A stretch of DNA of 64,000 bases from Oscillospiraceae bacterium (GCA_015067715.1 SVLY01000001.1:15071-79070), one strand, 5' to 3'; numbered from the stretch's first letter, positions 1-64,000 are shown. Made by a program: numbers and translations. The notes: generated by a model not told the origin, from the sequence alone.

Positions 1-96
1 AGTTTGAGGTGATGTTGGCTCCATATATTAATTATAGCTTTTTTACAAAACGTGTCAAGGGGTGGGGGAAAAAGATTTTGGAAAGCTTTTCGGTCG

Positions 97-133
97 AAAA
101 AAGCAGAATCCCCCGGGGTTTGAGAGATCCTGC
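97..133 (-). terminator. Candidate Rho-independent terminator downstream of the SNF transporter gene
   Basis: On the minus strand, hairpin gcaggatc...gattctgc (8 bp, one G-U pair) is followed by T6. It lies just 3' of the stop at 156. Confidence 0.5.
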
Positions 134-155
134 TTTCAAAATTGGCAAAAACGCT

Positions 156-1523
156 TTATTTAAAGAAATTGTACACGCCCAGAACAAAAAGTACGAGGAT
201 TATGCAGGGCAGAACGTAGGTCACGTAGCCCCTCATCCACCTCTTTACCTTCAGTCCCTTGCCGGTGTTTGCCTCGGAGACGAAGCTGTCCCAGCCCCAG
301 CCGCGCTTTGAAACAGAGAACAGCACAAAACACAGTGAGCCAAGGGGCAAGAGCACGTTGTTTACAGCGAAATCTTCAATATCCATAATGGTGGAGGTAC
401 CGCCGAAGGGGTGGAAGTCTGAGAAGACGTTGAAGCCCAGCACGCAGGGCAGGGAGAGCACTAAAATGAGCGCAAGGCAGATAAGACAGGTCTTTTTTCT
501 GCCCCAGCCGGTAATGTCCATGGTGCAGGCGATAATGTTTTCAAGCACCGCAAAGACCGTGGAGAGAGCGGCAAAGCTCATAAACACGAAGAAAAGGCTT
601 CCCCAGAGACGGCCAAGGGGCATATTGTTGAAAACGTTGGGAAGGGTCTTGAAGATAAGGTCCGGACCGCTGTCCACGGCTACGCTGTAGGCAGAACAGG
701 CCGGGAAAATGATAAGCCCGGAGCATATCGCAACGAAGGTGTCCAGCACGGCAACGTTTACCGCCTCGCCCATAAGGGCTCTGTCCCGGCCGATATAGCT
801 TCCGAAGATAGCCATAGAGCCAATGCCAAGGCTTAAGGTGAAGAAGGCCTGGTTCATGGCCGCAACGACGACCTTCACAGGCCCGGCTTTAACGAAATTA
901 CCTATACTGGGCTTGAGATAGAAGGAGAGCCCCTCTTTTCCGCCGGGGAGAAACAGGCTTCTCACGGCAAGGACGACCATAAGCCCCAAAAGGGCGACCA
1001 TCATCCATTTTGTGATGCGCTCAAGACCCTTCTGAACCCCGAAGGAGCAGACCGCAAAGCCGATAATGATGACAAGGGCGGTGTAGCCCATGAGCACCCA
1101 GGGTGATGAGAGCATATTGCTGTAGACGTCGGCTATGCCGGACGTGTCAAGTCCATCAAAAACGCCCCGGGCGGTGAGAACGAAATATTGCACCATCCAG
1201 CCTGCGACGGTGGTGTAGAACATCATGAGAATGGTATTGCCCGCAAGGGCGGCGTAACCGTGGAGGTGCCATTTTGTGCCCCGGGGCTCAAGCGCCTGAT
1301 AGAGCGCCGCCGGGCTCTTTTGACTTGCACGGCCAAGGGAAAATTCCATGGTCATAACGGGAATGCCAAGAATGGCCAGGAAGAAGAGGTAGATCAGCAC
1401 AAAGATCGCGCCGCCGTTCTGTCCCGTTACGCTGGGGAATTTCCAAACGTTTCCAATACCTATGGCACAGCCCGCGCTTAGCAGAATGAAGCCAAGCCTG
1501 CTTCCCAGTTTTTCTCTCTGCAT
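156..1523 (-). CDS. Sodium-dependent transporter, SNF (neurotransmitter:sodium symporter) family
   Basis: 455-aa multi-TM ORF. The N-terminus (GFILLSAGCAIGIGNVWKFP ... MEFSLGR) is typical of the NSS/SNF family. Confidence 0.9.
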   Translation of the reverse strand: MQREKLGSRLGFILLSAGCAIGIGNVWKFPSVTGQNGGAIFVLIYLFFLAILGIPVMTMEFSLGRASQKSPAALYQALEPRGTKWHLHGYAALAGNTILMMFYTTVAGWMVQYFVLTARGVFDGLDTSGIADVYSNMLSSPWVLMGYTALVIIIGFAVCSFGVQKGLERITKWMMVALLGLMVVLAVRSLFLPGGKEGLSFYLKPSIGNFVKAGPVKVVVAAMNQAFFTLSLGIGSMAIFGSYIGRDRALMGEAVNVAVLDTFVAICSGLIIFPACSAYSVAVDSGPDLIFKTLPNVFNNMPLGRLWGSLFFVFMSFAALSTVFAVLENIIACTMDITGWGRKKTCLICLALILVLSLPCVLGFNVFSDFHPFGGTSTIMDIEDFAVNNVLLPLGSLCFVLFSVSKRGWGWDSFVSEANTGKGLKVKRWMRGYVTYVLPCIILVLFVLGVYNFFK

Positions 1524-1629
1524 TGTCTGTTATTTCCTCCCGGAAAATTTAGCGTCCGTAATATTATAGGTGTGAAGACCGGTTTTGTCAATGGGCGAGG
1601 GAGAGATCCCCCTTGTTTTGAGGGAAATA

Positions 1630-2202
1630 ATGTGCTATACTTTTGATGATATCCCGGAAAACAGAGGGGAGACGGCGGTTTTGAACACGAAAAACAACAA
1701 AAGGAAAAGAGAGAGCGTTCGCCTTCTGGAGCAGGCTTTTTTTGCCCGGATGAAGGAGACCGACATAAACCACATCACCGTTGCGGAGCTCTGCCGGGAT
1801 GCGGGGCTGAACCGGGCAACCTTTTACGCCAATTTTCTGGATATTTACGACCTTGCGGACAAAATACTAAATAAGCTTGAGGAAGAGGTGAGCGCCCTTT
1901 ACCCCGAGCCCGCGCCCATTAAAAGCGGAGGCTTTCTGCCCCTGTTTTACCACATAAGGGACAACCGGGAGCTCTATCTTGTCTATTTTAAGCTGGGAGC
2001 GGACAGAGGCCACGTTGCCGACTTTTACAGCGTTGAGCAGGCATCCTTTGTTACAGAGCAAAACCTGCCATATCATATGGCTTTTTTCAAAAACGGTCTC
2101 AACGCCGTTATAAAAATGTGGCTGGAAAACGGCTGTGCCGAAAGCCCGGAGGAGATCGAGGGCGTTATCGAACGGGAATATCTTGGCCGGCTTGAAAAAT
2201 AA
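1630..2202 (+). CDS. TetR/AcrR family transcriptional regulator
   Basis: HTH segment ITVAELCRDAGLNRATFYANF. The ORF opens at 1585 (TTG). I prefer the ATG at 1630 because it is preceded by GAGGG. It is divergent from the SNF gene. Confidence 0.8.
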   Translation: MCYTFDDIPENRGETAVLNTKNNKRKRESVRLLEQAFFARMKETDINHITVAELCRDAGLNRATFYANFLDIYDLADKILNKLEEEVSALYPEPAPIKSGGFLPLFYHIRDNRELYLVYFKLGADRGHVADFYSVEQASFVTEQNLPYHMAFFKNGLNAVIKMWLENGCAESPEEIEGVIEREYLGRLEK

Positions 2203-2206
2203 CGCC

Positions 2207-2240
2207 AAAAAAGCGCCCCGATACTCCGGGACGCCTTTTT
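2207..2240. terminator. Candidate bidirectional terminator between convergent genes
   Basis: A6-gcgccccg-atact-ccgggacgc-T5: a GC-rich stem with one mismatch, flanked by an A-run and a T-run. Confidence 0.5.
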
Positions 2241-2274
2241 GGAAGTTTACGTGACGCATTTTGTGAAAGGACGG

Positions 2275-2562
2275 TCAGCCAATAGCAGAGAAAATACCTG
2301 CGATAATAATAATAAAGCCTGCAACGATGCACACCGCGCTGAGGCAGATGCCAACGATGCCGCAGATCTTTGCCACCTTTTTAAAGGGCTGGGCTTTGGT
2401 CATGAGCATACCAACGATGATGAGCATGATGGCAAGAAAGCCCGGGAAGCCTCCGCAAAGTCCCATCCAGCTAAGCACCATTCCCACGATGGTCATTGCC
2501 ATGCCAACGATATTCTTTCCCTTTGAGCCCTCGGCGGCAACGGTCATGTTTTCGTTTTCCAT
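2275..2562 (-). CDS. Small integral membrane protein (hypothetical)
   Basis: Three hydrophobic segments. The ATG at 2562 is preceded by AGGAGG with an 8-nt spacer. The longer ORF to 2628 would start at TTG. Confidence 0.6.
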   Translation of the reverse strand: MENENMTVAAEGSKGKNIVGMAMTIVGMVLSWMGLCGGFPGFLAIMLIIVGMLMTKAQPFKKVAKICGIVGICLSAVCIVAGFIIIIAGIFSAIG

Positions 2563-2742
2563 TGAATTATCCTCCTTTTTGCTTTGATCCTGCCCTTTTA
2601 TTATAATATCTTTCTTCCGGAGTTTCAATCAACAGATAATCGACATATGTTGGGTTAATGGCCTTTTTGCCCCGCGCTATTGAAAAGCCGGGGGCAAAGG
2701 GGTATAATATACGAAGTTTTTATCCAGGAGAGTTAGCTTCCC

Positions 2743-3657
2743 ATGTTCGACAAAGCAAGACGTTCCGTCTTTCCCATACTTGCGGCCCTTATCTGGGGCG
2801 TTGCCTTTGTGGCGCAAAAAAACAACACCGCCGGAGCGCTTACCTTTAATATGTCCCGTTCGGTGGTGGCGTTTCTGTTTTTGCTCCCGGTGATAGCGCT
2901 GTTCACCAGGGGGGATGTCCGCCATATCCTCAGCGAAAACACCCGCCGGGACACCGCAATGCTCTGGATAGGGGGAGTTTCCTGCGGAACGGCGCTGTCC
3001 GTTGCGACCTATCTTCAGCAGCTCGGGCTGGACAGCGGCACCGAGGCCGGAAAGGCCAGCTTTCTGACGGCGATGTACATCGTTCTGGTTCCGGTGTTCG
3101 GGCTTTTTCTGAAAAAGAAGGTGCCCTTCAACGTGTGGATAAGCGTTTGCATAAGCGTTGGGGGACTTTATCTGCTCTGCGTTAAAAACGGCTTCTCCGT
3201 TCGCCCCTCGGATATGCTCATCGCCGCCTGCTCCGTGGTTTTTGCGGTGCATATTCTGGTCATAGACCATTTTTCTGCCCGGTGCAACGGGATCAAGCTC
3301 TCGTGCATTCAGTTTCTCACCTGTGCCGTGCTTTCGGGCATCGGCGCGTTCATCTTTGAAGAGCCGGAGTTTTCAGCCATAACCCAGAATCTCGGTGCGG
3401 TGCTCTATCTTGGCATCGGCTCTTCCGGCATTGCCTACACCCTTCAGATAATCGCCCAGAAAAATGCAAACCCCACGGTGCTCACCATTCTGCTTTCCAT
3501 GGAAAGCGTTTTCGGAGTTATCGCCGGAGCCATCCACCTTCACGAGGTGCTCCTCCCCCGGGAATATATCGGCTGTGCCCTCGTGCTCTGCGCGGTGATA
3601 TTGGCTCAGCTCCCCCTTGAAAAATGGATCAGAAAAAACCGCAGAGTTAAAAGCTGA
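2743..3657 (+). CDS. EamA/DMT superfamily transporter
   Basis: 304 aa, about 10 TM segments and a duplicated EamA-like architecture (WGVAFVAQK ... GIAYTLQIIAQK). Confidence 0.85.
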   Translation: MFDKARRSVFPILAALIWGVAFVAQKNNTAGALTFNMSRSVVAFLFLLPVIALFTRGDVRHILSENTRRDTAMLWIGGVSCGTALSVATYLQQLGLDSGTEAGKASFLTAMYIVLVPVFGLFLKKKVPFNVWISVCISVGGLYLLCVKNGFSVRPSDMLIAACSVVFAVHILVIDHFSARCNGIKLSCIQFLTCAVLSGIGAFIFEEPEFSAITQNLGAVLYLGIGSSGIAYTLQIIAQKNANPTVLTILLSMESVFGVIAGAIHLHEVLLPREYIGCALVLCAVILAQLPLEKWIRKNRRVKS

Positions 3658-3698
3658 TAACAAAAACTCCCCCTTCGGCGGGTGCTCGTAAGACAGTT

Positions 3699-3735
3699 AA
3701 ACCTCCCTATGAGATTTCTCACAGGGAGGTTTTTG
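3699..3735. terminator. Bidirectional Rho-independent terminator
   Basis: cctccct-a-tgaga / tctca-c-agggagg stem with an A-run upstream and T5 downstream. It sits between the convergent EamA and DUF559 genes. Confidence 0.75.
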
Positions 3736-3736
3736 C

Positions 3737-4156
3737 TTATTGTTTTGATATAGTGGCATCTAAGGCTCCCTCTGACGAGGGAGCTGTCAGCGAAGCTGAC
3801 TGAGGGAGAGAAGTTTGCACCAAACGATCAACATACTCACATACGCCGCAGAAATTTCGGTCAATATCTAAATTACAAATCCTTACTACCGTTAGATTCA
3901 TAGCATTCAAATCATTGGTCCGCTGTTCATCTTTTCTTGCCTGCTCCAACGTATAGTGCCCTCCACCATCAAGTTCAAGGATCAACCTCGCCTTGGCACA
4001 ATAAAAGTCTGCGATATAGTTTCCAATCGCTTTTTGTCTTTGAAAACGCACCGGATAGTTGCGTAAAAAATCATACCACAATTTCCGTTCCCAAGGGGTC
4101 ATATTTTTCCGCAACACCTTAGCCAAATGGATATTCTCTTTGTTATAATCTTTCAT
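3737..4156 (-). CDS. DUF559 (very-short-patch-repair-like endonuclease) domain protein
   Basis: Motifs LRKNMTPWERKLWYDFLRN, FQRQKAIGNYIADFYC and LELDGGGH. The ATG at 4156 follows GGAGGG. The last ~20 codons are read from a dispersed repeat element. The gene is visibly lower in GC than its surroundings. Confidence 0.8.
   Translation of the reverse strand: MKDYNKENIHLAKVLRKNMTPWERKLWYDFLRNYPVRFQRQKAIGNYIADFYCAKARLILELDGGGHYTLEQARKDEQRTNDLNAMNLTVVRICNLDIDRNFCGVCEYVDRLVQTSLPQSASLTAPSSEGALDATISKQ
3762..3808 (+). repeat. REP-like structured element, type A (aaggctcc..gggagctgtcagcgaagctgactgagggag)
   Basis: The same core recurs at 50812-50857 and 52500-52545. It contains the hairpin GTCAGC-gaa-GCTGAC nested inside CTCCCTC...GAGGGAG. 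Confidence 0.8.
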
Positions 4157-4349
4157 TTTCTCTCCCTCCGTCAAAAATCAAAGATTTTTGACACCTCCCT
4201 CATCAGAGGGAGGCTTTGGTGCGGTGCAAAACCGCATATAAACTACACCCAAAGCCGTAGGGCGGGGGCTTGCTCCCGCCGAAGCGTTTGGGGAGGATAT
4301 GGAATCCTCACCTACGGGCAGAAAGGTAAGCCGCACACCTCATCCGCCC

Positions 4350-5096
4350 CTACTGCCTGCTGCTCGCTATCTCCCTGTGAGTGTGTTTGAACCAGGTCAT
4401 GGAAGAGAGAAGGCTGAGAGCGGAGAAGAAGTTAAAGGTGAGAAAATAAAACGAAACGCTGAGCCCCATCCAGAAATAGGGAGGGCTTTTGCGGGGCTTG
4501 TACTTTCCGGTGCGGGCAAAGCGGTAAAGCCGGCGGTGGTAGGCTCCGCAGGCCAGCCAACCGGCAGAGCAGAGGAGCATGACAATACCGGCGAGAAGTA
4601 TAAAGAACAGGATGAACGGGACCCCCGGAGTCTCATCAAGATTGACAGACAGGAACGAATAAGCAGACAAACAGATGAATATCAGGGAATAGACCAAAAG
4701 CCCGGCTCCGCGGACCTTTGCCATCAAAGCAGCCCGTTTTATATGCCGGAAAATGGGGGTGGGGCTGTTTTGAAGCTTGCTGTGGGCAGAATGAGATACG
4801 ATGCAGAGTGTGAGGATTAAAATTCCCGCCAGCAGATTTATCACCAGGATAGCTGCTATGTAGTGCAGAAATCCCAAAAACATCAGCAAAGCCCAACCCA
4901 GGGTGCCGATCATGATAAGGGCCATGATCAGTATCTGGTAGATAAGCATGCGAAATCCGCTGATAAAGGAGAGAAGGGAGAGCGCAGAGGCTTTTTTCCC
5001 CTGAGTGGAGGAAAAACAGCGCTGTACAAGTCTGAAATCGGGGACTGAGATCTCGGAGGCCCGTTTGATTTCGTCCGGAATGCGGTATTCGTTCAT
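4350..5096 (-). CDS. Hypothetical integral membrane protein
   Basis: 248 aa with about 6 hydrophobic helices. It is the last gene of a same-strand YitT-HD-membrane run. I recognised no family motif. Confidence 0.6.
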   Translation of the reverse strand: MNEYRIPDEIKRASEISVPDFRLVQRCFSSTQGKKASALSLLSFISGFRMLIYQILIMALIMIGTLGWALLMFLGFLHYIAAILVINLLAGILILTLCIVSHSAHSKLQNSPTPIFRHIKRAALMAKVRGAGLLVYSLIFICLSAYSFLSVNLDETPGVPFILFFILLAGIVMLLCSAGWLACGAYHRRLYRFARTGKYKPRKSPPYFWMGLSVSFYFLTFNFFSALSLLSSMTWFKHTHREIASSRQ

Positions 5097-5129
5097 CTGT
5101 GCAGCACCTCTTTGTTGATGGATGTTTTT

Positions 5130-5789
5130 TTACATGAGCTGCTGGTCGTTAATGGTAAGTCTGAACTGAAGGCCAAGTCTTTGGGCGGCCTTGCGGCACA
5201 TTATCATTCGCTTTAAGAATATCTCGAAGTAGTTCATCACCGAGCTCAGCTCCGTGTCGATGACAAGCGCCAGAGTGATGGTCTTTTCCGGGGCGTTTAT
5301 GTCCAGCTTTGAGCTTGTGACGGAGTAGTTCACCCGGTCGTGAATGTCAAAGGTGGAAGGGTCCTGGTTTCTTACGCGGCTGCGGCGGACGTCGGACTTG
5401 TCCGCCAGGATCAGTGCGGCGGATATGGCGTTCACAGGGTCGCCGGTGCCCTCGTCGTGGTTGCCGATGGCGGTGGTGACGGCGGCGATCTCCGCAGGGG
5501 GCATACCCATGTTGTCCAAAATGCGGAAGGCAAGCAGAGCTCCGCTCTGGCTGTGGTCGGTGCGGTTCACAAGGTTTCCGATATCGTGGAGAAAGCCTGC
5601 GATCTTCGTGAGCTCAACGGTGCGTTCGTCAAAGCCCAGCTTTTCAAGAATGTCTCCCGCCATCTCCGCAACGTGGGCCACGTGGGCAACGCTGTGGTCG
5701 GTAAAGCCCAGCGCCGCAAGTGAATCGTTTGCGGCGGAGATATAGGTGCGTATGGTGGGATCGTTTTTAATCTCTTTATAGGTTATCAT
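5130..5789 (-). CDS. HD-domain phosphohydrolase
   Basis: Motifs HSVAHVAHVA ... FLHDIGN ... GNHD, the His/Asp metal ligands of the HD superfamily. Confidence 0.85.
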   Translation of the reverse strand: MITYKEIKNDPTIRTYISAANDSLAALGFTDHSVAHVAHVAEMAGDILEKLGFDERTVELTKIAGFLHDIGNLVNRTDHSQSGALLAFRILDNMGMPPAEIAAVTTAIGNHDEGTGDPVNAISAALILADKSDVRRSRVRNQDPSTFDIHDRVNYSVTSSKLDINAPEKTITLALVIDTELSSVMNYFEIFLKRMIMCRKAAQRLGLQFRLTINDQQLM

Positions 5790-5816
5790 GTTGTTCCTTT
5801 CGGTGGAGAATATGTG

Positions 5817-6482
5817 TTAAGCGTTTTTTGTTTTTACGGGCCTCTGCAAAAGCCCCACTATCTGTCCGGATATCACAACGGTTGCAACGGACCATAGGAT
5901 TTTGCCAGGGGGAATGTAGATGAGGGAAAGGGCCAGCACGGAAACGTCCGTGAAAAGATAGATCCACTGTATTTTTATCTTCAGAAGCTGTGAGAGGCTC
6001 ATGGCCAGCGCATCGTCCCCACAGGGGGCGCCTCCCGCCCGGACGCAAAGCCCGGCGCCCACACCCACGAACACCGCGCCAAGCAGAGTTGCCACAAGGG
6101 GCATCTCAGAAAGACCCGGCCAAAGGGGCGGCCACAGCTCGAAAATACGGTAGCCAAGGGAAAAACCGCCGGCGGCAACGGCAGAATAGACGAGAAACTC
6201 CCTGCCCAGAACCTTCCACCCCAGAAGGTAACAGGCGAGGTTCAGCACCAGTCCGGACACAGCCGGAGAAAGCCCCAGCAGGTTTTTGAAAAACAGGGTC
6301 AGCCCCAAAACGCCGCCCTCGGTAACGCCGGAGACCGAATGGACGTTGTAGAGCCCAAAGGCGAGAAAAACGCTGGCGCAAAGTGCAAGAATGCATCTTC
6401 CGGGGCTTATTCCCCGGAACAGCTTTGCCGTCCATTTTGCCACGTTTGATACATCCCCTTTCAACAGAGTAATTATACCCAT
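5817..6482 (-). CDS. YitT-family (DUF161) membrane protein
   Basis: Multi-TM protein with YitT-like GLYNVHSVSGVTEGGVLGLTL. The ATG at 6482 follows GGGGAG. The ORF opens at 6515. Confidence 0.75.
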   Translation of the reverse strand: MGIITLLKGDVSNVAKWTAKLFRGISPGRCILALCASVFLAFGLYNVHSVSGVTEGGVLGLTLFFKNLLGLSPAVSGLVLNLACYLLGWKVLGREFLVYSAVAAGGFSLGYRIFELWPPLWPGLSEMPLVATLLGAVFVGVGAGLCVRAGGAPCGDDALAMSLSQLLKIKIQWIYLFTDVSVLALSLIYIPPGKILWSVATVVISGQIVGLLQRPVKTKNA

Positions 6483-6588
6483 TTTCTCCCCGTTTTGCAA
6501 TAGGTGTTCCCGCACTTGCGTTTGAGAAAAAATGGTGGTATAATTTATATCGCAAAATCTGTTTATATCAAAGGGGTGTTACGCGAAA

Positions 6589-7944
6589 ATGACGTGTGCA
6601 AACTGGAAACTTGAAGGTCTTCCCGCGTATGTGGGAGGCGAGATAAACGAAAGGCTCATCCTTCTGGGCGGAGGCCTTGTGGAGGGCTTCGATAAGGCTC
6701 CCGAGGACGAGAGCATGATGCAGGTCATCGACCGCACCTCCGAGCTGGACTTCCTGGCCTATTGCGAGACTCTCAAGGCCGAGGGCTTTGAGCCCGGTTT
6801 TTCCAACGACGAGCCCTTTGGCCTTTTCCGTGAGTTCACGGGCAAGGGAATGCTCGTCTATACCTATTTTATGAAGCGCGCCGGTCAGACCCGTGTTATC
6901 ATCGACCGCTCCAGCTGTTCCTATGCCGAGTTCATGGGTGAGGACGATGCTCCCCAGACCCGTGAGGACACCGAGCTTATGCAGTACGGCCTCTACTATG
7001 CCGACCCCATCAAGGGCATCGCCTCCACCTGCGGAATGCTCTACGTTATCCGCACGAGAAACAACAAGCTCTTCCTTGTGGACGGCGGCGAGGGCGCCCA
7101 GTGCACCAACGAGAGCTTCAACGAGCTTATCCGTCTTCTCCGTGAGATGACCGGCACCTCCGAGGGCGAGCAGATGGTCATAAACTGCTGGTTCTCCACC
7201 CATTCCCACAACGACCACATGGACTATTTCATCAACTTCGTGAGAAAGTACCACGATATCGTCAAGGTGGAGCGCATTCTCTTTAACTTCACCCGTCCCG
7301 AAAACGCCGGAATGCCTCCCGAGATGCTGGAGCTCTACGTCCACAAATACCTCAACGGCGCCATGGCCGAGCTCCGCAAGTACTGCCCCGATGCAAAGTA
7401 CATGAAGGCCCACACCGGCCAGAAGTTCGAGCTTGGCGGCCTTACCGCCCAGGTCATTCAGACCCACGAGGACCTTGCCTGGGACAATGAGGACGGCAGA
7501 TACATTGCCGGAACCAACACCACCTCCACCCTTCTCAAGCTCAGCTTCGAGGACAAGAGCCTGATGATCCTGGGCGACTGCGAAGAGGACAACGGCCGGA
7601 TCCTCCGCAAGTTCTACCTGCCCGAGGAGGTCTCCTGCTTCTACCTCCAGGCGGCTCACCATCTTGCAAACAAGATCGAAAATATCTATTCCTATATTTC
7701 TGCGGACACCGTTCTTATCCCCCAGGGACGTATGCGTATCCACCGCATCCGCAGAGAACACTATGGCATACTCTGCGCCAACTACGACCGGGATAAGTTC
7801 CACCTTGAGGGGGACTATACCATTCACTTCCGTGTCAAAGAGGGTCAGGAGCACGAGATAACCTACTATCCCGTTGCAGGCGGCCCCTTCAATCCCAAGC
7901 AGGATATCGGAAACCTCTGGCTCGTCCGCCACGAATTTGAATAA
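6589..7944 (+). CDS. MBL-fold metallo-hydrolase with an N-terminal extension
   Basis: HxHxDH motif (THSHNDHMDY) preceded by LFLVDGGEG. The 489-aa antisense ORF is a shadow ORF. Confidence 0.65.
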   Translation: MTCANWKLEGLPAYVGGEINERLILLGGGLVEGFDKAPEDESMMQVIDRTSELDFLAYCETLKAEGFEPGFSNDEPFGLFREFTGKGMLVYTYFMKRAGQTRVIIDRSSCSYAEFMGEDDAPQTREDTELMQYGLYYADPIKGIASTCGMLYVIRTRNNKLFLVDGGEGAQCTNESFNELIRLLREMTGTSEGEQMVINCWFSTHSHNDHMDYFINFVRKYHDIVKVERILFNFTRPENAGMPPEMLELYVHKYLNGAMAELRKYCPDAKYMKAHTGQKFELGGLTAQVIQTHEDLAWDNEDGRYIAGTNTTSTLLKLSFEDKSLMILGDCEEDNGRILRKFYLPEEVSCFYLQAAHHLANKIENIYSYISADTVLIPQGRMRIHRIRREHYGILCANYDRDKFHLEGDYTIHFRVKEGQEHEITYYPVAGGPFNPKQDIGNLWLVRHEFE

Positions 7945-7963
7945 GCTCTTTCGGGGAAAACAC

Positions 7964-8006
7964 AAAAAATCAGATGCACTCAGGACTTTGGGTGCATCTG
8001 ATTTTT
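7964..8006. terminator. Bidirectional Rho-independent terminator
   Basis: A6-atcagatgcac ... gtgcatctgat-T5: an 11-bp perfect stem between the convergent MBL and BlaI genes. Confidence 0.8.
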
Positions 8007-8008
8007 GT

Positions 8009-8389
8009 TTACTTGATTTCGGACTCGCAGCTGTCAAGTATTTCGCGGAGTTTGGGAATCTCTTCCTTGGGAATGGCTCCGCTTTTGGCCATTGCGGCCA
8101 GCATGTCGCTCACACTGCCGTCGTAAACGCGCTCTATCATGTCGGCAGTTTCTTTCTGAGCGATGGGTTCTCTGGGGATGAGGGGCTCGTAGTAGTGAAG
8201 ATTTCGGGTTCCTGAAATGCGGACCTTGCCTTTTTTCTCAAGGCGCTGAAGCATGACGATAACGGCAGCCTTTGTCCAGGTTGTGTCCTTATCCGTCTCA
8301 GCGAGGATCTCGGGCATAGTGATGGGATTCTTTGCCCACAGAACCTTCATAAGTCTCCATTCGGCGGGTGACAAGTGATATTTTTCCAT
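8009..8389 (-). CDS. BlaI/MecI/CopY family transcriptional repressor (no cognate sensor adjacent)
   Basis: 126 aa. The N-terminus (LSPAEWRLMKVLW ... TMPEILAE ... WTKAAVIVMLQRLEKKG) is a penicillinase-repressor-type winged helix. Confidence 0.85.
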   Translation of the reverse strand: MEKYHLSPAEWRLMKVLWAKNPITMPEILAETDKDTTWTKAAVIVMLQRLEKKGKVRISGTRNLHYYEPLIPREPIAQKETADMIERVYDGSVSDMLAAMAKSGAIPKEEIPKLREILDSCESEIK

Positions 8390-8533
8390 CGGTTTTCCCT
8401 CCAGAAGAAAAGTGTAATGCGCGCGTTAGCTCCTTTTAACCAGTATAACACAACGGAAAAAACTTTGTCAACACTTATTTTTTAATTTATGAAAAAAACA
8501 ATGATTATTTAACGGATTTTGCGGATTCTGCCG

Positions 8534-9517
8534 CTATCTGTCGGCAACCGCCTGAATGCGGAGCACCTGCTCGCTGGAATCAAGCATATCTTTGGTGGAA
8601 ACAGGGCGCAAAACCGGATCCGAGACAGCGGCAACAAAACGGTCGATATAGTCACTTTGGGGCTTGACGGGATCGAGCAGTCGGGGCCGGTCCTCGCCGT
8701 CCAGCCAGACCTTAACTCCGGGGGCGGAGGCGCAGAATTCCATCATACCCTTTTCGCCCCAAAGGCGGAAGTGCCAGTAGGCAGAGTGGGAATAGCCCTG
8801 GGATCCCGGCGCGGCGTAGGATACGTCGGCCATAACTCCGGCGCCGGAGGTCAGACGGATAAGGAACTGGGCGCTGTCCTTAAAGTCCGGAACCTCTTTT
8901 GCGTAGAAGTTCCAGGTTACGGCGGCGTGGACGGTGTCCAGGTCGCTTCCGGTGAAAAGTCTCACAAGGTCAATGCCGTGGACGGCAATGTCGTTGACGG
9001 TGCCCCCCTGCATGCCGGGCTCAAAATACCACTGTGGACGGGAGCCGTAGTTGAGGGGGTGCTGACCTTCAAAGCCGATATTGTTGATCTTTCCGATAAG
9101 GCCGGCGTCGATGGCGGCCTTGGCGGTGACGGTGTTTTCGCTGTCTCTTAAGTCCAGCATAATGCCAACGGCAAGGTTTTTTTCCTGGCAGAGGCCGCGT
9201 ATGCAGGCGAGCTCTTCAAGAGAGGTGCAGAGGGGCTTGTCGGAGAGAACGTGTTTTCCGGCCTTGAGGGCGGCGATGGCGATGCTTCCGCGAACGCCGT
9301 AGCGCTCGCCAATGGCAATTGCGTCGGCGCCGCTGTTTTCAAGGAGGTCTTCAAGGCTTTCGTGGGTGAAAACAACCCCCTTTGCCTCGGCTTCGGCGCG
9401 GGAAGCAGGATCGTCCTCCCAGGCGCCGACTATTTCAATATCGTCCCGGGCGGCGCAAGAGCTGAAAAGGCTGTAGATATGGCCGTGGCGGAATCCGGCA
9501 AATGCGAGCTTGAGCAT
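8534..9517 (-). CDS. Gfo/Idh/MocA family oxidoreductase
   Basis: The ATG at 9517 follows AGGAGG. The upstream Pro/Ser-rich part of the 375-aa ORF overlaps the previous gene and is unlikely to be coding. LKLAFAGFRHGHI is a Rossmann-type start. The gene lies 20 nt downstream of the GH36 gene. Confidence 0.85.
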   Translation of the reverse strand: MLKLAFAGFRHGHIYSLFSSCAARDDIEIVGAWEDDPASRAEAEAKGVVFTHESLEDLLENSGADAIAIGERYGVRGSIAIAALKAGKHVLSDKPLCTSLEELACIRGLCQEKNLAVGIMLDLRDSENTVTAKAAIDAGLIGKINNIGFEGQHPLNYGSRPQWYFEPGMQGGTVNDIAVHGIDLVRLFTGSDLDTVHAAVTWNFYAKEVPDFKDSAQFLIRLTSGAGVMADVSYAAPGSQGYSHSAYWHFRLWGEKGMMEFCASAPGVKVWLDGEDRPRLLDPVKPQSDYIDRFVAAVSDPVLRPVSTKDMLDSSEQVLRIQAVADR

Positions 9518-9536
9518 GGGTTTATTCCTCCTGAAT

Positions 9537-11453
9537 TCAGATCTTTTTGTATTCCCAAAGGGATGCGGAGCGAATGGGCTGGGAGAAGGTGACCTCTCCG
9601 GCGGGGGCGGTAAACTCCTCTCCGGTGCGGAGGTTGACAAAACGGTAATCCCCTGGGGCAAGGCGTGGGAGAACGGTGAGAGAGTTCTTAGGCGCGGCGT
9701 TGTTGCGGATCACCTGCAAAATGCCGCGCCCCTCTTCGGGCAGGTCAAACTGCCATGCGGTCCAGCAGAAGCGGCTCTTATGGTAGGGGGTGAGGGCGTA
9801 GAAATCGGCTGTGCAGAGCACCGGGGCGACACGGTAGAAAAGGTCGCATATCTCACGGCCGTAGGCGTATTCCTCCTCGGTGATGCGGTCGGCCATGGCG
9901 AACTGGCCGAAGTGGAGGCAGGGGGCAAAATTGGAAAGGTCGCGGAACTCGTCGATGATCTCCGTGCGGATACGGGGGCCGTTGTCGTCCGGACGCTCGG
10001 TGGGGTAGGCGCCGTCGGCAAGCTCTTCAGAGGAGTTGAAGCCCCGGAAATAGGGGATCCAGGTGTAGAGGGTCTGCATGAAGGACTGGAGCACGGGGTG
10101 GTTCCCGTAGCCAAAGTCGGTCTCGTGGAGGGGCACGGAGCGGCGCATGGTCTCGATATCGTTCCGTCTGCCGCCGGAGGCGCAGGAGTCGATAACCAGC
10201 CCGGGGAAGCGCTGTTTCAGGGAATCCCAAAAACGCAGGTAATTCTGAACGTAGAGGTTCTCCGTTGAGCCGATGCGGTCTGCAGCGTCGTTTTCGTGCC
10301 AGATCTCAAGGGGCTCGAAATTGTAGTCCTGGCGGTATATCTTTATTTTTCCCTCTTCGATAATGTCGCCTATCTTTTTGGTGAGATAGTCACAGCAATC
10401 GTCCCGGGAGAGGTCCAGCATCATAACGTGGGGATTTTCCGGGGTGGAGATTATCCATTCGGGGTGCTCGGTGACCACCGAGGCGTATTTTGTGACGCGC
10501 TCTGCCTCGAACCACAGCAGGAAATCAAGCCCCTGCTTTTCACATTCCTCGCCCACGGGGGCAAGACCGTTGGGGAAGCGCTCCGGGTCGCATTTCCACT
10601 CGCCCAGAGTTCCCCACCAGTCGTCTTCTCCGTCGTCGTTTTTTGCGGGGTACCACCCGGCGTCCAGCCACCACAGGTTGCAGTTTATGCCGTTTTCCTT
10701 CATCCTGCGAATACGGGCGATAAGGTTTTCTTCGGTGGCGTGGGTGAATTCAAGGGTGCCTGCGGGCTTGTAGCAGCCCACGAGATAGGGCTTTGCCGTG
10801 CCAACGTGGGCAAGATACCATCTGCGCCAGACGTTGATGCCTTTTTCAAGACCGCCCTCGAAGCTGACAGCAACGATGAGGGGCGTGCGGAGAGTTTCTC
10901 CCGGGAGAATGACAGAGGCAAACTTTTCCTGCCGTGCCCAGAAGAGCACACCGTCTGCCGTGGCCTTGAAGCCGGACTGCCACTGTCCCGGCCAGCCTAT
11001 GGCAAAATTGTGGCCGTGGCCGTCGAAGAGCAGGCGCTGGTAGGGGAAAGCCCCGTCACAGCTTCTGCCGCCGCGGGGAGTCTGGACAAGCTCTCCCCCG
11101 CAGGAGAGGTGGGTCTCGGCGGTGGAATAGCCGTCTGCGGAGCAATAGTCGCCGTTACAGGTGTAGATCTTGTTGTTTTCCCCGGGGAAAACATTGTATA
11201 TTGCGTAAACGTCCCTCAGAACGGGAGAGGGGGATGTGCCGCGGTTTGTGAAATATACCGTCCACTCAGATGCGTCAAAGTCGGAGTATGCAACGCAGTC
11301 GGCCTTTATCTCAACGTCGCCAAGGGTTGCGGTGTAGACAATACGGTCGCCCTCGCGCCGCGCAAAGCAGCCATCCGGCATACCGGAAAAGCTGCCGTTG
11401 CCCAGAGTGAAACGGATGGGGAGCTTTTGGGGATCGAGCACAAGGTTTCTCAT
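9537..11453 (-). CDS. Glycoside hydrolase family 36 (alpha-galactosidase-like)
   Basis: 638 aa. Motifs LWWLDAGWY, YRQDYN and DSCASGGRR (the CxSGGxR-type motif of GH36). No signal peptide. Confidence 0.8.
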   Translation of the reverse strand: MRNLVLDPQKLPIRFTLGNGSFSGMPDGCFARREGDRIVYTATLGDVEIKADCVAYSDFDASEWTVYFTNRGTSPSPVLRDVYAIYNVFPGENNKIYTCNGDYCSADGYSTAETHLSCGGELVQTPRGGRSCDGAFPYQRLLFDGHGHNFAIGWPGQWQSGFKATADGVLFWARQEKFASVILPGETLRTPLIVAVSFEGGLEKGINVWRRWYLAHVGTAKPYLVGCYKPAGTLEFTHATEENLIARIRRMKENGINCNLWWLDAGWYPAKNDDGEDDWWGTLGEWKCDPERFPNGLAPVGEECEKQGLDFLLWFEAERVTKYASVVTEHPEWIISTPENPHVMMLDLSRDDCCDYLTKKIGDIIEEGKIKIYRQDYNFEPLEIWHENDAADRIGSTENLYVQNYLRFWDSLKQRFPGLVIDSCASGGRRNDIETMRRSVPLHETDFGYGNHPVLQSFMQTLYTWIPYFRGFNSSEELADGAYPTERPDDNGPRIRTEIIDEFRDLSNFAPCLHFGQFAMADRITEEEYAYGREICDLFYRVAPVLCTADFYALTPYHKSRFCWTAWQFDLPEEGRGILQVIRNNAAPKNSLTVLPRLAPGDYRFVNLRTGEEFTAPAGEVTFSQPIRSASLWEYKKI

Positions 11454-11550
11454 GGAGTGACCTCCCGAAAGAATAAATGTTACGGGTTAATTATACATAT
11501 CCGGTCTGCCCTTGTCAACGGGGATATTCCCTTTTTTGTCCCTGCAAACA

Positions 11551-11579
11551 TTGACAGATTTTCTTTGCCGTGGTATACT
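11551..11579 (+). promoter_or_regulatory. Sigma-A-type promoter for the GH2 gene
   Basis: TTGACA (11551-11556), a 17-nt spacer, then TATACT (11574-11579). Confidence 0.65.
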
Positions 11580-11631
11580 TGAAAGAGGATAATACCAGTT
11601 TGTATTTATTGAAAGGGAAGGTTGAACCCAT

Positions 11632-14600
11632 ATGATTTTTTCTCCTTATCACAAATCCCTTGAGCATCTCCACGTTGGCTGTGAGGCCCCCAGAGCCTAT
11701 TTCATCCCCTTCGGAAGCGAGGCTTCTGCCCTGAAGGGTCTGAGATCCAATTCCGACAGATTTCTGAACCTTTGCGGTGAATGGGACTTCAAATATTTCA
11801 CCTCCTTTGAGGACGTTGAAGAGGAATTCTGCGCCGCCGGTCTGGACGGCGTCGAACACGAAAAGATCACCGTTCCCAAGTGCTGGCAGAACTACACCGA
11901 CAGGGACTACGACCGTCCCCAGTATATCGACCAGGAATATCCCTTCCACTTCGATCCCCCCTACGTGGCCGACGAGAACCCCTGCGGTCTCTACAGCCGC
12001 CACTTCGTTCTGCCCGAGGGCGAAAAGTTCTATCTGAACTTCGAGGGCGTTTCCTCCTGCTTCTACGTCTGGATCAACGGCGCCTTTGTGGGCTACAGCC
12101 AGGTCAGCCACAGCACCAGCGAGTTCGACGTTTCCGCCTACGTTCGCGGCGGCGACAACCTGCTCACCGTTCTCGTTGTGAAGTGGTGCGACGGAACCTA
12201 TATCGAGGACCAGGACTTCTTCCGTCTTTCCGGCATATTCCGTGAGGTCTATCTGCTCTCCCGTCCCGAAGAGAACCTCCGTGACTTCTACATCCGCCAG
12301 GATATCTCTGCCGACCTTTCAAAGGCCACTCTCACCGTGGACCTTGACCGCCGCGGCGCATTCCCCGTTGAGTGGGAGCTGATCTGCCCCTGCGGAAAGA
12401 CCGTTGCCTCCGGCACCGAGACCGGGGACAGCATCGTTATCAACGTGGACGCCCCCGTTCTCTGGAACGACGAAAATCCCCGGCTTTACACACTCAAGCT
12501 GGTCTCCAACGGCGAGGTCATCGTCAACATGACCGCTCTCAAGCGCATTGAGATAGTCTCCGGCGTTGTGTACATCAACGGCGCAAAGGTCAAGCTCCGC
12601 GGCATCAACCGCCACGACAGCCACCCCACCCTTGGCTATGCAACTCCCGTAGAGCATATGCTCCATGATCTTGAGCTGCTCAAGCAGGCCAACGTCAACG
12701 CCATCCGCACCAGCCACTATCCCAACGACCCCAGATTTATGGAGTATTGCGATAAGTACGGCTTTATGGTGGTGGACGAGGCCGACCTTGAGTGCCACGG
12801 TGCCGGTTTTGAGTACCGCGGCGACGCCTACGCCGGCGCGTGGAGCTTCCCCCGCTGGGCAAGCGCAATGTCCGACAACCCCGACTGGGAGGAGGCCTAC
12901 GTTGACCGCGCCGCCCGCCTTTTCGAGCGTGACAAGAACTGCGGCTGTGTGGTCATGTGGTCCCTTGGCAACGAGTCCAGCATCGGCAACAACCACCGCG
13001 CCATGAGAAAATACATCAAGGACCGCATGCCCTCCGCCATCATCCACTACGAAAACGCCTATATTGAGTTCAAGCACAAGCCCCGTGACGAGGCCTTCGA
13101 CGAAGTTTCCGACGTTGAGAGCCGTATGTACGCCGGCATGGACTATATCGAAAGATACTTTGACGAAAAGCTCTCCAACAAGCCCTTCTACCTCTGTGAA
13201 TACGTTGACTCCATGTCCACCGGCCACGTTTACGAAAACTGGGATCTGGTTGAAAAGTACGACGGCTTCTTCGGAGCCCATATCTGGGAGTTTACCGACC
13301 ACACCGTTGACATCGGCGGCGGCAGATATACCTACGGCGGCTATTACGATCCCGTCCCGGACAACGGCGCCGGCTGTATCGACGGTCTTGTCCACCCCAA
13401 CAGAAAGCCCCGTCCCGGCTATTACGACATGAAGCGTGTCTACCAGCCCTGGACTGCGACTTACGAGGCCGGCAAGGTCACGGTCACCAGCCGCAGAAAG
13501 TTCGAGTCACTCTCCTATATGGAAATGCTCTGGAAGCTGGAGTGCGACGGTCACGTTATGGCCGAGGGCCGCGAGGAGCTGGATATCGCTCCCGGACAGG
13601 CAAAGACCTACGCCCTTTTCAACGAGAGTCTTGCCTTTGGTAACGCATATCTCACCCTCAGCTTTGTGACAAAGGCTGCCACCGACCTTGTTCCCCGTGG
13701 CTTTGAGCTGGGCTTTGAGCAGTTCAGACTTGACGCTCCCGCAACGGAAAAGATCGCTTCCGGCGTGGGCGAGCCTGTGATGCTTGAGGACGAAAAGTTC
13801 GTCCGGGTCATCTCCGGCGACACCGTCTACTCCTACGACAAGCGCTACGGCCGCATTTTCTCCATTGTGAACGGCGGAAAAGAGATGCTGGCTTCTCCCA
13901 TCGGTCTCTGCATCTGGCGTCCCCGTCATCTCAGCGACCGCCGTCCCTTCTTCCTCACCCACCTGCGCTTCAACTCCGGCTATCAGAAGACCTTCGGTGT
14001 TGAGACCGACTTCACCGAGACCGGCGCTCTGCGCATAACCGCAGATATCGGCTTCGGAGCCGTTTCCGCGCCCACCCTTATCCGCGGCAAGGCCAGCTGG
14101 GAATTCACCTCCGACGGTGCCGCAGACTTCTACTTCGAGGGCGACTTCCGCGAGCCCGTGAAGTTCCTGCCCAAGATCGGTCTTGAGTTCAAAATGCCCG
14201 CAGGCAACGAGTACGCCGAGTACTACGGCCACGGCCCCTTCGAAGCATACGTTGACCGCCGCCGCTCCTCCAGAGTTGCCCGTTTTGCCTCCACCGTTAC
14301 CGATATGCACGAGCATTACGTCATGCCCATGGAAAACGGCTCCCATTACGGCACCCTCTGGGCAACCGTTGCGGATGAGAACGGCCACGGCCTGCTCTTT
14401 GCCCCCAGAGGCGAGGGAAGCGAGCTCTGCTTCAAGGCGCTCCACTTTACCAATAAGCAGCTCAACGAGACTGACCACGATTGGGAGCTTGAGCCCCTTG
14501 AAGAGACCGTCGTAAGCCTTGACTACCGCTACCACGCTCTGTGCCCCAGCGACCGCATTGCCGCCAAGGAGCCCGACTATCACTTCACCCAGCGCCATAT

Positions 14601-14667
14601 GAAGTTCGGCTTCCGCATCAAGCCTGTAATCACAGGAAACATCGATCCCTTTGAAGAGATCAAGTAA
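11632..14667 (+). CDS. Glycoside hydrolase family 2 beta-galactosidase
   Basis: 1011 aa. Motifs NRHDSHP, MWSLGNES and CEY..SM, with a LacZ-like domain order. No signal peptide. Confidence 0.9.
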   Translation: MIFSPYHKSLEHLHVGCEAPRAYFIPFGSEASALKGLRSNSDRFLNLCGEWDFKYFTSFEDVEEEFCAAGLDGVEHEKITVPKCWQNYTDRDYDRPQYIDQEYPFHFDPPYVADENPCGLYSRHFVLPEGEKFYLNFEGVSSCFYVWINGAFVGYSQVSHSTSEFDVSAYVRGGDNLLTVLVVKWCDGTYIEDQDFFRLSGIFREVYLLSRPEENLRDFYIRQDISADLSKATLTVDLDRRGAFPVEWELICPCGKTVASGTETGDSIVINVDAPVLWNDENPRLYTLKLVSNGEVIVNMTALKRIEIVSGVVYINGAKVKLRGINRHDSHPTLGYATPVEHMLHDLELLKQANVNAIRTSHYPNDPRFMEYCDKYGFMVVDEADLECHGAGFEYRGDAYAGAWSFPRWASAMSDNPDWEEAYVDRAARLFERDKNCGCVVMWSLGNESSIGNNHRAMRKYIKDRMPSAIIHYENAYIEFKHKPRDEAFDEVSDVESRMYAGMDYIERYFDEKLSNKPFYLCEYVDSMSTGHVYENWDLVEKYDGFFGAHIWEFTDHTVDIGGGRYTYGGYYDPVPDNGAGCIDGLVHPNRKPRPGYYDMKRVYQPWTATYEAGKVTVTSRRKFESLSYMEMLWKLECDGHVMAEGREELDIAPGQAKTYALFNESLAFGNAYLTLSFVTKAATDLVPRGFELGFEQFRLDAPATEKIASGVGEPVMLEDEKFVRVISGDTVYSYDKRYGRIFSIVNGGKEMLASPIGLCIWRPRHLSDRRPFFLTHLRFNSGYQKTFGVETDFTETGALRITADIGFGAVSAPTLIRGKASWEFTSDGAADFYFEGDFREPVKFLPKIGLEFKMPAGNEYAEYYGHGPFEAYVDRRRSSRVARFASTVTDMHEHYVMPMENGSHYGTLWATVADENGHGLLFAPRGEGSELCFKALHFTNKQLNETDHDWELEPLEETVVSLDYRYHALCPSDRIAAKEPDYHFTQRHMKFGFRIKPVITGNIDPFEEIK

Positions 14668-14683
14668 ATAAATGCGCATAAAA

Positions 14684-14727
14684 GGCAGAAAGATCAAAGT
14701 TGCAAAAGCTTTGATTTTTCTGCCTTT
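14684..14727 (+). terminator. Rho-independent terminator of the GH2 gene
   Basis: ggcagaaagatcaaag / ctttgatttttctgcc, a 16-bp stem followed by TTT. Confidence 0.75.
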
Positions 14728-14853
14728 CGGCAGTATATATTTGGCAAATTTTTTCGTTGCCATCCCTTGAAAAATGTGGTATACTTATGCGGAAAGAGTG
14801 GGGAGGAGTCCCCTTTAAACCAAGATTTTACTTGCAAAGGAGCAGCACAATAC

Positions 14854-15537
14854 ATGGAAAAGCTTTATCAGGGCAAAACAAAGGACGTTTACCAGCTTGA
14901 AAACGGCAACGTTATGCTGAAGTTCAAGGACGATTGCACCGGCAAGGACGGTGTTTTTGATCCCGGCGAGAACTCTGTCGGCCTCACCATCGAGGGCATC
15001 GGCAAGGCCAACCTTCAGACCTCTGTTTACTATTTTGAGCTTCTCAAAGCTGCCGGCATCAAGACCCACTACGTCTCTGCCGACATCGAAAACGCCACCA
15101 TGGAGGTTCTGCCCGGCAAGGTTTTCGGTCACGGCCTTGAGGTTATCTGCCGTCTCGTTGCCACCGGCAGCTTCATCCGCCGCTACGGCGAGTACATTGC
15201 CGACGGCACCGTTCTCGAGGGCGGCTACGTCGAGTGCACCTTCAAGAACGACGAAAAGGGCGATCCCCTTGTCACTGCAGAGGGACTTGCCGCTCTTGGC
15301 GTTATGAGCCTTGAAATGTTCCAGAGCATGAAGGAGCAGACCCTTAAGATCACCAAAATCGTCGCTGACGACCTTAAGTCCATCGGTCTTGACCTTTGGG
15401 ATATCAAGTTTGAGTTCGGCTACAACAACGGCGAGGTCATCCTCATCGACGAGATCGCTTCGGGCAATATGCGCGTTTACAAGGACGGCGTCATCGTCGA
15501 GCCCGTCGAGCTCACCAAGCTCATTCTTGCAAGATAA
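14854..15537 (+). CDS. purC: Phosphoribosylaminoimidazole-succinocarboxamide (SAICAR) synthase
   Basis: [14 protein letters not shown]... is the canonical PurC N-terminus. The ATG at 14854 follows AAAGGAG. The ORF opens earlier, at 14767. Confidence 0.9.
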
Positions 15538-15554
15538 GTTAATTCCTGTTTTTT

Positions 15555-15596
15555 CACCGCAGAAGGCCTCCGTGCCCTCTGCGGTGTTATTTTTTG
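15555..15596 (+). terminator. Rho-independent terminator of purC
   Basis: caccgcaga ... tctgcggtg stem followed by TTATTTTTT. Confidence 0.75.
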
Positions 15597-15671
15597 CCGG
15601 AGTATATCTTGACATAAACGGGGAATTATACTAAAATTAAGCTGAAGAGAAACCAAAAGGGGGATCCGTCC

Positions 15672-16898
15672 GTGGACAAAAAACAGCCAAAAGGCATGGA
15701 ATCGCTTACCGAACTCTACCGTTCGGGCAGGGGCCCATCAAGCTCCCACACCATGGGACCGGAGCGGGCGTGTAAGCTTTTTATGGGGAAAAACCCCACG
15801 GCGGACAGCTTTAAGGCCGTGCTCTTCGGCTCCCTTGCCAAAACGGGCAGGGGTCACGGCACGGACAGGGTGATAAAAAAGACCTTTGCCGAGATCCCCT
15901 GCGATGTGGTTTTCGACACGGAGAAGACCGACCTTCCCCACCCCAACACCATGGAGCTTTTAGCCTTTTCCGACGGGAAAGAGGTGGACCGTATAACTGT
16001 GCTCAGCGTTGGCGGCGGCAGAATAACCGTGCCCGGGGAGTCTCTGGGCACAGCACCCACGGTATACTCCCACACCAGCTTTGAAGAAATTGCAGACTAC
16101 TGCCGGGAAAACGACCTGAGGCTTTGGGAATACGCCCTTGAAACCGAGGGGCCTGCTCTTGAGATCCATATGGAGCAGGTCTGGGAGACAATGAAAAAGT
16201 CAGTGCGAAAGGGTCTTCTAGCAGAGGGTATACTGCCCGGCGGACTTGAGGTACAGCGCAAGGCAAAGACCCTTTTCTCTGCCCAGCACATAGACGAAAG
16301 CGCCGAGACGAGGGAAAACCGCATGGTCTGCGCCTACGCCTTTGCCGTCAGTGAACAGAACGCCGCGGGCGAGACCATAGTCACAGCTCCCACCTGCGGC
16401 GCATCCGGCGTTTTGCCCGCCGTGCTCTATTACCAGCAGAAAAAGCGGGGGTATAGCGACGCAGAGATAATCCGCGCCCTTATGACCGGCGGAATTATAG
16501 GTAACCTTATCAAGACAAACGCATCCATCTCCGGCGCGGAGTGCGGCTGTCAGGCGGAGATAGGCTCGGCCTGCGCCATGGCCGCCGCCGCTTTGGCAGA
16601 GCTTTTCGGTCTGGATCTGGACAAGATCGAGTACGCCGCCGAGATCGCAATTGAGCACCATCTGGGACTCACCTGCGACCCCATCTGCGGTCTGGTGCAG
16701 ATACCCTGTATCGAACGCAACGCCGTTGCCGCCATGCGCGCCATAAACGCCGTGAGCCTTTCAAGCTTTCTGGCAGATACCAGAAAGCTCACTCTGGACG
16801 AGGTCATCCGCACCATGGGCGAGACCGGCCGGGATATTCACCACGCCTATCGCGAGACCTCCGAAGGAGGCCTTGCCAAGATCGACGTGACCGATTAA
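15672..16898 (+). CDS. sdaA: L-serine ammonia-lyase (iron-sulfur-dependent L-serine dehydratase)
   Basis: GRGPSSSHTMGP near the N-terminus and C-terminal GAECGCQAEIGSA-type Cys ligands. The start is uncertain: GTG at 15672 or ATG at 15696. Confidence 0.85.
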   Translation: MDKKQPKGMESLTELYRSGRGPSSSHTMGPERACKLFMGKNPTADSFKAVLFGSLAKTGRGHGTDRVIKKTFAEIPCDVVFDTEKTDLPHPNTMELLAFSDGKEVDRITVLSVGGGRITVPGESLGTAPTVYSHTSFEEIADYCRENDLRLWEYALETEGPALEIHMEQVWETMKKSVRKGLLAEGILPGGLEVQRKAKTLFSAQHIDESAETRENRMVCAYAFAVSEQNAAGETIVTAPTCGASGVLPAVLYYQQKKRGYSDAEIIRALMTGGIIGNLIKTNASISGAECGCQAEIGSACAMAAAALAELFGLDLDKIEYAAEIAIEHHLGLTCDPICGLVQIPCIERNAVAAMRAINAVSLSSFLADTRKLTLDEVIRTMGETGRDIHHAYRETSEGGLAKIDVTD

Positions 16899-16939
16899 CC
16901 CCGCGGGGGGAACGGAATTTCAGAGAAGAGTGAACAGAT

Positions 16940-16973
16940 ACAATCGGGGCGATTTTTAAATCGCCCCGATTGT
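16940..16973. other. Perfect 16-bp-arm palindrome (possible bidirectional terminator)
   Basis: acaatcggggcgattt-tt-aaatcgccccgattgt between the convergent sdaA and blaR1-like genes. No external U-tract, so the terminator call is tentative. Confidence 0.45.
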
Positions 16974-16983
16974 GTATTGCACC

Positions 16984-17027
16984 CTCAGTCTCGCTTCGCG
17001 AGCCGGCTCCCCCTGAAAGGGGGGAGG
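16984..17027 (+). repeat. REP-like structured element, type B (ctcagtctcgct.cgcgagcc.gctccccc-gaaa-gggggag)
   Basis: Near-identical copies lie at 50713-50752 and 52403-52442. It ends in a G/C hairpin capped by a GAAA loop. Confidence 0.8.
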
Positions 17028-17037
17028 TTTTTGTTGA

Positions 17038-19851
17038 TCAATTGATGGCCTCAATTGCCCGGAAAAGCTCTGTTAGGTAATCGGTTGCTTCGGTGGTCAT
17101 AGCGCAGCGCTCTCCGTTCACGCGCAGGCATTGTTGGACAGTAAAGTCATTGATACCGTAATACAGGCCGACGATATACCCGTTGTCAAAACAGAGAAAG
17201 GTCTCGGGAGGGCTGCGGTAGGTCGAGGCATTGAGCTTAAGGTTGTCCGGGTGGAGGCATGCGATAAGCTGTGAGATCGTTTCGGGGTCGTCCACGGTAT
17301 AGGTTACGTAGGGAGAGAGAGCTTCATAGGAGATGGGGTAGTCCTCCTCTACGGTATCTCCCGTGCGCATGGGGTAGCATATCCTGGCAGAGCTGACGTT
17401 TTTCCAGTTTTCATCCGGCTCCGGAAGCAGGTTTTCGCCCGACGGAACGAAATGGCTTTCCGAGGGGTGGATCTCTTCGGTTGGGATCTCTGACTTTGCC
17501 ATAAGCTCTGCAACGTAAGCCACGGCCTCTTCGCTTGCGGTATAGGCAAGACCGCGGTCTTCAAGGGCGGCGGCAAAGTCCTCGTCATAGAGGTGGTTGT
17601 AAAGTCCTTCTCCGTCGTTACGCGTTTTAATGCACACGGCCTCGCAATAGGCGGTCTTTAGGGACATGCCGACGACCCAGCCATTGTTGAAGTCCAGATA
17701 GTAATCCGGCTGAAAATCCCTGCTCTTTCCGTTGATGGGTTCAAGGGCTGTGGGAGAAAACCAGCCGTATAGCTTTTCCATGGTCTCGGTTTTGGTAGTA
17801 ATATAGCTGAAGCTGAGGTCGGAGACGAGGGGGTGGCCGTAGTCGTATTTGTATGCATCCGCATCCGGCACGGGTTTGTGGATCTCTACAGCGTAGCCCG
17901 GCAGGCTGAGATCGTTTTCGTGGAGCTTGAGCTCGTAACTGTAAAAGGGGATCTCTTCAAGCTCAACCGGGGAGAGAAGGGCAGAATCCGGGTTTTCAGT
18001 GAGCGCGTGGATCGTGAAGCGGTCGTACTGTGAGTAGAGCCCGCCAACCTCCAGAAGCGTCTCGGAGTCGTTGAAAACCAGCATCACCGTGTTTCCCATA
18101 CCTTCTTTATATAAAATATTGGTTATGGGTCCGAAGGTGAGCCCTTCGATGCTGGCAGATTCAAGATAAACGGCGCATCCCTTTGGAATGAACTCGGGAG
18201 AAACCAGCAGGGAATAGTCGGGGATCTCTTCTTCGGTCTCAATTTGTTCTGCAAGGGTCTCTGACAGTCTGCAGGCATAGACTCCGACGGTGTAATACTG
18301 TGTTCCGTTGAGCTCGATGGGGGAGGGGGTCTCCAGTTTTTGGTGTATCTCGTAGACGGTACAGCCGGAAAGGTTGATCGCTTCAAAGCCTGTCGCTTCC
18401 TCTTCGGAGGCGAAGTAAAGGTCAAGAGAGGAGCTCCAGTCTGCGGTGTGGTGGGTCTTTACCGTTGCAGGTCCGTAGCTCCAGCTTCCGTCCCGGGCCG
18501 TGATGTATACAAGGGTACCGTCGGAGTAGGCGATGTTCGAGGCGATAACGGTCTTGCCGGGGACAACGGTTACGTCCTTGTAGAGAGAGCTGAAGCGTTC
18601 AAGGAAATTATCCTCGTCGTACTTTCCCCGGGCGGTGGTATTGTACTTTGCGGAATACCAGTAGCTCTCTCCGTTAACGGAAATGAGATTTAGCTCTTCC
18701 TCCGGGGGGGCGGTCTCTGTCTGGGGAGGCTGGGGCTCGGCGGTATCGCTTTCTGCCGGTGAGCTTTCGCTCTTTTCCGTGGCAGAGGAGGTTGGCTCTG
18801 TGGTGATGACCGTGGGTGGAGTCGTATCCTCCGTTTGTTCAGTTGGCTCTATTTCCGTGAGGGAACAGCCTGCGGCAAAAAGCGTGAGCAGGGCGATGAG
18901 TATACCCGGGACGAGATGCTTTTTTACAGACGTGGTGAGCATTTTTATCCTCTCTTTCAGTTCTCCGCCGCCAAGACTCAAAACAGAGCCCGATCTTCGC
19001 GGAGCAAGGTCCAAAAGCGTTTTTGCGTAGTTTAAGCGGCCTGCTTCGTCAAGGTTCCGGCAGACTGCGCTGTCGCAGGAGAGCTCTGCGTCCAGGGAAG
19101 AGAGCTTTACCGCCACCCATACGAGGGGATTCCACCAGTAGACGGCCACGGCAACAGTGCGCACTATGTTCCAGATGGGGTCTCCCTGTCGGATATGAGC
19201 TTTTTCGTGGGCAAGGATCAGCTCAAGCTCCGGACTTTTGGCAGATGCGGAGTCCAGATAGATCGTGGGGATAATTCCCGCAACGCAGGCACTCTTTGCC
19301 CGGGGCGAAAGCCAGACCTTGGTTTTCCCGGCTTTGCAGAGAAAAACACGGTCTTTTCTCAGAGAGAGGCTGTGGATAAGGCCTGTCAGAGCAAACCACG
19401 ATCCCACAGCGGCGGCGCCAAAAGCCCAGACAAGCCTTAGAATAACGCCGGGCTCCGGAATTTCAACGCCGCGCCCGGGTTCATTCTCCGGAGATATGGG
19501 AAGAACGGCAGTACCGGAAGAAGGGGGAGTCACCTCGGGTATGTTTTCTGCCGGAGGAAGGTCTTCCAAAGAGAAAGGATCCCTTTCGGGAGGCTGAACC
19601 GTATCCGGAGCGGGAGGAATGGTCTCCGGCGTGGGCGCGGTTTCGGGGAGAGGCAGAAGCTCCGTCACCGGAGGGGACGGCTCCCGGGCGGGAACTGTGA
19701 GCGTGAAGGGCTGAAATGGAATGAACAGCCGCAATGCAACTATCGCCCAAAGGGCGTAGAGTATCCGCGGTGAGACCTTTTTGCGGAATATCTGCCGGAT
19801 AAGCAAAAACACGGCTATGAACAGGGAAGAAAAAATAAGATGGCCTATCAT
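17038..19851 (-). CDS. BlaR1/MecR1-type M56 peptidase signal transducer with a large uncharacterised C-terminal ectodomain
   Basis: 937 aa. The zinc motif HEKAH (LILAHEKAHIRQGD) sits in a multi-TM N-terminal third. A further TM (ILIALLTLFAAGC) and a Thr/Pro/Glu linker follow, then about 550 aa with no PBP/class-D beta-lactamase motifs. Its start overlaps the blaI stop by 4 nt. Confidence 0.8.
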   Translation of the reverse strand: MIGHLIFSSLFIAVFLLIRQIFRKKVSPRILYALWAIVALRLFIPFQPFTLTVPAREPSPPVTELLPLPETAPTPETIPPAPDTVQPPERDPFSLEDLPPAENIPEVTPPSSGTAVLPISPENEPGRGVEIPEPGVILRLVWAFGAAAVGSWFALTGLIHSLSLRKDRVFLCKAGKTKVWLSPRAKSACVAGIIPTIYLDSASAKSPELELILAHEKAHIRQGDPIWNIVRTVAVAVYWWNPLVWVAVKLSSLDAELSCDSAVCRNLDEAGRLNYAKTLLDLAPRRSGSVLSLGGGELKERIKMLTTSVKKHLVPGILIALLTLFAAGCSLTEIEPTEQTEDTTPPTVITTEPTSSATEKSESSPAESDTAEPQPPQTETAPPEEELNLISVNGESYWYSAKYNTTARGKYDEDNFLERFSSLYKDVTVVPGKTVIASNIAYSDGTLVYITARDGSWSYGPATVKTHHTADWSSSLDLYFASEEEATGFEAINLSGCTVYEIHQKLETPSPIELNGTQYYTVGVYACRLSETLAEQIETEEEIPDYSLLVSPEFIPKGCAVYLESASIEGLTFGPITNILYKEGMGNTVMLVFNDSETLLEVGGLYSQYDRFTIHALTENPDSALLSPVELEEIPFYSYELKLHENDLSLPGYAVEIHKPVPDADAYKYDYGHPLVSDLSFSYITTKTETMEKLYGWFSPTALEPINGKSRDFQPDYYLDFNNGWVVGMSLKTAYCEAVCIKTRNDGEGLYNHLYDEDFAAALEDRGLAYTASEEAVAYVAELMAKSEIPTEEIHPSESHFVPSGENLLPEPDENWKNVSSARICYPMRTGDTVEEDYPISYEALSPYVTYTVDDPETISQLIACLHPDNLKLNASTYRSPPETFLCFDNGYIVGLYYGINDFTVQQCLRVNGERCAMTTEATDYLTELFRAIEAIN

Positions 19852-20237
19852 CGTTCTTCTCCGTTTTTCTTTTCCGCATCGTCAAGAATGCTCCGAAGCT
19901 GGTTTATTTCATCGTCGCTCAGCGATCTGCTTCCGGCCAGCGCAGAGAACATCAGTCCAATACTTCCGTCGTACACCCGGGAAATAAAACTCTCGGTCTC
20001 GCTCTCGCTGACGGCGCTTCGGCTCACTGTGGGACGGTAGGTGTTGAATTTCCCGCTTTCGTCCATCTCAACGGCACCCTTGGCAATGAGCCTTTTCAAC
20101 ATCACAAAGACTGTCGTCTTGGTCCACCCGGTCTCAGGTTCAAGGGCGGAGACCATCTGAGCCGTGGTAAGGGGCGCTTTTTCCCAGAGCAGCTTCATTA
20201 TCTTCCATTCGCCCTCTGAAAGGTTTATTTTGTTCAT
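19848..20237 (-). CDS. BlaI/MecI/CopY family transcriptional repressor
   Basis: LSEGEWKIMKLLWEKAPLTTAQMVSAL ... WTKTTVFVMLKRLIAKG. The ATG at 20237 is preferred; the longer ORF to 20363 would run through the promoter/operator. Confidence 0.85.
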   Translation of the reverse strand: MNKINLSEGEWKIMKLLWEKAPLTTAQMVSALEPETGWTKTTVFVMLKRLIAKGAVEMDESGKFNTYRPTVSRSAVSESETESFISRVYDGSIGLMFSALAGSRSLSDDEINQLRSILDDAEKKNGEER

Positions 20238-20272
20238 GCCGAAAACCTGCCTTTGTCTTTGAATGTAACAAA

Positions 20273-20331
20273 GTTGACACTTGTCACCTTTTTGTAGCAT
20301 CAGTATAGCATAAAAGGTGACAAGTGTCAAC
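20273..20331 (-). promoter_or_regulatory. Promoter plus paired dyad operators for the blaI-blaR1-like operon
   Basis: Perfect 20-bp inverted repeat gttgacacttgtcacctttt (20273-20292 / 20312-20331) with a 19-nt spacer. Each arm contains the dyad TGACA-nn-TGTCA. On the minus strand, TTGACA (20325-20330), a 17-nt spacer and TATACT (20302-20307) lie inside the repeat. Confidence 0.7.
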
Positions 20332-20464
20332 TGTTTTTTTTGAGTTAAAACGCAGGTGCGCACCTCCCGGGGAGTCCGGATAGTCGACGTACGGGATGAC
20401 CCGTCAAACAGTACGGTATGCGGTTAGCCTTTGCACACTGCAGAAGGTATATTGCACCCGCAGT

Positions 20465-22183
20465 TTACCCTATAAACACCATTCCGCAAAGGGGGACGGA
20501 AAGGCGGCACAGGTCGGCGTTTGCGGTGCCTTTTTCAAGCTCTTCGCCCATGCAGTTGACCGTGCGGTAGGGCTTTCCGCAGCAGTTTTCCAAAATCAGG
20601 AAATCCCTGCCCGTTACGTTCACTGCAACGGCCTTTTCCGTTGTGACAGGGATGAGGTTTTCGCTGTAGGCGGTGAACACGGCGCAACCGTCTTTTTGGG
20701 AGCAGACAAGGCTGTAGCATATCTCGGGGTGGTCGGCGGTGAGCTTTCCCTCAAGCAGCACGTCACGGTACCCGCGCCAGAAATCAAGGTAGAAGCTTAG
20801 CATCTTTTTGTGGTCGTCGGGCAGGCGCTCGATGAGCATGGATATCTGGGGAACGCTGTAGAGCGTGCTTGCCACCTGAACTGCGGCGGTCTCCACGGGT
20901 TCGTTTACGTTCCACATGAGCATATCCGAGTGGACGGCGGTGCCGCCGGAGGTAAAACGCAGGTCAACGATGCCCCTGCGGTTCTGGATGGCGTCGTCCG
21001 GGCAGTCGCCGACACGGAGCATATTGCCGTATTTACGGATGGATGGGCCAACGTAGCTCTGGCGGAACTCGATGAGCACGTCCGGCTTTATTGAGGTGAG
21101 GGTTGCCGTCACGGCGCTCATCAGCTCGTCCACGGCGTCCTCAAGGGAAGTTATATCACGCCGCTCGTCCGGCTCGAGGGACTTGCCCTCCAGCCAGAAG
21201 GAGTCGATAAAGTCCAGCTTGAGCCCGTCGAGACCGTAGCTCTCTATTGCGTTGGCGTAGACGCCCACAAGGTACTCTCTGACCTGGGGATAGCGGGGGT
21301 CAAGGGCAAAAAAGTCCTTTCTGTTGCCCGTTCCGTCTAAAAGCATGGAGCTGAACTCCTTGTAGCGCCGGCTGTGGATGCCCATGAAGGGCACGCTGTA
21401 CCACAGCATGACCTTCATGCCGATGGCGTGGATGCCGTCCACAAGGGCGCGCATGTCGCCCATCTTTCCCGGTGCCACCTGCCAGTCGCCGCAATAGGCG
21501 TAGCCGCGGTTGTTGTCGTCGGTCTGCCAGCCGTCGTCGATTATGACCGTCTCAAGCCCCAGTTTTCGGGAGCGGCGGCACTGGGCGAGTATCTTTTCGC
21601 TGTCCAGCCTCTGGTGGAAGCTGTACCAGAGGGAGTCCATGGGGAGCTTTGCGGCCTGGGGTACGGGCGCCGGGGTGTAGCCAAGCTCCTCTTCCCACCA
21701 TTTACTGACAGCATAGATGCTGTCGTAATAGTCCACGTCCCGTGTATCTATGCGGATGGAGGCGCGGTATTCTGTGAGCGGGGCGGTGAGCATGGTGAAA
21801 AACTCAACGCCGCAGTCCATTTCGGCGGTCTCTTCGCAAACACCGGTGGTGATATCTATGGGCGTTTTTGCGTCGGAAACGGCAATGCAAAGGCGGTTTT
21901 TGCCGCCGAGGGAAATAAGCTGCTGCAGGGGCATCCATGAGGCCAGCCGGGACTGTATGCGCCGGGGTCCCCAGTCCGGGCCAAGCACACGGTTTGTGCC
22001 CGCCGAGGGGCTCCACATTGAATAGATATCGCAAATGGGAAGAGAAAAGCTCAGCCTCAGCCTTTCCGGCACGGTGGGACGGTCGAACCGGGCAAGCAGG
22101 TCGACGTAGGTCACGCCCTTTTCTTCCCTTTCGGAAAGGTCGATAAGGCAATTTTGGCTTCCGCCGGTGATCTTAATATTCAT
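20465..22183 (-). CDS. Clan GH-D (GH36/GH27-like, melibiase-fold) alpha-galactosidase-type glycoside hydrolase
   Basis: 572 aa. Motifs VIIDDGWQTDD and GLDGLKLDFIDSF (DDGW and KxD). No signal peptide. Confidence 0.7.
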   Translation of the reverse strand: MNIKITGGSQNCLIDLSEREEKGVTYVDLLARFDRPTVPERLRLSFSLPICDIYSMWSPSAGTNRVLGPDWGPRRIQSRLASWMPLQQLISLGGKNRLCIAVSDAKTPIDITTGVCEETAEMDCGVEFFTMLTAPLTEYRASIRIDTRDVDYYDSIYAVSKWWEEELGYTPAPVPQAAKLPMDSLWYSFHQRLDSEKILAQCRRSRKLGLETVIIDDGWQTDDNNRGYAYCGDWQVAPGKMGDMRALVDGIHAIGMKVMLWYSVPFMGIHSRRYKEFSSMLLDGTGNRKDFFALDPRYPQVREYLVGVYANAIESYGLDGLKLDFIDSFWLEGKSLEPDERRDITSLEDAVDELMSAVTATLTSIKPDVLIEFRQSYVGPSIRKYGNMLRVGDCPDDAIQNRRGIVDLRFTSGGTAVHSDMLMWNVNEPVETAAVQVASTLYSVPQISMLIERLPDDHKKMLSFYLDFWRGYRDVLLEGKLTADHPEICYSLVCSQKDGCAVFTAYSENLIPVTTEKAVAVNVTGRDFLILENCCGKPYRTVNCMGEELEKGTANADLCRLSVPLCGMVFIG

Positions 22184-22343
22184 AAGGCAAAAACTTCCTT
22201 TCAGGTATCTTGTATTTGGATTTTATTTTATCACGGAGAGGGCGAATATGTCAACCTTGCGCCAAAGAAAACACTTGCAAAAAGAGGCGAGTCGTGGTAT
22301 TATTCTATAGAAGACATAAAAAACCGGAAGGATGAAATTATAA

Positions 22344-23615
22344 ATGAAGGTACCCCAGGGCGTTCTGAACCACATCGACCAGGTCGCGGCCAGACTTGAG
22401 GCCTATTCTCCCAAGCTTGCCACCCTTTACCGCAATTGCTACCCCAACACCATCGAGACCACCATGAATCTCCACGACGACGGCACTGTCTTTATGTGCA
22501 CCGGCGATATTCCCGCCATGTGGCTGAGAGACGCCACTCCCCAGGTGAGCCACTACTGCGCCATTGCCAAGGGCGACGAAGAGCTTTCCGCTCTGCTCCG
22601 GGGCGTTATCATGCGCCAGTTCAAGTACATCCTCATCGAGCCCTACGCCAACGGCTTTAACGAAGTCCCCAACGGCCGCGGCGAGACCCGTGACCTGCCG
22701 AAAAACGACCCCTGGGTCTGGGAGAGAAAATACGAGATCGACTCCCTCTGCTACCCCATGAGACTTCTCGACCTCTATATCAAGGCCACCGGCGACAGAC
22801 AGCTTCTGGACGGCACCTTCCGCGAGGTCTGCCGCACAATTATCGAGCTCTGGCAGGTGGAGCAGCACCATATGGAAAAATCCCCCTACCGCTTCTTCCG
22901 CGACAACTGCCCCTACCACGACACCATCCACAACAACGGCATGGGCGCTCCCGTTGTCTACACCGGCATGACCTGGTCCGGCTTCCGTCCCAGCGACGAC
23001 GCCTGCACCTACGGCTACCTTATCTCCTCCAACTTCTTTGCCGTGAAGGCTCTTGAGATCATGCAGGAATACCTGCCCGAGGGCGACGAGCTCATCGAAA
23101 AGGCCGCCGCTCTTGCCGCCGACATCCGCGAGGGTCTTGCAAAGTACGCCATCGTGGAAAACGAAAAATACGGCAAGATCTACGCCTGCGAGGTGGACGG
23201 CATGGGCAACTACATCTGCATGGACGATGCCAACGTGCCCAGCCTCATGAGCCTGCCCTACCTCGGCTGTGTTGACGTAAACGACCCCGTCTACCAGAAC
23301 ACCCGCCGCTTTATTCTGAGCCGCGACAACCCCTATTACTTCGAGGGCAAAGCCGCCCGGGGCGTTGGCAGTCCCCACACTCCCGACGGCTATATCTGGC
23401 ACCTCGCCATCTCAATGCAGGGTCTCACCTCCACCGATCCTGACGAGGTCAGAGAGATCCTGGACATGATGATCGCCACCGACGGCGACACCGGCTATAT
23501 GCACGAGGGCTTCCTGGCCGACGATCCCACCCAGTTCTCCCGTCCCTGGTTTGCATGGTCCAACTCCCTGTTCACCGAATTCGTTGAAAGCGCCCTTGAA
23601 AGAGGTATTATCTGA
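22344..23615 (+). CDS. Glycoside hydrolase family 125 (metal-independent exo-alpha-1,6-mannosidase family, formerly DUF1237)
   Basis: [25 protein letters not shown] and FAWSNSLF are GH125-type signature segments. Confidence 0.85.
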
Positions 23616-23628
23616 GTTTTGACCTACC

Positions 23629-23668
23629 CCCCTCTTTGCCTGTAAAACGGCAAAGAGGGGATTTTTTG
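23629..23668 (+). terminator. Rho-independent terminator of the GH125 gene
   Basis: cccctctttgcc / ggcaaagagggg, a 12-bp stem followed by ATTTTTT. Confidence 0.8.
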
Positions 23669-23778
23669 TGTTTGTAATATTTATTTTACGTTTTATTAAC
23701 AAAAAAAGTCGGGGGGAGGGAGTATAATGAGAAAAAGAGTGGATAATCCACGGATAATTATTGAAAAGGTGATTTTGG

Positions 23779-24756
23779 ATGAAAGGGTTAAAAGGCTTTC
23801 TTTTTGTTGCGGCGGCTCTTTGTATGATGTTGTCTTTGTCCGCTTGCGGAGAAGTGCCCCGGGAGAGCACGAGCCTGACGGAAACCGGGACTTCCGTACC
23901 GGAGACGGTTCTGCATACGTCGGAGATCATTCCGGAAACTTCATCCGAAGCTCCCGTTTTTTCGGAACCCCGGGAATTTACGGTGGATTCGGACGTTTAT
24001 GGCTTTCTTTTTTCACCGGCCGCAGTCAAGCATACGGAAACGGCTGAGATCTGGATGGGAAAGCTTATTTCCGTTTCGGAAGAGCACAATATATCGCTTC
24101 GGTTTTCCCGGCACAGCCACGATGCCCGTATGACGGATTTTGCATCGGGAAAGAGTGCGGATCTGCTCTGTGTTTCAGGTGATCTTTGGAGAATATACGC
24201 CGCAAACGGCTATCTTGCGGAGCTTGAGCCTGCCGGGCTTGGGGTGGAGGCAGAGTCTTTGGAGCTGTACGCCACAGAAGGTGTGACCTACGTTGTCCCG
24301 ACTCAGGTTACCGGTGAGTTCGGAAAGCTGCACGCTCTGAAATGTCTTGCCTATGACAGAGCGGCAACGGTCTCTGCCTTTGGTATGGACCCGAAAGAGC
24401 TGTTCCTTTCCGGAGATTGGACCCCCGAAGCCTTTGAAGACCTGACAAAGGCAGATGCTTCGGCGGTGATCGCCTCCGTGGGCGACGTTCTGAACGGAAA
24501 AGTCAGCGCAACAGCAATTCTTCCACTGCCCGGTGAAAATGGGGTCAGACAGGTTGAACTGTTGGGGAACGGTTACGCTGTTCCGGTTTTTGGGGACAGT
24601 GAGCTGTCCGTTGCCGTTTTGCAGAGTTTTGTTCGTGAGCTGTCAGACAATACGGAGGTATATGCTCTTGCGGACAGGGTCCTGGGTGAAGAGGCGGAAT
24701 TTGTAAAAGAATATATTCTCTCGCCTGAGCTCGTAACGGAATACGTTCTGCCCTGA
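23779..24756 (+). CDS. Hypothetical lipoprotein
   Basis: Signal peptide with a lipobox (MMLSLSAC), followed by a Ser/Thr/Glu-rich linker. I recognised no family. Confidence 0.6.
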   Translation: MKGLKGFLFVAAALCMMLSLSACGEVPRESTSLTETGTSVPETVLHTSEIIPETSSEAPVFSEPREFTVDSDVYGFLFSPAAVKHTETAEIWMGKLISVSEEHNISLRFSRHSHDARMTDFASGKSADLLCVSGDLWRIYAANGYLAELEPAGLGVEAESLELYATEGVTYVVPTQVTGEFGKLHALKCLAYDRAATVSAFGMDPKELFLSGDWTPEAFEDLTKADASAVIASVGDVLNGKVSATAILPLPGENGVRQVELLGNGYAVPVFGDSELSVAVLQSFVRELSDNTEVYALADRVLGEEAEFVKEYILSPELVTEYVLP

Positions 24757-24785
24757 GCTGTCACGGGATACGTTGAAATAAGATA

Positions 24786-24813
24786 AGCGCCTGCCGGAAT
24801 TCCGGCAGGCGCT
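24786..24813. terminator. Palindromic hairpin between convergent genes (probable bidirectional terminator)
   Basis: agcgcctgccgg-aatt-ccggcaggcgct, a perfect 12-bp GC-rich stem. The U-tracts are weak on both strands. Confidence 0.6.
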
Positions 24814-24836
24814 AAAATTTTAACCGTGGGATAGAT

Positions 24837-25922
24837 CTATCTGTTCAGCGGCAGATATTCGGTTGCAAGGTAGTTTCTGATCTTGGGAAGGTCGGGGAGA
24901 AGAACGGACATACCGCGGATGCTTGCGAAGGTGTAGCAATCGTAGGCCGGGACCATGTAGGTGGATATCTCCATATTGCTCATAATGGGCACGAGGGTGG
25001 TGGCAAGGGAGATTATCTCGGTGTTTGACATGTCGGTGGTGAGCATGGGAAGCACGGTGTCGATAAGGGAGAGCACCGTGGACAGGTCGGAGCCACGGAA
25101 CTTGTTGAAGATGGCCTCCATGACGATGCGCTGGCGGCCGGTGCGGTTAAAGTCGTTGTCCAGAGAGCGAATGCGGGAATAGGTGAGTGCCTGCTCGCCG
25201 TTCAGATGGTAGTAGCCGGAGCTTTCCCCAACGCCCACCAGCTTCGCCTCGGCGCCGGAAAGGGTAACGTCCACGCCGCCAAGGGTGTCCACGATGTCGG
25301 AAAAGCCCTCAAAGTCCACCTCAAAGCCACCGTCCACGGTAATGCCGAAGTTCTGATACATGGTTTCGTAGAGCAGGGGGAAGCCGCCGAAGAAATAGGC
25401 CACGTTGAGTCTGTTGTCGGAATAGCCTCCGGGGATCTGAACGTAGAGGTCGCGGAGGAAGGAGATGAGGGAGACCTCACCGGTCTTGGGGTTGATGCTG
25501 CAGAGCATCATAACGTCGGAACGGGTGCGTCCCTCGCCGGGGCGGCGGTCCTGACCCACCAGCATGATGTTCAGAATATCGTCGTCACCGATGGCGGGAA
25601 GCTCTTCCCAGGTGATCTCGTCGGGGTCCACCGTCACAGCGGGGGGCTCGGTTGCAACGGGTTCCGTGGTGGCCTCCGTTGAGCCGTCGGGAGAGAGCGT
25701 GCCGACGGTGGTCTGGAGGGTCCCGGTGTTTTCGGGGGGAGCGTCGGTCTCGAAGAATTCCTCGCTGGGGGGGATCGTCAGCCCGGGGTCGTCACGGTTG
25801 ATCTTGCCCAGATAATGTCCCACAACGGCAAACAGAGCGCCGACGATCAGCGCCAGAGCCAGCAGTATGCAGACAAGGGCGATTATCAGCTTTTTGCGCT
25901 TTTTGGAAGATTTGGCGGCCAT
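24837..25922 (-). CDS. LytR-CpsA-Psr (LCP) family glycopolymer ligase
   Basis: N-terminal TM, then NIMLVGQDRRPGEGRTRSDVMMLCSINPKTGEVSLISFLRDLYV, the LCP core motif. Confidence 0.85.
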   Translation of the reverse strand: MAAKSSKKRKKLIIALVCILLALALIVGALFAVVGHYLGKINRDDPGLTIPPSEEFFETDAPPENTGTLQTTVGTLSPDGSTEATTEPVATEPPAVTVDPDEITWEELPAIGDDDILNIMLVGQDRRPGEGRTRSDVMMLCSINPKTGEVSLISFLRDLYVQIPGGYSDNRLNVAYFFGGFPLLYETMYQNFGITVDGGFEVDFEGFSDIVDTLGGVDVTLSGAEAKLVGVGESSGYYHLNGEQALTYSRIRSLDNDFNRTGRQRIVMEAIFNKFRGSDLSTVLSLIDTVLPMLTTDMSNTEIISLATTLVPIMSNMEISTYMVPAYDCYTFASIRGMSVLLPDLPKIRNYLATEYLPLNR

Positions 25923-25924
25923 TT

Positions 25925-26404
25925 TCAGTCACGTCCTTTTTTATTGAATAGCTTGTGTTTTAATCCGGCAAGGCGGAACAGCGCCGGCCGGAGTCTGAGC
26001 GTTGGGTACCACACCAGCCACAGCAGTCGAAGAGAAAACGAGCGTGCAGAGCGGCGTTTTTTACCGCCCCGAAGGGTGTGACTGTCTGCTCTGGCAACGA
26101 CGGCAGAGGGCGGAATAAGCTCGCAAAAGCTTTGGGCATCGCCGTTCATAACCAGGATCCCGTCTTTTCTGAGCCTTCTCACCCTGTGGAGCACCGGGGC
26201 GCCGCCTGGACGGAGGTAGAAAAGTACGTCTCCCGGTCTGACGGGGGTGTTGACGGGGGAGAGCCATACCGTGTCTGTTCTGCTGTAGAGAAAGGGGAGC
26301 ATGCTGGAGCCCGTCACCGTGAGGGGCACCGTGGCTCCAAGGGAGATAAGCTCCTGTATTTCGCGGACACCGACGGGGGTGTCCAAAGTGCGGTTTACCG
26401 TCAT
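25925..26404 (-). CDS. S24/S26-family serine peptidase (SipW/ER-type signal-peptidase-like)
   Basis: TGSSMLP (Ser nucleophile box) and PVLHRV (His box, as in S26B enzymes), with a hydrophobic, basic C-terminus. It overlaps the upstream kinase gene by 4 nt. Confidence 0.55.
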   Translation of the reverse strand: MTVNRTLDTPVGVREIQELISLGATVPLTVTGSSMLPFLYSRTDTVWLSPVNTPVRPGDVLFYLRPGGAPVLHRVRRLRKDGILVMNGDAQSFCELIPPSAVVARADSHTLRGGKKRRSARSFSLRLLWLVWYPTLRLRPALFRLAGLKHKLFNKKGRD

Positions 26405-27867
26405 TTCTTTCCGTAGCCGTAGCGGCCGTAGTGACCGTAATGTCCGTAGCGCCCGTAGCTTCCGTAGCGGCCGTAGCCGTAGTTATAGCCGTAGCCGGAA
26501 ACGCCGGAGGACGCGCCGTTGAGCACACAGCCTAAAACCCGGGCGTTCGTTGCGCTGATAATATCTATGGCGTAGCGAATGCGCGAAATGCGGACGGTAT
26601 CCTGCCGGACGGAGAATATGACCCCGTCCGAGGCCTCGGCAATAACAGCCGGGTCGGAGATCAGCGCGCAGGGGGGAGTGTCCACGAAGATATAGTCGTA
26701 TTCGCCCCTGAGGTCACGGAAAAGCTGGCTCCAGAACTCGGTCTTCATAAGCTTCCAGAATTTTGAGGAGGGCACGTTGAAGGTCAGCAGGGTGAGCCCC
26801 AGCTTTTCCACAAAGGCGGTGTTCACAAGCCCCTCTGCCTTTTCCGGGGCAGGAGTCTTTCCATAAACAAGGGCGGAAATGCTGGGATTGCGAAGGTCCG
26901 CGTCCACAAGCAGGACCTTTTTGCCGGAGGCGGCGATCTCGGCGGCGAGGTTTACGGTGAGGGTGGTCTTTCCCTCGCCGGGAGCGGCGCTGGTGACCGT
27001 GATGACCTTTCCGCCCTCTTCGTTCTCGGTAAGGTTCAAAAGTGAGGTGCGAAGCTCACGGAGAGACTCCAAAAAGCCGTTGCCGATAAGGGGATTTGTG
27101 AGCAGAATGGAGCGGTCTATCTTCGTGCGGTGCTTTTTGAAGGTGACCTGGGGCAAAACACCCAGACCGTGCTGGTTGAGCTTTTCGTGAATGTCCTTCT
27201 TGGTGCGCACGGTGCGGCGCATGGTTGAATAGCAGATGAGCAAAAACGCGCTGATGACAATGCCGAATGCCGCTCCGATCAGTCCCTGGCGCAGGTAGTT
27301 GACTGTGTTCACAGGGTCAGTGGGCACGGAGGGCGCGGAGAGAATGGTGAGCAGGGTGTTGCCGATAACGTATTCCGCCACGAAGGGGTAGTTTTCCATG
27401 GCAGAGACGAGCACGTCGTAGGTAAGCTGGGGGTCGGAGCCCGTGGCGGTCATGGTGAACATATTGGTTCCGCTAACGGTTGAGGCCGAAAGGCTGGCGG
27501 GCATATAGGGCAGCTCAAGGTCGGTCTTGATGATATCCTGAAGAATATTGCTCTGGAGAATATAGGGGAAGGTGGACGAGAGCTGGCTTGCGGTGGAGCG
27601 GTTGTAGTAGAAGGAATAGGAGGTTATGCCGTTGGTGCCTGCGGCGTTGTCCGCAGTCTGAACGGTGAAGGTGACCGAGGCCTTGTAAACGGGGCGGTAG
27701 TTCAGCCTGCTTCTCAGCGCCGTTCCGCCGGAGCAGAGAATGATTATGGCCAGAAACAGCCACCAGAAGCGCACCGTGCCCCGCCAGAGGTCGCTGGGAT
27801 ATATCTCGAAGGGCGCCGGAGCGGAGGAGGCGCGTTCTTCTTTTTTGTCGGGCTTGGAATTACTCAA
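26401..27867 (-). CDS. Fused Wzz-domain / BY-kinase (polysaccharide biosynthesis tyrosine autokinase), paralog 2
   Basis: Two TM segments flank a Wzz-like loop. Walker A is SAAPGEGKTT and Walker A' is IFVDTPP. The C-terminal Tyr cluster is GYGYNYGYGRYGSYGRYGHYGHYGRYGYG. Start is TTG. Confidence 0.85.
   Translation of the reverse strand: MSNSKPDKKEERASSAPAPFEIYPSDLWRGTVRFWWLFLAIIILCSGGTALRSRLNYRPVYKASVTFTVQTADNAAGTNGITSYSFYYNRSTASQLSSTFPYILQSNILQDIIKTDLELPYMPASLSASTVSGTNMFTMTATGSDPQLTYDVLVSAMENYPFVAEYVIGNTLLTILSAPSVPTDPVNTVNYLRQGLIGAAFGIVISAFLLICYSTMRRTVRTKKDIHEKLNQHGLGVLPQVTFKKHRTKIDRSILLTNPLIGNGFLESLRELRTSLLNLTENEEGGKVITVTSAAPGEGKTTLTVNLAAEIAASGKKVLLVDADLRNPSISALVYGKTPAPEKAEGLVNTAFVEKLGLTLLTFNVPSSKFWKLMKTEFWSQLFRDLRGEYDYIFVDTPPCALISDPAVIAEASDGVIFSVRQDTVRISRIRYAIDIISATNARVLGCVLNGASSGVSGYGYNYGYGRYGSYGRYGHYGHYGRYGYGKK
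26411..26494 (-). repeat. Coding micro-repeat (ccgtag hexamer, encoding a Tyr-Gly-rich tail)
   Basis: About 9 exact ccgtag units within 84 nt at the 3' end of the kinase gene. Confidence 0.8.
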
Positions 27868-27886
27868 TTTGAACAGACCCCCTCAT

Positions 27887-29368
27887 TTACTTATTTCCGT
27901 CCCCGTCGCTGCCGGAACCTTGGGCAGAGGAGGGGGTAAAGGCTTCGTATTTACCCTTTTTGGAATAGTGGCTTCCGTAGCCGTAGCCGGAATAACCGGA
28001 TTCGTCGGCGCCGGTCTGGCCAAAGAAGGTAAACTCGCTGTAAACGTCGTTGAGAATGCATCCGCCGAACTTCTCCCCGGAGGAAGTGAGCTTGAGCACG
28101 GCGTCGTTGATGTCGGCGGTAAGGGCTTTGTCCGTGCGGACGACCAGAAGCGAACGGTCTGCGTGGCGGCAGAGGGACGCCACGTCCGCAGAGAAGATCA
28201 TGGGGGGAGTGTCGATTATAACGTAGTCGAACTTGTTGCGGAAGAGCTCAAGGGTTTGGGGAACTCTTTCGGAGTTTATCCAGCCGGTGTAGTCCCGGCG
28301 GTGTCTTGCGTTGAGGGCAAGGTAGAGGCTGGTGTTGCGGTAGCGGCGGATCTTGAAGCTCTCAAGTGAGGTGGAGCCGGAAAGCAGAGCCGCAAAGTCG
28401 CTCTGGGCAGAAACGCTTACGCCCAGGATCTTGTAAAGGGCGGGCTTTAAAAAGTCCATATCCAAAAGGGCAACGCGGTTTCCGCGGCTGGCAAGAGCAA
28501 GGGCTATGTTTGCCGCGGCGGTGGACTTACCCTCGTTTTCCGCAACGCTGGTGATAAGGAACACGCTGTCCCCGGAGCGCCGGTGGGCGTAGGAGAGGCG
28601 GTTTGCGATCTTCTGGTAGCTTTCGGTAAAGCGGAAGTCGGAGTAGGCGCTGTTTATGAGCAGAGAGGTCTTCTTGCCCTTCAGCGCGGCGGAAAGGGGA
28701 AGCTTTTTTCTGGTGTGGGCAACGGTGCCAACCAGCTTTTCCCCCACCTTTTCGTTGAAATCGTGCTCGTCCTTGACGGTGTCCCGGGCAACGGAGATCA
28801 CCACGACGGCGGCCAGGGCGGCCAGGGCGGCGGCGCCGGCAAAGATGAACCTGTTCTGGGTGCTGATGGCGTTGGAGGGACCCTTTGGCACGGTGGGGGA
28901 GCGCATTACGTCGATAATTGCGTCCGCAAAAATGGTCTCGGAGATCCGGGGATAGACCTCGAGCACGGCGCAAAGCTCTTCGTAGGCCGTCTGGGGAGAG
29001 GATGCGGTCACGCTGAGGGTGAGGATATTGGTGTTGGGGATAACGCTGGCAGAGACCGACCCGTCAAACCATCCGCGCCCTAAGTGCTCTGCGGCGTATT
29101 CACGCATTGTGGGCTGGGAAAAGACCTCGGAAAAGATCTCCGCCATCTCGGAAGAGGCAGAAAGATTCGTGTAGGCAAGATAGGTGCCGCTCTTTGCGGT
29201 GACAATGAGGGTGGCAGAGCTTGTGTAAACGGGGCGGTAAACGCTCTTTCCGGCAACCCACACAAGAATGAGCGCGCTTATTGCGGAGAGCACCACCACC
29301 CACAGGTTTTTGAGAATGTCCCGGAGAAGGCTGTGCCATTCGATGCGGAAATCGTTGGTTCGGTTCAT
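27887..29368 (-). CDS. Fused Wzz-domain / BY-kinase, paralog 1
   Basis: Two TM segments. Walker A is SVAENEGKST, Walker A' is VIIDTPP, and LLVVRTD follows. The C-terminal Tyr cluster is GYSGYGYGSHYSKKGKY. Confidence 0.85.
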   Translation of the reverse strand: MNRTNDFRIEWHSLLRDILKNLWVVVLSAISALILVWVAGKSVYRPVYTSSATLIVTAKSGTYLAYTNLSASSEMAEIFSEVFSQPTMREYAAEHLGRGWFDGSVSASVIPNTNILTLSVTASSPQTAYEELCAVLEVYPRISETIFADAIIDVMRSPTVPKGPSNAISTQNRFIFAGAAALAALAAVVVISVARDTVKDEHDFNEKVGEKLVGTVAHTRKKLPLSAALKGKKTSLLINSAYSDFRFTESYQKIANRLSYAHRRSGDSVFLITSVAENEGKSTAAANIALALASRGNRVALLDMDFLKPALYKILGVSVSAQSDFAALLSGSTSLESFKIRRYRNTSLYLALNARHRRDYTGWINSERVPQTLELFRNKFDYVIIDTPPMIFSADVASLCRHADRSLLVVRTDKALTADINDAVLKLTSSGEKFGGCILNDVYSEFTFFGQTGADESGYSGYGYGSHYSKKGKYEAFTPSSAQGSGSDGDGNK

Positions 29369-30192
29369 TTCTCTTCGGCCTCCTCAACGATAACTGTGAG
29401 CACGGTGTGCTGTTGGCGCTCTGCGGCGTCGGAAACGTAGAAGTGGACCTGGTAGGTGCCGGGGACGGATGTGTCAAGACCGCTGTCCGTGCGGACAAGG
29501 GCTGTGAGATCCTCGCCGTTAACGTCGGTGGCAGACACGAGATAGCTCTCCGGAGAGATGCTCTCTCCCGGAGCAAGGTACACGAGGTATTCCGAAAGCT
29601 TTATCTCCGGTGCGGCAGGGCTGATATCCTCGACGTAAATGGGAAGCTCAAGGTAGATAACGTCGCCCTTGCTGTTGGAGACTCTTGCGGACATATTGAA
29701 TATACCCGTCACGTTTGCCTGATAATCGGCGGCGGTTATGACGATCTTTTGGGAGATGTCCCCGTCGATAAGGTCGGTGGCTCGTACCCGGTCAAGAACG
29801 CTCACTCTCTCGCTGAGGCCGAAGACCATGGAGTCGCTCATGGAAAAGGTGGGAGCCTCGTAATTTGCATAGCGGATCTTTCTTGTTGCGGTGGCGGTGT
29901 GGTTGTCGTTGTCGCACACGGCGTAGGTCACAACGGAAACTCCGGGGTCGGTGAAGCGTGAGACGGATTCGATTATGATCTTTCCGGTTATGTCCCCGTC
30001 CTTTTCGTCAAAGGCGGAAACGCCCTTCAAAAGCTCGGCTCTGTCTGCCTGAAGGCTCACGTCGATAATATCTCCCTCAACGGTAATGCGGGGGTAGGTC
30101 TTGTCGGTCTTTCTGTCGCGGACGTAGAACACGGCGAAAAGGCAGACCGAAAGGCAGAACAACAGCCCGACGGCTATCCTCAAAAGCTTCAT
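29365..30192 (-). CDS. Membrane-anchored protein with three Ig-like (DUF5011-type) repeats
   Basis: N-terminal TM anchor, then three ~75-aa repeats, each carrying D.DGDI(T/S).KI-type strands. It overlaps the downstream kinase gene by 4 nt. Confidence 0.55.
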   Translation of the reverse strand: MKLLRIAVGLLFCLSVCLFAVFYVRDRKTDKTYPRITVEGDIIDVSLQADRAELLKGVSAFDEKDGDITGKIIIESVSRFTDPGVSVVTYAVCDNDNHTATATRKIRYANYEAPTFSMSDSMVFGLSERVSVLDRVRATDLIDGDISQKIVITAADYQANVTGIFNMSARVSNSKGDVIYLELPIYVEDISPAAPEIKLSEYLVYLAPGESISPESYLVSATDVNGEDLTALVRTDSGLDTSVPGTYQVHFYVSDAAERQQHTVLTVIVEEAEEK

Positions 30193-30218
30193 TTACTCAT
30201 GCTCCTCGTGGTGTGTGG

Positions 30219-30947
30219 TCAGATTTTATGGGTGACCCCGTCTGAAACGATCTTTTCGGGGTTGGATATCAAAAGAAGGTCGGCGTAATCCGGGGAAAAG
30301 CTTTCGCACAAAAGCTCGTGGAGATCCCCAAGGTTAGGTGTGCGGCGGTACGGACTGTGACCGTCGCTGGCGGCGAGGTCGGCAAGACCCATGCGGCATA
30401 TCTCGTTTGCGGCGCGGCAGGTGTCCCTGCCGAAAAGCCCGAAGAAGCTGTCCTTGTTCACCTGCAAAAGGGCAAGGGACCCAAGCTTTTTGGCAGAGGC
30501 GGGATCCTCCCGGACGAAACCGCACCTTTCGGGGTGGGCAAGCACGGGAACGAGCCCCGTTGACCGCACCTCTTTCAAAAGGGCGAGGGCGGTGTCCAGT
30601 GTCTCCGGGGGGTCAAGCTCCGCAAGCAGATACCGGGAGCGGTTAAGCGTTGTGACCTTTCCCCGGCGGATAAGCTCTCCGACGCCCTCCCGAAGGAAGA
30701 CCTCCTGTCCGGGATAGAGCCGGAGGGGAATGGAGGCAGAGTCCAGCTCCTGCTGTAAAAGCTCAACCACCCGGTCAAGGGCGGGGGTATAGTAATTTTT
30801 GGGCTCTCCGGGAATATTGCAGTGGGGCGTACACACGAGTCCCTTCGTGTTGCCCTCTGCGGCAATGGACGCCATTTTCAGAGATTCCCCAAGGCTTTGG
30901 GCTCCGTCGTCCGCGGAGGGGATGATGTGGCAGTGAATGTCGGTCAT
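30219..30947 (-). CDS. CpsB/CapC-type PHP-family tyrosine-protein phosphatase
   Basis: MTDIHCHIIPSADDG ... CTPHCN ... AHPER ... SDGH are PHP metal-ligand motifs of the CpsB type. Confidence 0.85.
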   Translation of the reverse strand: MTDIHCHIIPSADDGAQSLGESLKMASIAAEGNTKGLVCTPHCNIPGEPKNYYTPALDRVVELLQQELDSASIPLRLYPGQEVFLREGVGELIRRGKVTTLNRSRYLLAELDPPETLDTALALLKEVRSTGLVPVLAHPERCGFVREDPASAKKLGSLALLQVNKDSFFGLFGRDTCRAANEICRMGLADLAASDGHSPYRRTPNLGDLHELLCESFSPDYADLLLISNPEKIVSDGVTHKI

Positions 30948-31426
30948 GGCAGGAGTCCTGTTCTCTTCTGTGACTTCTTTGGGATGGCGCGGAACAAAAG
31001 CATTCCGGCGGCGGTGCCCAGCAAAAGTCCGATCCCGTCCACCCAGACGTCTGTGACGGATGCGCCCCTGTTTGAGAATATCTGAAGAGTCTCGTCACAA
31101 AGGGCGGTGAGAAGTCCTGCCGACAGGGGCAGAAAGGGAAGGGGGATCTTTTTGAAAAAACGTCGGGAGATCACGGTGAGCTCAATGGCCAGAAGAGCAA
31201 ATTCCGAAACGTGAGCCAGCTTGCGGATAAGGTGGCTTGTGAACCAGGTGTCCGCAAGGGCAAGCTCCTCTCCGGTGTTTGCAATGTGCGCCCCGAAAAG
31301 AGAGCTCACAAAGTTGGAAAGAGCTGTGGACGCCTCCCGGGAGAGGGCGGAGTTTGCAAAGATGAACCCAAGGGTGAGCCCGGTGGCGATCAGCAGTATC
31401 ACCGTGAAAAGAGTTTTTCTTTTCAT
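30944..31426 (-). CDS. VanZ-family membrane protein
   Basis: 160 aa, 4 TM segments, with KLAHVSEFALLA and DETLQ motifs. Confidence 0.7.
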   Translation of the reverse strand: MKRKTLFTVILLIATGLTLGFIFANSALSREASTALSNFVSSLFGAHIANTGEELALADTWFTSHLIRKLAHVSEFALLAIELTVISRRFFKKIPLPFLPLSAGLLTALCDETLQIFSNRGASVTDVWVDGIGLLLGTAAGMLLFRAIPKKSQKRTGLLP

Positions 31427-31433
31427 CGTATTC

Positions 31434-33305
31434 TCAGAGCTGTGCCGGACGGTAGGTGGGGGCTATGGCGGAGAGCATTTTCCGTATGGCGGCGTGGTCG
31501 GGCTCGGGGCCGGTGCAGAGGCGGTTGAGCTCCGCAAGCTGACGGGAAAACTCTTCGGGGCAAACGCTCACCTGGTGGCCGATGAATATCTTTTTGTTCT
31601 CGGTCCTGGTGAGCCCCTCCTCGCTCATGAGAAGCTCCTCGTACATCTTTTCGCCGGGACGAAGGCCGGTGTAGCGGATGTTGATATCTCTTCCCAGCAC
31701 CAGGCCGGAAAGGCTTATCATCTTTTTTGCAAGATCGTCTATTCTGACGGGCTGACCCATGTCCAGCACGAATATCTCGCCGCTCTTTGCCATTGCGCCG
31801 GAGGCCAGAACAAGCTGGCTTGCCTCGGGAATGGTCATGAAATAGCGGATCATTTCCGGATGGGTGACGGTAACGTCGTGACGGGCTTCGATCTGGCTTT
31901 TGAACAGGGGTATCACCGAGCCGTTTGAGCCCAGAACGTTTCCAAAGCGCACGGCGGTGAAGGTGGTGTTGGAAAAGCCGGAGAAATAGGTTATAAGCAT
32001 CTCGCAGATACGCTTCGTGGCGCCCATTACGTTGGTGGGGTTCACGGCCTTGTCCGTTGAGATGAGAATGAACTTTTTAACGCCGTTTTTGTCCGCCGCG
32101 GCAGCGGTGTTGAAAAGGCCGAAGACATTGTTTTTCACGGCCTCGTCGGGGCTGTCCTCCATAAGGGGGACGTGCTTGTGGGCGGCGGCGTGGACGACGA
32201 TGTCCGGCTTTTCCCGGGCAAAGAGCAGATCCATCTTCTTTGCATCCCGGACGGAGGCAATGTGGACGGAAAGGTTGAGCCTGTCGCCGTAAAGGCCGAT
32301 AAGCTCCTGCTGAATGGCGTAGGCGTTGTTTTCGTAAATGTCGATGATAACCAGCTTTCCGGGGGAGTTTGCGGCAACCTGGCGGCAGATCTCCGAGCCG
32401 ATGGAACCGCCGCCGCCGGTGATGGCAACGGTCTTTCCGGAGACGAAGGACAAAAGCGCCTCGTCTGCGACCTTGACGGGCTCACGGCCGAGAAGCTCTT
32501 CGGGGGTGATGTTTCTCACCTTTTCCGCAAGGCTTCCCAAAGCGTCGGTCTCGGAGAAGAAGGGCAGTATCTTTACCGGGCAGTTCGCCCCGGCGCAGTA
32601 TTCGAGGATCCGGGCCCTCTGGGCGTTTGTGGCGGAGGGGATGGCGATGTAGATAAGGTCGACTCCGTGCTCCCGGCAGATGGTGGGAATTTCCCGGGTG
32701 TTGCCGTAGACCTTTATGCCGGAGATACGGCGGTGGAGCTTTTGCCTGTCGTCGTCAACTACGGCAACGGGCAGAAGACCCAGAGAGGGGTTGTGGAGAA
32801 GCTCGGTGAGCATCATGGACCCGGCGCTTCCCGCGCCGACGATGAGAAGCTTTTTAAGGGGAACGTCCTTCCTCCGGGCAGAACGGTGGGCGATAATGGC
32901 GAAATAGGTGAGACGTGAGGCGGTTATGCCAAGGGCGCACACCGCGGCGGACATTATGCTGTAGAGGGTGGGCAGGTTTTTGCTCATGCCGATAAGCTCA
33001 CAGGCCAGAAACGCCGCAAAGGCCGCCTCTGCGGCGGTGAGGAGTATGCGCAAAAAGTCCGAGCCCGAGGCGTAGCGCCAGATGATGCGGTCGATTTTCA
33101 GTATGCGCGAAAACAGCAGATAAAAAACAACGGGCAGGACTGTCCAGAGAACGTAAACATAAGCCGGAGAGCCCATTTCCCGGCGCAGAGCGCAGATGAA
33201 AAGGGAAAGCCCGTAGGAAAGGGCGATGATCGCGACATCTGTACAGAGAAGCAAAAAGCTTCTGTCCATGACGAAGTTCTTTACTTTTATAAGAAAGTTT
33301 TTCAT
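31434..33305 (-). CDS. CapD/PglF-type membrane-bound nucleotide-sugar 4,6-dehydratase (polysaccharide biosynthesis protein)
   Basis: N-terminal TM domain, then VAITGGGGSIGSE, HAAAHKHVPLME and LISTDKAVNPTNVMGATKR. I prefer the ATG at 33305. Confidence 0.85.
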   Translation of the reverse strand: MKNFLIKVKNFVMDRSFLLLCTDVAIIALSYGLSLFICALRREMGSPAYVYVLWTVLPVVFYLLFSRILKIDRIIWRYASGSDFLRILLTAAEAAFAAFLACELIGMSKNLPTLYSIMSAAVCALGITASRLTYFAIIAHRSARRKDVPLKKLLIVGAGSAGSMMLTELLHNPSLGLLPVAVVDDDRQKLHRRISGIKVYGNTREIPTICREHGVDLIYIAIPSATNAQRARILEYCAGANCPVKILPFFSETDALGSLAEKVRNITPEELLGREPVKVADEALLSFVSGKTVAITGGGGSIGSEICRQVAANSPGKLVIIDIYENNAYAIQQELIGLYGDRLNLSVHIASVRDAKKMDLLFAREKPDIVVHAAAHKHVPLMEDSPDEAVKNNVFGLFNTAAAADKNGVKKFILISTDKAVNPTNVMGATKRICEMLITYFSGFSNTTFTAVRFGNVLGSNGSVIPLFKSQIEARHDVTVTHPEMIRYFMTIPEASQLVLASGAMAKSGEIFVLDMGQPVRIDDLAKKMISLSGLVLGRDINIRYTGLRPGEKMYEELLMSEEGLTRTENKKIFIGHQVSVCPEEFSRQLAELNRLCTGPEPDHAAIRKMLSAIAPTYRPAQL

Positions 33306-33379
33306 AAAAAAAGCTCTCGGTACAAGGGGAGATAAGCCCCGGTATTTTTGAGGGGAACGGACATAATAAACCAAATATA

Positions 33380-33408
33380 ATTATACTTTTTTTAGCCCCG
33401 GTTGTCAA
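33380..33408 (-). promoter_or_regulatory. Sigma-A-type promoter of the EPS operon
   Basis: On the minus strand: TTGACA (33403-33408), a 17-nt spacer, then TATAAT (33380-33385). Confidence 0.65.
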
Positions 33409-33488
33409 TGACTGCAGGGGCTTTTTCGGGGGTTTTGGAGAAATATGTGGATTTGACAGAAAAAAAGAGGAAGAAACCGGAAAAAGGT

Positions 33489-33517
33489 GTTGCATTTTTC
33501 GCGGCGATATGGTAATA
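33489..33517 (+). promoter_or_regulatory. Promoter of the glycine-riboswitch/AGCS transcript
   Basis: TTGCAT, a 17-nt spacer, then TAATAT with an extended TGn. Confidence 0.6.
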
Positions 33518-33549
33518 TATCCGCAAACAAACTGATATTGCCGTGTGAC

Positions 33550-33718
33550 GTCCGCAGGAAAGGGGCTTTCTGCCCGCCGAAGAAGTAAAACTTTCAGGTA
33601 AAACAGACTGTGGTCCGACGGAACTCTGGAGAATTCCGCGGTTTTCCGCGGATGCCGAAGGTGCAAGGTGCCCGTTTTGCTGCGGGCGCAAATCTCTCAG
33701 GCGAAAGGACGGAGCGCA
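33550..33718 (+). promoter_or_regulatory. Tandem glycine riboswitch (two aptamers)
   Basis: Aptamer 1: GGAAAG...GCCGAAGAAGUAA...CUUUCAGGUAAAACAGAC. Aptamer 2: CUCUGGAGAA...GCCGAAGGUGCAA...CUCUCAGGCGAAAGGAC. Both match the conserved glycine-aptamer cores. Confidence 0.85.
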
Positions 33719-33841
33719 ACATACCTCTCCCGTAAGCGGGTGATTTATTTGCGGCTGGTTCCCTTTTAGTTTTTGAGGGGCGGCTGCATTTTTTGTTTTT
33801 AGTCACGGAGGAGAAGCGGCAGAACGAGAGAGGAAAACAAT

Positions 33842-35326
33842 ATGAAGGTACTGGATTTTATTGCGGGCGACCTTAACGGCTTTATCTGGGGCTGGTTTGG
33901 AATAGCCCTTCTGCTGGGCACCGGCGTTATCATGACCGTGCTCACCAGATTTTTCCAGATAATCAGAGTTCGCCACTGGGTGAAGGAGACTGTGGGAAGC
34001 CTGTTCAAGAAGAACGTTTTCAGGCACAGCAAGGACAAGGCCTCCATCTCGCCCTTCCAGGCGCTCTGCACCGCTCTTGCCGCAACGGTCGGCACGGGCA
34101 ATATCGCAGGCGTTGCCGGCGCCATTGCCACCGGCGGTCCCGGCGCGGTGTTCTGGATGTGGGTGTCCGCATTCTTCGGAATGATGACAAACTATTCCGA
34201 AAACGTTCTCGGCATTTTCTTCCGCCGCAAGGATAAAAACGGCGAGTGGGCCGGCGGCGCAATGTACTACCTCCAGGACGGTCTGGGCGGCAAAAAGGGC
34301 TTTAAGACCGTGGGAAAGGTTCTTGCCATTCTGTTCGCCGTCTTTGCGGTGATCGCCTCCTTTGGCATCGGCAACCTTGCCCAGGCAAACACCATCGCCT
34401 CCAACATGTACGCTCAGTTTAAAATCCCCATGTGGGTCGTGGGCATCTTCCTGGCTGTGGTTGCGTCTCTTGTGATCATCGGCGGCATCAAGCGCATTGC
34501 CTCCGTCACCGAAAAGCTGGTTCCCGTTATGAGCGTTATATACATCATCGGCGCTATTGTCATTATGTTTATGAACGTCGGCCTTATCGGCGATATCTTC
34601 GGCGCCATCTTCAGATTCGCCTTCACTCCCTCTGCGGTCATCGGCGGCGGCATCGGCATTGCCATAAAGATGGGCTTTAAGCGCGGCATCTTCTCCAACG
34701 AGGCCGGCCTCGGCTCTTCCGTTATGGTCCATTCCGCATCCAGCGTTAAGGAGCCTGTCAAGCAGGGTATGTGGGGCATTTTCGAGGTCTTCTTTGACAC
34801 CATGATAATCTGCACTCTCACCGCCATCGTCGTTCTCTCCTCGGGAGTTATCGACCTTGCCACCGGCGGTCCTGCCGCAGGCTTTGAGGGGCTTGACTCC
34901 AACGTTCTTGTGGCAGACGCCTTCAGCCTCCAGTTCGGCGCCTTTGGCGGCTGGTTCGTTGCTGTGGCCATACTCTTCTTTGCCTTCTCCACCATCCTGG
35001 GCTGGAGCTACTACGGCACCCGCAGCTGGGTGTACCTCTTCGGCGAAAAGACCGCCATTATCTATAAGGTCGTTTTCATCGCTGTTATCTTCGTAAGCAC
35101 CCTTCTCAAGGGGGACATGGCCGCTCTTCCCTGGAACATCTCCGACACCTTCAACGGTCTGATGATGCTCCCCAACCTTATCGGCGTTCTCGCCCTCTCG
35201 GGTATGGTCATGAAGATCACCGCAAACTACGTAAAGCGTAAGATAAAGGGCCAGCCCATCGAGCCCATGCTCTCTTTCGACCCCGAGATCCAGAAGGCTC
35301 ACGCGGCCACTCTTGACGAGGAATAA
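33842..35326 (+). CDS. Alanine/glycine:cation symporter (AGCS family)
   Basis: 494 aa. Motifs SPFQALCTALAATVGTGNIAGVA and FSNEAGLGSS are typical of the AGCS family. Confidence 0.9.
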   Translation: MKVLDFIAGDLNGFIWGWFGIALLLGTGVIMTVLTRFFQIIRVRHWVKETVGSLFKKNVFRHSKDKASISPFQALCTALAATVGTGNIAGVAGAIATGGPGAVFWMWVSAFFGMMTNYSENVLGIFFRRKDKNGEWAGGAMYYLQDGLGGKKGFKTVGKVLAILFAVFAVIASFGIGNLAQANTIASNMYAQFKIPMWVVGIFLAVVASLVIIGGIKRIASVTEKLVPVMSVIYIIGAIVIMFMNVGLIGDIFGAIFRFAFTPSAVIGGGIGIAIKMGFKRGIFSNEAGLGSSVMVHSASSVKEPVKQGMWGIFEVFFDTMIICTLTAIVVLSSGVIDLATGGPAAGFEGLDSNVLVADAFSLQFGAFGGWFVAVAILFFAFSTILGWSYYGTRSWVYLFGEKTAIIYKVVFIAVIFVSTLLKGDMAALPWNISDTFNGLMMLPNLIGVLALSGMVMKITANYVKRKIKGQPIEPMLSFDPEIQKAHAATLDEE

Positions 35327-35348
35327 TGCCCGCGATAACAGGATAACT

Positions 35349-35389
35349 AAAAACCAGTCATCCCGGAAAAAACGGGATGACTGGTTTTT
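35349..35389. terminator. Bidirectional Rho-independent terminator
   Basis: A5-ccagtcatcccg ... cgggatgactgg-T5, a 12-bp perfect stem between convergent genes. Confidence 0.8.
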
Positions 35390-35406
35390 GCTTATATATG
35401 CTTTTT

Positions 35407-36702
35407 TCAGTCCTTTTTGGGGGCGTGCTTCATAATTCCGAACCACAGGAAGAGCACCAGCGCCGCGCAGAACAGAACGGCCATTGCGGAGACCACCTGC
35501 TGGGCGTAGAGAGGAAGACCCAAAAAGCGGTTTCCGTTATTTTGAATATAGGTGACAAGGGGGCTCACCGCAAGGGTGGTGAAGAAGCCTGCCAGACCGT
35601 AGACCGTGCGGGACAGGGCGAGAGCCTCGGTGCGCAGGGCGTAGGGGGCGTAGTCCAGAATAAGGTTGGTAAGGGCACTGTTGATGCCCGCCATGGAGAT
35701 GGCAGTGAGAACGTAATAGGCCGTGTAGAATACCTTGCCGTTGGCAGGGGCGGTGAACACGTTGATGAGATATCCCGCTCCGGCGATGGCGATGCAGAAG
35801 CACATCATCCGGGCAAAGCTGTGCCTGTCCGCAAAGCGCCCCCAAAACCGGGAGACCAGGGCGCGCACGATGGCGTAGACGATGCCGAGAACGGCCACGA
35901 AGGTGAGTGAAAATCCCAGCTCCCGTATCTGATAGGTGCCGTAGAAGGGGACGGAGCAGCCGTTTGTGATGCTCCACAGGGCGCTGACTCCCACGGCCAT
36001 GAGATAGAATTTGTTTTTGGCAAGAGTCTTTATGTTGGCAAAGGGGTTTGACCGCTTTCCGACAGGGGCGATCACGGTTTCACGGGTGAGGATGATGGTG
36101 ATGCTCTGGAGGATCATGAGCACGAATATGGTCACGCCGCAGAGAATGAACGCGCCGGAGAGGTTTCCCGCCGCCTCATAGCGGTCGACGATATTGCCCA
36201 TCACCGTGGAGAAGATCATGCCGCCGATAAGGGAGACGATCTCCTTGTTGGCGGTGAACACGCCGCGTTTTCTGTCGTCCACAAGGGACATGAACCAGTT
36301 GAGCTTGGGCGAGCCCACAAGCTGGAGCAGAATGTTTGCCGTGAGCACGCAGGCCACGAAGGCGACGGGCTTAAGGCCTGAGGGGATGGGAACGATGGGG
36401 ATCACGTAAATAAGGCAGAAGAACATCTGGGTGAACAGGGTCACCGGGATGACCAGCCACTTTACCCGTTTTATTCCCCCCATGAAAAGGGAGAAAAGCT
36501 GAACGGCGCAGCCAAGGGAGACAAAGGATGAGATTATGCCGGTCAGACTGTCGGAAATGCCGATGCTGGTAGAGACCTTTGCAAGAAATGCGCCGCCGGT
36601 AAGCAGGGCGACGAAATACTCAAGTGCGGCTTCAATTATGACGTAGAGACGGCTTTGGCGGTAGATATCTTTTTCTTCGGTGGACATGGAAAACGGTTGC
36701 AC
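35407..36702 (-). CDS. MFS transporter
   Basis: 431 aa, about 12 TM segments. The start is uncertain: GTG at 36702 or ATG at 36687. It is divergent from the mannosidase cassette. Confidence 0.75.
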   Translation of the reverse strand: MQPFSMSTEEKDIYRQSRLYVIIEAALEYFVALLTGGAFLAKVSTSIGISDSLTGIISSFVSLGCAVQLFSLFMGGIKRVKWLVIPVTLFTQMFFCLIYVIPIVPIPSGLKPVAFVACVLTANILLQLVGSPKLNWFMSLVDDRKRGVFTANKEIVSLIGGMIFSTVMGNIVDRYEAAGNLSGAFILCGVTIFVLMILQSITIILTRETVIAPVGKRSNPFANIKTLAKNKFYLMAVGVSALWSITNGCSVPFYGTYQIRELGFSLTFVAVLGIVYAIVRALVSRFWGRFADRHSFARMMCFCIAIAGAGYLINVFTAPANGKVFYTAYYVLTAISMAGINSALTNLILDYAPYALRTEALALSRTVYGLAGFFTTLAVSPLVTYIQNNGNRFLGLPLYAQQVVSAMAVLFCAALVLFLWFGIMKHAPKKD

Positions 36703-36776
36703 CCCTCTGTTTTTTCTTCTGGGAATAGTTTACCTTGGAAAGGCTGTTTTGTCAATGGGTTTTCGGCGGTCTTTTC

Positions 36777-36805
36777 TTGACAAGGCAGGGTGATGGATAT
36801 ATAAT
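36777..36805 (+). promoter_or_regulatory. Sigma-A-type promoter of the gpsA-like/GH38 cassette
   Basis: TTGACA (36777-36782), a 17-nt spacer, then TATAAT (36800-36805). Confidence 0.65.
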
Positions 36806-36847
36806 TGCAGAAGAAGAACGTTATTTGGAAAGAAGCTGTGAAAAAAC

Positions 36848-37897
36848 ATGCCTGTTATAACTATCGTCGGGTCGGGAATGATGGGCTCTGCCCTTGCCTT
36901 TCCCGCCCGTGAAAACGGAAACGAAGTCCGCCTCGTGGGCACTCCCCTGGACAGGGAGATAATAGACGCCTGCATTGCCACCGGCCGCCATCCCAAATTT
37001 GACAGGGATTTTCCCGCCGGGCTGAAATATTACCAAATTGAAGATCTGAACGAGGCTCTCTCCGGCGCGGACGCCGTTATCGGGGGCGTTTCCAGCTTCG
37101 GCGTTGAGTGGTTCGGGGAAAAAGTTCTGCCCGTCATCCCCGAGGGGCTTCCCGTGCTCACGGTGACCAAGGGACTTATGGACCTGCCGGACGGCACGCT
37201 GGTCACCTATCCCCATATCTGGCAGGAAAAGCTTGATTCTCTGGGCAAAAAGCTCTCCCTCTGCGCCGTGGGCGGTCCATGCACAAGCTACGAGTTGGTT
37301 GCCCACGACCAGACCGAGGTGACCTTCTGCGGAAAAGACGGGGAGGCACTTCGTTATTTCAAAAAGCTCATGGCCACAGACTATTACCATGTCAGTCTCT
37401 CTTACGACGTTGTGGGGGTTGAGAGCGCCGTTGCCCTTAAAAACGGCTACGCTCTGGCAATTGCCCTCACCGTGGGTCTTAACCAGAAGGCCTTCGGCAT
37501 TGACAGCCCTCTGCACTTCAACTCCCAGGCGGCGGTTTTTGGCCAGAGTGTCAGAGAAATGCAAAAGCTTCTTGACTATCAGGGGGCTGGGGATCTTAAC
37601 AATCTTGCTCTGGGAGCGGGAGACCTTTACGTTACCGTCTACGGCGGAAGGACGAGGCTGATAGGCGTGCTTCTGGGAAGGGGTCTTGACATAGACCGGG
37701 CAAAAGAGGAGCTTTCCGGGGTGACGCTGGAGAGCCTCGTTGTGGCAGAGCGTGTTGCCCGGGCCATCCGCGCCGCATCTGCAAGGGGAGTGTTAGACCC
37801 GGCGGATTTCCCGCTTTTGATGCACGTGGACGATATTCTCACCAAAAAAGCTCCCGTGGACATCCCCTGGGAGGCTTTCACCTACGGTATTAACTAA
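36848..37897 (+). CDS. NAD(P)-dependent glycerol-3-phosphate dehydrogenase family protein (GpsA-like)
   Basis: ITIVGSGMMGSALA Rossmann start and a GpsA-like central and C-terminal region (GLMD..., ALKNGYALA). Confidence 0.7.
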   Translation: MPVITIVGSGMMGSALAFPARENGNEVRLVGTPLDREIIDACIATGRHPKFDRDFPAGLKYYQIEDLNEALSGADAVIGGVSSFGVEWFGEKVLPVIPEGLPVLTVTKGLMDLPDGTLVTYPHIWQEKLDSLGKKLSLCAVGGPCTSYELVAHDQTEVTFCGKDGEALRYFKKLMATDYYHVSLSYDVVGVESAVALKNGYALAIALTVGLNQKAFGIDSPLHFNSQAAVFGQSVREMQKLLDYQGAGDLNNLALGAGDLYVTVYGGRTRLIGVLLGRGLDIDRAKEELSGVTLESLVVAERVARAIRAASARGVLDPADFPLLMHVDDILTKKAPVDIPWEAFTYGIN

Positions 37898-37911
37898 AGG
37901 AGGCGCAAACT

Positions 37912-38763
37912 ATGTGGAACAGAAAGCTCTGCCTTGGCTGCGGAGGCTTTGGAATATCCGGCCCCGAACAGCTTGAAATTTTCGCCAAAACCGGCTTTGA
38001 CGCCTATTTCGTGGGCTGGAACCCCGGCCGCGACCCGGGTGATACGGTAAAACGGGGCAACGAGCTGGGGCTGGAGCTCCAGTCCGTCCACGCCCCATGG
38101 GGTAAGTCCGCCGTGATCTGGGGGGACGACGCCGCGGCGGGACAGGCCGCCATCGACGAGTTTTCCGCCTGTCTTGACTGCTGTGAGAAATACTCCGCCC
38201 CAATGATGATCGTCCACGCCTTCGTGGGCTTTGAGGATCACACCCCCACTTCTGCCGGTGTGGAACGCTTTGGCGAGATCGTGCGCCGGGCAGAGAAAAA
38301 GGGCGTTAAGATCGCCTTTGAAAACACCGAGGGCGAGGAATACCTTGCCGCGCTTATGGATGCCTTCCGGGGTGAGAAGCACGTTGGCTTCTGCTGGGAC
38401 AGCGGCCACGAGATGTGCTACAACCACTCAAAGGACCTTCTCGCCCTTTACGGGGACAGGCTTTTGGGCACCCATCTCAACGACAACCTTGGCATTCGCG
38501 ACTTTGGCGGAAAGATAACCTATATCGACGATCTCCACCTTCTGCCCTTCGACGGCATTGCCGATTGGGACAGTATTGCCGCAAGGCTTGACCGTTGCGG
38601 CTTTTCCGGTCCCCTCACCTTTGAGCTGAACGTAATGTCCAAGCCCGGCAGACGGGACAACGATATTTACCGTAAGCTCTCCCCGGAGGAATATATCGCC
38701 GAATGCTATAAGCGCGCCTGCCGTGTTGCGGCGAAAATGAAGGGAGCTTTCGACCTGAAATGA
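37912..38763 (+). CDS. Sugar phosphate isomerase/epimerase (xylose-isomerase-like TIM barrel)
   Basis: 283 aa. The pattern VHAPW ... IVHAF ... IAFENTEGE ... CWDSGHE is typical of the AP_endonuc_2/TIM-barrel family. Confidence 0.75.
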   Translation: MWNRKLCLGCGGFGISGPEQLEIFAKTGFDAYFVGWNPGRDPGDTVKRGNELGLELQSVHAPWGKSAVIWGDDAAAGQAAIDEFSACLDCCEKYSAPMMIVHAFVGFEDHTPTSAGVERFGEIVRRAEKKGVKIAFENTEGEEYLAALMDAFRGEKHVGFCWDSGHEMCYNHSKDLLALYGDRLLGTHLNDNLGIRDFGGKITYIDDLHLLPFDGIADWDSIAARLDRCGFSGPLTFELNVMSKPGRRDNDIYRKLSPEEYIAECYKRACRVAAKMKGAFDLK

Positions 38764-39866
38764 AAAAGCGCTACGACGTTGCGGCTTACGTCTGGCCTGC
38801 CTACACGGGAAGCGAGCCCCGAACGAAAATGTTCTGGCCGAAGGGCATGGGCGAATGGCAGAGCGTTGAGAGTGCCCTTTCCAAATACCCGGGAGATACC
38901 TGGCCCCGAAGACCCCTCTGGGGCTACGTTGACGAGGCAGACCCCGAAGTGATGGAGATGGAGATAAACGCCGCGGCGGATCACGGTGTCAACGTGTTTA
39001 TCTACGACTGGTATTGGTTCGACGGGCGGCCGTTTTTGGAGCAGTGCCTTGACAACGGCTTTTTAAAGGCAAAAAACCGGGACAGAATGAGATTTTATCT
39101 CATGTGGGCAAACCACGACGCCAACTATACCTGGAACAAGGAGATTTCCGACGAGGACTCCTCAACGGTCATTTGGAAGGGCGCCGTGGATGGGGCGGAG
39201 TTCGACAAAATATGCCAAAGGCTTATTGACAAATACTTCTGCCAGCCCAATTATTACAGAATAGAGGGCAAGCCCGTATTTATGATCTACGACCTTGAAA
39301 ACCTGCTTTCGGGGCTTGGGGGAGTGGAGAACACGAGGCGAAAGCTTTTGGAGTTTAAAGAAAAATGCGCCGCGGCAGGCCTTGGGGGACTTCATCTTCA
39401 GCTCACCCAGTGGGGAGAGCGGGTGCTGAACCTCTCCGGAGTGGACGGGGGTAGCAAGCCCGACAGCGCCGTTGCACCATATCTCGGCTTTGACAGCTTC
39501 ACAAATTACCAGTTCGTCCACTTTGTGGACATCGACCGGGACTACGGCGAAATAATGGCAGAGGTTCCCGGCTTTTGGAAGACCTGGAGCGAAAAATATC
39601 CCATTCCCTATTTCCCCCATATCTCCGTCGGTTGGGACAATAACCCACGCTACAAAAAGTTCCGGGGAGGTATCGTTAAAAACAACACCCCGGAGGCCGT
39701 CGCTGACGCCCTGGAGGCGGCACGGGACTTTCTGGACGAAAGCGACCTGCCCGTGCCCCTTGTTACGCTGAACAGCTGGAATGAATGGACGGAGACCAGC
39801 TATCTCCAGCCCGACGACCGAAACGGCTGGGGTTATCTTGAAGCGGTGAAAAAAGTATTCGGATGA
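38760..39866 (+). CDS. GH99-like / WbsX-family protein
   Basis: AAYVWPAY...GEW... PLWGYVDEADPEVME...HGVNVFIYDWYWFDGRPFLE follows the WbsX (PF14307-type) N-terminal pattern. It overlaps the upstream stop by 4 nt. Confidence 0.6.
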   Translation: MKKRYDVAAYVWPAYTGSEPRTKMFWPKGMGEWQSVESALSKYPGDTWPRRPLWGYVDEADPEVMEMEINAAADHGVNVFIYDWYWFDGRPFLEQCLDNGFLKAKNRDRMRFYLMWANHDANYTWNKEISDEDSSTVIWKGAVDGAEFDKICQRLIDKYFCQPNYYRIEGKPVFMIYDLENLLSGLGGVENTRRKLLEFKEKCAAAGLGGLHLQLTQWGERVLNLSGVDGGSKPDSAVAPYLGFDSFTNYQFVHFVDIDRDYGEIMAEVPGFWKTWSEKYPIPYFPHISVGWDNNPRYKKFRGGIVKNNTPEAVADALEAARDFLDESDLPVPLVTLNSWNEWTETSYLQPDDRNGWGYLEAVKKVFG

Positions 39867-39875
39867 GAAAAGAGG

Positions 39876-42800
39876 ATGGACATGGCAAATTTCTATGAAA
39901 AGAAAATAGCCGGAGAGATCGCGTGCCTTGATTTTTCCCAGCTTGAGGCCGCCTCCGCAGAGGGCTGCCCGGAAAAGTTCAGAAACATGGATTTTATGGT
40001 CACCGGCCCCTTCGTTATGGAGACGGAAGGCGCCTTTGAGACCGAATATCTCTACGAGAGAGAAAAAATACTCCAGCCGGACTACCTTGGGGGCTTCGGC
40101 GGAGAACGCGATATAGCCCCGTTTTACGGTCTGAAGGGGGAAAGCTCCTATCTCGGCTGTGACGTTGCCGTCTGGACGAAGGGTATCCACAAGTGGAACA
40201 CCCTTCTTTTCGAGGAGGAGGGCAGCGACTACGGCTGCGGAGAGGCGCTCTATTTAACGGAACAGCGAAACTGCATTTACTACGCCGCCTTCTACGTTCG
40301 CTGTGAGGGCAGAAAGCGGGCGGTCATCTGCTACGAAAACTCCGGATGCCGGCTCTTCCTCAACGGAGAGCTCATCTCCGACCAGCCCTATGGCCGTGTC
40401 AAGGGCATGGTGAGCACCGGAAGGCTGGTTCCCGTCACCTTTGAGGACGGGCTGAATCTGTTGCTCTTCAAGATCCGTCCGGGATATATCTGCGATTCCG
40501 TTGACCTTTCCATGAGCTATTGCTATATCTATCCCGTCTGCGCTGAGAGCGGCGGTCTGGCAGTCACCCACCCTGCAAGAACCGGCGTTTTTATCCGGCG
40601 GGATCACGGGGACAGGCAGGTGTTCCCCTGCTTTGCCGCCGCATTTTCGGATATTTCCGGCGGCGAGGTGACTGTGGACGGAACCCAGAAGCTCAGCCTT
40701 GGGGCAATGAAGGCCGGAGAATGCGTGCTTTTACGGGCGGAGCTTCCGGCGGCAGGGGGCACGGTAAATGTGCCCGTTACCGTTGAGGCACAGGGCTTCG
40801 GGGTCGGAAACGGAGAGTTTATCGGCAAGACCTCGCTCCCTTCGAAAATGGAGGGAGAAGAGCTGGTCATGACGAGCTTCCATTTCGACACCACCTACCA
40901 CCAGGAACAGCGGGTGTACGCCCTTGGCGCCATGTATATCACCAGAGAGATACTCAAGGCAATGCGCCGGGACCCGTATTTCAAGCCCGTTATCTCTGAG
41001 GTGGACTATCTCCACCCCTACTACAGCATAAACCCCGGTGACCGTGAGTTCCTCAGAGAGATGTTTGCCCGGGGCAGTACCGAGTCCGACTGCTTTTACA
41101 ACCAGCCCAGCGAGCTCACCTCCTCCGGGGAGGGCATCGTCCGCAATCTGGTCTACGGCCAGCTCTACCACAGGGACGTGATGGGGCGCATATGCGACGT
41201 GTATTCTCCCGGAGACGTTTTCGGACATTTCAACCAGATGTCCCAGATAACCGCCAAGGGCGGTTGCCGGGGTATTTCCTGGGGCAAGCACATTCCGGGC
41301 TTCAGACCCTCCATGCGCCACGTCTCGCCCGACGGAAGCTGGGTCAACCACCGCCGGGGCGACGTTGTCAAGAGCGATGCGGTGCATTACGGGCTCTCCT
41401 TCTGCGGCTACGATTCCGGAGCAATGGACAATGTTTCCGGCTTTCCCGTGGATGGGGATCTGTCGTGGATGGCAGAGGCGACCCCCAAAGCCCGTTTTTG
41501 CGTTCCCAGCGAAATGCAGAACGCCGTGGAGCGTGACCAGGCCCGCTTTGAGGCAGAGGGAGTTCCTTCTCCCTTTGAGCTTACCAGCCGGGATATGTCC
41601 CTTTACCACGCCGGCGTTGCCCTGACGCGCACAGACTTTAAGCAGGCAAACCGACTTGCTGAAAACCTGCTGATAACCGCGGAAAAGCTCTCGGTAATTG
41701 CCGCCATGAACGGCGCGGAGTATCCGGAGCTTGCCCTTGACAAGGCATGGCGCCAGGTGCTCTGCGGCCAGCACCACGACTCCATAACCGGCACGAACAA
41801 CGAGATCTCCTTTGTGGATCTTATGATAGAATACCGTGAGGCCGTCGACCTTGCGGCGGATATCTGCCGTCGGGCAAGTGAATATATCGCCTCGCATATC
41901 TGCGCCGAAGCGGGCAGAAGGCGCGTCGTGCTCTTTAACCCCCACACGTGGGACAGAACCGAACACGTTTTGCTCACCGTGAAAAGTCCTGCTCCCATGG
42001 GCAGGGTGAAGCTTATAGCTCCCGGGGGCAAAGCGCTTAACTGCGAGACCCTTTGGGAGCGGGAGACCGAAGAGGGCTGTGAGACCGGGCTTTCGGTCAT
42101 GGCAAGCGTTCCGGCCTGCGGATACCTCTCCTGTTATCTGGAAACGGACGGGGATGCGCCCGTTCAAATGCCAAAGTGCGACGGGAAAAATACCATTGAA
42201 AACGAGTTTTACCGCATAACCGTTGACCCGGAGCAGGGCGGCGGAATCGTCTCCCTTTTCGACAAGGAAAACGACCGCGAGCTCATCAACCCCGACACCG
42301 ACGGCCCCGCAAACCGCCTCGCGGCCCTCAAGGAGACCCACGACCGCATGGAGACCCAGCACGAGTTCTACACCACGGGTCACAAGCTCCTCTCCGACTG
42401 GGAAGAGGCAAGGGTTGAGCGCACCGTGGGCGAGGAGTTTTCAACCCTCACCGTCAGATACGACCTTGGCAACGTGGTGGGAGTCACTCAGGAGATAACT
42501 CTCAGAAAGGGAGAGCGCCGCATAGATTTCGAGACCCGTCTGGACGACTACCGCGACGAGGACGATCTGTTCACCGTCACCTTCCCCGTGGATATCAAGG
42601 GAGCAAGACCCATTTTTGACGACCGCTTTGCCCCTCAGGTGAGAACGTCCTCCCGCAGAGCGCTCTCCTTCCGCACCCACCAGATGCTCATGGCCTCCCA
42701 CTGCGCGGTGTATTCCGCAAACCAGTGGATGGACTACGGCCCCAGCGTTACCCTTCGGCTTCGGGACGGAGAAAAAACGGCGTCGCTGAATATCGGCATG

Positions 42801-44648
42801 ACCCAGCTCATCCGCGCCGAGGCCCGGGAGCTTGGGGAGGCCTCGGACACGCTTCTCATGGCCCTTACCAAAAAGGCCGTTCCCGTCACACCCTTCCCGG
42901 ACAGGGAGTATTCCGTCCGGGGCTCCCAGATACCCCATTTCAACGAGGATCTCACCTCGGACACCCGTTTCGTCCTTTCCGTTGAGGGCGTTGAAAACCG
43001 CTACGAAAGCGACCTTGCCCGGCGCCGTCCGGAGGTATGGGAGCGTATCGGCGGAGCGGTGGCTTCCGGAAAGGTCGCAGTTGTCTTCTTTAAGGACGGG
43101 GACAACGATTGGAACAAGCCCATAGACGTGATACTTGTGAAAGCCCCCACGCCCGAGGCTCTGAAGACCTGGGCAGAGAGCTTTGCCTCGGCTCTGTCCG
43201 TGGGACGCGCGGTCTCTCTGGAGGCCGTCCTTGCGGACGATCCGGGACAGGCCGACGACTACGGCGTTGCCGTGATCAACACGGGCAATATAGCCTGCAG
43301 CGTTGAAAAGGGCGGAATGCTGAACCTCATGCTGTTCCACACCGCCGAGTTCTACGGCAATATCGGTAAGACCCACTGCGGCAAAAAGCTCGTTCCGGAG
43401 CACAAGTCCCACGTTTTCACCTATTCCCTCCTGCCCCACGCCCACAGCTACCGTGAAGCGGAGCTATACCGCAGAGCGCTGGAGAAAAACGATCCCCTCT
43501 TTGCCCTGGCAGATATCTCCCCGGCAGAGGGTGCAAAAATGCCGGGATCCTTCAGCCTGCTGAAGAGCCAAAGCGGCATCACCGTCACCTCCGTAAAGGC
43601 CGGGGGCTATCCCATGGCCTCCATGAAGGGCAGTTTCGGCACCCTGTCGGATCGGGGCATCGCCATACGCTATTTCGAAGACCGGGGTCTCTCCGGCGAG
43701 GCAAAGCTTGAGCTGGGCTTTGACGCGGCTCTTGCCGAAAGGGCAAACCTGCTTGAAGAGGAGAGAGTTCCCCTTGCCCTTGAAGGCCGGACTCTCTCCC
43801 TTCCCTTCACTCCCCACACCGTTGAGACCATTGTTCTCGCTCCGAAGAACGTAAAGACCGGCAACGCTCAAATTGGCGCCGTACGGGAGATAACCGAGCC
43901 CACTTACGTGCGCTCCTGGGAGCACGACCTGGGCTCCATGCCCATGGGCTATCTGGCTCTGTGCGCAGTTATCGACCGCCACCCGAGAGTTATAGATGAG
44001 CTCTCCTTTGAGGTGGACGTCTCAGTAGCAAACAACCACACCGACATCCCGGTCTCCGGAACGGCAAAGCTCTGCCTGCCGGAGGGATGGTCTGCAAACG
44101 TAACGGAGATTTCCTACAGCCTTGAGCCGGAGGGCTGTTCCGTCACCCCCGTGAGGGTCACGAAGCCCGCAAGCGATGCAAAGGGCATGATCCGTCTGGA
44201 ATACAGCCACCGGGGACAGAGCTTTGAGGACGTTTACGAGGTCGGCTACCACAATCCTGCCATGAATATGGTGATAGAGAACGACGTGATAACCGTCACC
44301 GTGATAAACGACACCGACGAGACTCTCAGAGGCGAGCTTGGCCTTGCAACACCCATCGAGACCTGGGGAAGCATGGGCGGCCACAACCCCTTTGGAAAGG
44401 CCGGAGTCGGCCCCTGCCGGCAGCCCGTGGCCGTAGCGCCCCACTCCCGGAGGGACTTCACCTTTGCAGTGGAAGGGGACAGGTCCATGTCCTTCTGGGC
44501 TGTGGCAAAGCTGATGGTGAACGGACGGATTTATTTCCAGGGAGCTCTCCACCGTCCCATTCAGCCCCACGTGCTCTGGTCCCACGTGTTTATTAACGAG
44601 GTACTGGCAGATAACGGTTCGCTGAAAAAGGCAAACGCCCTGAAGTAA
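39876..44648 (+). CDS. Very large GH38-family alpha-mannosidase with N- and C-terminal extensions
   Basis: 1590 aa. The GH38 core runs from about aa 335 (SFHFDTTYHQEQ ...) to the central-domain motif CGQHHDSITGT. About 330 aa of extra N-terminal sequence and an extended C-terminus. No signal peptide. Confidence 0.8.
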   Translation: MDMANFYEKKIAGEIACLDFSQLEAASAEGCPEKFRNMDFMVTGPFVMETEGAFETEYLYEREKILQPDYLGGFGGERDIAPFYGLKGESSYLGCDVAVWTKGIHKWNTLLFEEEGSDYGCGEALYLTEQRNCIYYAAFYVRCEGRKRAVICYENSGCRLFLNGELISDQPYGRVKGMVSTGRLVPVTFEDGLNLLLFKIRPGYICDSVDLSMSYCYIYPVCAESGGLAVTHPARTGVFIRRDHGDRQVFPCFAAAFSDISGGEVTVDGTQKLSLGAMKAGECVLLRAELPAAGGTVNVPVTVEAQGFGVGNGEFIGKTSLPSKMEGEELVMTSFHFDTTYHQEQRVYALGAMYITREILKAMRRDPYFKPVISEVDYLHPYYSINPGDREFLREMFARGSTESDCFYNQPSELTSSGEGIVRNLVYGQLYHRDVMGRICDVYSPGDVFGHFNQMSQITAKGGCRGISWGKHIPGFRPSMRHVSPDGSWVNHRRGDVVKSDAVHYGLSFCGYDSGAMDNVSGFPVDGDLSWMAEATPKARFCVPSEMQNAVERDQARFEAEGVPSPFELTSRDMSLYHAGVALTRTDFKQANRLAENLLITAEKLSVIAAMNGAEYPELALDKAWRQVLCGQHHDSITGTNNEISFVDLMIEYREAVDLAADICRRASEYIASHICAEAGRRRVVLFNPHTWDRTEHVLLTVKSPAPMGRVKLIAPGGKALNCETLWERETEEGCETGLSVMASVPACGYLSCYLETDGDAPVQMPKCDGKNTIENEFYRITVDPEQGGGIVSLFDKENDRELINPDTDGPANRLAALKETHDRMETQHEFYTTGHKLLSDWEEARVERTVGEEFSTLTVRYDLGNVVGVTQEITLRKGERRIDFETRLDDYRDEDDLFTVTFPVDIKGARPIFDDRFAPQVRTSSRRALSFRTHQMLMASHCAVYSANQWMDYGPSVTLRLRDGEKTASLNIGMTQLIRAEARELGEASDTLLMALTKKAVPVTPFPDREYSVRGSQIPHFNEDLTSDTRFVLSVEGVENRYESDLARRRPEVWERIGGAVASGKVAVVFFKDGDNDWNKPIDVILVKAPTPEALKTWAESFASALSVGRAVSLEAVLADDPGQADDYGVAVINTGNIACSVEKGGMLNLMLFHTAEFYGNIGKTHCGKKLVPEHKSHVFTYSLLPHAHSYREAELYRRALEKNDPLFALADISPAEGAKMPGSFSLLKSQSGITVTSVKAGGYPMASMKGSFGTLSDRGIAIRYFEDRGLSGEAKLELGFDAALAERANLLEEERVPLALEGRTLSLPFTPHTVETIVLAPKNVKTGNAQIGAVREITEPTYVRSWEHDLGSMPMGYLALCAVIDRHPRVIDELSFEVDVSVANNHTDIPVSGTAKLCLPEGWSANVTEISYSLEPEGCSVTPVRVTKPASDAKGMIRLEYSHRGQSFEDVYEVGYHNPAMNMVIENDVITVTVINDTDETLRGELGLATPIETWGSMGGHNPFGKAGVGPCRQPVAVAPHSRRDFTFAVEGDRSMSFWAVAKLMVNGRIYFQGALHRPIQPHVLWSHVFINEVLADNGSLKKANALK

Positions 44649-44665
44649 GACCGATCAAGCTTAAA

Positions 44666-44712
44666 AACACCGCCGTTTGGGGTAACTCCCAAAGGGCGGT
44701 GTTGGTTTATTT
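44666..44712. terminator. Bidirectional terminator between the GH38 and feoAB genes
   Basis: aacaccgcc(g)tttgggg ... ctcccaaagggcggtgtt, a long stem with a T-rich tail and an A-run upstream. Confidence 0.7.
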
Positions 44713-44718
44713 TGGCTG

Positions 44719-47067
44719 TCAGAATATGAGGGTTCCGATGCCCCAAACGGCAAAGGCGAATATCCAGGCGATGGCGATCTGACCTGCGACGGTGAGACAG
44801 GCCCATTTTATGCCCAGCTCGCGCTTGATTGCGGCGATGGCGGCAATACAGGGGGGATAGAGAAGGCTGAAGGTGAGAAGCGAGGCGGCAGAGACGGGGG
44901 TGAGCAGGGCGGAAAGCGCCTCTTCCGTGCCGAAGAGCACGTTCACGGTAGAAACCACGCTCTCCTTGGCCATTATGCCGGTGATAAGCGCCGTGGAGAT
45001 GCGCCAGTCTCCAAAGCCCATGGGCTTGAAGATGGGGGCAATAAGCCCGGCGACGCTTGCCAGAATGCTGTCCGCAGAGTCGGTGACAAGGTTCAGGCGG
45101 AAGTCAAAGGTCTGTAAAAACCAGATGACTATGGTCGCAACGAAAATCACCGTAAATGCCCGGGAGAGAAAGTCCTTTGCCTTGTCCCACAGCAAAAACG
45201 CCACGTTTTTAGCTCCGGGGAGCCTGTAGTTGGGAAGCTCCATAACGAAGGGGACGGCCTCGCCCTTAAAGGCGATGCTCTTTGAAATAAGGGCGACAAG
45301 AATTGCCACGGCGATCCCGCCGAAATACAGCCCCACCATCACAAGGGCGGAATATTTGGGGAAGAAGAGCTCCGCAAAGAAAACGTAGATGGGGAGCTTT
45401 GCGGTACAGCTCATAAAGGGGGTGAGGACTATGGTCATTTTCCTGTCCCTGTCCGAGGGCAGGGTGCGGCTGGCCATAACGCCGGGAACGGTACACCCAA
45501 AGCCGATCAGCATGGGCACGATGCTTCTGCCGGAAAGACCTATCTTTCGCAGAAGCTTATCCATAACGAAGGCAACGCGAGCCATATAGCCGCTGTCCTC
45601 AAGCAACGAGAGGAAGAAGAACAGGGTAATTATAATGGGGATAAAGCTGAGCACGCTTCCCACGCCGTTGAAAATGCCGTCTATAACAAGGCTGTGGAGC
45701 GAGGCGTTCACCTCCCAGGAGGTGAGGGCGGCGTCCACGATATCGGTGAGCTTGCCGATGCCAAGCTCCAGAAGGCTCTGAAGTCCGGCGCCGATGACGT
45801 TGAAGGTGAGGAAGAACACAAGGGCCATGATTCCGATAAAGGCGGGGATGGCGGTGAACTTTCCGGTGAGGAATTTGTCGATCTTCCGGCTGCGGCTGTG
45901 TTCACGGCTCTCTTTGGGGCGGACGACTGTCTCGGCGCAGAGCTTTGCGATAAAGCCAAAGCGCATATCTGCAATTGCGGCGGCACGGTCCAGCCCGCGC
46001 TCGGCTTCCATCTGGGTGATAATGTGCTCAACGGTCTCTTTTTCGTTTTCGGAAAGACTCAAAGCCTCGGTGACGAGGTGGTCGCCCTCCACAAGCTTTG
46101 AGGCGGCAAACCTTACGGGAATGCCGGCGGCAAGGGCGTGGTCCTCGATGAGGTGCATAATGCTGTGCAGACAGCGGTGAACGGCGCCGCCGTGGGCGTC
46201 CTTGTCGCAAAAGTCCTTTCTGCCGGGGCGTTCGCGGTATTTTGCAACGTGGACAGCATGGCGCACCAGCTCGTCAACGCCCTGGTTTTTTGCGGCGGAG
46301 ATGGGAACCACGGGAATGCCCAGCAGGTCTTCCATTTCGTTTATGCGAACAACACCGCCGTTTCCCCGAACCTCGTCCATCATGTTCAGGGCGAGAACCA
46401 CAGGAACGTCCAGCTCCATGAGCTGGAGGGTGAGATAAAGGCTTCGCTCAATACAGGTGGCGTCCGCAATATTGATTATGCCCGTGGGCTTTTCCTCAAG
46501 AATAAACCTGCGGGATACAACCTCTTCTCCGGAATAGGGGGAGAGGGAATAGATGCCGGGCAGGTCGGTGACGAGTGTGCCGGGGTGGCCCTTTATCTCG
46601 CCGCTCTTGCCCTCGACGGTAACGCCGGGGAAATTGCCCACGTGCTGGTTCGAGCCCGTGAGCTGGTTGAAAAGGGTGGTCTTTCCGCAGTTCTGGTTGC
46701 CGGCAAGGGCGAAGGTGAGCTTTTCGCTCTCGGGAAGGGGAGCACCGTCGGCCTCGGTGTGGTATTTGCCCTCTTCCCCAAGTCCGGGGTGGGAACGTCC
46801 GGGACTGCGGAGGGCGGTGTTTCCCTTCGTATCGGAGCGGGTGGGGATCGGTGAAACGTCGATATTTGCCGCATCCTCAAGGCGAAGCGTCAGCTCATAG
46901 CCGTGGAGCCGAAGCTCCATGGGGTCGCCCATGGGCGCGTATTTGATAAGAGTCACCTCGGTGCCGGGGATAACGCCCATGTCCAGAAAATGCTGTCTGT
47001 GGGCACCCTCACCGCCAACACGGGTCACAACTCCGGACGAGCCGGGGGTAAGGTCTTTCAGTGTCAT
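44719..47067 (-). CDS. feoB: Ferrous iron transporter, FeoA-FeoB fusion
   Basis: N-terminal FeoA (SGVVTRV...MGVIPGTEVTLI), then the FeoB G-domain (ALAGNQNCGKTTLFN) and a polytopic permease. Confidence 0.9.
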   Translation of the reverse strand: MTLKDLTPGSSGVVTRVGGEGAHRQHFLDMGVIPGTEVTLIKYAPMGDPMELRLHGYELTLRLEDAANIDVSPIPTRSDTKGNTALRSPGRSHPGLGEEGKYHTEADGAPLPESEKLTFALAGNQNCGKTTLFNQLTGSNQHVGNFPGVTVEGKSGEIKGHPGTLVTDLPGIYSLSPYSGEEVVSRRFILEEKPTGIINIADATCIERSLYLTLQLMELDVPVVLALNMMDEVRGNGGVVRINEMEDLLGIPVVPISAAKNQGVDELVRHAVHVAKYRERPGRKDFCDKDAHGGAVHRCLHSIMHLIEDHALAAGIPVRFAASKLVEGDHLVTEALSLSENEKETVEHIITQMEAERGLDRAAAIADMRFGFIAKLCAETVVRPKESREHSRSRKIDKFLTGKFTAIPAFIGIMALVFFLTFNVIGAGLQSLLELGIGKLTDIVDAALTSWEVNASLHSLVIDGIFNGVGSVLSFIPIIITLFFFLSLLEDSGYMARVAFVMDKLLRKIGLSGRSIVPMLIGFGCTVPGVMASRTLPSDRDRKMTIVLTPFMSCTAKLPIYVFFAELFFPKYSALVMVGLYFGGIAVAILVALISKSIAFKGEAVPFVMELPNYRLPGAKNVAFLLWDKAKDFLSRAFTVIFVATIVIWFLQTFDFRLNLVTDSADSILASVAGLIAPIFKPMGFGDWRISTALITGIMAKESVVSTVNVLFGTEEALSALLTPVSAASLLTFSLLYPPCIAAIAAIKRELGIKWACLTVAGQIAIAWIFAFAVWGIGTLIF

Positions 47068-47166
47068 TGATGTCTCCTTTGGGTTAGCATAGGGTAACGG
47101 GTCCTTGCGGACATAATTTTACACAATTACGGTCTGTTTGTAAATAGGTATGAGCAACTTTTTTTC

Positions 47167-47196
47167 TTTACAGCCAAAGACTTTTTGTGGTATAAT
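47167..47196 (+). promoter_or_regulatory. Promoter of the glycyl-radical-enzyme gene
   Basis: TTTACA, an 18-nt spacer, then TGgTATAAT (extended -10). Confidence 0.6.
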
Positions 47197-47236
47197 GGCT
47201 TTGGGAAAACAGTGGGTTTTTCAGGGGGTGTTATCT

Positions 47237-49372
47237 GTGGAATTTTTTACCTCAGCATCAGAGAAAAGACCGGTCAGACTTAGCGCGGCGACCCGGCAGT
47301 TTGCCTGGGACTCCCTCCACGGAAAATACGGCGACGAGGCAGAGCGGAATTTTGCCGTTGAAATGGATTTTCTCCCGGAATTCGAGACCATGTCCGGGCT
47401 CGACCGCTACGACGCGGCGATTCGGGCCATTGCCCAAAGAGCTCCCCTTCGCATCTGTCCGGCGGAGCGGGTGTGCGGAGCGGCAACGCTCAGCCTTGCC
47501 ATAGGCCACAGGGTTCCGGTCACCTTCCGGGGAAAGGATGAGCTTGCCGGTGTGAGCCATCTCACCCTGAATTTTGAGCGCCTGCTCAAAGATGGGCTGG
47601 AAGGCTACCGTGAGCGGATACTTGCAAAAATGCAGACGGAGCTGACAGACGAACAGCTTCGCTTTGAGCAGAGCCTGCTGAACGCGGTGGACTCCTTTGT
47701 TATCTGGCACGGAAGATATCTTGACCTTGCCCGAAGGGAATCAGCCCAGCTTTGCGCTCTGCTGGAAAGAGTTCCCCTTCACCCTGCCCGGAGCTTTCAC
47801 GAGGCCGTGCAGACGGTGTGGATGGAGTTTGCCTTTGCAAGGCTTTGCGGCATCTGGCCGGGTATCGGCCGTCTGGACGTTTTGCTGGGAGAATATCTGG
47901 AGCGGGATCTTGAGTCCGGAGCACTCACCCTGGACGAAGCGAGAGAGATTCTGGCATCCCTGTTTATAAAGGGCTGTGAGTGGATCAGAAGCCAGCCTCC
48001 CACAGGCTCCGGAGATGCACAGCACTATCAGAATATCGTTCTCGGCGGCGTAGACGGGACCGGACGGGAGGTGACCAACGAGGTCACCTATCTGGTGCTG
48101 GACATCGTTGAGGAGCTTGCCATATCCGATTTTCCCATAACCGTCCGTGTGAATGAAAACACCCCCCAAAAGCTCATCCGCCGTATGTCCCAGGTCATCC
48201 GCCACGGCGGCGGTATCGTTGCGGTGTACAACGAGGGGCTTATCTTAAAAGCCCTTGAAAGAAACGGCTACACTCAGAAAGAGGCCGCGCGCTTTGCAAA
48301 CGACGGCTGCTGGGAGGTTCAGATACCGGGCTGTACGGACTTTTCATATATCCCCTTCGACGGGCTTGCGGTCTTTGAAAAGGCGATCGGCCTTGACAAA
48401 GAGGATTTTTCGGGCTTTGAAAACGAGGACGGGCTTTTTGCCGCATTTTTGTCCGCGCTCGAGGAGAAGGTTCGCGAGATCTACCGGAACAACGTTGAAG
48501 CCGCCTTTTACTTCGACGGAGAGCGCTGGCGGGGCAGATGGGGCTGTGAATGCTCCGTGGTGGCGCTTTTTGAGGACGATTGCATAGACCGCGCCGCGGG
48601 CTATTACGACCTTGGCACCAGATACACCCTCCGCTCGCCCCATATCGGCGGCGCGGCAGACATTGCAAATTCCATTCTCGCCATACGCCGGCTGGTCTTT
48701 GAAGAGAAAAAGGTCAGCTTTGAGGAGCTGCGGCAGATAATTAAGAACAACTGGTCCGGTGCGGAGGAGCTGAGGCTCATGGCAAGGAACGGCATTGAAT
48801 ATTACGGCAACGACTCCGACGAGGCAGACGCCATCATGGCGCGTGTGCTCAACGGTTTTGCGGATACCGTGGAAAAGATCGCCCGGGAGCATTCTGACTG
48901 CCCCGTGAGGTTCATTCCGGGGGTGAGCACCTTTGGCCGCCAGATAGAGTGGCGCTACGTTCGCCATGCAACGGCCTTTGGCTACCGGGCGGGAGAGATA
49001 CTCTCCGGCAACGCGTCCCCCACCCCGGGCACGGATGCGGCGGGGCTTACCGCCGTGATACGCTCCCACTGCAAGGCGGATCTCGTGCGCCAGACCAGCG
49101 GAGCCGCGCTGGACATACGCATCGCCGGAAGCACCCTCTCCGGGGAGCAGGGTATTGCGGGGCTCTCCGGGCTGATCATGGCCTTCGTCCGGCTGGGAGG
49201 CTTTTTCCTTCAGGCAGACACGGTAAGCGCCGAAACTCTCCGCGCCGCCGCGGCCGACCCCGAAAGCTACAAGACCCTTTCCGTCCGGGTTTCCGGCTGG
49301 AACGCGAGATTTGTTACGCTGAACCGGGAATGGCAGGAAATGATCATCCGCCGCACGGAGCAGGGTGCGTAA
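47237..49372 (+). CDS. Glycyl radical enzyme, PFL2/glycerol-dehydratase-like family
   Basis: C-terminal glycyl-radical motif SVRVSGWNARFVTL, a Cys loop ANDGCWEV, and FHEAVQTVW / GRLD PFL2-type segments. I prefer the GTG at 47237 (AGGGGG 8 nt upstream), because the ATG at 47150 lies upstream of the predicted promoter. Confidence 0.8.
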   Translation: MEFFTSASEKRPVRLSAATRQFAWDSLHGKYGDEAERNFAVEMDFLPEFETMSGLDRYDAAIRAIAQRAPLRICPAERVCGAATLSLAIGHRVPVTFRGKDELAGVSHLTLNFERLLKDGLEGYRERILAKMQTELTDEQLRFEQSLLNAVDSFVIWHGRYLDLARRESAQLCALLERVPLHPARSFHEAVQTVWMEFAFARLCGIWPGIGRLDVLLGEYLERDLESGALTLDEAREILASLFIKGCEWIRSQPPTGSGDAQHYQNIVLGGVDGTGREVTNEVTYLVLDIVEELAISDFPITVRVNENTPQKLIRRMSQVIRHGGGIVAVYNEGLILKALERNGYTQKEAARFANDGCWEVQIPGCTDFSYIPFDGLAVFEKAIGLDKEDFSGFENEDGLFAAFLSALEEKVREIYRNNVEAAFYFDGERWRGRWGCECSVVALFEDDCIDRAAGYYDLGTRYTLRSPHIGGAADIANSILAIRRLVFEEKKVSFEELRQIIKNNWSGAEELRLMARNGIEYYGNDSDEADAIMARVLNGFADTVEKIAREHSDCPVRFIPGVSTFGRQIEWRYVRHATAFGYRAGEILSGNASPTPGTDAAGLTAVIRSHCKADLVRQTSGAALDIRIAGSTLSGEQGIAGLSGLIMAFVRLGGFFLQADTVSAETLRAAAADPESYKTLSVRVSGWNARFVTLNREWQEMIIRRTEQGA

Positions 49373-49391
49373 AAAACAAAGAATAAGCTAA

Positions 49392-49450
49392 AATCGCCAA
49401 ATCCCAACCTGTAAAAAAGGTGAGATTTGGCGATTCGTTTTGTCTTTTTT
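49392..49450 (+). terminator. Rho-independent terminator of the GRE gene
   Basis: aatcgccaaatc ... gatttggcgatt, a 12-bp stem with a T-rich tail. Confidence 0.7.
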
Positions 49451-49526
49451 GTGGTATAATATCCGGCGGTGCGCGTGTTGACCGCGGCGCCGTTTTTCGG
49501 GGAAAGGGGACGTGTGAAAAAAGAAG

Positions 49527-50636
49527 ATGAGGACCTGCTTTGGTTTTTTGAAAAAGAATACGGTAATGGTGATCGCCATGGTGGCGGCGGCCGTGACCTG
49601 TATTTTTGTTCCCGTTGACAAAGAGTATATAAACTATTTTGACTTCAAGACTCTGGCCTGTCTTTTCTGCGTGCTGGCTGTGGTCTGCGCGTTGAAGAAC
49701 ATAAACTTCTTCTATATGCTCGCCAGAAGCGTTGTGCGCTATTTCAAAAACACGAGGCTCTGCATTCTTGCTCTTCTGTACATAACCTTTATCGGCTCAA
49801 TGCTGATCGCAAACGACATGGCCCTGCTTACGTTTTTGCCCCTTGGCTATTTCGTGCTCACCTCCACCAACAAGCGCCGCTACATGGCCTTTACCTTTAT
49901 AATGCAGAACATCGCCGCCAACCTGGGCGGAATGCTCACTCCCTTTGGCAATCCCCAGAACCTCTACCTCTACACCAGGTTCGAGATACCGAACCTTGAG
50001 TTTATGAAGATAATGGCGCCTCCCTTTATCCTCTCCGTTTTGCTTATGACGGTCTGCTGTCTGTTTATAAAGCCCGAGCCAATGGAGATCGAGGGCGAGC
50101 CCATCTGCGTTCCCCCGGGACGCACCGTGCTCTATCTTGCGCTCTTTGCCCTCTCCATCGCCATCGTCTTCCGGGGAATTCCCTATTGGGTCGGTCTTAT
50201 CGTTATCCCCGTCGTTTTGCTCTTCGTGGATTACCGCGCGCTTCTCATGGTGGACTACCCCCTGCTTCTCACCTTTGTGTTCTTTTTCATCTTTTCCGGC
50301 AACATGGCCCGCATTCCGGCGGTGCAGAACGTGCTTTCATCCCTGCTTGACAGAAGCGTTCTGCTTTTCAGCATAATCTCCTGCCAGATGATAAGCAACG
50401 TTCCCTCTGCCATACTGCTCTCCCAGTTTACGGAAAACTACAGCCAGCTTCTGCTTGGCGTTAACATTGGCGGCGTCGGCACCCTTATCGCCAGCCTTGC
50501 CAGCCTTATCACCTTCCGGGAATACCAGAAAGACGAACCCGGCCACACCCTTGGGTATATCGGCAAGTTCTCTGCCCTGAACTTCGGCTTCCTGGGCGCC
50601 CTCACCGGCCTTGAGCTGGTGCTGAATCTGTTTTAG
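49527..50636 (+). CDS. Anion permease of the ArsB/NhaD/CitMHS superfamily
   Basis: 369 aa, polytopic, with GGMLTPFGNPQNL and GVNIGGVGTLIASLA segments. The start is uncertain. Confidence 0.65.
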   Translation: MRTCFGFLKKNTVMVIAMVAAAVTCIFVPVDKEYINYFDFKTLACLFCVLAVVCALKNINFFYMLARSVVRYFKNTRLCILALLYITFIGSMLIANDMALLTFLPLGYFVLTSTNKRRYMAFTFIMQNIAANLGGMLTPFGNPQNLYLYTRFEIPNLEFMKIMAPPFILSVLLMTVCCLFIKPEPMEIEGEPICVPPGRTVLYLALFALSIAIVFRGIPYWVGLIVIPVVLLFVDYRALLMVDYPLLLTFVFFFIFSGNMARIPAVQNVLSSLLDRSVLLFSIISCQMISNVPSAILLSQFTENYSQLLLGVNIGGVGTLIASLASLITFREYQKDEPGHTLGYIGKFSALNFGFLGALTGLELVLNLF

Positions 50637-50646
50637 CTTCATATAC

Positions 50647-50676
50647 GGGACGGATGAGACCATCCGTCCCTTTTTT
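50647..50676 (+). terminator. Rho-independent terminator of the permease gene
   Basis: gggacggatg-agac-catccgtccc followed by T6. Confidence 0.85.
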
Positions 50677-50898
50677 GTTAGGGGGCGAACCGGGATGATA
50701 CGCGGGAGCCCTCTCAGTCTCGCTCCGCGAGCCAGCTCCCCCGAAAGGGGGAGCCAAGGGGGGGCATACTTTTATACATAGCACCATTCTGACCTTTACA
50801 GGCACAATCTCAAGGCTCCTCCTTCGGGGGAGCTGTCAGCGAAGCTGACTGAGGGAGTACCCGCTTTCGATGTTGTAACAAACTGATCTGACGGGATA
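50647..50898 (+). repeat. Direct repeat, copy 1 (terminator plus REP-B plus REP-A composite)
   Basis: About 250 bp that recurs at 52123-52165 plus 52382-52586 with only a handful of differences. Confidence 0.9.
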
Positions 50899-51109
50899 TA
50901 GCGGCAAGACCGGCGAACGCAGTTTACCCGTAGGGCAGTAGCAAGCCTCAGCCCTGCGTATCTCCCGGGCGAAAAATCCCGTCAGGGGCGAATATGGTTC
51001 AAAGAAGAGGTTATTGTATTTGTGTCAGGAAAGGAGTAAACTGTGTTTGCAACCGAAGAGAGTGTCGGCCGACCTGCCGGAGGTTAAAAACTATAACAGG
51101 AGAAAAAAT

Positions 51110-52111
51110 ATGAACGTCTATTTTGGAGAAAACCTTCGTCGCCTTCGCATGGAGCGGGGGATGACCCAGGAAGGCCTGGGTGACCATCTTGGTATCTCAT
51201 TTCAGTCGGTCAGCAAATGGGAACGGGGAGAGACCCTGCCGGACATTGAAATGCTTTCCTGCATTGCGGCATTTTTTGATGTCACAACAGATTCACTTAT
51301 CGGAATGGAGCGTCACCTACGCGAAAAGGAAGTAAACCAAGCTATAGGCCGATATTCCGATCTCTGGTCAAAGGGTGATTACTGCGGAGCCTTTGATGTG
51401 ATGAAGTCTGCCGTTACGCGCTTTCCGGGAGAGTACGCCCTTTGGGTGAGATATCTCAATGTTATGTGCTGGATAGGCAGAAGTGATGCAGATAAAGCAA
51501 CTAAATTCAAACCCGAAGCAGATGCGGTATATTCCAGAATTGCCGACTACTGCACTGAAGACAATGTTCGTATTTGGGCAAAAACGATTATGTGCAGGTA
51601 CTACAGATTTCTTTGTGATAGAAATCTCGGTGTGACTGAAGAGAAAGTTTACGAGATGCTTTCCGGATTGCCTCTGATGCAGAACTGCCGGGATTATCTG
51701 GGGGTAACTCTGCTTTCCGGGGTGGCGAAGTCCGAACAGCGGAAAAAGACGGTTGCAGAGCTTGGGTATTTGCTATCTGCGGTGGCAACGGGATATGATA
51801 AACCCGGCGAGTTGGAGTGCGCTATTGCTACCCTTGAAGCACTTTTCCCAGAGGGCGATTTTGGAAAGGCGACGGTGAATGTTGCCTTGCTCTATGCCAA
51901 TCTTTGCAGAGCATACAAAACGATGGGGCGCCGCGAGGAAGCCTCGGTAGCGTATGAAAAGGCATTGGGCATTGCATCTGCCTTTGACGGAGTCTGTGAG
52001 CTTGAGCATAGTTCACCACTTGTCAGAGAACTTTCTGTTAGCAAAAATTCCGTACCTATGGCACAGGCGGGATCTCTTGTGAACCGCGTGAAGACCTGCG
52101 CGGAGAAATAG
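51110..52111 (+). CDS. XRE-family HTH regulator with a helical (TPR-like) C-terminal domain
   Basis: LRRLRMERGMTQEGLGDHLGISFQSVSKWERGETLP HTH_3 motif. The ATG at 51110 follows AGGAG. GC is visibly lower than in the flanks. Confidence 0.75.
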   Translation: MNVYFGENLRRLRMERGMTQEGLGDHLGISFQSVSKWERGETLPDIEMLSCIAAFFDVTTDSLIGMERHLREKEVNQAIGRYSDLWSKGDYCGAFDVMKSAVTRFPGEYALWVRYLNVMCWIGRSDADKATKFKPEADAVYSRIADYCTEDNVRIWAKTIMCRYYRFLCDRNLGVTEEKVYEMLSGLPLMQNCRDYLGVTLLSGVAKSEQRKKTVAELGYLLSAVATGYDKPGELECAIATLEALFPEGDFGKATVNVALLYANLCRAYKTMGRREEASVAYEKALGIASAFDGVCELEHSSPLVRELSVSKNSVPMAQAGSLVNRVKTCAEK

Positions 52112-52122
52112 TTGGCAAAAAA

Positions 52123-52152
52123 TGGACGGATGAGAGCATCCGTCCATTTTTT
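52123..52152 (+). terminator. Rho-independent terminator of the HTH-TPR gene
   Basis: tggacggatg-agag-catccgtcca followed by T6. It is a paralog of the terminator at 50647, with a compensatory change in the basal base pair. Confidence 0.85.
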
Positions 52153-52586
52153 GTTAGGGGGCGAATGAATATTGATTCGTAGGGACGCCCCTCCCGGGGC
52201 ATCCGAAAAAAGGTTTGCCTTCGGTACAATATCTCAACCGGGACGAGACGTGCTGACGGAATCCCCCCTACCCCTCACCCGGCAAGGGGGGCTTTTTGTT
52301 GCGGTTGGATTTGGAGAAGCGTAAAAACGGTAGGGGTGAAGGCGAAAATCGCCCCTATGCGTATGCTGTGAAGGGAAAAGTGGGATGATACGCGGGAGCC
52401 CTCTCAGTCTCGCTCCGCGAGCCAGCTCCCCCGAAAGGGGGAGCCAAGGGGGGTGTACTTTTATACATAGCACCATCTGACCTTTACAGGCACAATCTCA
52501 AGGCTCCTCCTCCGGGGGAGCTGTCAGCGAAGCTGACTGAGGGAGTACCCGCTTTCGATGTTGTAACAAACTGATCCGGCGGGATA
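52123..52586 (+). repeat. Direct repeat, copy 2, interrupted by a 216-bp insertion (52166-52381)
   Basis: The alignment to 50647-50898 is collinear except for the insertion, which itself carries palindromic cgtagggNcg...-type motifs. Confidence 0.9.
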
Positions 52587-52685
52587 ACGCTGTTCGGGAT
52601 GCAGGAAAAAGTTTTTCTTGCATAGACCGGGTCCATCTGTTATAATCAAAACGTGATCCAAAACTTAACGGAGGAACGGTTTGCT

Positions 52686-54212
52686 ATGACGGAAGAACGG
52701 AAAGATCTTATTTCAAACGCAAGGGAATACCGCGAGCTGATGCTTTCGGACCCCTATCGCCCGACCTATCATTTTGCAATACCCGATGACGACGGACGTC
52801 CCGGCGACCCCAACGGCGCCTTTTACGCCGACGGCAGATACCACCTTATGTATCTCTACCGCCGCCGCTCAACAAACGCCTTCCACTGGGGACATATCTC
52901 GTCCCGTGACCTTGTGCACTGGCGCTCCCACCCCGACGCCATCGGCGCTCTCGAGGGGGACGAGGGCTGTTTTTCCGGCGGCGCATTTGTAGACGACGAC
53001 GGCACGGCTTACCTCAGCTTCTGGAAATTCCCCTCCAAAAACGGCAAGGACAAGGGCGGCATAGCCCTTGCAAAGTCCCGTCCGCCCTACGACGTTTGGG
53101 AGCGCGATCTTCCCCTTGTGCTTGAGACCGGAGACACCCCCTGGGGCACGGCGGTGCTTGACGGGGAAAAGCTCGGGTGCGCCGACCCCAGCAATATGTG
53201 GAAAAAAGACGGCAAATATTATCTTCAGCTGGGCTCCCTCTGCGCCATGCAGGCCTGGGGAGCGGAAGATGAAAACTACCGGGGAGACTGGACGGAGCTT
53301 TTCTGCTCCGAGGATATGCAAAAGTGGACCTATCTCGGCCGGTTCTATCAGCGGAAAAAGGACAATTCCTGGACCGACGAGACCGAGGACGATATGTGCC
53401 CCTCCTTCCTGCCCCTGCCCAAAAAGCGCACCGGCGGCGAGGCGTCCGGCAAATACCTTCAGCTCTTCATCGCCCACAACAAGGGCACCCAGTATTATAT
53501 CGGCGACTACCGGGACGACAGGTTCTTCCCCGAGATCCACGGCCGCATGAGCTGGGTCGACAACACCTATTTCGCGCCGGAAGCTCTGATCGACGCCAAC
53601 GGACGGCAGATAATGTGGGCGTGGCTGCTGGATAACCCCGAGGGCGACGATTTCGACCGTTTTTCGTGGAGCGGAGTGTTCTCCTTCCCCCGGGAACTCT
53701 GGCTTGGTGATGACGGTACTCTTCGCATGGCTCCGGCAAGAGAGCTTGACAGCCTCTGCTACAACCCTCAGATATTTGAGGAGACGAAGCTCTCCGGCGA
53801 GAAAAAGCTCAATGTGAAAAACGGCGAGGCCTTCAGAATGAGCTTCTTTGCCGACGTTACCCACAAGGCAGGCGTTATGCTTAAACAGAGCGCCGACGGA
53901 AAAGAGTACGTCTGCATCTACATGGACAAAGCGGCGGGCAAGCTGGTCTTCGACAGCCGCACCTGTACCCACGACGGCCGTCCCGCCCTTGAGGAAGCCC
54001 CCTTTGTACTCGCAGAGGGCGAAAAGGCGAAGTTCGATATCTTTGTGGACAAGTCCGTGGTCGAGGTCTACGTAAACGACCGCCAGGCCATCTGCCGCAG
54101 AGTGTTCTCTTCCGACCCGAAAAATTCCACGGCCGTTTCCCTCTGGGCCCAGGGCGAAGCGGAGTTTTCCTACGTCTCCGCCTGGGAAGTTGACTCGGCA
54201 AATATGTATTGA
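52686..54212 (+). CDS. Glycoside hydrolase family 32 (beta-fructofuranosidase/levanase-type) protein
   Basis: YRPTYHFAIP...GDPNGAFYADGRYHLMY, HWGHISSRDLVHW, FSGGAF and ADPS follow the GH32 block order. No signal peptide. The ORF opens at 52653 (GTG). Confidence 0.75.
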   Translation: MTEERKDLISNAREYRELMLSDPYRPTYHFAIPDDDGRPGDPNGAFYADGRYHLMYLYRRRSTNAFHWGHISSRDLVHWRSHPDAIGALEGDEGCFSGGAFVDDDGTAYLSFWKFPSKNGKDKGGIALAKSRPPYDVWERDLPLVLETGDTPWGTAVLDGEKLGCADPSNMWKKDGKYYLQLGSLCAMQAWGAEDENYRGDWTELFCSEDMQKWTYLGRFYQRKKDNSWTDETEDDMCPSFLPLPKKRTGGEASGKYLQLFIAHNKGTQYYIGDYRDDRFFPEIHGRMSWVDNTYFAPEALIDANGRQIMWAWLLDNPEGDDFDRFSWSGVFSFPRELWLGDDGTLRMAPARELDSLCYNPQIFEETKLSGEKKLNVKNGEAFRMSFFADVTHKAGVMLKQSADGKEYVCIYMDKAAGKLVFDSRTCTHDGRPALEEAPFVLAEGEKAKFDIFVDKSVVEVYVNDRQAICRRVFSSDPKNSTAVSLWAQGEAEFSYVSAWEVDSANMY

Positions 54213-54219
54213 CAGAACA

Positions 54220-54263
54220 AATCCCCCCAAATTCCCGAAAGGAATTTGGGGGGATTATTTTTG
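54220..54263 (+). terminator. Rho-independent terminator of the GH32 gene
   Basis: aatccccccaaattcc-cgaaa-ggaatttggggggatt, a 16-bp perfect stem followed by ATTTTT. Confidence 0.85.
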
Positions 54264-54274
54264 CGCTAAAGTCA

Positions 54275-54603
54275 GCGAAGAGAATTGAACGTTTGCCGTA
54301 AGGCAAGTTTCCGTCCCTTTTGACGGAAACAGTTCAATTCAGATGTGAAAAACCGCGGGTTTTTCACATTAGCCTTATGCAAAACACTTGCGAAGAGAAT
54401 TGAACGTTTGCCGCAAGGCAAGTTTCCGTCCCTTCTGACGGAAACAGTTCAATTCAGATGTGAAAAACCGCGGGTTTTTCACATTAGCCTTATGCAAAGC
54501 ACTTGCGAAGAGAATTGAACGTTTGCCGCAAGGCAAGTTTCCGTCCCTTCTGACGGAAACAGTTCAATTCAGATGTGAAAAACCGAGGGTTTTTCACATT
54601 AGC
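54275..54603 (+). repeat. Tandem array of a 115-bp structured module (2 full copies plus 1 copy truncated at about 99 bp)
   Basis: Unit starts (gcgaagagaattgaac) at 54275, 54390 and 54505. Each unit contains nested inverted repeats consistent with a three-way junction, plus a 10-bp hairpin. Confidence 0.9.
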
Positions 54604-55826
54604 ATGAGCTGGTTCTTAACCTCAACACCTGCGGCGGTGAGCTTTTCGACGGTGTCGAGAAGCTTTTCCTCGGCCATTTCGGCGGTGATAAAGGCGCCGT
54701 CGAAGATGGAAACGGAGCTGCAGGGGATGACCTCGATCTCTCCGAAGAGCTTTTCTGCGGCGGCATAGGCGGCGTCTGTGTTGCCGTTGACCCGAACCAT
54801 GTAGCGGTGGGCAACCTTGCGGCAGTCGGAGACGATGCTGTCCCCGGCGGTCCATTCAATGCGGCGGTCATCTCCGCAGGTGCGGAGAGTGTCGATAACG
54901 TCGGCAACCACGGCGCTGGCGGTGGGCAGCTTGCCGGCACCCCGGCCGTAGAACATGCAGTCGTCAACGGAGTCGCCGTGGACCATGACCCCGTTAAACA
55001 CACCGTCGATGGTGGAGAGGGGGCAGGAGGTGGGAATGAGGAAGGGGGAAACGGAGATATAGATCTTTCCGTTTTCCAGCTTTTTCGCTCTGCCCAAAAG
55101 CTTTATGCGGCAATCCTTTGCGGCGGCAAAGGCGATGTCCTCAGGGGCGATATTGGTGATGCCCTCGATCTTTACTTCCTCGGGGAGCACCTGGGTGCCA
55201 AAGGCAAGGGATGCCAGAATGCAGATCTTTCTGCAGGCGTCGTGGCCCAGAATGTCTGCGGCGGGGTCGGCTTCGGCGTAGCCCAGAGCCTGAGCCTCCT
55301 TCAGAGCGGCGTCGAAGGAGAGGGAGGCGGTGATCATTCTGGTGAGGATATAGTTCGTTGTGCCGTTAAGAATGCCGCAGATCTCGGTGATCTCGTTTGC
55401 GGCAAGGCACTGGCTCATGGGGCGGATGACGGGAATGCCGCCGCCAACACTTGCCTCGAACATATAGCGCACGTTGTTTGCCTTCGCCAGCTCAAAAAGC
55501 TCTACCGCGTGGTAGGCAACGAGCTCCTTGTTTGAGGTGACGACGTTCTTTCCTGCGGCAAGGGCGCGGCGGGTGAACTCGTAGGCGACGCGCCTGCCGC
55601 CGATGGCCTCGACGACGGTCTCGACCTCGGGGTCGTTTTCAACAACGGAGAAATCCTTTACGATCTTATCCCCGTAGGGGTCATTTTCAAAATCCCGGAT
55701 ATCGACGATATATTTAACGTAAACAGGCTTGCCTGTTTTTTTCTGAAGCATTTCACGGTGCGTTTCGATGATCTCGACAACGCCGCTTCCAACCGTTCCG
55801 TATCCAACTACTGCAACTGCGGCCAT
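54594..55826 (-). CDS. hom: Homoserine dehydrogenase
   Basis: VAVVGYGTVGSGV NAD-binding start, NKELVA and GILNGTTNYIL core motifs, and a C-terminal ACT-like region. The stop codon lies inside the last repeat unit. Confidence 0.9.
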   Translation of the reverse strand: MAAVAVVGYGTVGSGVVEIIETHREMLQKKTGKPVYVKYIVDIRDFENDPYGDKIVKDFSVVENDPEVETVVEAIGGRRVAYEFTRRALAAGKNVVTSNKELVAYHAVELFELAKANNVRYMFEASVGGGIPVIRPMSQCLAANEITEICGILNGTTNYILTRMITASLSFDAALKEAQALGYAEADPAADILGHDACRKICILASLAFGTQVLPEEVKIEGITNIAPEDIAFAAAKDCRIKLLGRAKKLENGKIYISVSPFLIPTSCPLSTIDGVFNGVMVHGDSVDDCMFYGRGAGKLPTASAVVADVIDTLRTCGDDRRIEWTAGDSIVSDCRKVAHRYMVRVNGNTDAAYAAAEKLFGEIEVIPCSSVSIFDGAFITAEMAEEKLLDTVEKLTAAGVEVKNQLMLM

Positions 55827-56000
55827 GGGTGTGTGGTCCCCCTGTTTCGTTTATGTGTAACAGCGATATTTTACCACATTACGACAGAAATAACAATACG
55901 GGAAGCTGGAATAAAATTCAAAAAATATCTATAAATTTTCGTCAATATGCGGTATAATTAGTATACGGGTTTTTCACCGCCCGGGAGAGGAGAAGTATCA

Positions 56001-57227
56001 GTGGAAAAAAAGTCTCTTGAAAAGCTTGCACGGCCTCTGTTGATAATCGTGTATATCCTTTTGGGCGTGCTGGCCTTTCATTTGTTTGTAAAATATCTGT
56101 TCATGTGGTTTTTGCCCTTCATCATCGGCTTTGCCGTGTCCCGGCTTGCCCTGCCGCTGTGCCGGTGGGCGAAGAAAAAGCTGAAGATGAAAAACGGCAT
56201 CGCCTCGGCACTTTCTGCGGTGCTTATGATGATCGCCGTGCTTGCCGTTGTGGCCGCCGCGGGCTACGGCATAAGCCTTTGGGTCGTGCCCTATATCCGC
56301 CGTGTGGCAACCACCCTTTCCGGCACAATGGAACAGCTCACCTCCACCTGGGCAAGCCTTATCGTCTGGCTGGACAATATCCTGCCTGCCGACCTTTCAA
56401 AGACCGTTCAGAACGCGATTTTCGACCTTCCAAAGAATTTCGACTTCATGGGCACGGTGGTCTCGCCAATGATAAGTGCCGCAGGCTCTTTGCCTTTGAT
56501 CATATTCTCCTGCGTTGTTGCCCCTCTTTCGGCATTCTTCTTCACAAAATACGATCCCCAGATCGCAGGCATCATCAAAGCCACCCTTCCCGAAAAGCTC
56601 CACGAGGCCGTCACACGGACGTATCACAACCTTTTCTCAAAGCTCGGAAGCTGGCTTAAGGCCCAGTGTATTCTCTGCGGCATCGACTTTGCCCTTATCT
56701 TCACGGGGCTTTTGATAACCGGCGTGAACAACGCCTTTATGGCCGCCGTGCTTATCTTCTGCGTGGACTTTCTGCCGGTGCTGGGCTCCGGTCTGGTGCT
56801 TATTCCCTGGGCGCTCATTGCTCTTCTCATGGGGAATTACCGTGTTGCCATCGGAGTTGCAATTGTGTACATCGTCGTGCTCGTCGTCCGCAACATGCTT
56901 GAGTCCCACGTTCTGGGCGCTCAGATAAACATGAACCCCTTCGTCACTCTGCTCAGCATTTACGCCGGCTACCGCCTCTACGGCGTGCTGGGAATGCTGA
57001 TGATCCCCCTGCTTGCCATCACCGTTGTCCAGCTGAACGACTGGGGCTATATCCGCCTGTGGCGCCATCCGGAGGAGGATGAAGCCTCGTCTCCGCCGGA
57101 GAAGAAGAGCCGGCTGAAGGCAAAAATTCTCAACCGCGGCGTTCTGGGAAAAATGTTGGGTGAAAAACCCGCTGAAAACGAAGAAAAGACCGATCGTGAC
57201 GAAAACTCCGTAAATCCCGAAAAATAG
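56001..57227 (+). CDS. AI-2E family transporter / sporulation integral membrane protein YtvI-like
   Basis: 408 aa with 8 TM segments and a PerM/YtvI-like topology and C-terminal hydrophilic tail. The GTG start follows GAGAGGAG. Confidence 0.75.
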   Translation: MEKKSLEKLARPLLIIVYILLGVLAFHLFVKYLFMWFLPFIIGFAVSRLALPLCRWAKKKLKMKNGIASALSAVLMMIAVLAVVAAAGYGISLWVVPYIRRVATTLSGTMEQLTSTWASLIVWLDNILPADLSKTVQNAIFDLPKNFDFMGTVVSPMISAAGSLPLIIFSCVVAPLSAFFFTKYDPQIAGIIKATLPEKLHEAVTRTYHNLFSKLGSWLKAQCILCGIDFALIFTGLLITGVNNAFMAAVLIFCVDFLPVLGSGLVLIPWALIALLMGNYRVAIGVAIVYIVVLVVRNMLESHVLGAQINMNPFVTLLSIYAGYRLYGVLGMLMIPLLAITVVQLNDWGYIRLWRHPEEDEASSPPEKKSRLKAKILNRGVLGKMLGEKPAENEEKTDRDENSVNPEK

Positions 57228-57256
57228 CGGCTCAAGCTCAAAATAAGGTTTTCCCA

Positions 57257-57292
57257 AAACCGGACTCCACTAAGAGTAGAGTCCGGTTTTTT
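57257..57292 (+). terminator. Rho-independent terminator
   Basis: aaaccggactc ... gagtccggttt stem followed by a T-run. Confidence 0.8.
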
Positions 57293-57429
57293 CACTCTAT
57301 TTTCCGGCATCTCACCGGTGGAGAGCCTGAAGATGCGGGTAGGTTTACTTTTTGGTGCTTTCGGGGTATACTGTTTTTGCGGCCGGGAGAGACCCCGCCG
57401 GATCAATTACCACGGAGCGAAGAAAAACA

Positions 57430-58092
57430 ATGAGTACGATCTATCTTTTCGGCGATTCGGTCATGAAGGGCGTGACCTATTCTGCCGAGAACAATTCATA
57501 TTCCATCCACAAAAGAAATCTGGAGCTCTCCGGCGGAGATACCCTTGTGAACCGCTCGGTCTTCGGCGCAACTGCGGGCAAGGTGCTCTCCGAGCTTGAG
57601 CGCCGCCTGCCCGAAGATAGCCGGGGGGACACGGTGGTGCTCTCCTTTGGAGGCAACGACTCCGACCACGACTGGGCGGAGGTCTCTGCCCATCCCGAGG
57701 CTGTCCACGGTCCAAAGACTCCCTCCGGGGAATTCGAAAGGCTTTTCACCCGGTGCGTTGAGCTTGTGCGGAGCAGGGGAGCCGACGTTATAGCCTCCAG
57801 CCTTATCCCCATTGATGCGGAAAAATACATGGACCGCATTTCCCGGGGGCTTTCCAGAGAGAACATCCTCGCCTGGCTTGGCAGCGAAAGTATGCTCTAC
57901 CGCTGGCACGAGCACTACGACAGGCTGGTGAGAAACCTTGCGTCAGGCCTTAACGTGCCCCTTGTGGACCTGCGCGAGCCCTTTCTGGTGTCCCACGAGT
58001 TTGGTGGTCTGCTCTCTGCGGACGGGATCCACCCCACGGAGATGGGGCATTGCATGATCGACTCGACCCTCTCCTGCGCGCTGGGCGCCTGA
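57430..58092 (+). CDS. SGNH/GDSL hydrolase family protein
   Basis: IYLFGDSVMKG (GDS block), SFGGND and DGIHPT (the DxxH block). Confidence 0.8.
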   Translation: MSTIYLFGDSVMKGVTYSAENNSYSIHKRNLELSGGDTLVNRSVFGATAGKVLSELERRLPEDSRGDTVVLSFGGNDSDHDWAEVSAHPEAVHGPKTPSGEFERLFTRCVELVRSRGADVIASSLIPIDAEKYMDRISRGLSRENILAWLGSESMLYRWHEHYDRLVRNLASGLNVPLVDLREPFLVSHEFGGLLSADGIHPTEMGHCMIDSTLSCALGA

Positions 58093-58195
58093 AAAGGAAA
58101 GCCCTGCGGAAAAAATTCATCTCTTTTCCCTTGACAGCGGGCCGGAATGGTTATATCATAATAGCAGTTATATTTATATTAAGGAACGTGATATT

Positions 58196-58792
58196 ATGAA
58201 AAAGCTTTTCAGGATCCTTGCCCTCGTCATGAGCGTTGCCCTCTGTCTTGGCTGTCTTTCCGCCTGCGGCGGCTCAAAGCAGCTTTCCGGCCTTTGGGAG
58301 GTTGAGATGGAGATCAAGGACTACGGCATTATCCGCATGCAGCTGGACGCCGACGCGGCGCCCATCACCGTTACCAACTTCGTAAACCTTGTTGAAGACG
58401 GGTTCTACGACGGGCTCACCATCCACAGAGTATACTCCGGCTTCGTCATTCAGGGCGGCGACCCCAGAGGTGACGGCACCGGCGGCTCCGGCAAGACCAT
58501 AAAGGGCGAGTTTTACGCCAACGGCGTTTCCAACAACCTGCCCCACACCCGCGGCGCAGTGTCCATGGCAAGACTCGGCAACAACTACAACAGCGCCACT
58601 TCCCAGTTCTTCATCGTCCACCAGGACTCCGCCCAGGCCTCTCTTGACGGTCTTTACGCCTGCTTTGGCTACGTTACCGAGGGCATGGACGTCGTAGACG
58701 CCATCTGCCGCAAGACCCCCGTTCTGGACGCCAACGGAAGCGTTGCCCCCGAGGACCAGCCCGTTATCGTCTACGCGAAGGTAGTTCACTGA
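58196..58792 (+). CDS. Peptidyl-prolyl cis-trans isomerase (cyclophilin type), lipoprotein
   Basis: Lipobox LSAC, with FHRV-type YDGLTIHRVYSGFVIQGGDP and SQFFIV motifs. Confidence 0.9.
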   Translation: MKKLFRILALVMSVALCLGCLSACGGSKQLSGLWEVEMEIKDYGIIRMQLDADAAPITVTNFVNLVEDGFYDGLTIHRVYSGFVIQGGDPRGDGTGGSGKTIKGEFYANGVSNNLPHTRGAVSMARLGNNYNSATSQFFIVHQDSAQASLDGLYACFGYVTEGMDVVDAICRKTPVLDANGSVAPEDQPVIVYAKVVH

Positions 58793-58822
58793 CCCTTTTT
58801 TGAGGATCTGACCTGTAAAATA

Positions 58823-58871
58823 AAAAAAACGTCAGCCGTGCATTTTTTTTCGGGCATGGCTGACGTTTTTT
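58823..58871. terminator. Bidirectional Rho-independent terminator
   Basis: A-run, then acgtcagcc ... ggctgacgt, then T6, between convergent genes. Confidence 0.75.
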
Positions 58872-58887
58872 GCGTGTGAGAAATCGG

Positions 58888-59820
58888 TCAATATACGCTT
58901 ACGACGGGTTCTGTGGGCTCTTTTGCGGGAAGAACGGAGGTCACCTTTACGGAAATACCGCCGTTGGCCTCGTCGTTGGTGTCCAGAACCCCTGTTACGG
59001 AGTACCAGCCGGGCAGGCGAAGTCCCTCAACGTCGGAATACTTGCAGGGCATCCAGGCAAACTGGATATCGTCCGCGCAGCAGGCCATAACGTGACGCCC
59101 GGCCATGAACAGGTCGGGGGGACACTCCTCGTCGGTTCCGCACCAGGCGAGGAATTTCACGGTCTTTCCCTCGTATTTGTCCAGGTCGTCGTACATATCC
59201 GCAAACCATATGGCGTAGTCCCGGTCGGCGATCTCAATGACCTCGGCGTTAACGTCGAAGGGCAGGGGATCCACGATATCGTCCTGGCTGACCTTGCCGT
59301 CGGTAAAGCGGTAATAGATGTCCGCCTGGCGGTTTACGCCGCGCACGGCCTTGTGGTAGGGCAGAACGTCGCCCTCTGCGGGCACGCGGTTGAACACGAC
59401 CACGGAGGATGAGGTGTGCATTTCGTAAACGAGGTTGCGCATATTTGCGTTGTAGGTCTTGAAGGTGGGGGTGTCGAAAACGGAGATGCTCTGGAAAACG
59501 TACCAGTTTTCGGGCAGAGCCATTGCAAGGGGCTTGAGGGTCCACATTGCGTTGTACTCAATGGCGATGCGCTGGGCTCCGGTCTCACGCTCCAGGGCGG
59601 TGAGTCTTTCGGGAGTGAGCTCTTCAACGGAGTCTATGGTGCGGACCTCGATCTGCTTTTTGCGGAGAGCTTCAATATCGTATTCGATCTCCCCCTCCTC
59701 GCACACCAAAAGCAAAAAGCGCTTGCCCTGGGTGAACTTGGATTTGAGCATCAGGTTTGAGATATAGGTGGTCTTTCCGGCGTCCAGAAAGCCCATAAAG
59801 AGGTATACGGGCAGCTCCAT
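58888..59820 (-). CDS. Divergent G3E/CobW-like P-loop protein (no CxCC motif)
   Basis: The N-terminus VYLFMGFLDAGKTT resembles the COG0523 P-loop. The usual ENEFGE/CxCC region is replaced by VCEEGEIEY. It lies immediately downstream of the His-rich COG0523 gene. Confidence 0.6.
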   Translation of the reverse strand: MELPVYLFMGFLDAGKTTYISNLMLKSKFTQGKRFLLLVCEEGEIEYDIEALRKKQIEVRTIDSVEELTPERLTALERETGAQRIAIEYNAMWTLKPLAMALPENWYVFQSISVFDTPTFKTYNANMRNLVYEMHTSSSVVVFNRVPAEGDVLPYHKAVRGVNRQADIYYRFTDGKVSQDDIVDPLPFDVNAEVIEIADRDYAIWFADMYDDLDKYEGKTVKFLAWCGTDEECPPDLFMAGRHVMACCADDIQFAWMPCKYSDVEGLRLPGWYSVTGVLDTNDEANGGISVKVTSVLPAKEPTEPVVSVY

Positions 59821-59848
59821 TTTTGAAAGCTTTCCTCCTTATATATAT

Positions 59849-61270
59849 TTATGCGAGAAAGATCTCGCGGACGGATTTTTCGTCTATGCCGGAGCCGATA
59901 ACGCAGATGCGGCCGGTGATGTCGGCGCTGCCCCTGCGGATATTGCGCTCGCCGGGAACGTAGTCGAAATGGAACCAGCTTCCGTCCGCCCCTGCAACAA
60001 TGCCCTTGGCGCGGAGAACCACTCCGCAGACACCCTCGTCGAAGAAGGCGAGAATGCTGTCCAGCTCGGTCTCGGTATAACGTCTGCCGGTCTCTATGCC
60101 GCAGCTGGTGAAGACCTCGTCTGCATGATGGCCGTGATCACCGTGAGCGTGACTGCCGTGAGCGTGACAGTGGTGGCCATGGTGTTCCTGGTTCTGCTCA
60201 CGGCTGTGTTCACCGTGAGCGTGACAGTGGTGCTCATGGTGTTCCTGGTTCTGCTCACGGCTGTGTTCATGACAATGGTCATGAACACCGGAGTGCTCCT
60301 CATGGTCATGAACACCCGAGTGCCCCTCATGGTCGTGAGCGTGATGATGCTCGTGTTCATGCTCATGGTCGTGGTCATGGTCATGGTCATGGTCATGGCA
60401 GCCGCAATCGCAGTGTTCGTCATGATGGTGATGTTCGTGGTCATGGCATCCGCAGTCACAGTCTTCGTCGTGATGGTGCTCCTCATGGTCGTGATCATGA
60501 CAGCCGCAATCGCAATGCTCACCGTGAGCGTGATGATGGTGGCCATGGTTTTCCTGGTCCTGCTCACGGCCGTGTTCATGACAGTGGTCATGAACACCCG
60601 AGTGCTCCTCATGCTCATCGTGATGGTGATGATGGTGGGCTTCGGCGTTGAAGCGTTCAAGGGCTTCGGCAAGGGTGTTTTTGTTTTCAATGGCGTCTCT
60701 GAGCTGGTCGCCGGAGAGCTGATCCCAGGGGGTCGTGACAAGGGTTGCGCCGGGGTTGTGCTGGCGGATGAGCTCAACACAGCGGCTAAGCTTTGCTTCG
60801 TCCAGACTGTCGGTACGGCTGAGAACAACGGTGCCCGCGTTTTCAAGCTGGTCAAGGAAGAACTCGCCGAAGTTCTTGATGTAGATGCGGCATTTGTTTG
60901 CGTCCACAACGGCAACCAGCGAGCCGATCTCCGCTCTCTCGCCGCAGGCGTTTTCGGCGGCGCGAACAACGTCGCTGAGCTTGCCAACGCCGGAGGGCTC
61001 GATGAATATCCTGTCGGGAGAAAACTCGTCCAGAACCTTTTCAAGAGCCTTGCCAAAATCGCCCACGAGGCTGCAGCAGATACAGCCGGAGTTCATTTCG
61101 GTTATCTCGATGCCGGCTTCTTTCAGAAAACCGCCGTCAATGCCGATCTCGCCGAACTCGTTTTCAATGAGAACGAGCTTCTCTCCGGCGTAGGCCTCTT
61201 TGATGAGCTTTTTTATAAGTGTTGTCTTTCCCGCGCCGAGAAAGCCGGAAAATATGTCTATCTTTGTCAT
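59849..61270 (-). CDS. COG0523 (CobW/ZigA/YjiA-type) metallochaperone GTPase with a giant His/Cys-rich insert
   Basis: Motifs SGFLGAGKTTL, ENEFGE, the GCICCS (CxCC) metal site, IEPSG, and a CobW_C-like end (VLRAKGIV). The insert spans about aa 209-385. Confidence 0.85.
   Translation of the reverse strand: MTKIDIFSGFLGAGKTTLIKKLIKEAYAGEKLVLIENEFGEIGIDGGFLKEAGIEITEMNSGCICCSLVGDFGKALEKVLDEFSPDRIFIEPSGVGKLSDVVRAAENACGERAEIGSLVAVVDANKCRIYIKNFGEFFLDQLENAGTVVLSRTDSLDEAKLSRCVELIRQHNPGATLVTTPWDQLSGDQLRDAIENKNTLAEALERFNAEAHHHHHHDEHEEHSGVHDHCHEHGREQDQENHGHHHHAHGEHCDCGCHDHDHEEHHHDEDCDCGCHDHEHHHHDEHCDCGCHDHDHDHDHDHEHEHEHHHAHDHEGHSGVHDHEEHSGVHDHCHEHSREQNQEHHEHHCHAHGEHSREQNQEHHGHHCHAHGSHAHGDHGHHADEVFTSCGIETGRRYTETELDSILAFFDEGVCGVVLRAKGIVAGADGSWFHFDYVPGERNIRRGSADITGRICVIGSGIDEKSVREIFLA
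60116..60646 (-). repeat. Internally repetitive coding segment (His/Asp/Glu/Cys-rich modules)
   Basis: Repeated peptide modules: CDCGCHDH x3, HSGVHDH x3, and HSREQNQEHH.HHCHAHG x2. The same repeats are visible at the DNA level. Confidence 0.85.
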
Positions 61271-61308
61271 TTGGTTTCACCTGCTTACAGTTTTGTTTCC
61301 AACATTAT

Positions 61309-61337
61309 ATTATATCACCGCCGCCTCAAAAGGTCAA
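61309..61337 (-). promoter_or_regulatory. Internal promoter for the COG0523 gene pair
   Basis: On the minus strand: TTGACC (61332-61337), a 17-nt spacer, then TATAAT (61309-61314). It overlaps the 3' end of the upstream ORF. Confidence 0.6.
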
Positions 61338-63236
61338 GCCGTCCCCGTCTTGGCAAAGGAGTGCTTTTGCTGCGTTTTTTGCCGTTTCGTCGCAGAGCCG
61401 TATTATCGCCTGTTTTTTGTCCCGGGCCATGGGGCGGAAGTTTTCCTGGGTGAAGGGGAGTTCTCTTCTCTTTGCCGCGGCAGAGACAAGCTCCAGCATG
61501 AGAGAGTTGCCCGTCTCCCGTGCCTTTTGGGCTATAAGCTCAAGCTCCGGAGGCAAAAGACCAAGGTCTGCGCCCTCTTCGGGAGCAAAACCTGCCTCCG
61601 GGGGCGCAAAGCCCTTTCCGTCGGAGGTGATAAACAGGTCGTGGTCCCCGGGGGTGAGAAGCTCTGCGGGGACGGAGATATGCCCTTCCCCGTCTGCCGT
61701 AAAGGTGTGTACGCCGTCGAGATATGCAACGGGGGTCTCCGCTCCCGTTCTTCCCCGCAAAAAGAGCCTTGCCCCGCCGAAGAACAGGGGGTCTTTCTGC
61801 CTGTAGACGGAAATATCCCGGGGGAGATTCAGCATCAGCTCAAGCCTGTCGGCGTAGGCTCTGGGGGAGAACAGACCCCGGAGAAGACAGGTCACCGGGG
61901 CGAAATTGTCTATCATCACCGAAACGGGACGGCCGATAACGCTGTGATCCTCGTTTTCCTGCTGCCACATGTTCGAGCTGTTAACGCCCCATTGGGAGAG
62001 GGGAGCGTCCTGGCGGTAGTCCAGCGCCCATTTCATGTATTCTCCGGCGGCGGTAAACGCGGTTTCGGCTCTGCCGTTTTCAAGACAGGCGATAATGTTT
62101 CGCCCTTCCACAGTCGCCCAACAGCCGCCGTCCACCCAGTTTCCTCCCCGGTGAAGATATTCATCCCGGCTTTCCTCGGGCAGCAGCACGTGGAAGGCCG
62201 CGTCGTCAAGGGCGGGGTAGTTACAGCACAGCACTCCCGCGGTGCGTATTCCCGGAACGGAATCCAGCTTGTCCATGATGCTTTCCCGGACTTCCCTGCC
62301 CACTGCCCTGTGGGCAACGGCGTCCACGTTGGCAGAGCCCTCCAGATAGCCGTGCTTTTCCGCGCCGTAAAGCCCGTGGGGCGTACCGTCTTTGTCCATG
62401 CTTTTAAGAAAATACCCCTCGCCGGTGAGCAAAAGGGGAAGAGCCTCCCTTGTCTTCCTCGCCCGGTCAAGGCACAGCTTTTCAAGCTCCGCCTCGCCTG
62501 CAAGAGCGGCGACCTCGGCAAACCGCTCTTCGGCGGCAAGTGTGGTGACAGCAAGGCCGGTGAGGTACGATCTGTCAGGATCCCCGTTTTCGTCCAGAAC
62601 GGAGCCGAAGCTGGGGGCGAGGAGATTTGAAGAGGCGCCCGTTAAATACAGGCCGTTTTCCGCTCTTCGGGATTCGATATGCTCCATGGAGCGGACCATG
62701 AGGGGAATGTATTTCCGCATATTTTCAATATCCCGCTCAAAAAGCAAAAGCTCGCATTCCAGCAGTATCCCGCAGGCGGTTGCCTCGAAAAACCAGTCGT
62801 ATTTTTCAAAGGGGCCGTCGCCCTGGCGGTAGACTATGCCTTTGTCAAGCACGCAGTCCCCAAGGGATCCGTCGGGGGCGGCGAAATTGAGACATGTCTG
62901 GTCGGGGTCGGGTACTCCGCTGTCGGTGCCGATGCGCTTTCCGTCGCCCATTCTGTCCCAGAACAGGTCAAGTGAGTTCTGCAGGGTCTTGCGCCATTTT
63001 TCGTCCAGCAGGGGCGCGGCGCCCAGTACGAAGCCGTAGCTGTTCTGCATCCAGAAGCCGTTGCCCCAGATAAAGCCCTCCTTAAAGGTGTCCTTTTCCG
63101 GGTTCCATACCATCTGAATAAAGGGGAGCTCTCCGTTGGGGCGGAGCATTGCAAAGCTTTTTTCGATAAGCCGGAGCTTGTCTGCGCATCCCTTGCCGCA
63201 AACGTAACGGCCGTTGAAGCTGTTTTCTGTGTTCAC
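61326..63236 (-). CDS. Hypothetical cytoplasmic protein, possibly an (alpha/alpha)6-barrel glycosidase-like fold
   Basis: 636-aa ORF with coherent codon usage and a GTG start. Trp/Gly-rich segments (GNGFWMQNSYG, GGNWVDGGCWAT) are reminiscent of six-hairpin glycosidases, but I recognised no diagnostic family motif. Confidence 0.45.
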   Translation of the reverse strand: MNTENSFNGRYVCGKGCADKLRLIEKSFAMLRPNGELPFIQMVWNPEKDTFKEGFIWGNGFWMQNSYGFVLGAAPLLDEKWRKTLQNSLDLFWDRMGDGKRIGTDSGVPDPDQTCLNFAAPDGSLGDCVLDKGIVYRQGDGPFEKYDWFFEATACGILLECELLLFERDIENMRKYIPLMVRSMEHIESRRAENGLYLTGASSNLLAPSFGSVLDENGDPDRSYLTGLAVTTLAAEERFAEVAALAGEAELEKLCLDRARKTREALPLLLTGEGYFLKSMDKDGTPHGLYGAEKHGYLEGSANVDAVAHRAVGREVRESIMDKLDSVPGIRTAGVLCCNYPALDDAAFHVLLPEESRDEYLHRGGNWVDGGCWATVEGRNIIACLENGRAETAFTAAGEYMKWALDYRQDAPLSQWGVNSSNMWQQENEDHSVIGRPVSVMIDNFAPVTCLLRGLFSPRAYADRLELMLNLPRDISVYRQKDPLFFGGARLFLRGRTGAETPVAYLDGVHTFTADGEGHISVPAELLTPGDHDLFITSDGKGFAPPEAGFAPEEGADLGLLPPELELIAQKARETGNSLMLELVSAAAKRRELPFTQENFRPMARDKKQAIIRLCDETAKNAAKALLCQDGDGLTF

Positions 63237-63332
63237 GTTGTCGACCTGTCCTTTCCCGTTGCTTTGCCCCTGTTATACCATAATATATGGGTGTATTTCA
63301 AGTGGTTTATTGGAACTGCCTTAAAAAATGTG

Positions 63333-63361
63333 TTGACAGACGGAAAATATGCGGTTATAAT
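63333..63361 (+). promoter_or_regulatory. Sigma-A consensus promoter of the T-box transcript
   Basis: TTGACA (63333-63338), a 17-nt spacer, then TATAAT (63356-63361). Confidence 0.7.
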
Positions 63362-63371
63362 ATATGTAAGG

Positions 63372-63700
63372 TAAAATCGCAAAAGACGTTGAACCTGAGG
63401 AGTACCGGACAATGCCTCCCGTGCAGAGAGAAAAGGCCGTGGGTGTGAGCTTTTTCGTGGGCAGAGCGGTTTGGGAAGGTCGCAGGTGAGTTGACGCGGT
63501 GAAAGGATCCTTTTTGGGTCCCGTTAACGGCGGACGGGTGCTCCCGTTACAGGGCTGACGGATATCTTGCTTTTGTCCGTCTGTAAAGGTGCGCCGGCGG
63601 CCGCAGGGATGTTTGCGGCAGGCGAAGCAGGGTGGTACCGCGGAATGTATCGGTAATAAATACGTCCGTCCCTCGCAGATCGTGCGGGGGACGGTTTTTT
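63372..63700 (+). promoter_or_regulatory. T-box leader (tRNA-sensing riboswitch) with terminator
   Basis: Stem I elements are GAGGAGUAC, the AG bulge CAGAGAG, the distal loop GGGUGUGAG, and the specifier-loop 3' side GAAGGUCG. The canonical T-box sequence AGGGUGGUACCGCG lies at 63629-63642. The terminator ccgtccctcgca-gatcg-tgcgggggacgg plus T7 lies at 63665-63700. Confidence 0.85.
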
Positions 63701-63747
63701 TATGCCCCGCAGGTTAAAAATTTGAATTGGAAACAGGAGATGAGAAA

Positions 63748-64000
63748 ATGTCTGAACGTGTTCGCGAAATAGCCGGAAGGCTCAGAGAAATGCGCGAGAT
63801 CGCAGGCTTATCTGTAGAAGAGGTGGGCCAGAAGCTTACTATCACCACTGAAAAATACCGCACCATGGAGAGCGGCGACGTGGATATTCCCGTCAGCGTT
63901 CTCTGCGAGGCCGCAGAGATCTTCGGTATCTCCGTCACCGAGCTTCTCACCGGAGACCGGGCAAAGCTTAAAATGTACTCCGTGGTCAGAAAAAACAAGG
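63748..64000 (+). CDS. XRE-family HTH transcriptional regulator (5' partial, runs off the window)
   Basis: Hand translation gives MSERVREIAGRLREMREIAGLSVEEVGQKLTITTEKYRTMESGDVDIPVSVLCEAAEIFGISVTELLTG... (HTH_3). The ATG follows AGGAGA with a 7-nt spacer. It is absent from the ORF track because no stop codon falls inside the window. Confidence 0.75.
   Translation, partial: MSERVREIAGRLREMREIAGLSVEEVGQKLTITTEKYRTMESGDVDIPVSVLCEAAEIFGISVTELLTGDRAKLKMYSVVRKNK

Follow-up and report, generated by a model that had tools for sequence, protein, structure and literature searches.

A 115-bp unit is repeated nearly three times at the 3′ end of the homoserine dehydrogenase gene (hom) of an Oscillospiraceae bacterium, and the question that this locus raises is whether the repeat is a new compact RNA fold in its own right or a structure that belongs to hom. 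The stretch of DNA analysed, 64,000 nucleotides in length, is referred to as the window. Tandem Repeats Finder reported 54275-54603 as the sole long-period array of the window (period 115, 2.9 copies, 98% matches, no indels, score 630), and a repeat search of the window placed the unit starts, on the + strand, at 54275, 54390 and 54505, in agreement with the three copies at a 115-nt period that an earlier note on this DNA had claimed. Pfam agreed with that note on GH32 and hom as the flanking convergent genes. A covariance model (R1), built from an alignment of nine full units (A1), scored the window units at 122-126 bits on the - strand. In the hom sense, the first unit starts at the hom stop codon. 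The features of the locus were:

52653-54212, + strand: GH32 glycoside hydrolase gene, convergent with hom, Pfam PF00251 and PF08244, outside the element
54220-54256, both strands: bidirectional intrinsic terminator, 16-17-bp stem, T-rich tails each way
54275-54603, - strand: tandem array of 2.9 × 115-bp unit, from Tandem Repeats Finder, repeat search and covariance model R1
54282-54340, - strand: P1/P2/P3 domain, hom-distal copy, with P2 at 54293-54306 and P3 at 54307-54330
54343-54369, - strand: P4 hairpin, hom-distal copy, from the repeat search
54370-54389, - strand: 20-nt linker, second copy, differing by one substitution
54397-54455, - strand: P1/P2/P3 domain, middle copy, from RNAfold and the repeat search
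54458-54484, - strand: P4 hairpin, middle copy, from the repeat search
54485-54504, - strand: inter-unit linker, 20 nt, hom-sense sequence AAGTGCTTTGCATAAGGCTA
54512-54570, - strand: P1/P2/P3 three-way-junction domain, hom-proximal copy, with P1 formed by 54512-54520 and 54562-54570
54573-54599, - strand: P4 hairpin, hom-proximal copy, 12-bp stem ATGTGAAAAACC/GGTTTTTCACAT
54594-55826, - strand: hom, homoserine dehydrogenase, 410 aa, Pfam PF00742 and PF03447

RNAfold of a single unit returned exactly the fold that had been proposed, a P1/P2/P3 junction plus P4. Helices P1 to P3 were as described in the earlier note, and P4 had 12 bp rather than the 10 bp given there. P1 (GAATTGAAC/GTTCAATTC; 54282-54290 with 54332-54340) was repeated at +115 and +230, P2 had a TTGCC/GGCAA stem, and P3 paired GTTTCCGTC with GACGGAAAC (54307-54315 with 54322-54330). 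The P1/P2 hairpin began 4 nt past P4. The middle unit folded at -47.0 kcal/mol on the + strand (z = -6.6 vs dinucleotide shuffles), and at -45.5 kcal/mol on the - strand, as the mirror structure (z = -5.9). Both strands of every unit folded about equally, because all helices are perfect Watson-Crick. Stem mismatches in relatives comprised three events that are A.C in the hom sense (G.U antisense) and one event of the opposite kind, a difference that was not significant. The three-way junction had just 3 unpaired nucleotides, and no unpaired position was conserved; lacking a conserved unpaired core, it is unlike ribozymes or ligand-binding RNAs, and a ribozyme was rejected for the same reason.

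The shared parts of the copies differed by exactly four substitutions (unit positions 25, 46, 110 and 82). Direct comparison of the copies bore out the observation that none of them is in a stem: all were in loops or linker, and with 49 of 115 positions (43%) unpaired the naive chance of this is 0.033. Four events are too few to carry weight alone, and the stem avoidance was suggestive, not strong. The period was not a multiple of 3 and there was no conserved ORF; a coding repeat was rejected on the period.

Repeats of shorter period were observed in coding sequence of the window. In the gene of a CobW-domain GTPase (59849-61270, - strand), a stretch rich in His, Asp and Cys (HDHDHDHEHEHEHHH, CDCGCHDH) is encoded by several overlapping tandem repeats at 60156-60514 (periods 57, 27, 18, 12, 6 and 48); it has the appearance of a metal-binding insert of metallochaperone type. 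At the 3′ end of gene 26401-27867 (- strand), a period-9 repeat (26416-26497; GCCGTAGCG) encodes the Tyr/Gly-rich C-terminal tail (YGYNYGYGRYGSYGRYGHYGHYGRYGYGKK*) of a ParA/AAA_31-type ATPase, a tail that resembles the tyrosine clusters of capsule BY-kinases; a paralogue of the ATPase adjoins at 27887-29368.

The terminator at 54220-54256, missed in the earlier note, separates the GH32 stop (54212) from the array. As it is common to GH32 (+ strand) and hom (- strand), the array would lie in the hom transcript and outside that of GH32. In the hom sense, the 5′ arm of the hom-proximal P4 opens with six bases that are the last Met codon and the hom TGA (54596-54594, - strand), and the overlap of the third unit with the hom stop was thus as previously described. 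In the terminator scan, only 54220-54256 qualified. The stems of P1 to P4 are followed by ATCTGAA, TCTCTTC and similar sequences, and since none of these stems runs into a T-tract, the unit is not a terminator. No promoter-like sites were found by scan on either strand of 53800-55000 and no per-unit promoters were seen by eye in the linkers; a per-unit promoter was rejected. By this architecture of genes and terminator, the array is inferred to be the hom 3′ UTR on the - strand.

Two further terminator-like hairpins, at 50640-50677 and 52116-52153, follow the CitMHS and HTH/TPR genes and have a common core (GGACGGATG...CATCCGTCC, then TTTTTTG); they may be related terminators. A GACGGA motif is present in both, and in P3 too. 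The 49 long ORFs of the window are ordinary chromosomal genes (sugar hydrolases, transporters, capsule synthesis).

The hom loci of relatives were compared in hom-sense orientation. Hom led to uncultured Oscillospiraceae/Ruminococcaceae MAGs, and the window protein was 100% identical to P0124 / MBE6936971.1 (Ruminococcaceae MAG), although an exact look-up of its sequence found no record. Of the 18 further sequences in the two 90% Hom clusters (P0121-P0136), the comparison covered P0123, P0127 and P0136. Two partial Hom proteins with 92% identity (P0007 and P0009), whose contigs break inside hom, were excluded from the comparison of 3′ regions. The loci compared were:

Window: Hom 100%; 3 (2.9) units, B-type with P3
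L042: Hom 98.3%; 1 unit, without linker; colinear DNA ~97.5% identical; terminator and GH32 as in the window
L041: Hom 93.7%; 0 units; plain terminator directly after the stop
L043: Hom 89.8%; 3.5 units, alternating A-B-A-B′
L001: Hom 88.8%; ~1.5 units, a B unit without P3 plus a decayed unit
L002: Hom 86.8%; ~1.5 units, an A unit with P1 = GAAAAGAAT/ATTCTTTTC plus a decayed unit
L003-L010: Hom ≤83%; 0 units; co-directional genes after hom

Modules were thus recovered at the hom stop in four other genomes (L042, L043, L001 and L002), the occurrence elsewhere on which the earlier note had made its structured element depend. The first P4 overlapped the hom stop in 5 of 5 carriers, and the terminator was distal to the array; that of L002 has its T-tract solely in the hom sense. 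The module was therefore always between the hom stop and hom's terminator, a position in which it would be transcribed on the - strand, as hom 3′ UTR. Downstream neighbours differed among the five carrier genomes; L001 had another convergent neighbour, without Pfam match, and the downstream sequence of L043 was in common with L001. Unit periods across loci were 115, 113, 91 or 90 nt. The A units of L043 consisted of P4, P1 (GAAAAGACCG/CGGTCTTTTC) and P2, and its B units of P4, P1 (GAATTGAAC/GTTCAATTC), P3 and P2, as in the window. Units lacking P3 were those of type A in L043 and L002 and the unit of L001; P3 is optional, and therefore so is the three-way junction, and the compact junction is not supported as the functional unit.

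The single large difference between the window and L042 was at the array, where the window has two additional units (230 bp). Because a 97.5%-identical genome has exactly one unit, the triplication is a strain-level copy-number variant and not a designed array of three, and the expansion in the window looks recent, since its units differ by ~1% and the conspecific genome has one. The array fits a strain-variable intergenic minisatellite (VNTR), its repeats being head-to-tail and their copy number differing between closely related genomes. The 20-nt linker of the window was missing in the single-copy allele of L042 and unrelated to the linkers of L043, L001 and L002; it had no further copy within the window, and its match to the hom end was limited to its last 6 nt (GCTAAT). 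The distal units L043_4, L001_2 and L002_2 were decayed, with microhomology-type deletions that fit an origin of copy-number change by recombination or slippage. The module is dispensable, as L041 is a closer relative than several carriers and does not have it.

Compared with L003-L010, L041 and L001, the region from hom to the CitMHS/FeoB genes (~50640-54600) was a variable islet, with an HTH-TPR regulator and GH32 in the window, a GFO_IDH oxidoreductase in L004-L009, and TPR_12, DUF4037 and one more gene without Pfam match in L003. The module lay right at the hom border of this break in synteny, and every locus in which it was seen had a convergent gene next. In L001, stretches at 2200-2256 and 3958-4153 resemble the 3′ end of the window GH32 gene (82-84% identity), one of them just outside a convergent 408-aa ORF lacking a Pfam match, which suggests that a GH32 3′ end was rearranged or duplicated beside the repeat module.

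Pairs in A1 were counted for the structure proposed in the earlier note. Paired cells amounted to 98.5%, vs 93.2% in shuffles, and 0 of 500 shuffles matched the observed value. In five pairs both partners had changed (four pairs of P1 and one at the bottom of the P4 stem), in none a single partner, and the covariation score was 0.106 vs 0.028 when shuffled. All pairing and covariation measures collapsed when partners were slid by 1 to 3 columns. The P2 and P3 stems had no sequence variation. Before its stop codon, hom of L001 has CTT (Leu) in place of ATG (Met), and the P4 3′ arm has AAG in place of CAT, so a perfect 12-bp P4 is kept by a compensated change that involves a coding position. Substitutions that break stems in homologues had been named as grounds for a neutral duplication; the helices were instead kept through compensatory changes, and the element is therefore not merely a chance duplication. 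The idea of a neutral tandem duplication of the hom terminator region held as to a recent change in copy number, and failed in that the unit is conserved and is not a terminator. The conserved core is, from this alignment, two predicted hairpins, P4 (10-12 bp, with the hom stop) and P1/P2, and what expanded in the window is a conserved module of greater age, joined to the stop codon of hom. Stem avoidance within one array was weak evidence, and orthologous loci gave the informative signal, a lesson for genome scanning.

The array is best read as a locus-specific REP-like 3′-UTR repeat of strain-variable copy number, not a new compact RNA fold, and the module is most likely a structured tail of the hom mRNA, not a new free-standing RNA gene. 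A cis-acting hom 3′-UTR RNA is the most economical explanation because the module follows hom whatever the neighbour, precedes hom's terminator and keeps its helices. The full reading, a strain-level expansion of a REP/BIME-like cis-acting structure fused to the hom stop, is tentatively preferred at somewhat short of an even chance, its function being inferred by analogy. P4 would form solely when no ribosome is terminating on hom, and a ribosome at the stop would have to melt it, so that P4 possibly brakes translation termination. Exonucleases working 3′→5′ would be held up by P4 and by the very stable P1-P3 domain, and in these ways the module would determine how stable the hom mRNA is and how much Hom is made. 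Copy number may shift by unequal recombination or slippage between direct repeats of 38 nt, made up of P4 and CTGAATTGAAC.

Several observations weigh against a cis-acting hom tail. The strand is read from gene and terminator geometry, both strands folding about equally, and the mismatches lean slightly, if not significantly, to the other strand (3 events vs 1). L041 does without the module at a Hom identity of 93.7%. A strong terminator hairpin already guards the 3′ end, which leaves no obvious need for an additional stabiliser. The sequences of P4, P2 and P3 are invariant rather than covarying, which would suit recognition by a protein or a DNA-level role as well as it suits an RNA role.

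The most probable alternative, though an unlikely one, is that the palindromes act as DNA, either as cruciform-capable or protein-bound sites or as what a site-specific mobile element, inserted at the hom 3′ end, left behind or targets. Sequence conservation would then come from protein recognition or recent spread, not from RNA function. Invariant P4, P2 and P3 stems beside hom DNA only ~80% identical are what such a site would give, as are perfect palindromes without strand asymmetry. Its distribution is patchy (missing in L041 with Hom at 93.7%, present in L043, L001 and L002 at 87-90%), and synteny breaks at the hom 3′ end, past which different relatives carry different cargo. However, the site is constant and tied to hom whatever the neighbour, there was no target-site duplication and no terminal inverted repeat besides P1, and no transposase, RAYT, integrase, Cas, reverse transcriptase or ToxN-like domain was found among the window's 49 long ORFs.

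The distribution searches bear on mobility as well. With R1, true units scored 79-126 bits and were all at hom 3′ ends, and there was no other copy in 162 kb (the 64-kb window plus 98 kb of related DNA); parts of the unit were not found elsewhere in the 64-kb window. Plasmid and phage sequences showed no match to the array by blastn, and a search for P4 followed by CTGAA in JGI metagenomes and IMG/VR gave 0 matches, so that plasmid, phage and viral collections lent nothing to a mobile element. The P4 pattern had 28 matches in 185,579 representative genomes, all in unrelated contexts and none followed by CTGAATTGAAC; this genome and its close relatives were not among the matches, and multiple related P4 copies were not found in any one representative genome. 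As all 28 contexts were unrelated, the module is not a widespread family. A hom-based search of JGI metagenome loci returned only relatives of ≤70% identity, none with the module, and R1 found nothing in these more distant hom loci nor at the P4-only matches. On these searches, the module is lineage-restricted, to uncultured Oscillospiraceae of the gut or rumen that form a narrow clade.

Rfam matches at E ≤ 10 on both strands were at best 12-21 bits (E 0.76-6.7) against gathering thresholds of 48-195 bits, and nothing reached a gathering threshold in the arrays of the window, L001, L002, L042 and L043, in line with the earlier view that no named RNA family is involved; the families compared include riboswitches and the self-cleaving ribozymes (hammerhead, twister and others). 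That the array is not a CRISPR was also upheld, since the entire 115-bp unit repeats without unique spacers, and the window holds no Cas domain. An integron attC was rejected by eye on the mismatch of P1 to the RYYYAAC/GTTRRRY cores, and a CRP- or cre-type operator, also by eye, on wrong spacing between the P4 ends TGTGA...TCACA. A glycine riboswitch aptamer (RF00504, 56.8 bits) was observed elsewhere in the window at 33616-33722 (+ strand), directly 5′ of a sodium:alanine symporter gene (33842-35326, + strand; PF01235); a longer ORF without domain matches overlaps this gene on the opposite strand (33803-35446) and is probably spurious.

A functionless minisatellite, in which an ancestral hom hairpin was partly duplicated and copy number changes neutrally, is rather unlikely. 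Its perfect arms would result from template-switch (quasipalindrome) repair and concerted evolution, not from selection. Near-identical genomes that differ in copy number are compatible with it, as are the decayed distal units with their microhomology-type deletions, the loss in L041 without visible consequence, a period that is not a multiple of 3 with no conserved ORF, and a stem avoidance that consists of four substitutions (p about 0.03). Against it, unit cores of the window and L043 were 92-93% identical, and hom DNA was 79.8% identical; a neutral segment is unexpected at such identity beside an essential gene at 80%, and the module being more conserved than that gene is evidence against a purely neutral repeat. 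Linkers and terminators adjoining the module were unalignable between the same two genomes, and four P1 pairs were fully compensated with no half-changed intermediates. A non-coding module can thus exceed an adjacent essential gene in conservation in uncultured Oscillospiraceae.

Processing of the hom 3′ UTR into stable unit RNAs, as trans-acting sRNAs or a protein sponge, is quite improbable. Each unit would be a constant P4 handle with a variable, covarying P1/P2 hairpin, with or without P3. Constant (P4, linker) and variable (P1) parts do alternate, also in the A-B-A-B order of L043, and P4 is conserved at the sequence level. On the other hand, loops and single-stranded parts, the would-be seeds, were the least conserved positions, there was no linked partner protein gene, and a single copy suffices in L042. 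If true, this would be a third layout beside CRISPR and ToxI-type arrays, with the number and type (A/B) of units varying between strains.

The reading put forward in the earlier note, a structured non-coding RNA on the + strand, as a 3′ extension of GH32 or from its own promoter, is the least supported and highly improbable: the + fold is marginally more stable, 3 of 4 stem mismatch events in relatives are G.U on that strand and the P2 loop is GNRA in the window and L042 (GCAA/GTAA), but the loop is GACA (L043-B, L001), ATTA (L002-A) or TGTTAG (L043-A) elsewhere, a 16-bp terminator with T-tract stands between GH32 and the array, no promoter-like site was found on either strand at 53800-55000, the junction is optional with P3 and has 3 unpaired nucleotides and no conserved unpaired core, and the module tracks hom rather than GH32, with a different neighbour in L001 and L043 downstream sequence like that of L001.

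Among known systems, type III antitoxin RNAs (ToxI, CptI, TenpI) consist of 34-55-nt units directly upstream of a toxin endoribonuclease gene. The array is similar to them in that a structured RNA unit recurs in direct tandem order in a genome of Clostridia type, but no ORF follows it on either strand: the terminator and the GH32 end follow on the - strand and hom antisense on the + strand, and in the lack of a toxin gene this class was rejected. MIRU-VNTRs of Mycobacterium tuberculosis occupy ~40 loci, have 40-100 bp repeats and are not hairpin-rich; some MIRU classes contain small ORFs for translational coupling. They share with the module intergenic tandem repeats, strain-variable copy number and a first unit that overlaps the stop of the upstream gene, whereas most of the module periods (115, 113, 91 and 90 nt) are not multiples of 3, and the gene that comes next is convergent. 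BOX elements of Streptococcus pneumoniae (boxA-boxB(n)-boxC) are dispersed at >100 loci per genome. As intergenic modular repeats of Firmicutes with a variable-number tandem internal module and strong predicted secondary structure they are comparable, but there is no sequence similarity, and the module here is tied to the stop codon of one gene.

The closest comparison is with the REP/BIME elements of Enterobacteria and Pseudomonas. REPs are found chiefly past the ends of ORFs and between genes that converge, are proposed to work at the RNA level, and carry a tag, an unpaired GTAG or CGTC at one end of the palindrome (PMC3733652). They are dispersed, high-copy and linked to RAYT transposases, whereas the module was at one locus only (64-kb window, 162 kb in total) and no transposase domain was found among the window's 49 long ORFs. 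The module is without a GTAG/CGTC tag, P4 being flanked as CTA/ATGTGA...TCACAT/CTGAA (slashes marking the ends of P4), and its units are direct, not inverted, repeats of two or three different hairpins each. In common are stable palindromes just past stops and between convergent genes, which in the window and in the other four loci lie between the hom stop and a terminator (in the window, one shared with GH32), arrays with conserved linkers and strain-variable copy number, and the alternation of two unit types, as in L043 A-B-A-B. The RNA roles proposed for REPs, namely mRNA stabilisation, transcription attenuation and ribosome stalling near the stop (PMC3733652, PMC12306157), would suit the module; the latter source summarises that ribosomes stall at REPs lying no more than 15 nt from a stop codon, and that translation is reduced (PMC12306157). 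REP/BIME is therefore best taken as an analogy of mechanism, not membership, as dispersal and tag are missing. If the array does act as the structured tail of the hom mRNA, it would be a clean natural gene-specific REP-like 3′-UTR structure outside Proteobacteria, with a first hairpin that sequesters the stop codon, and its natural alleles of 0, 1, ~2, 3 and ~4 units would serve for testing the effects of 3′-UTR hairpins on mRNA decay and translation termination.
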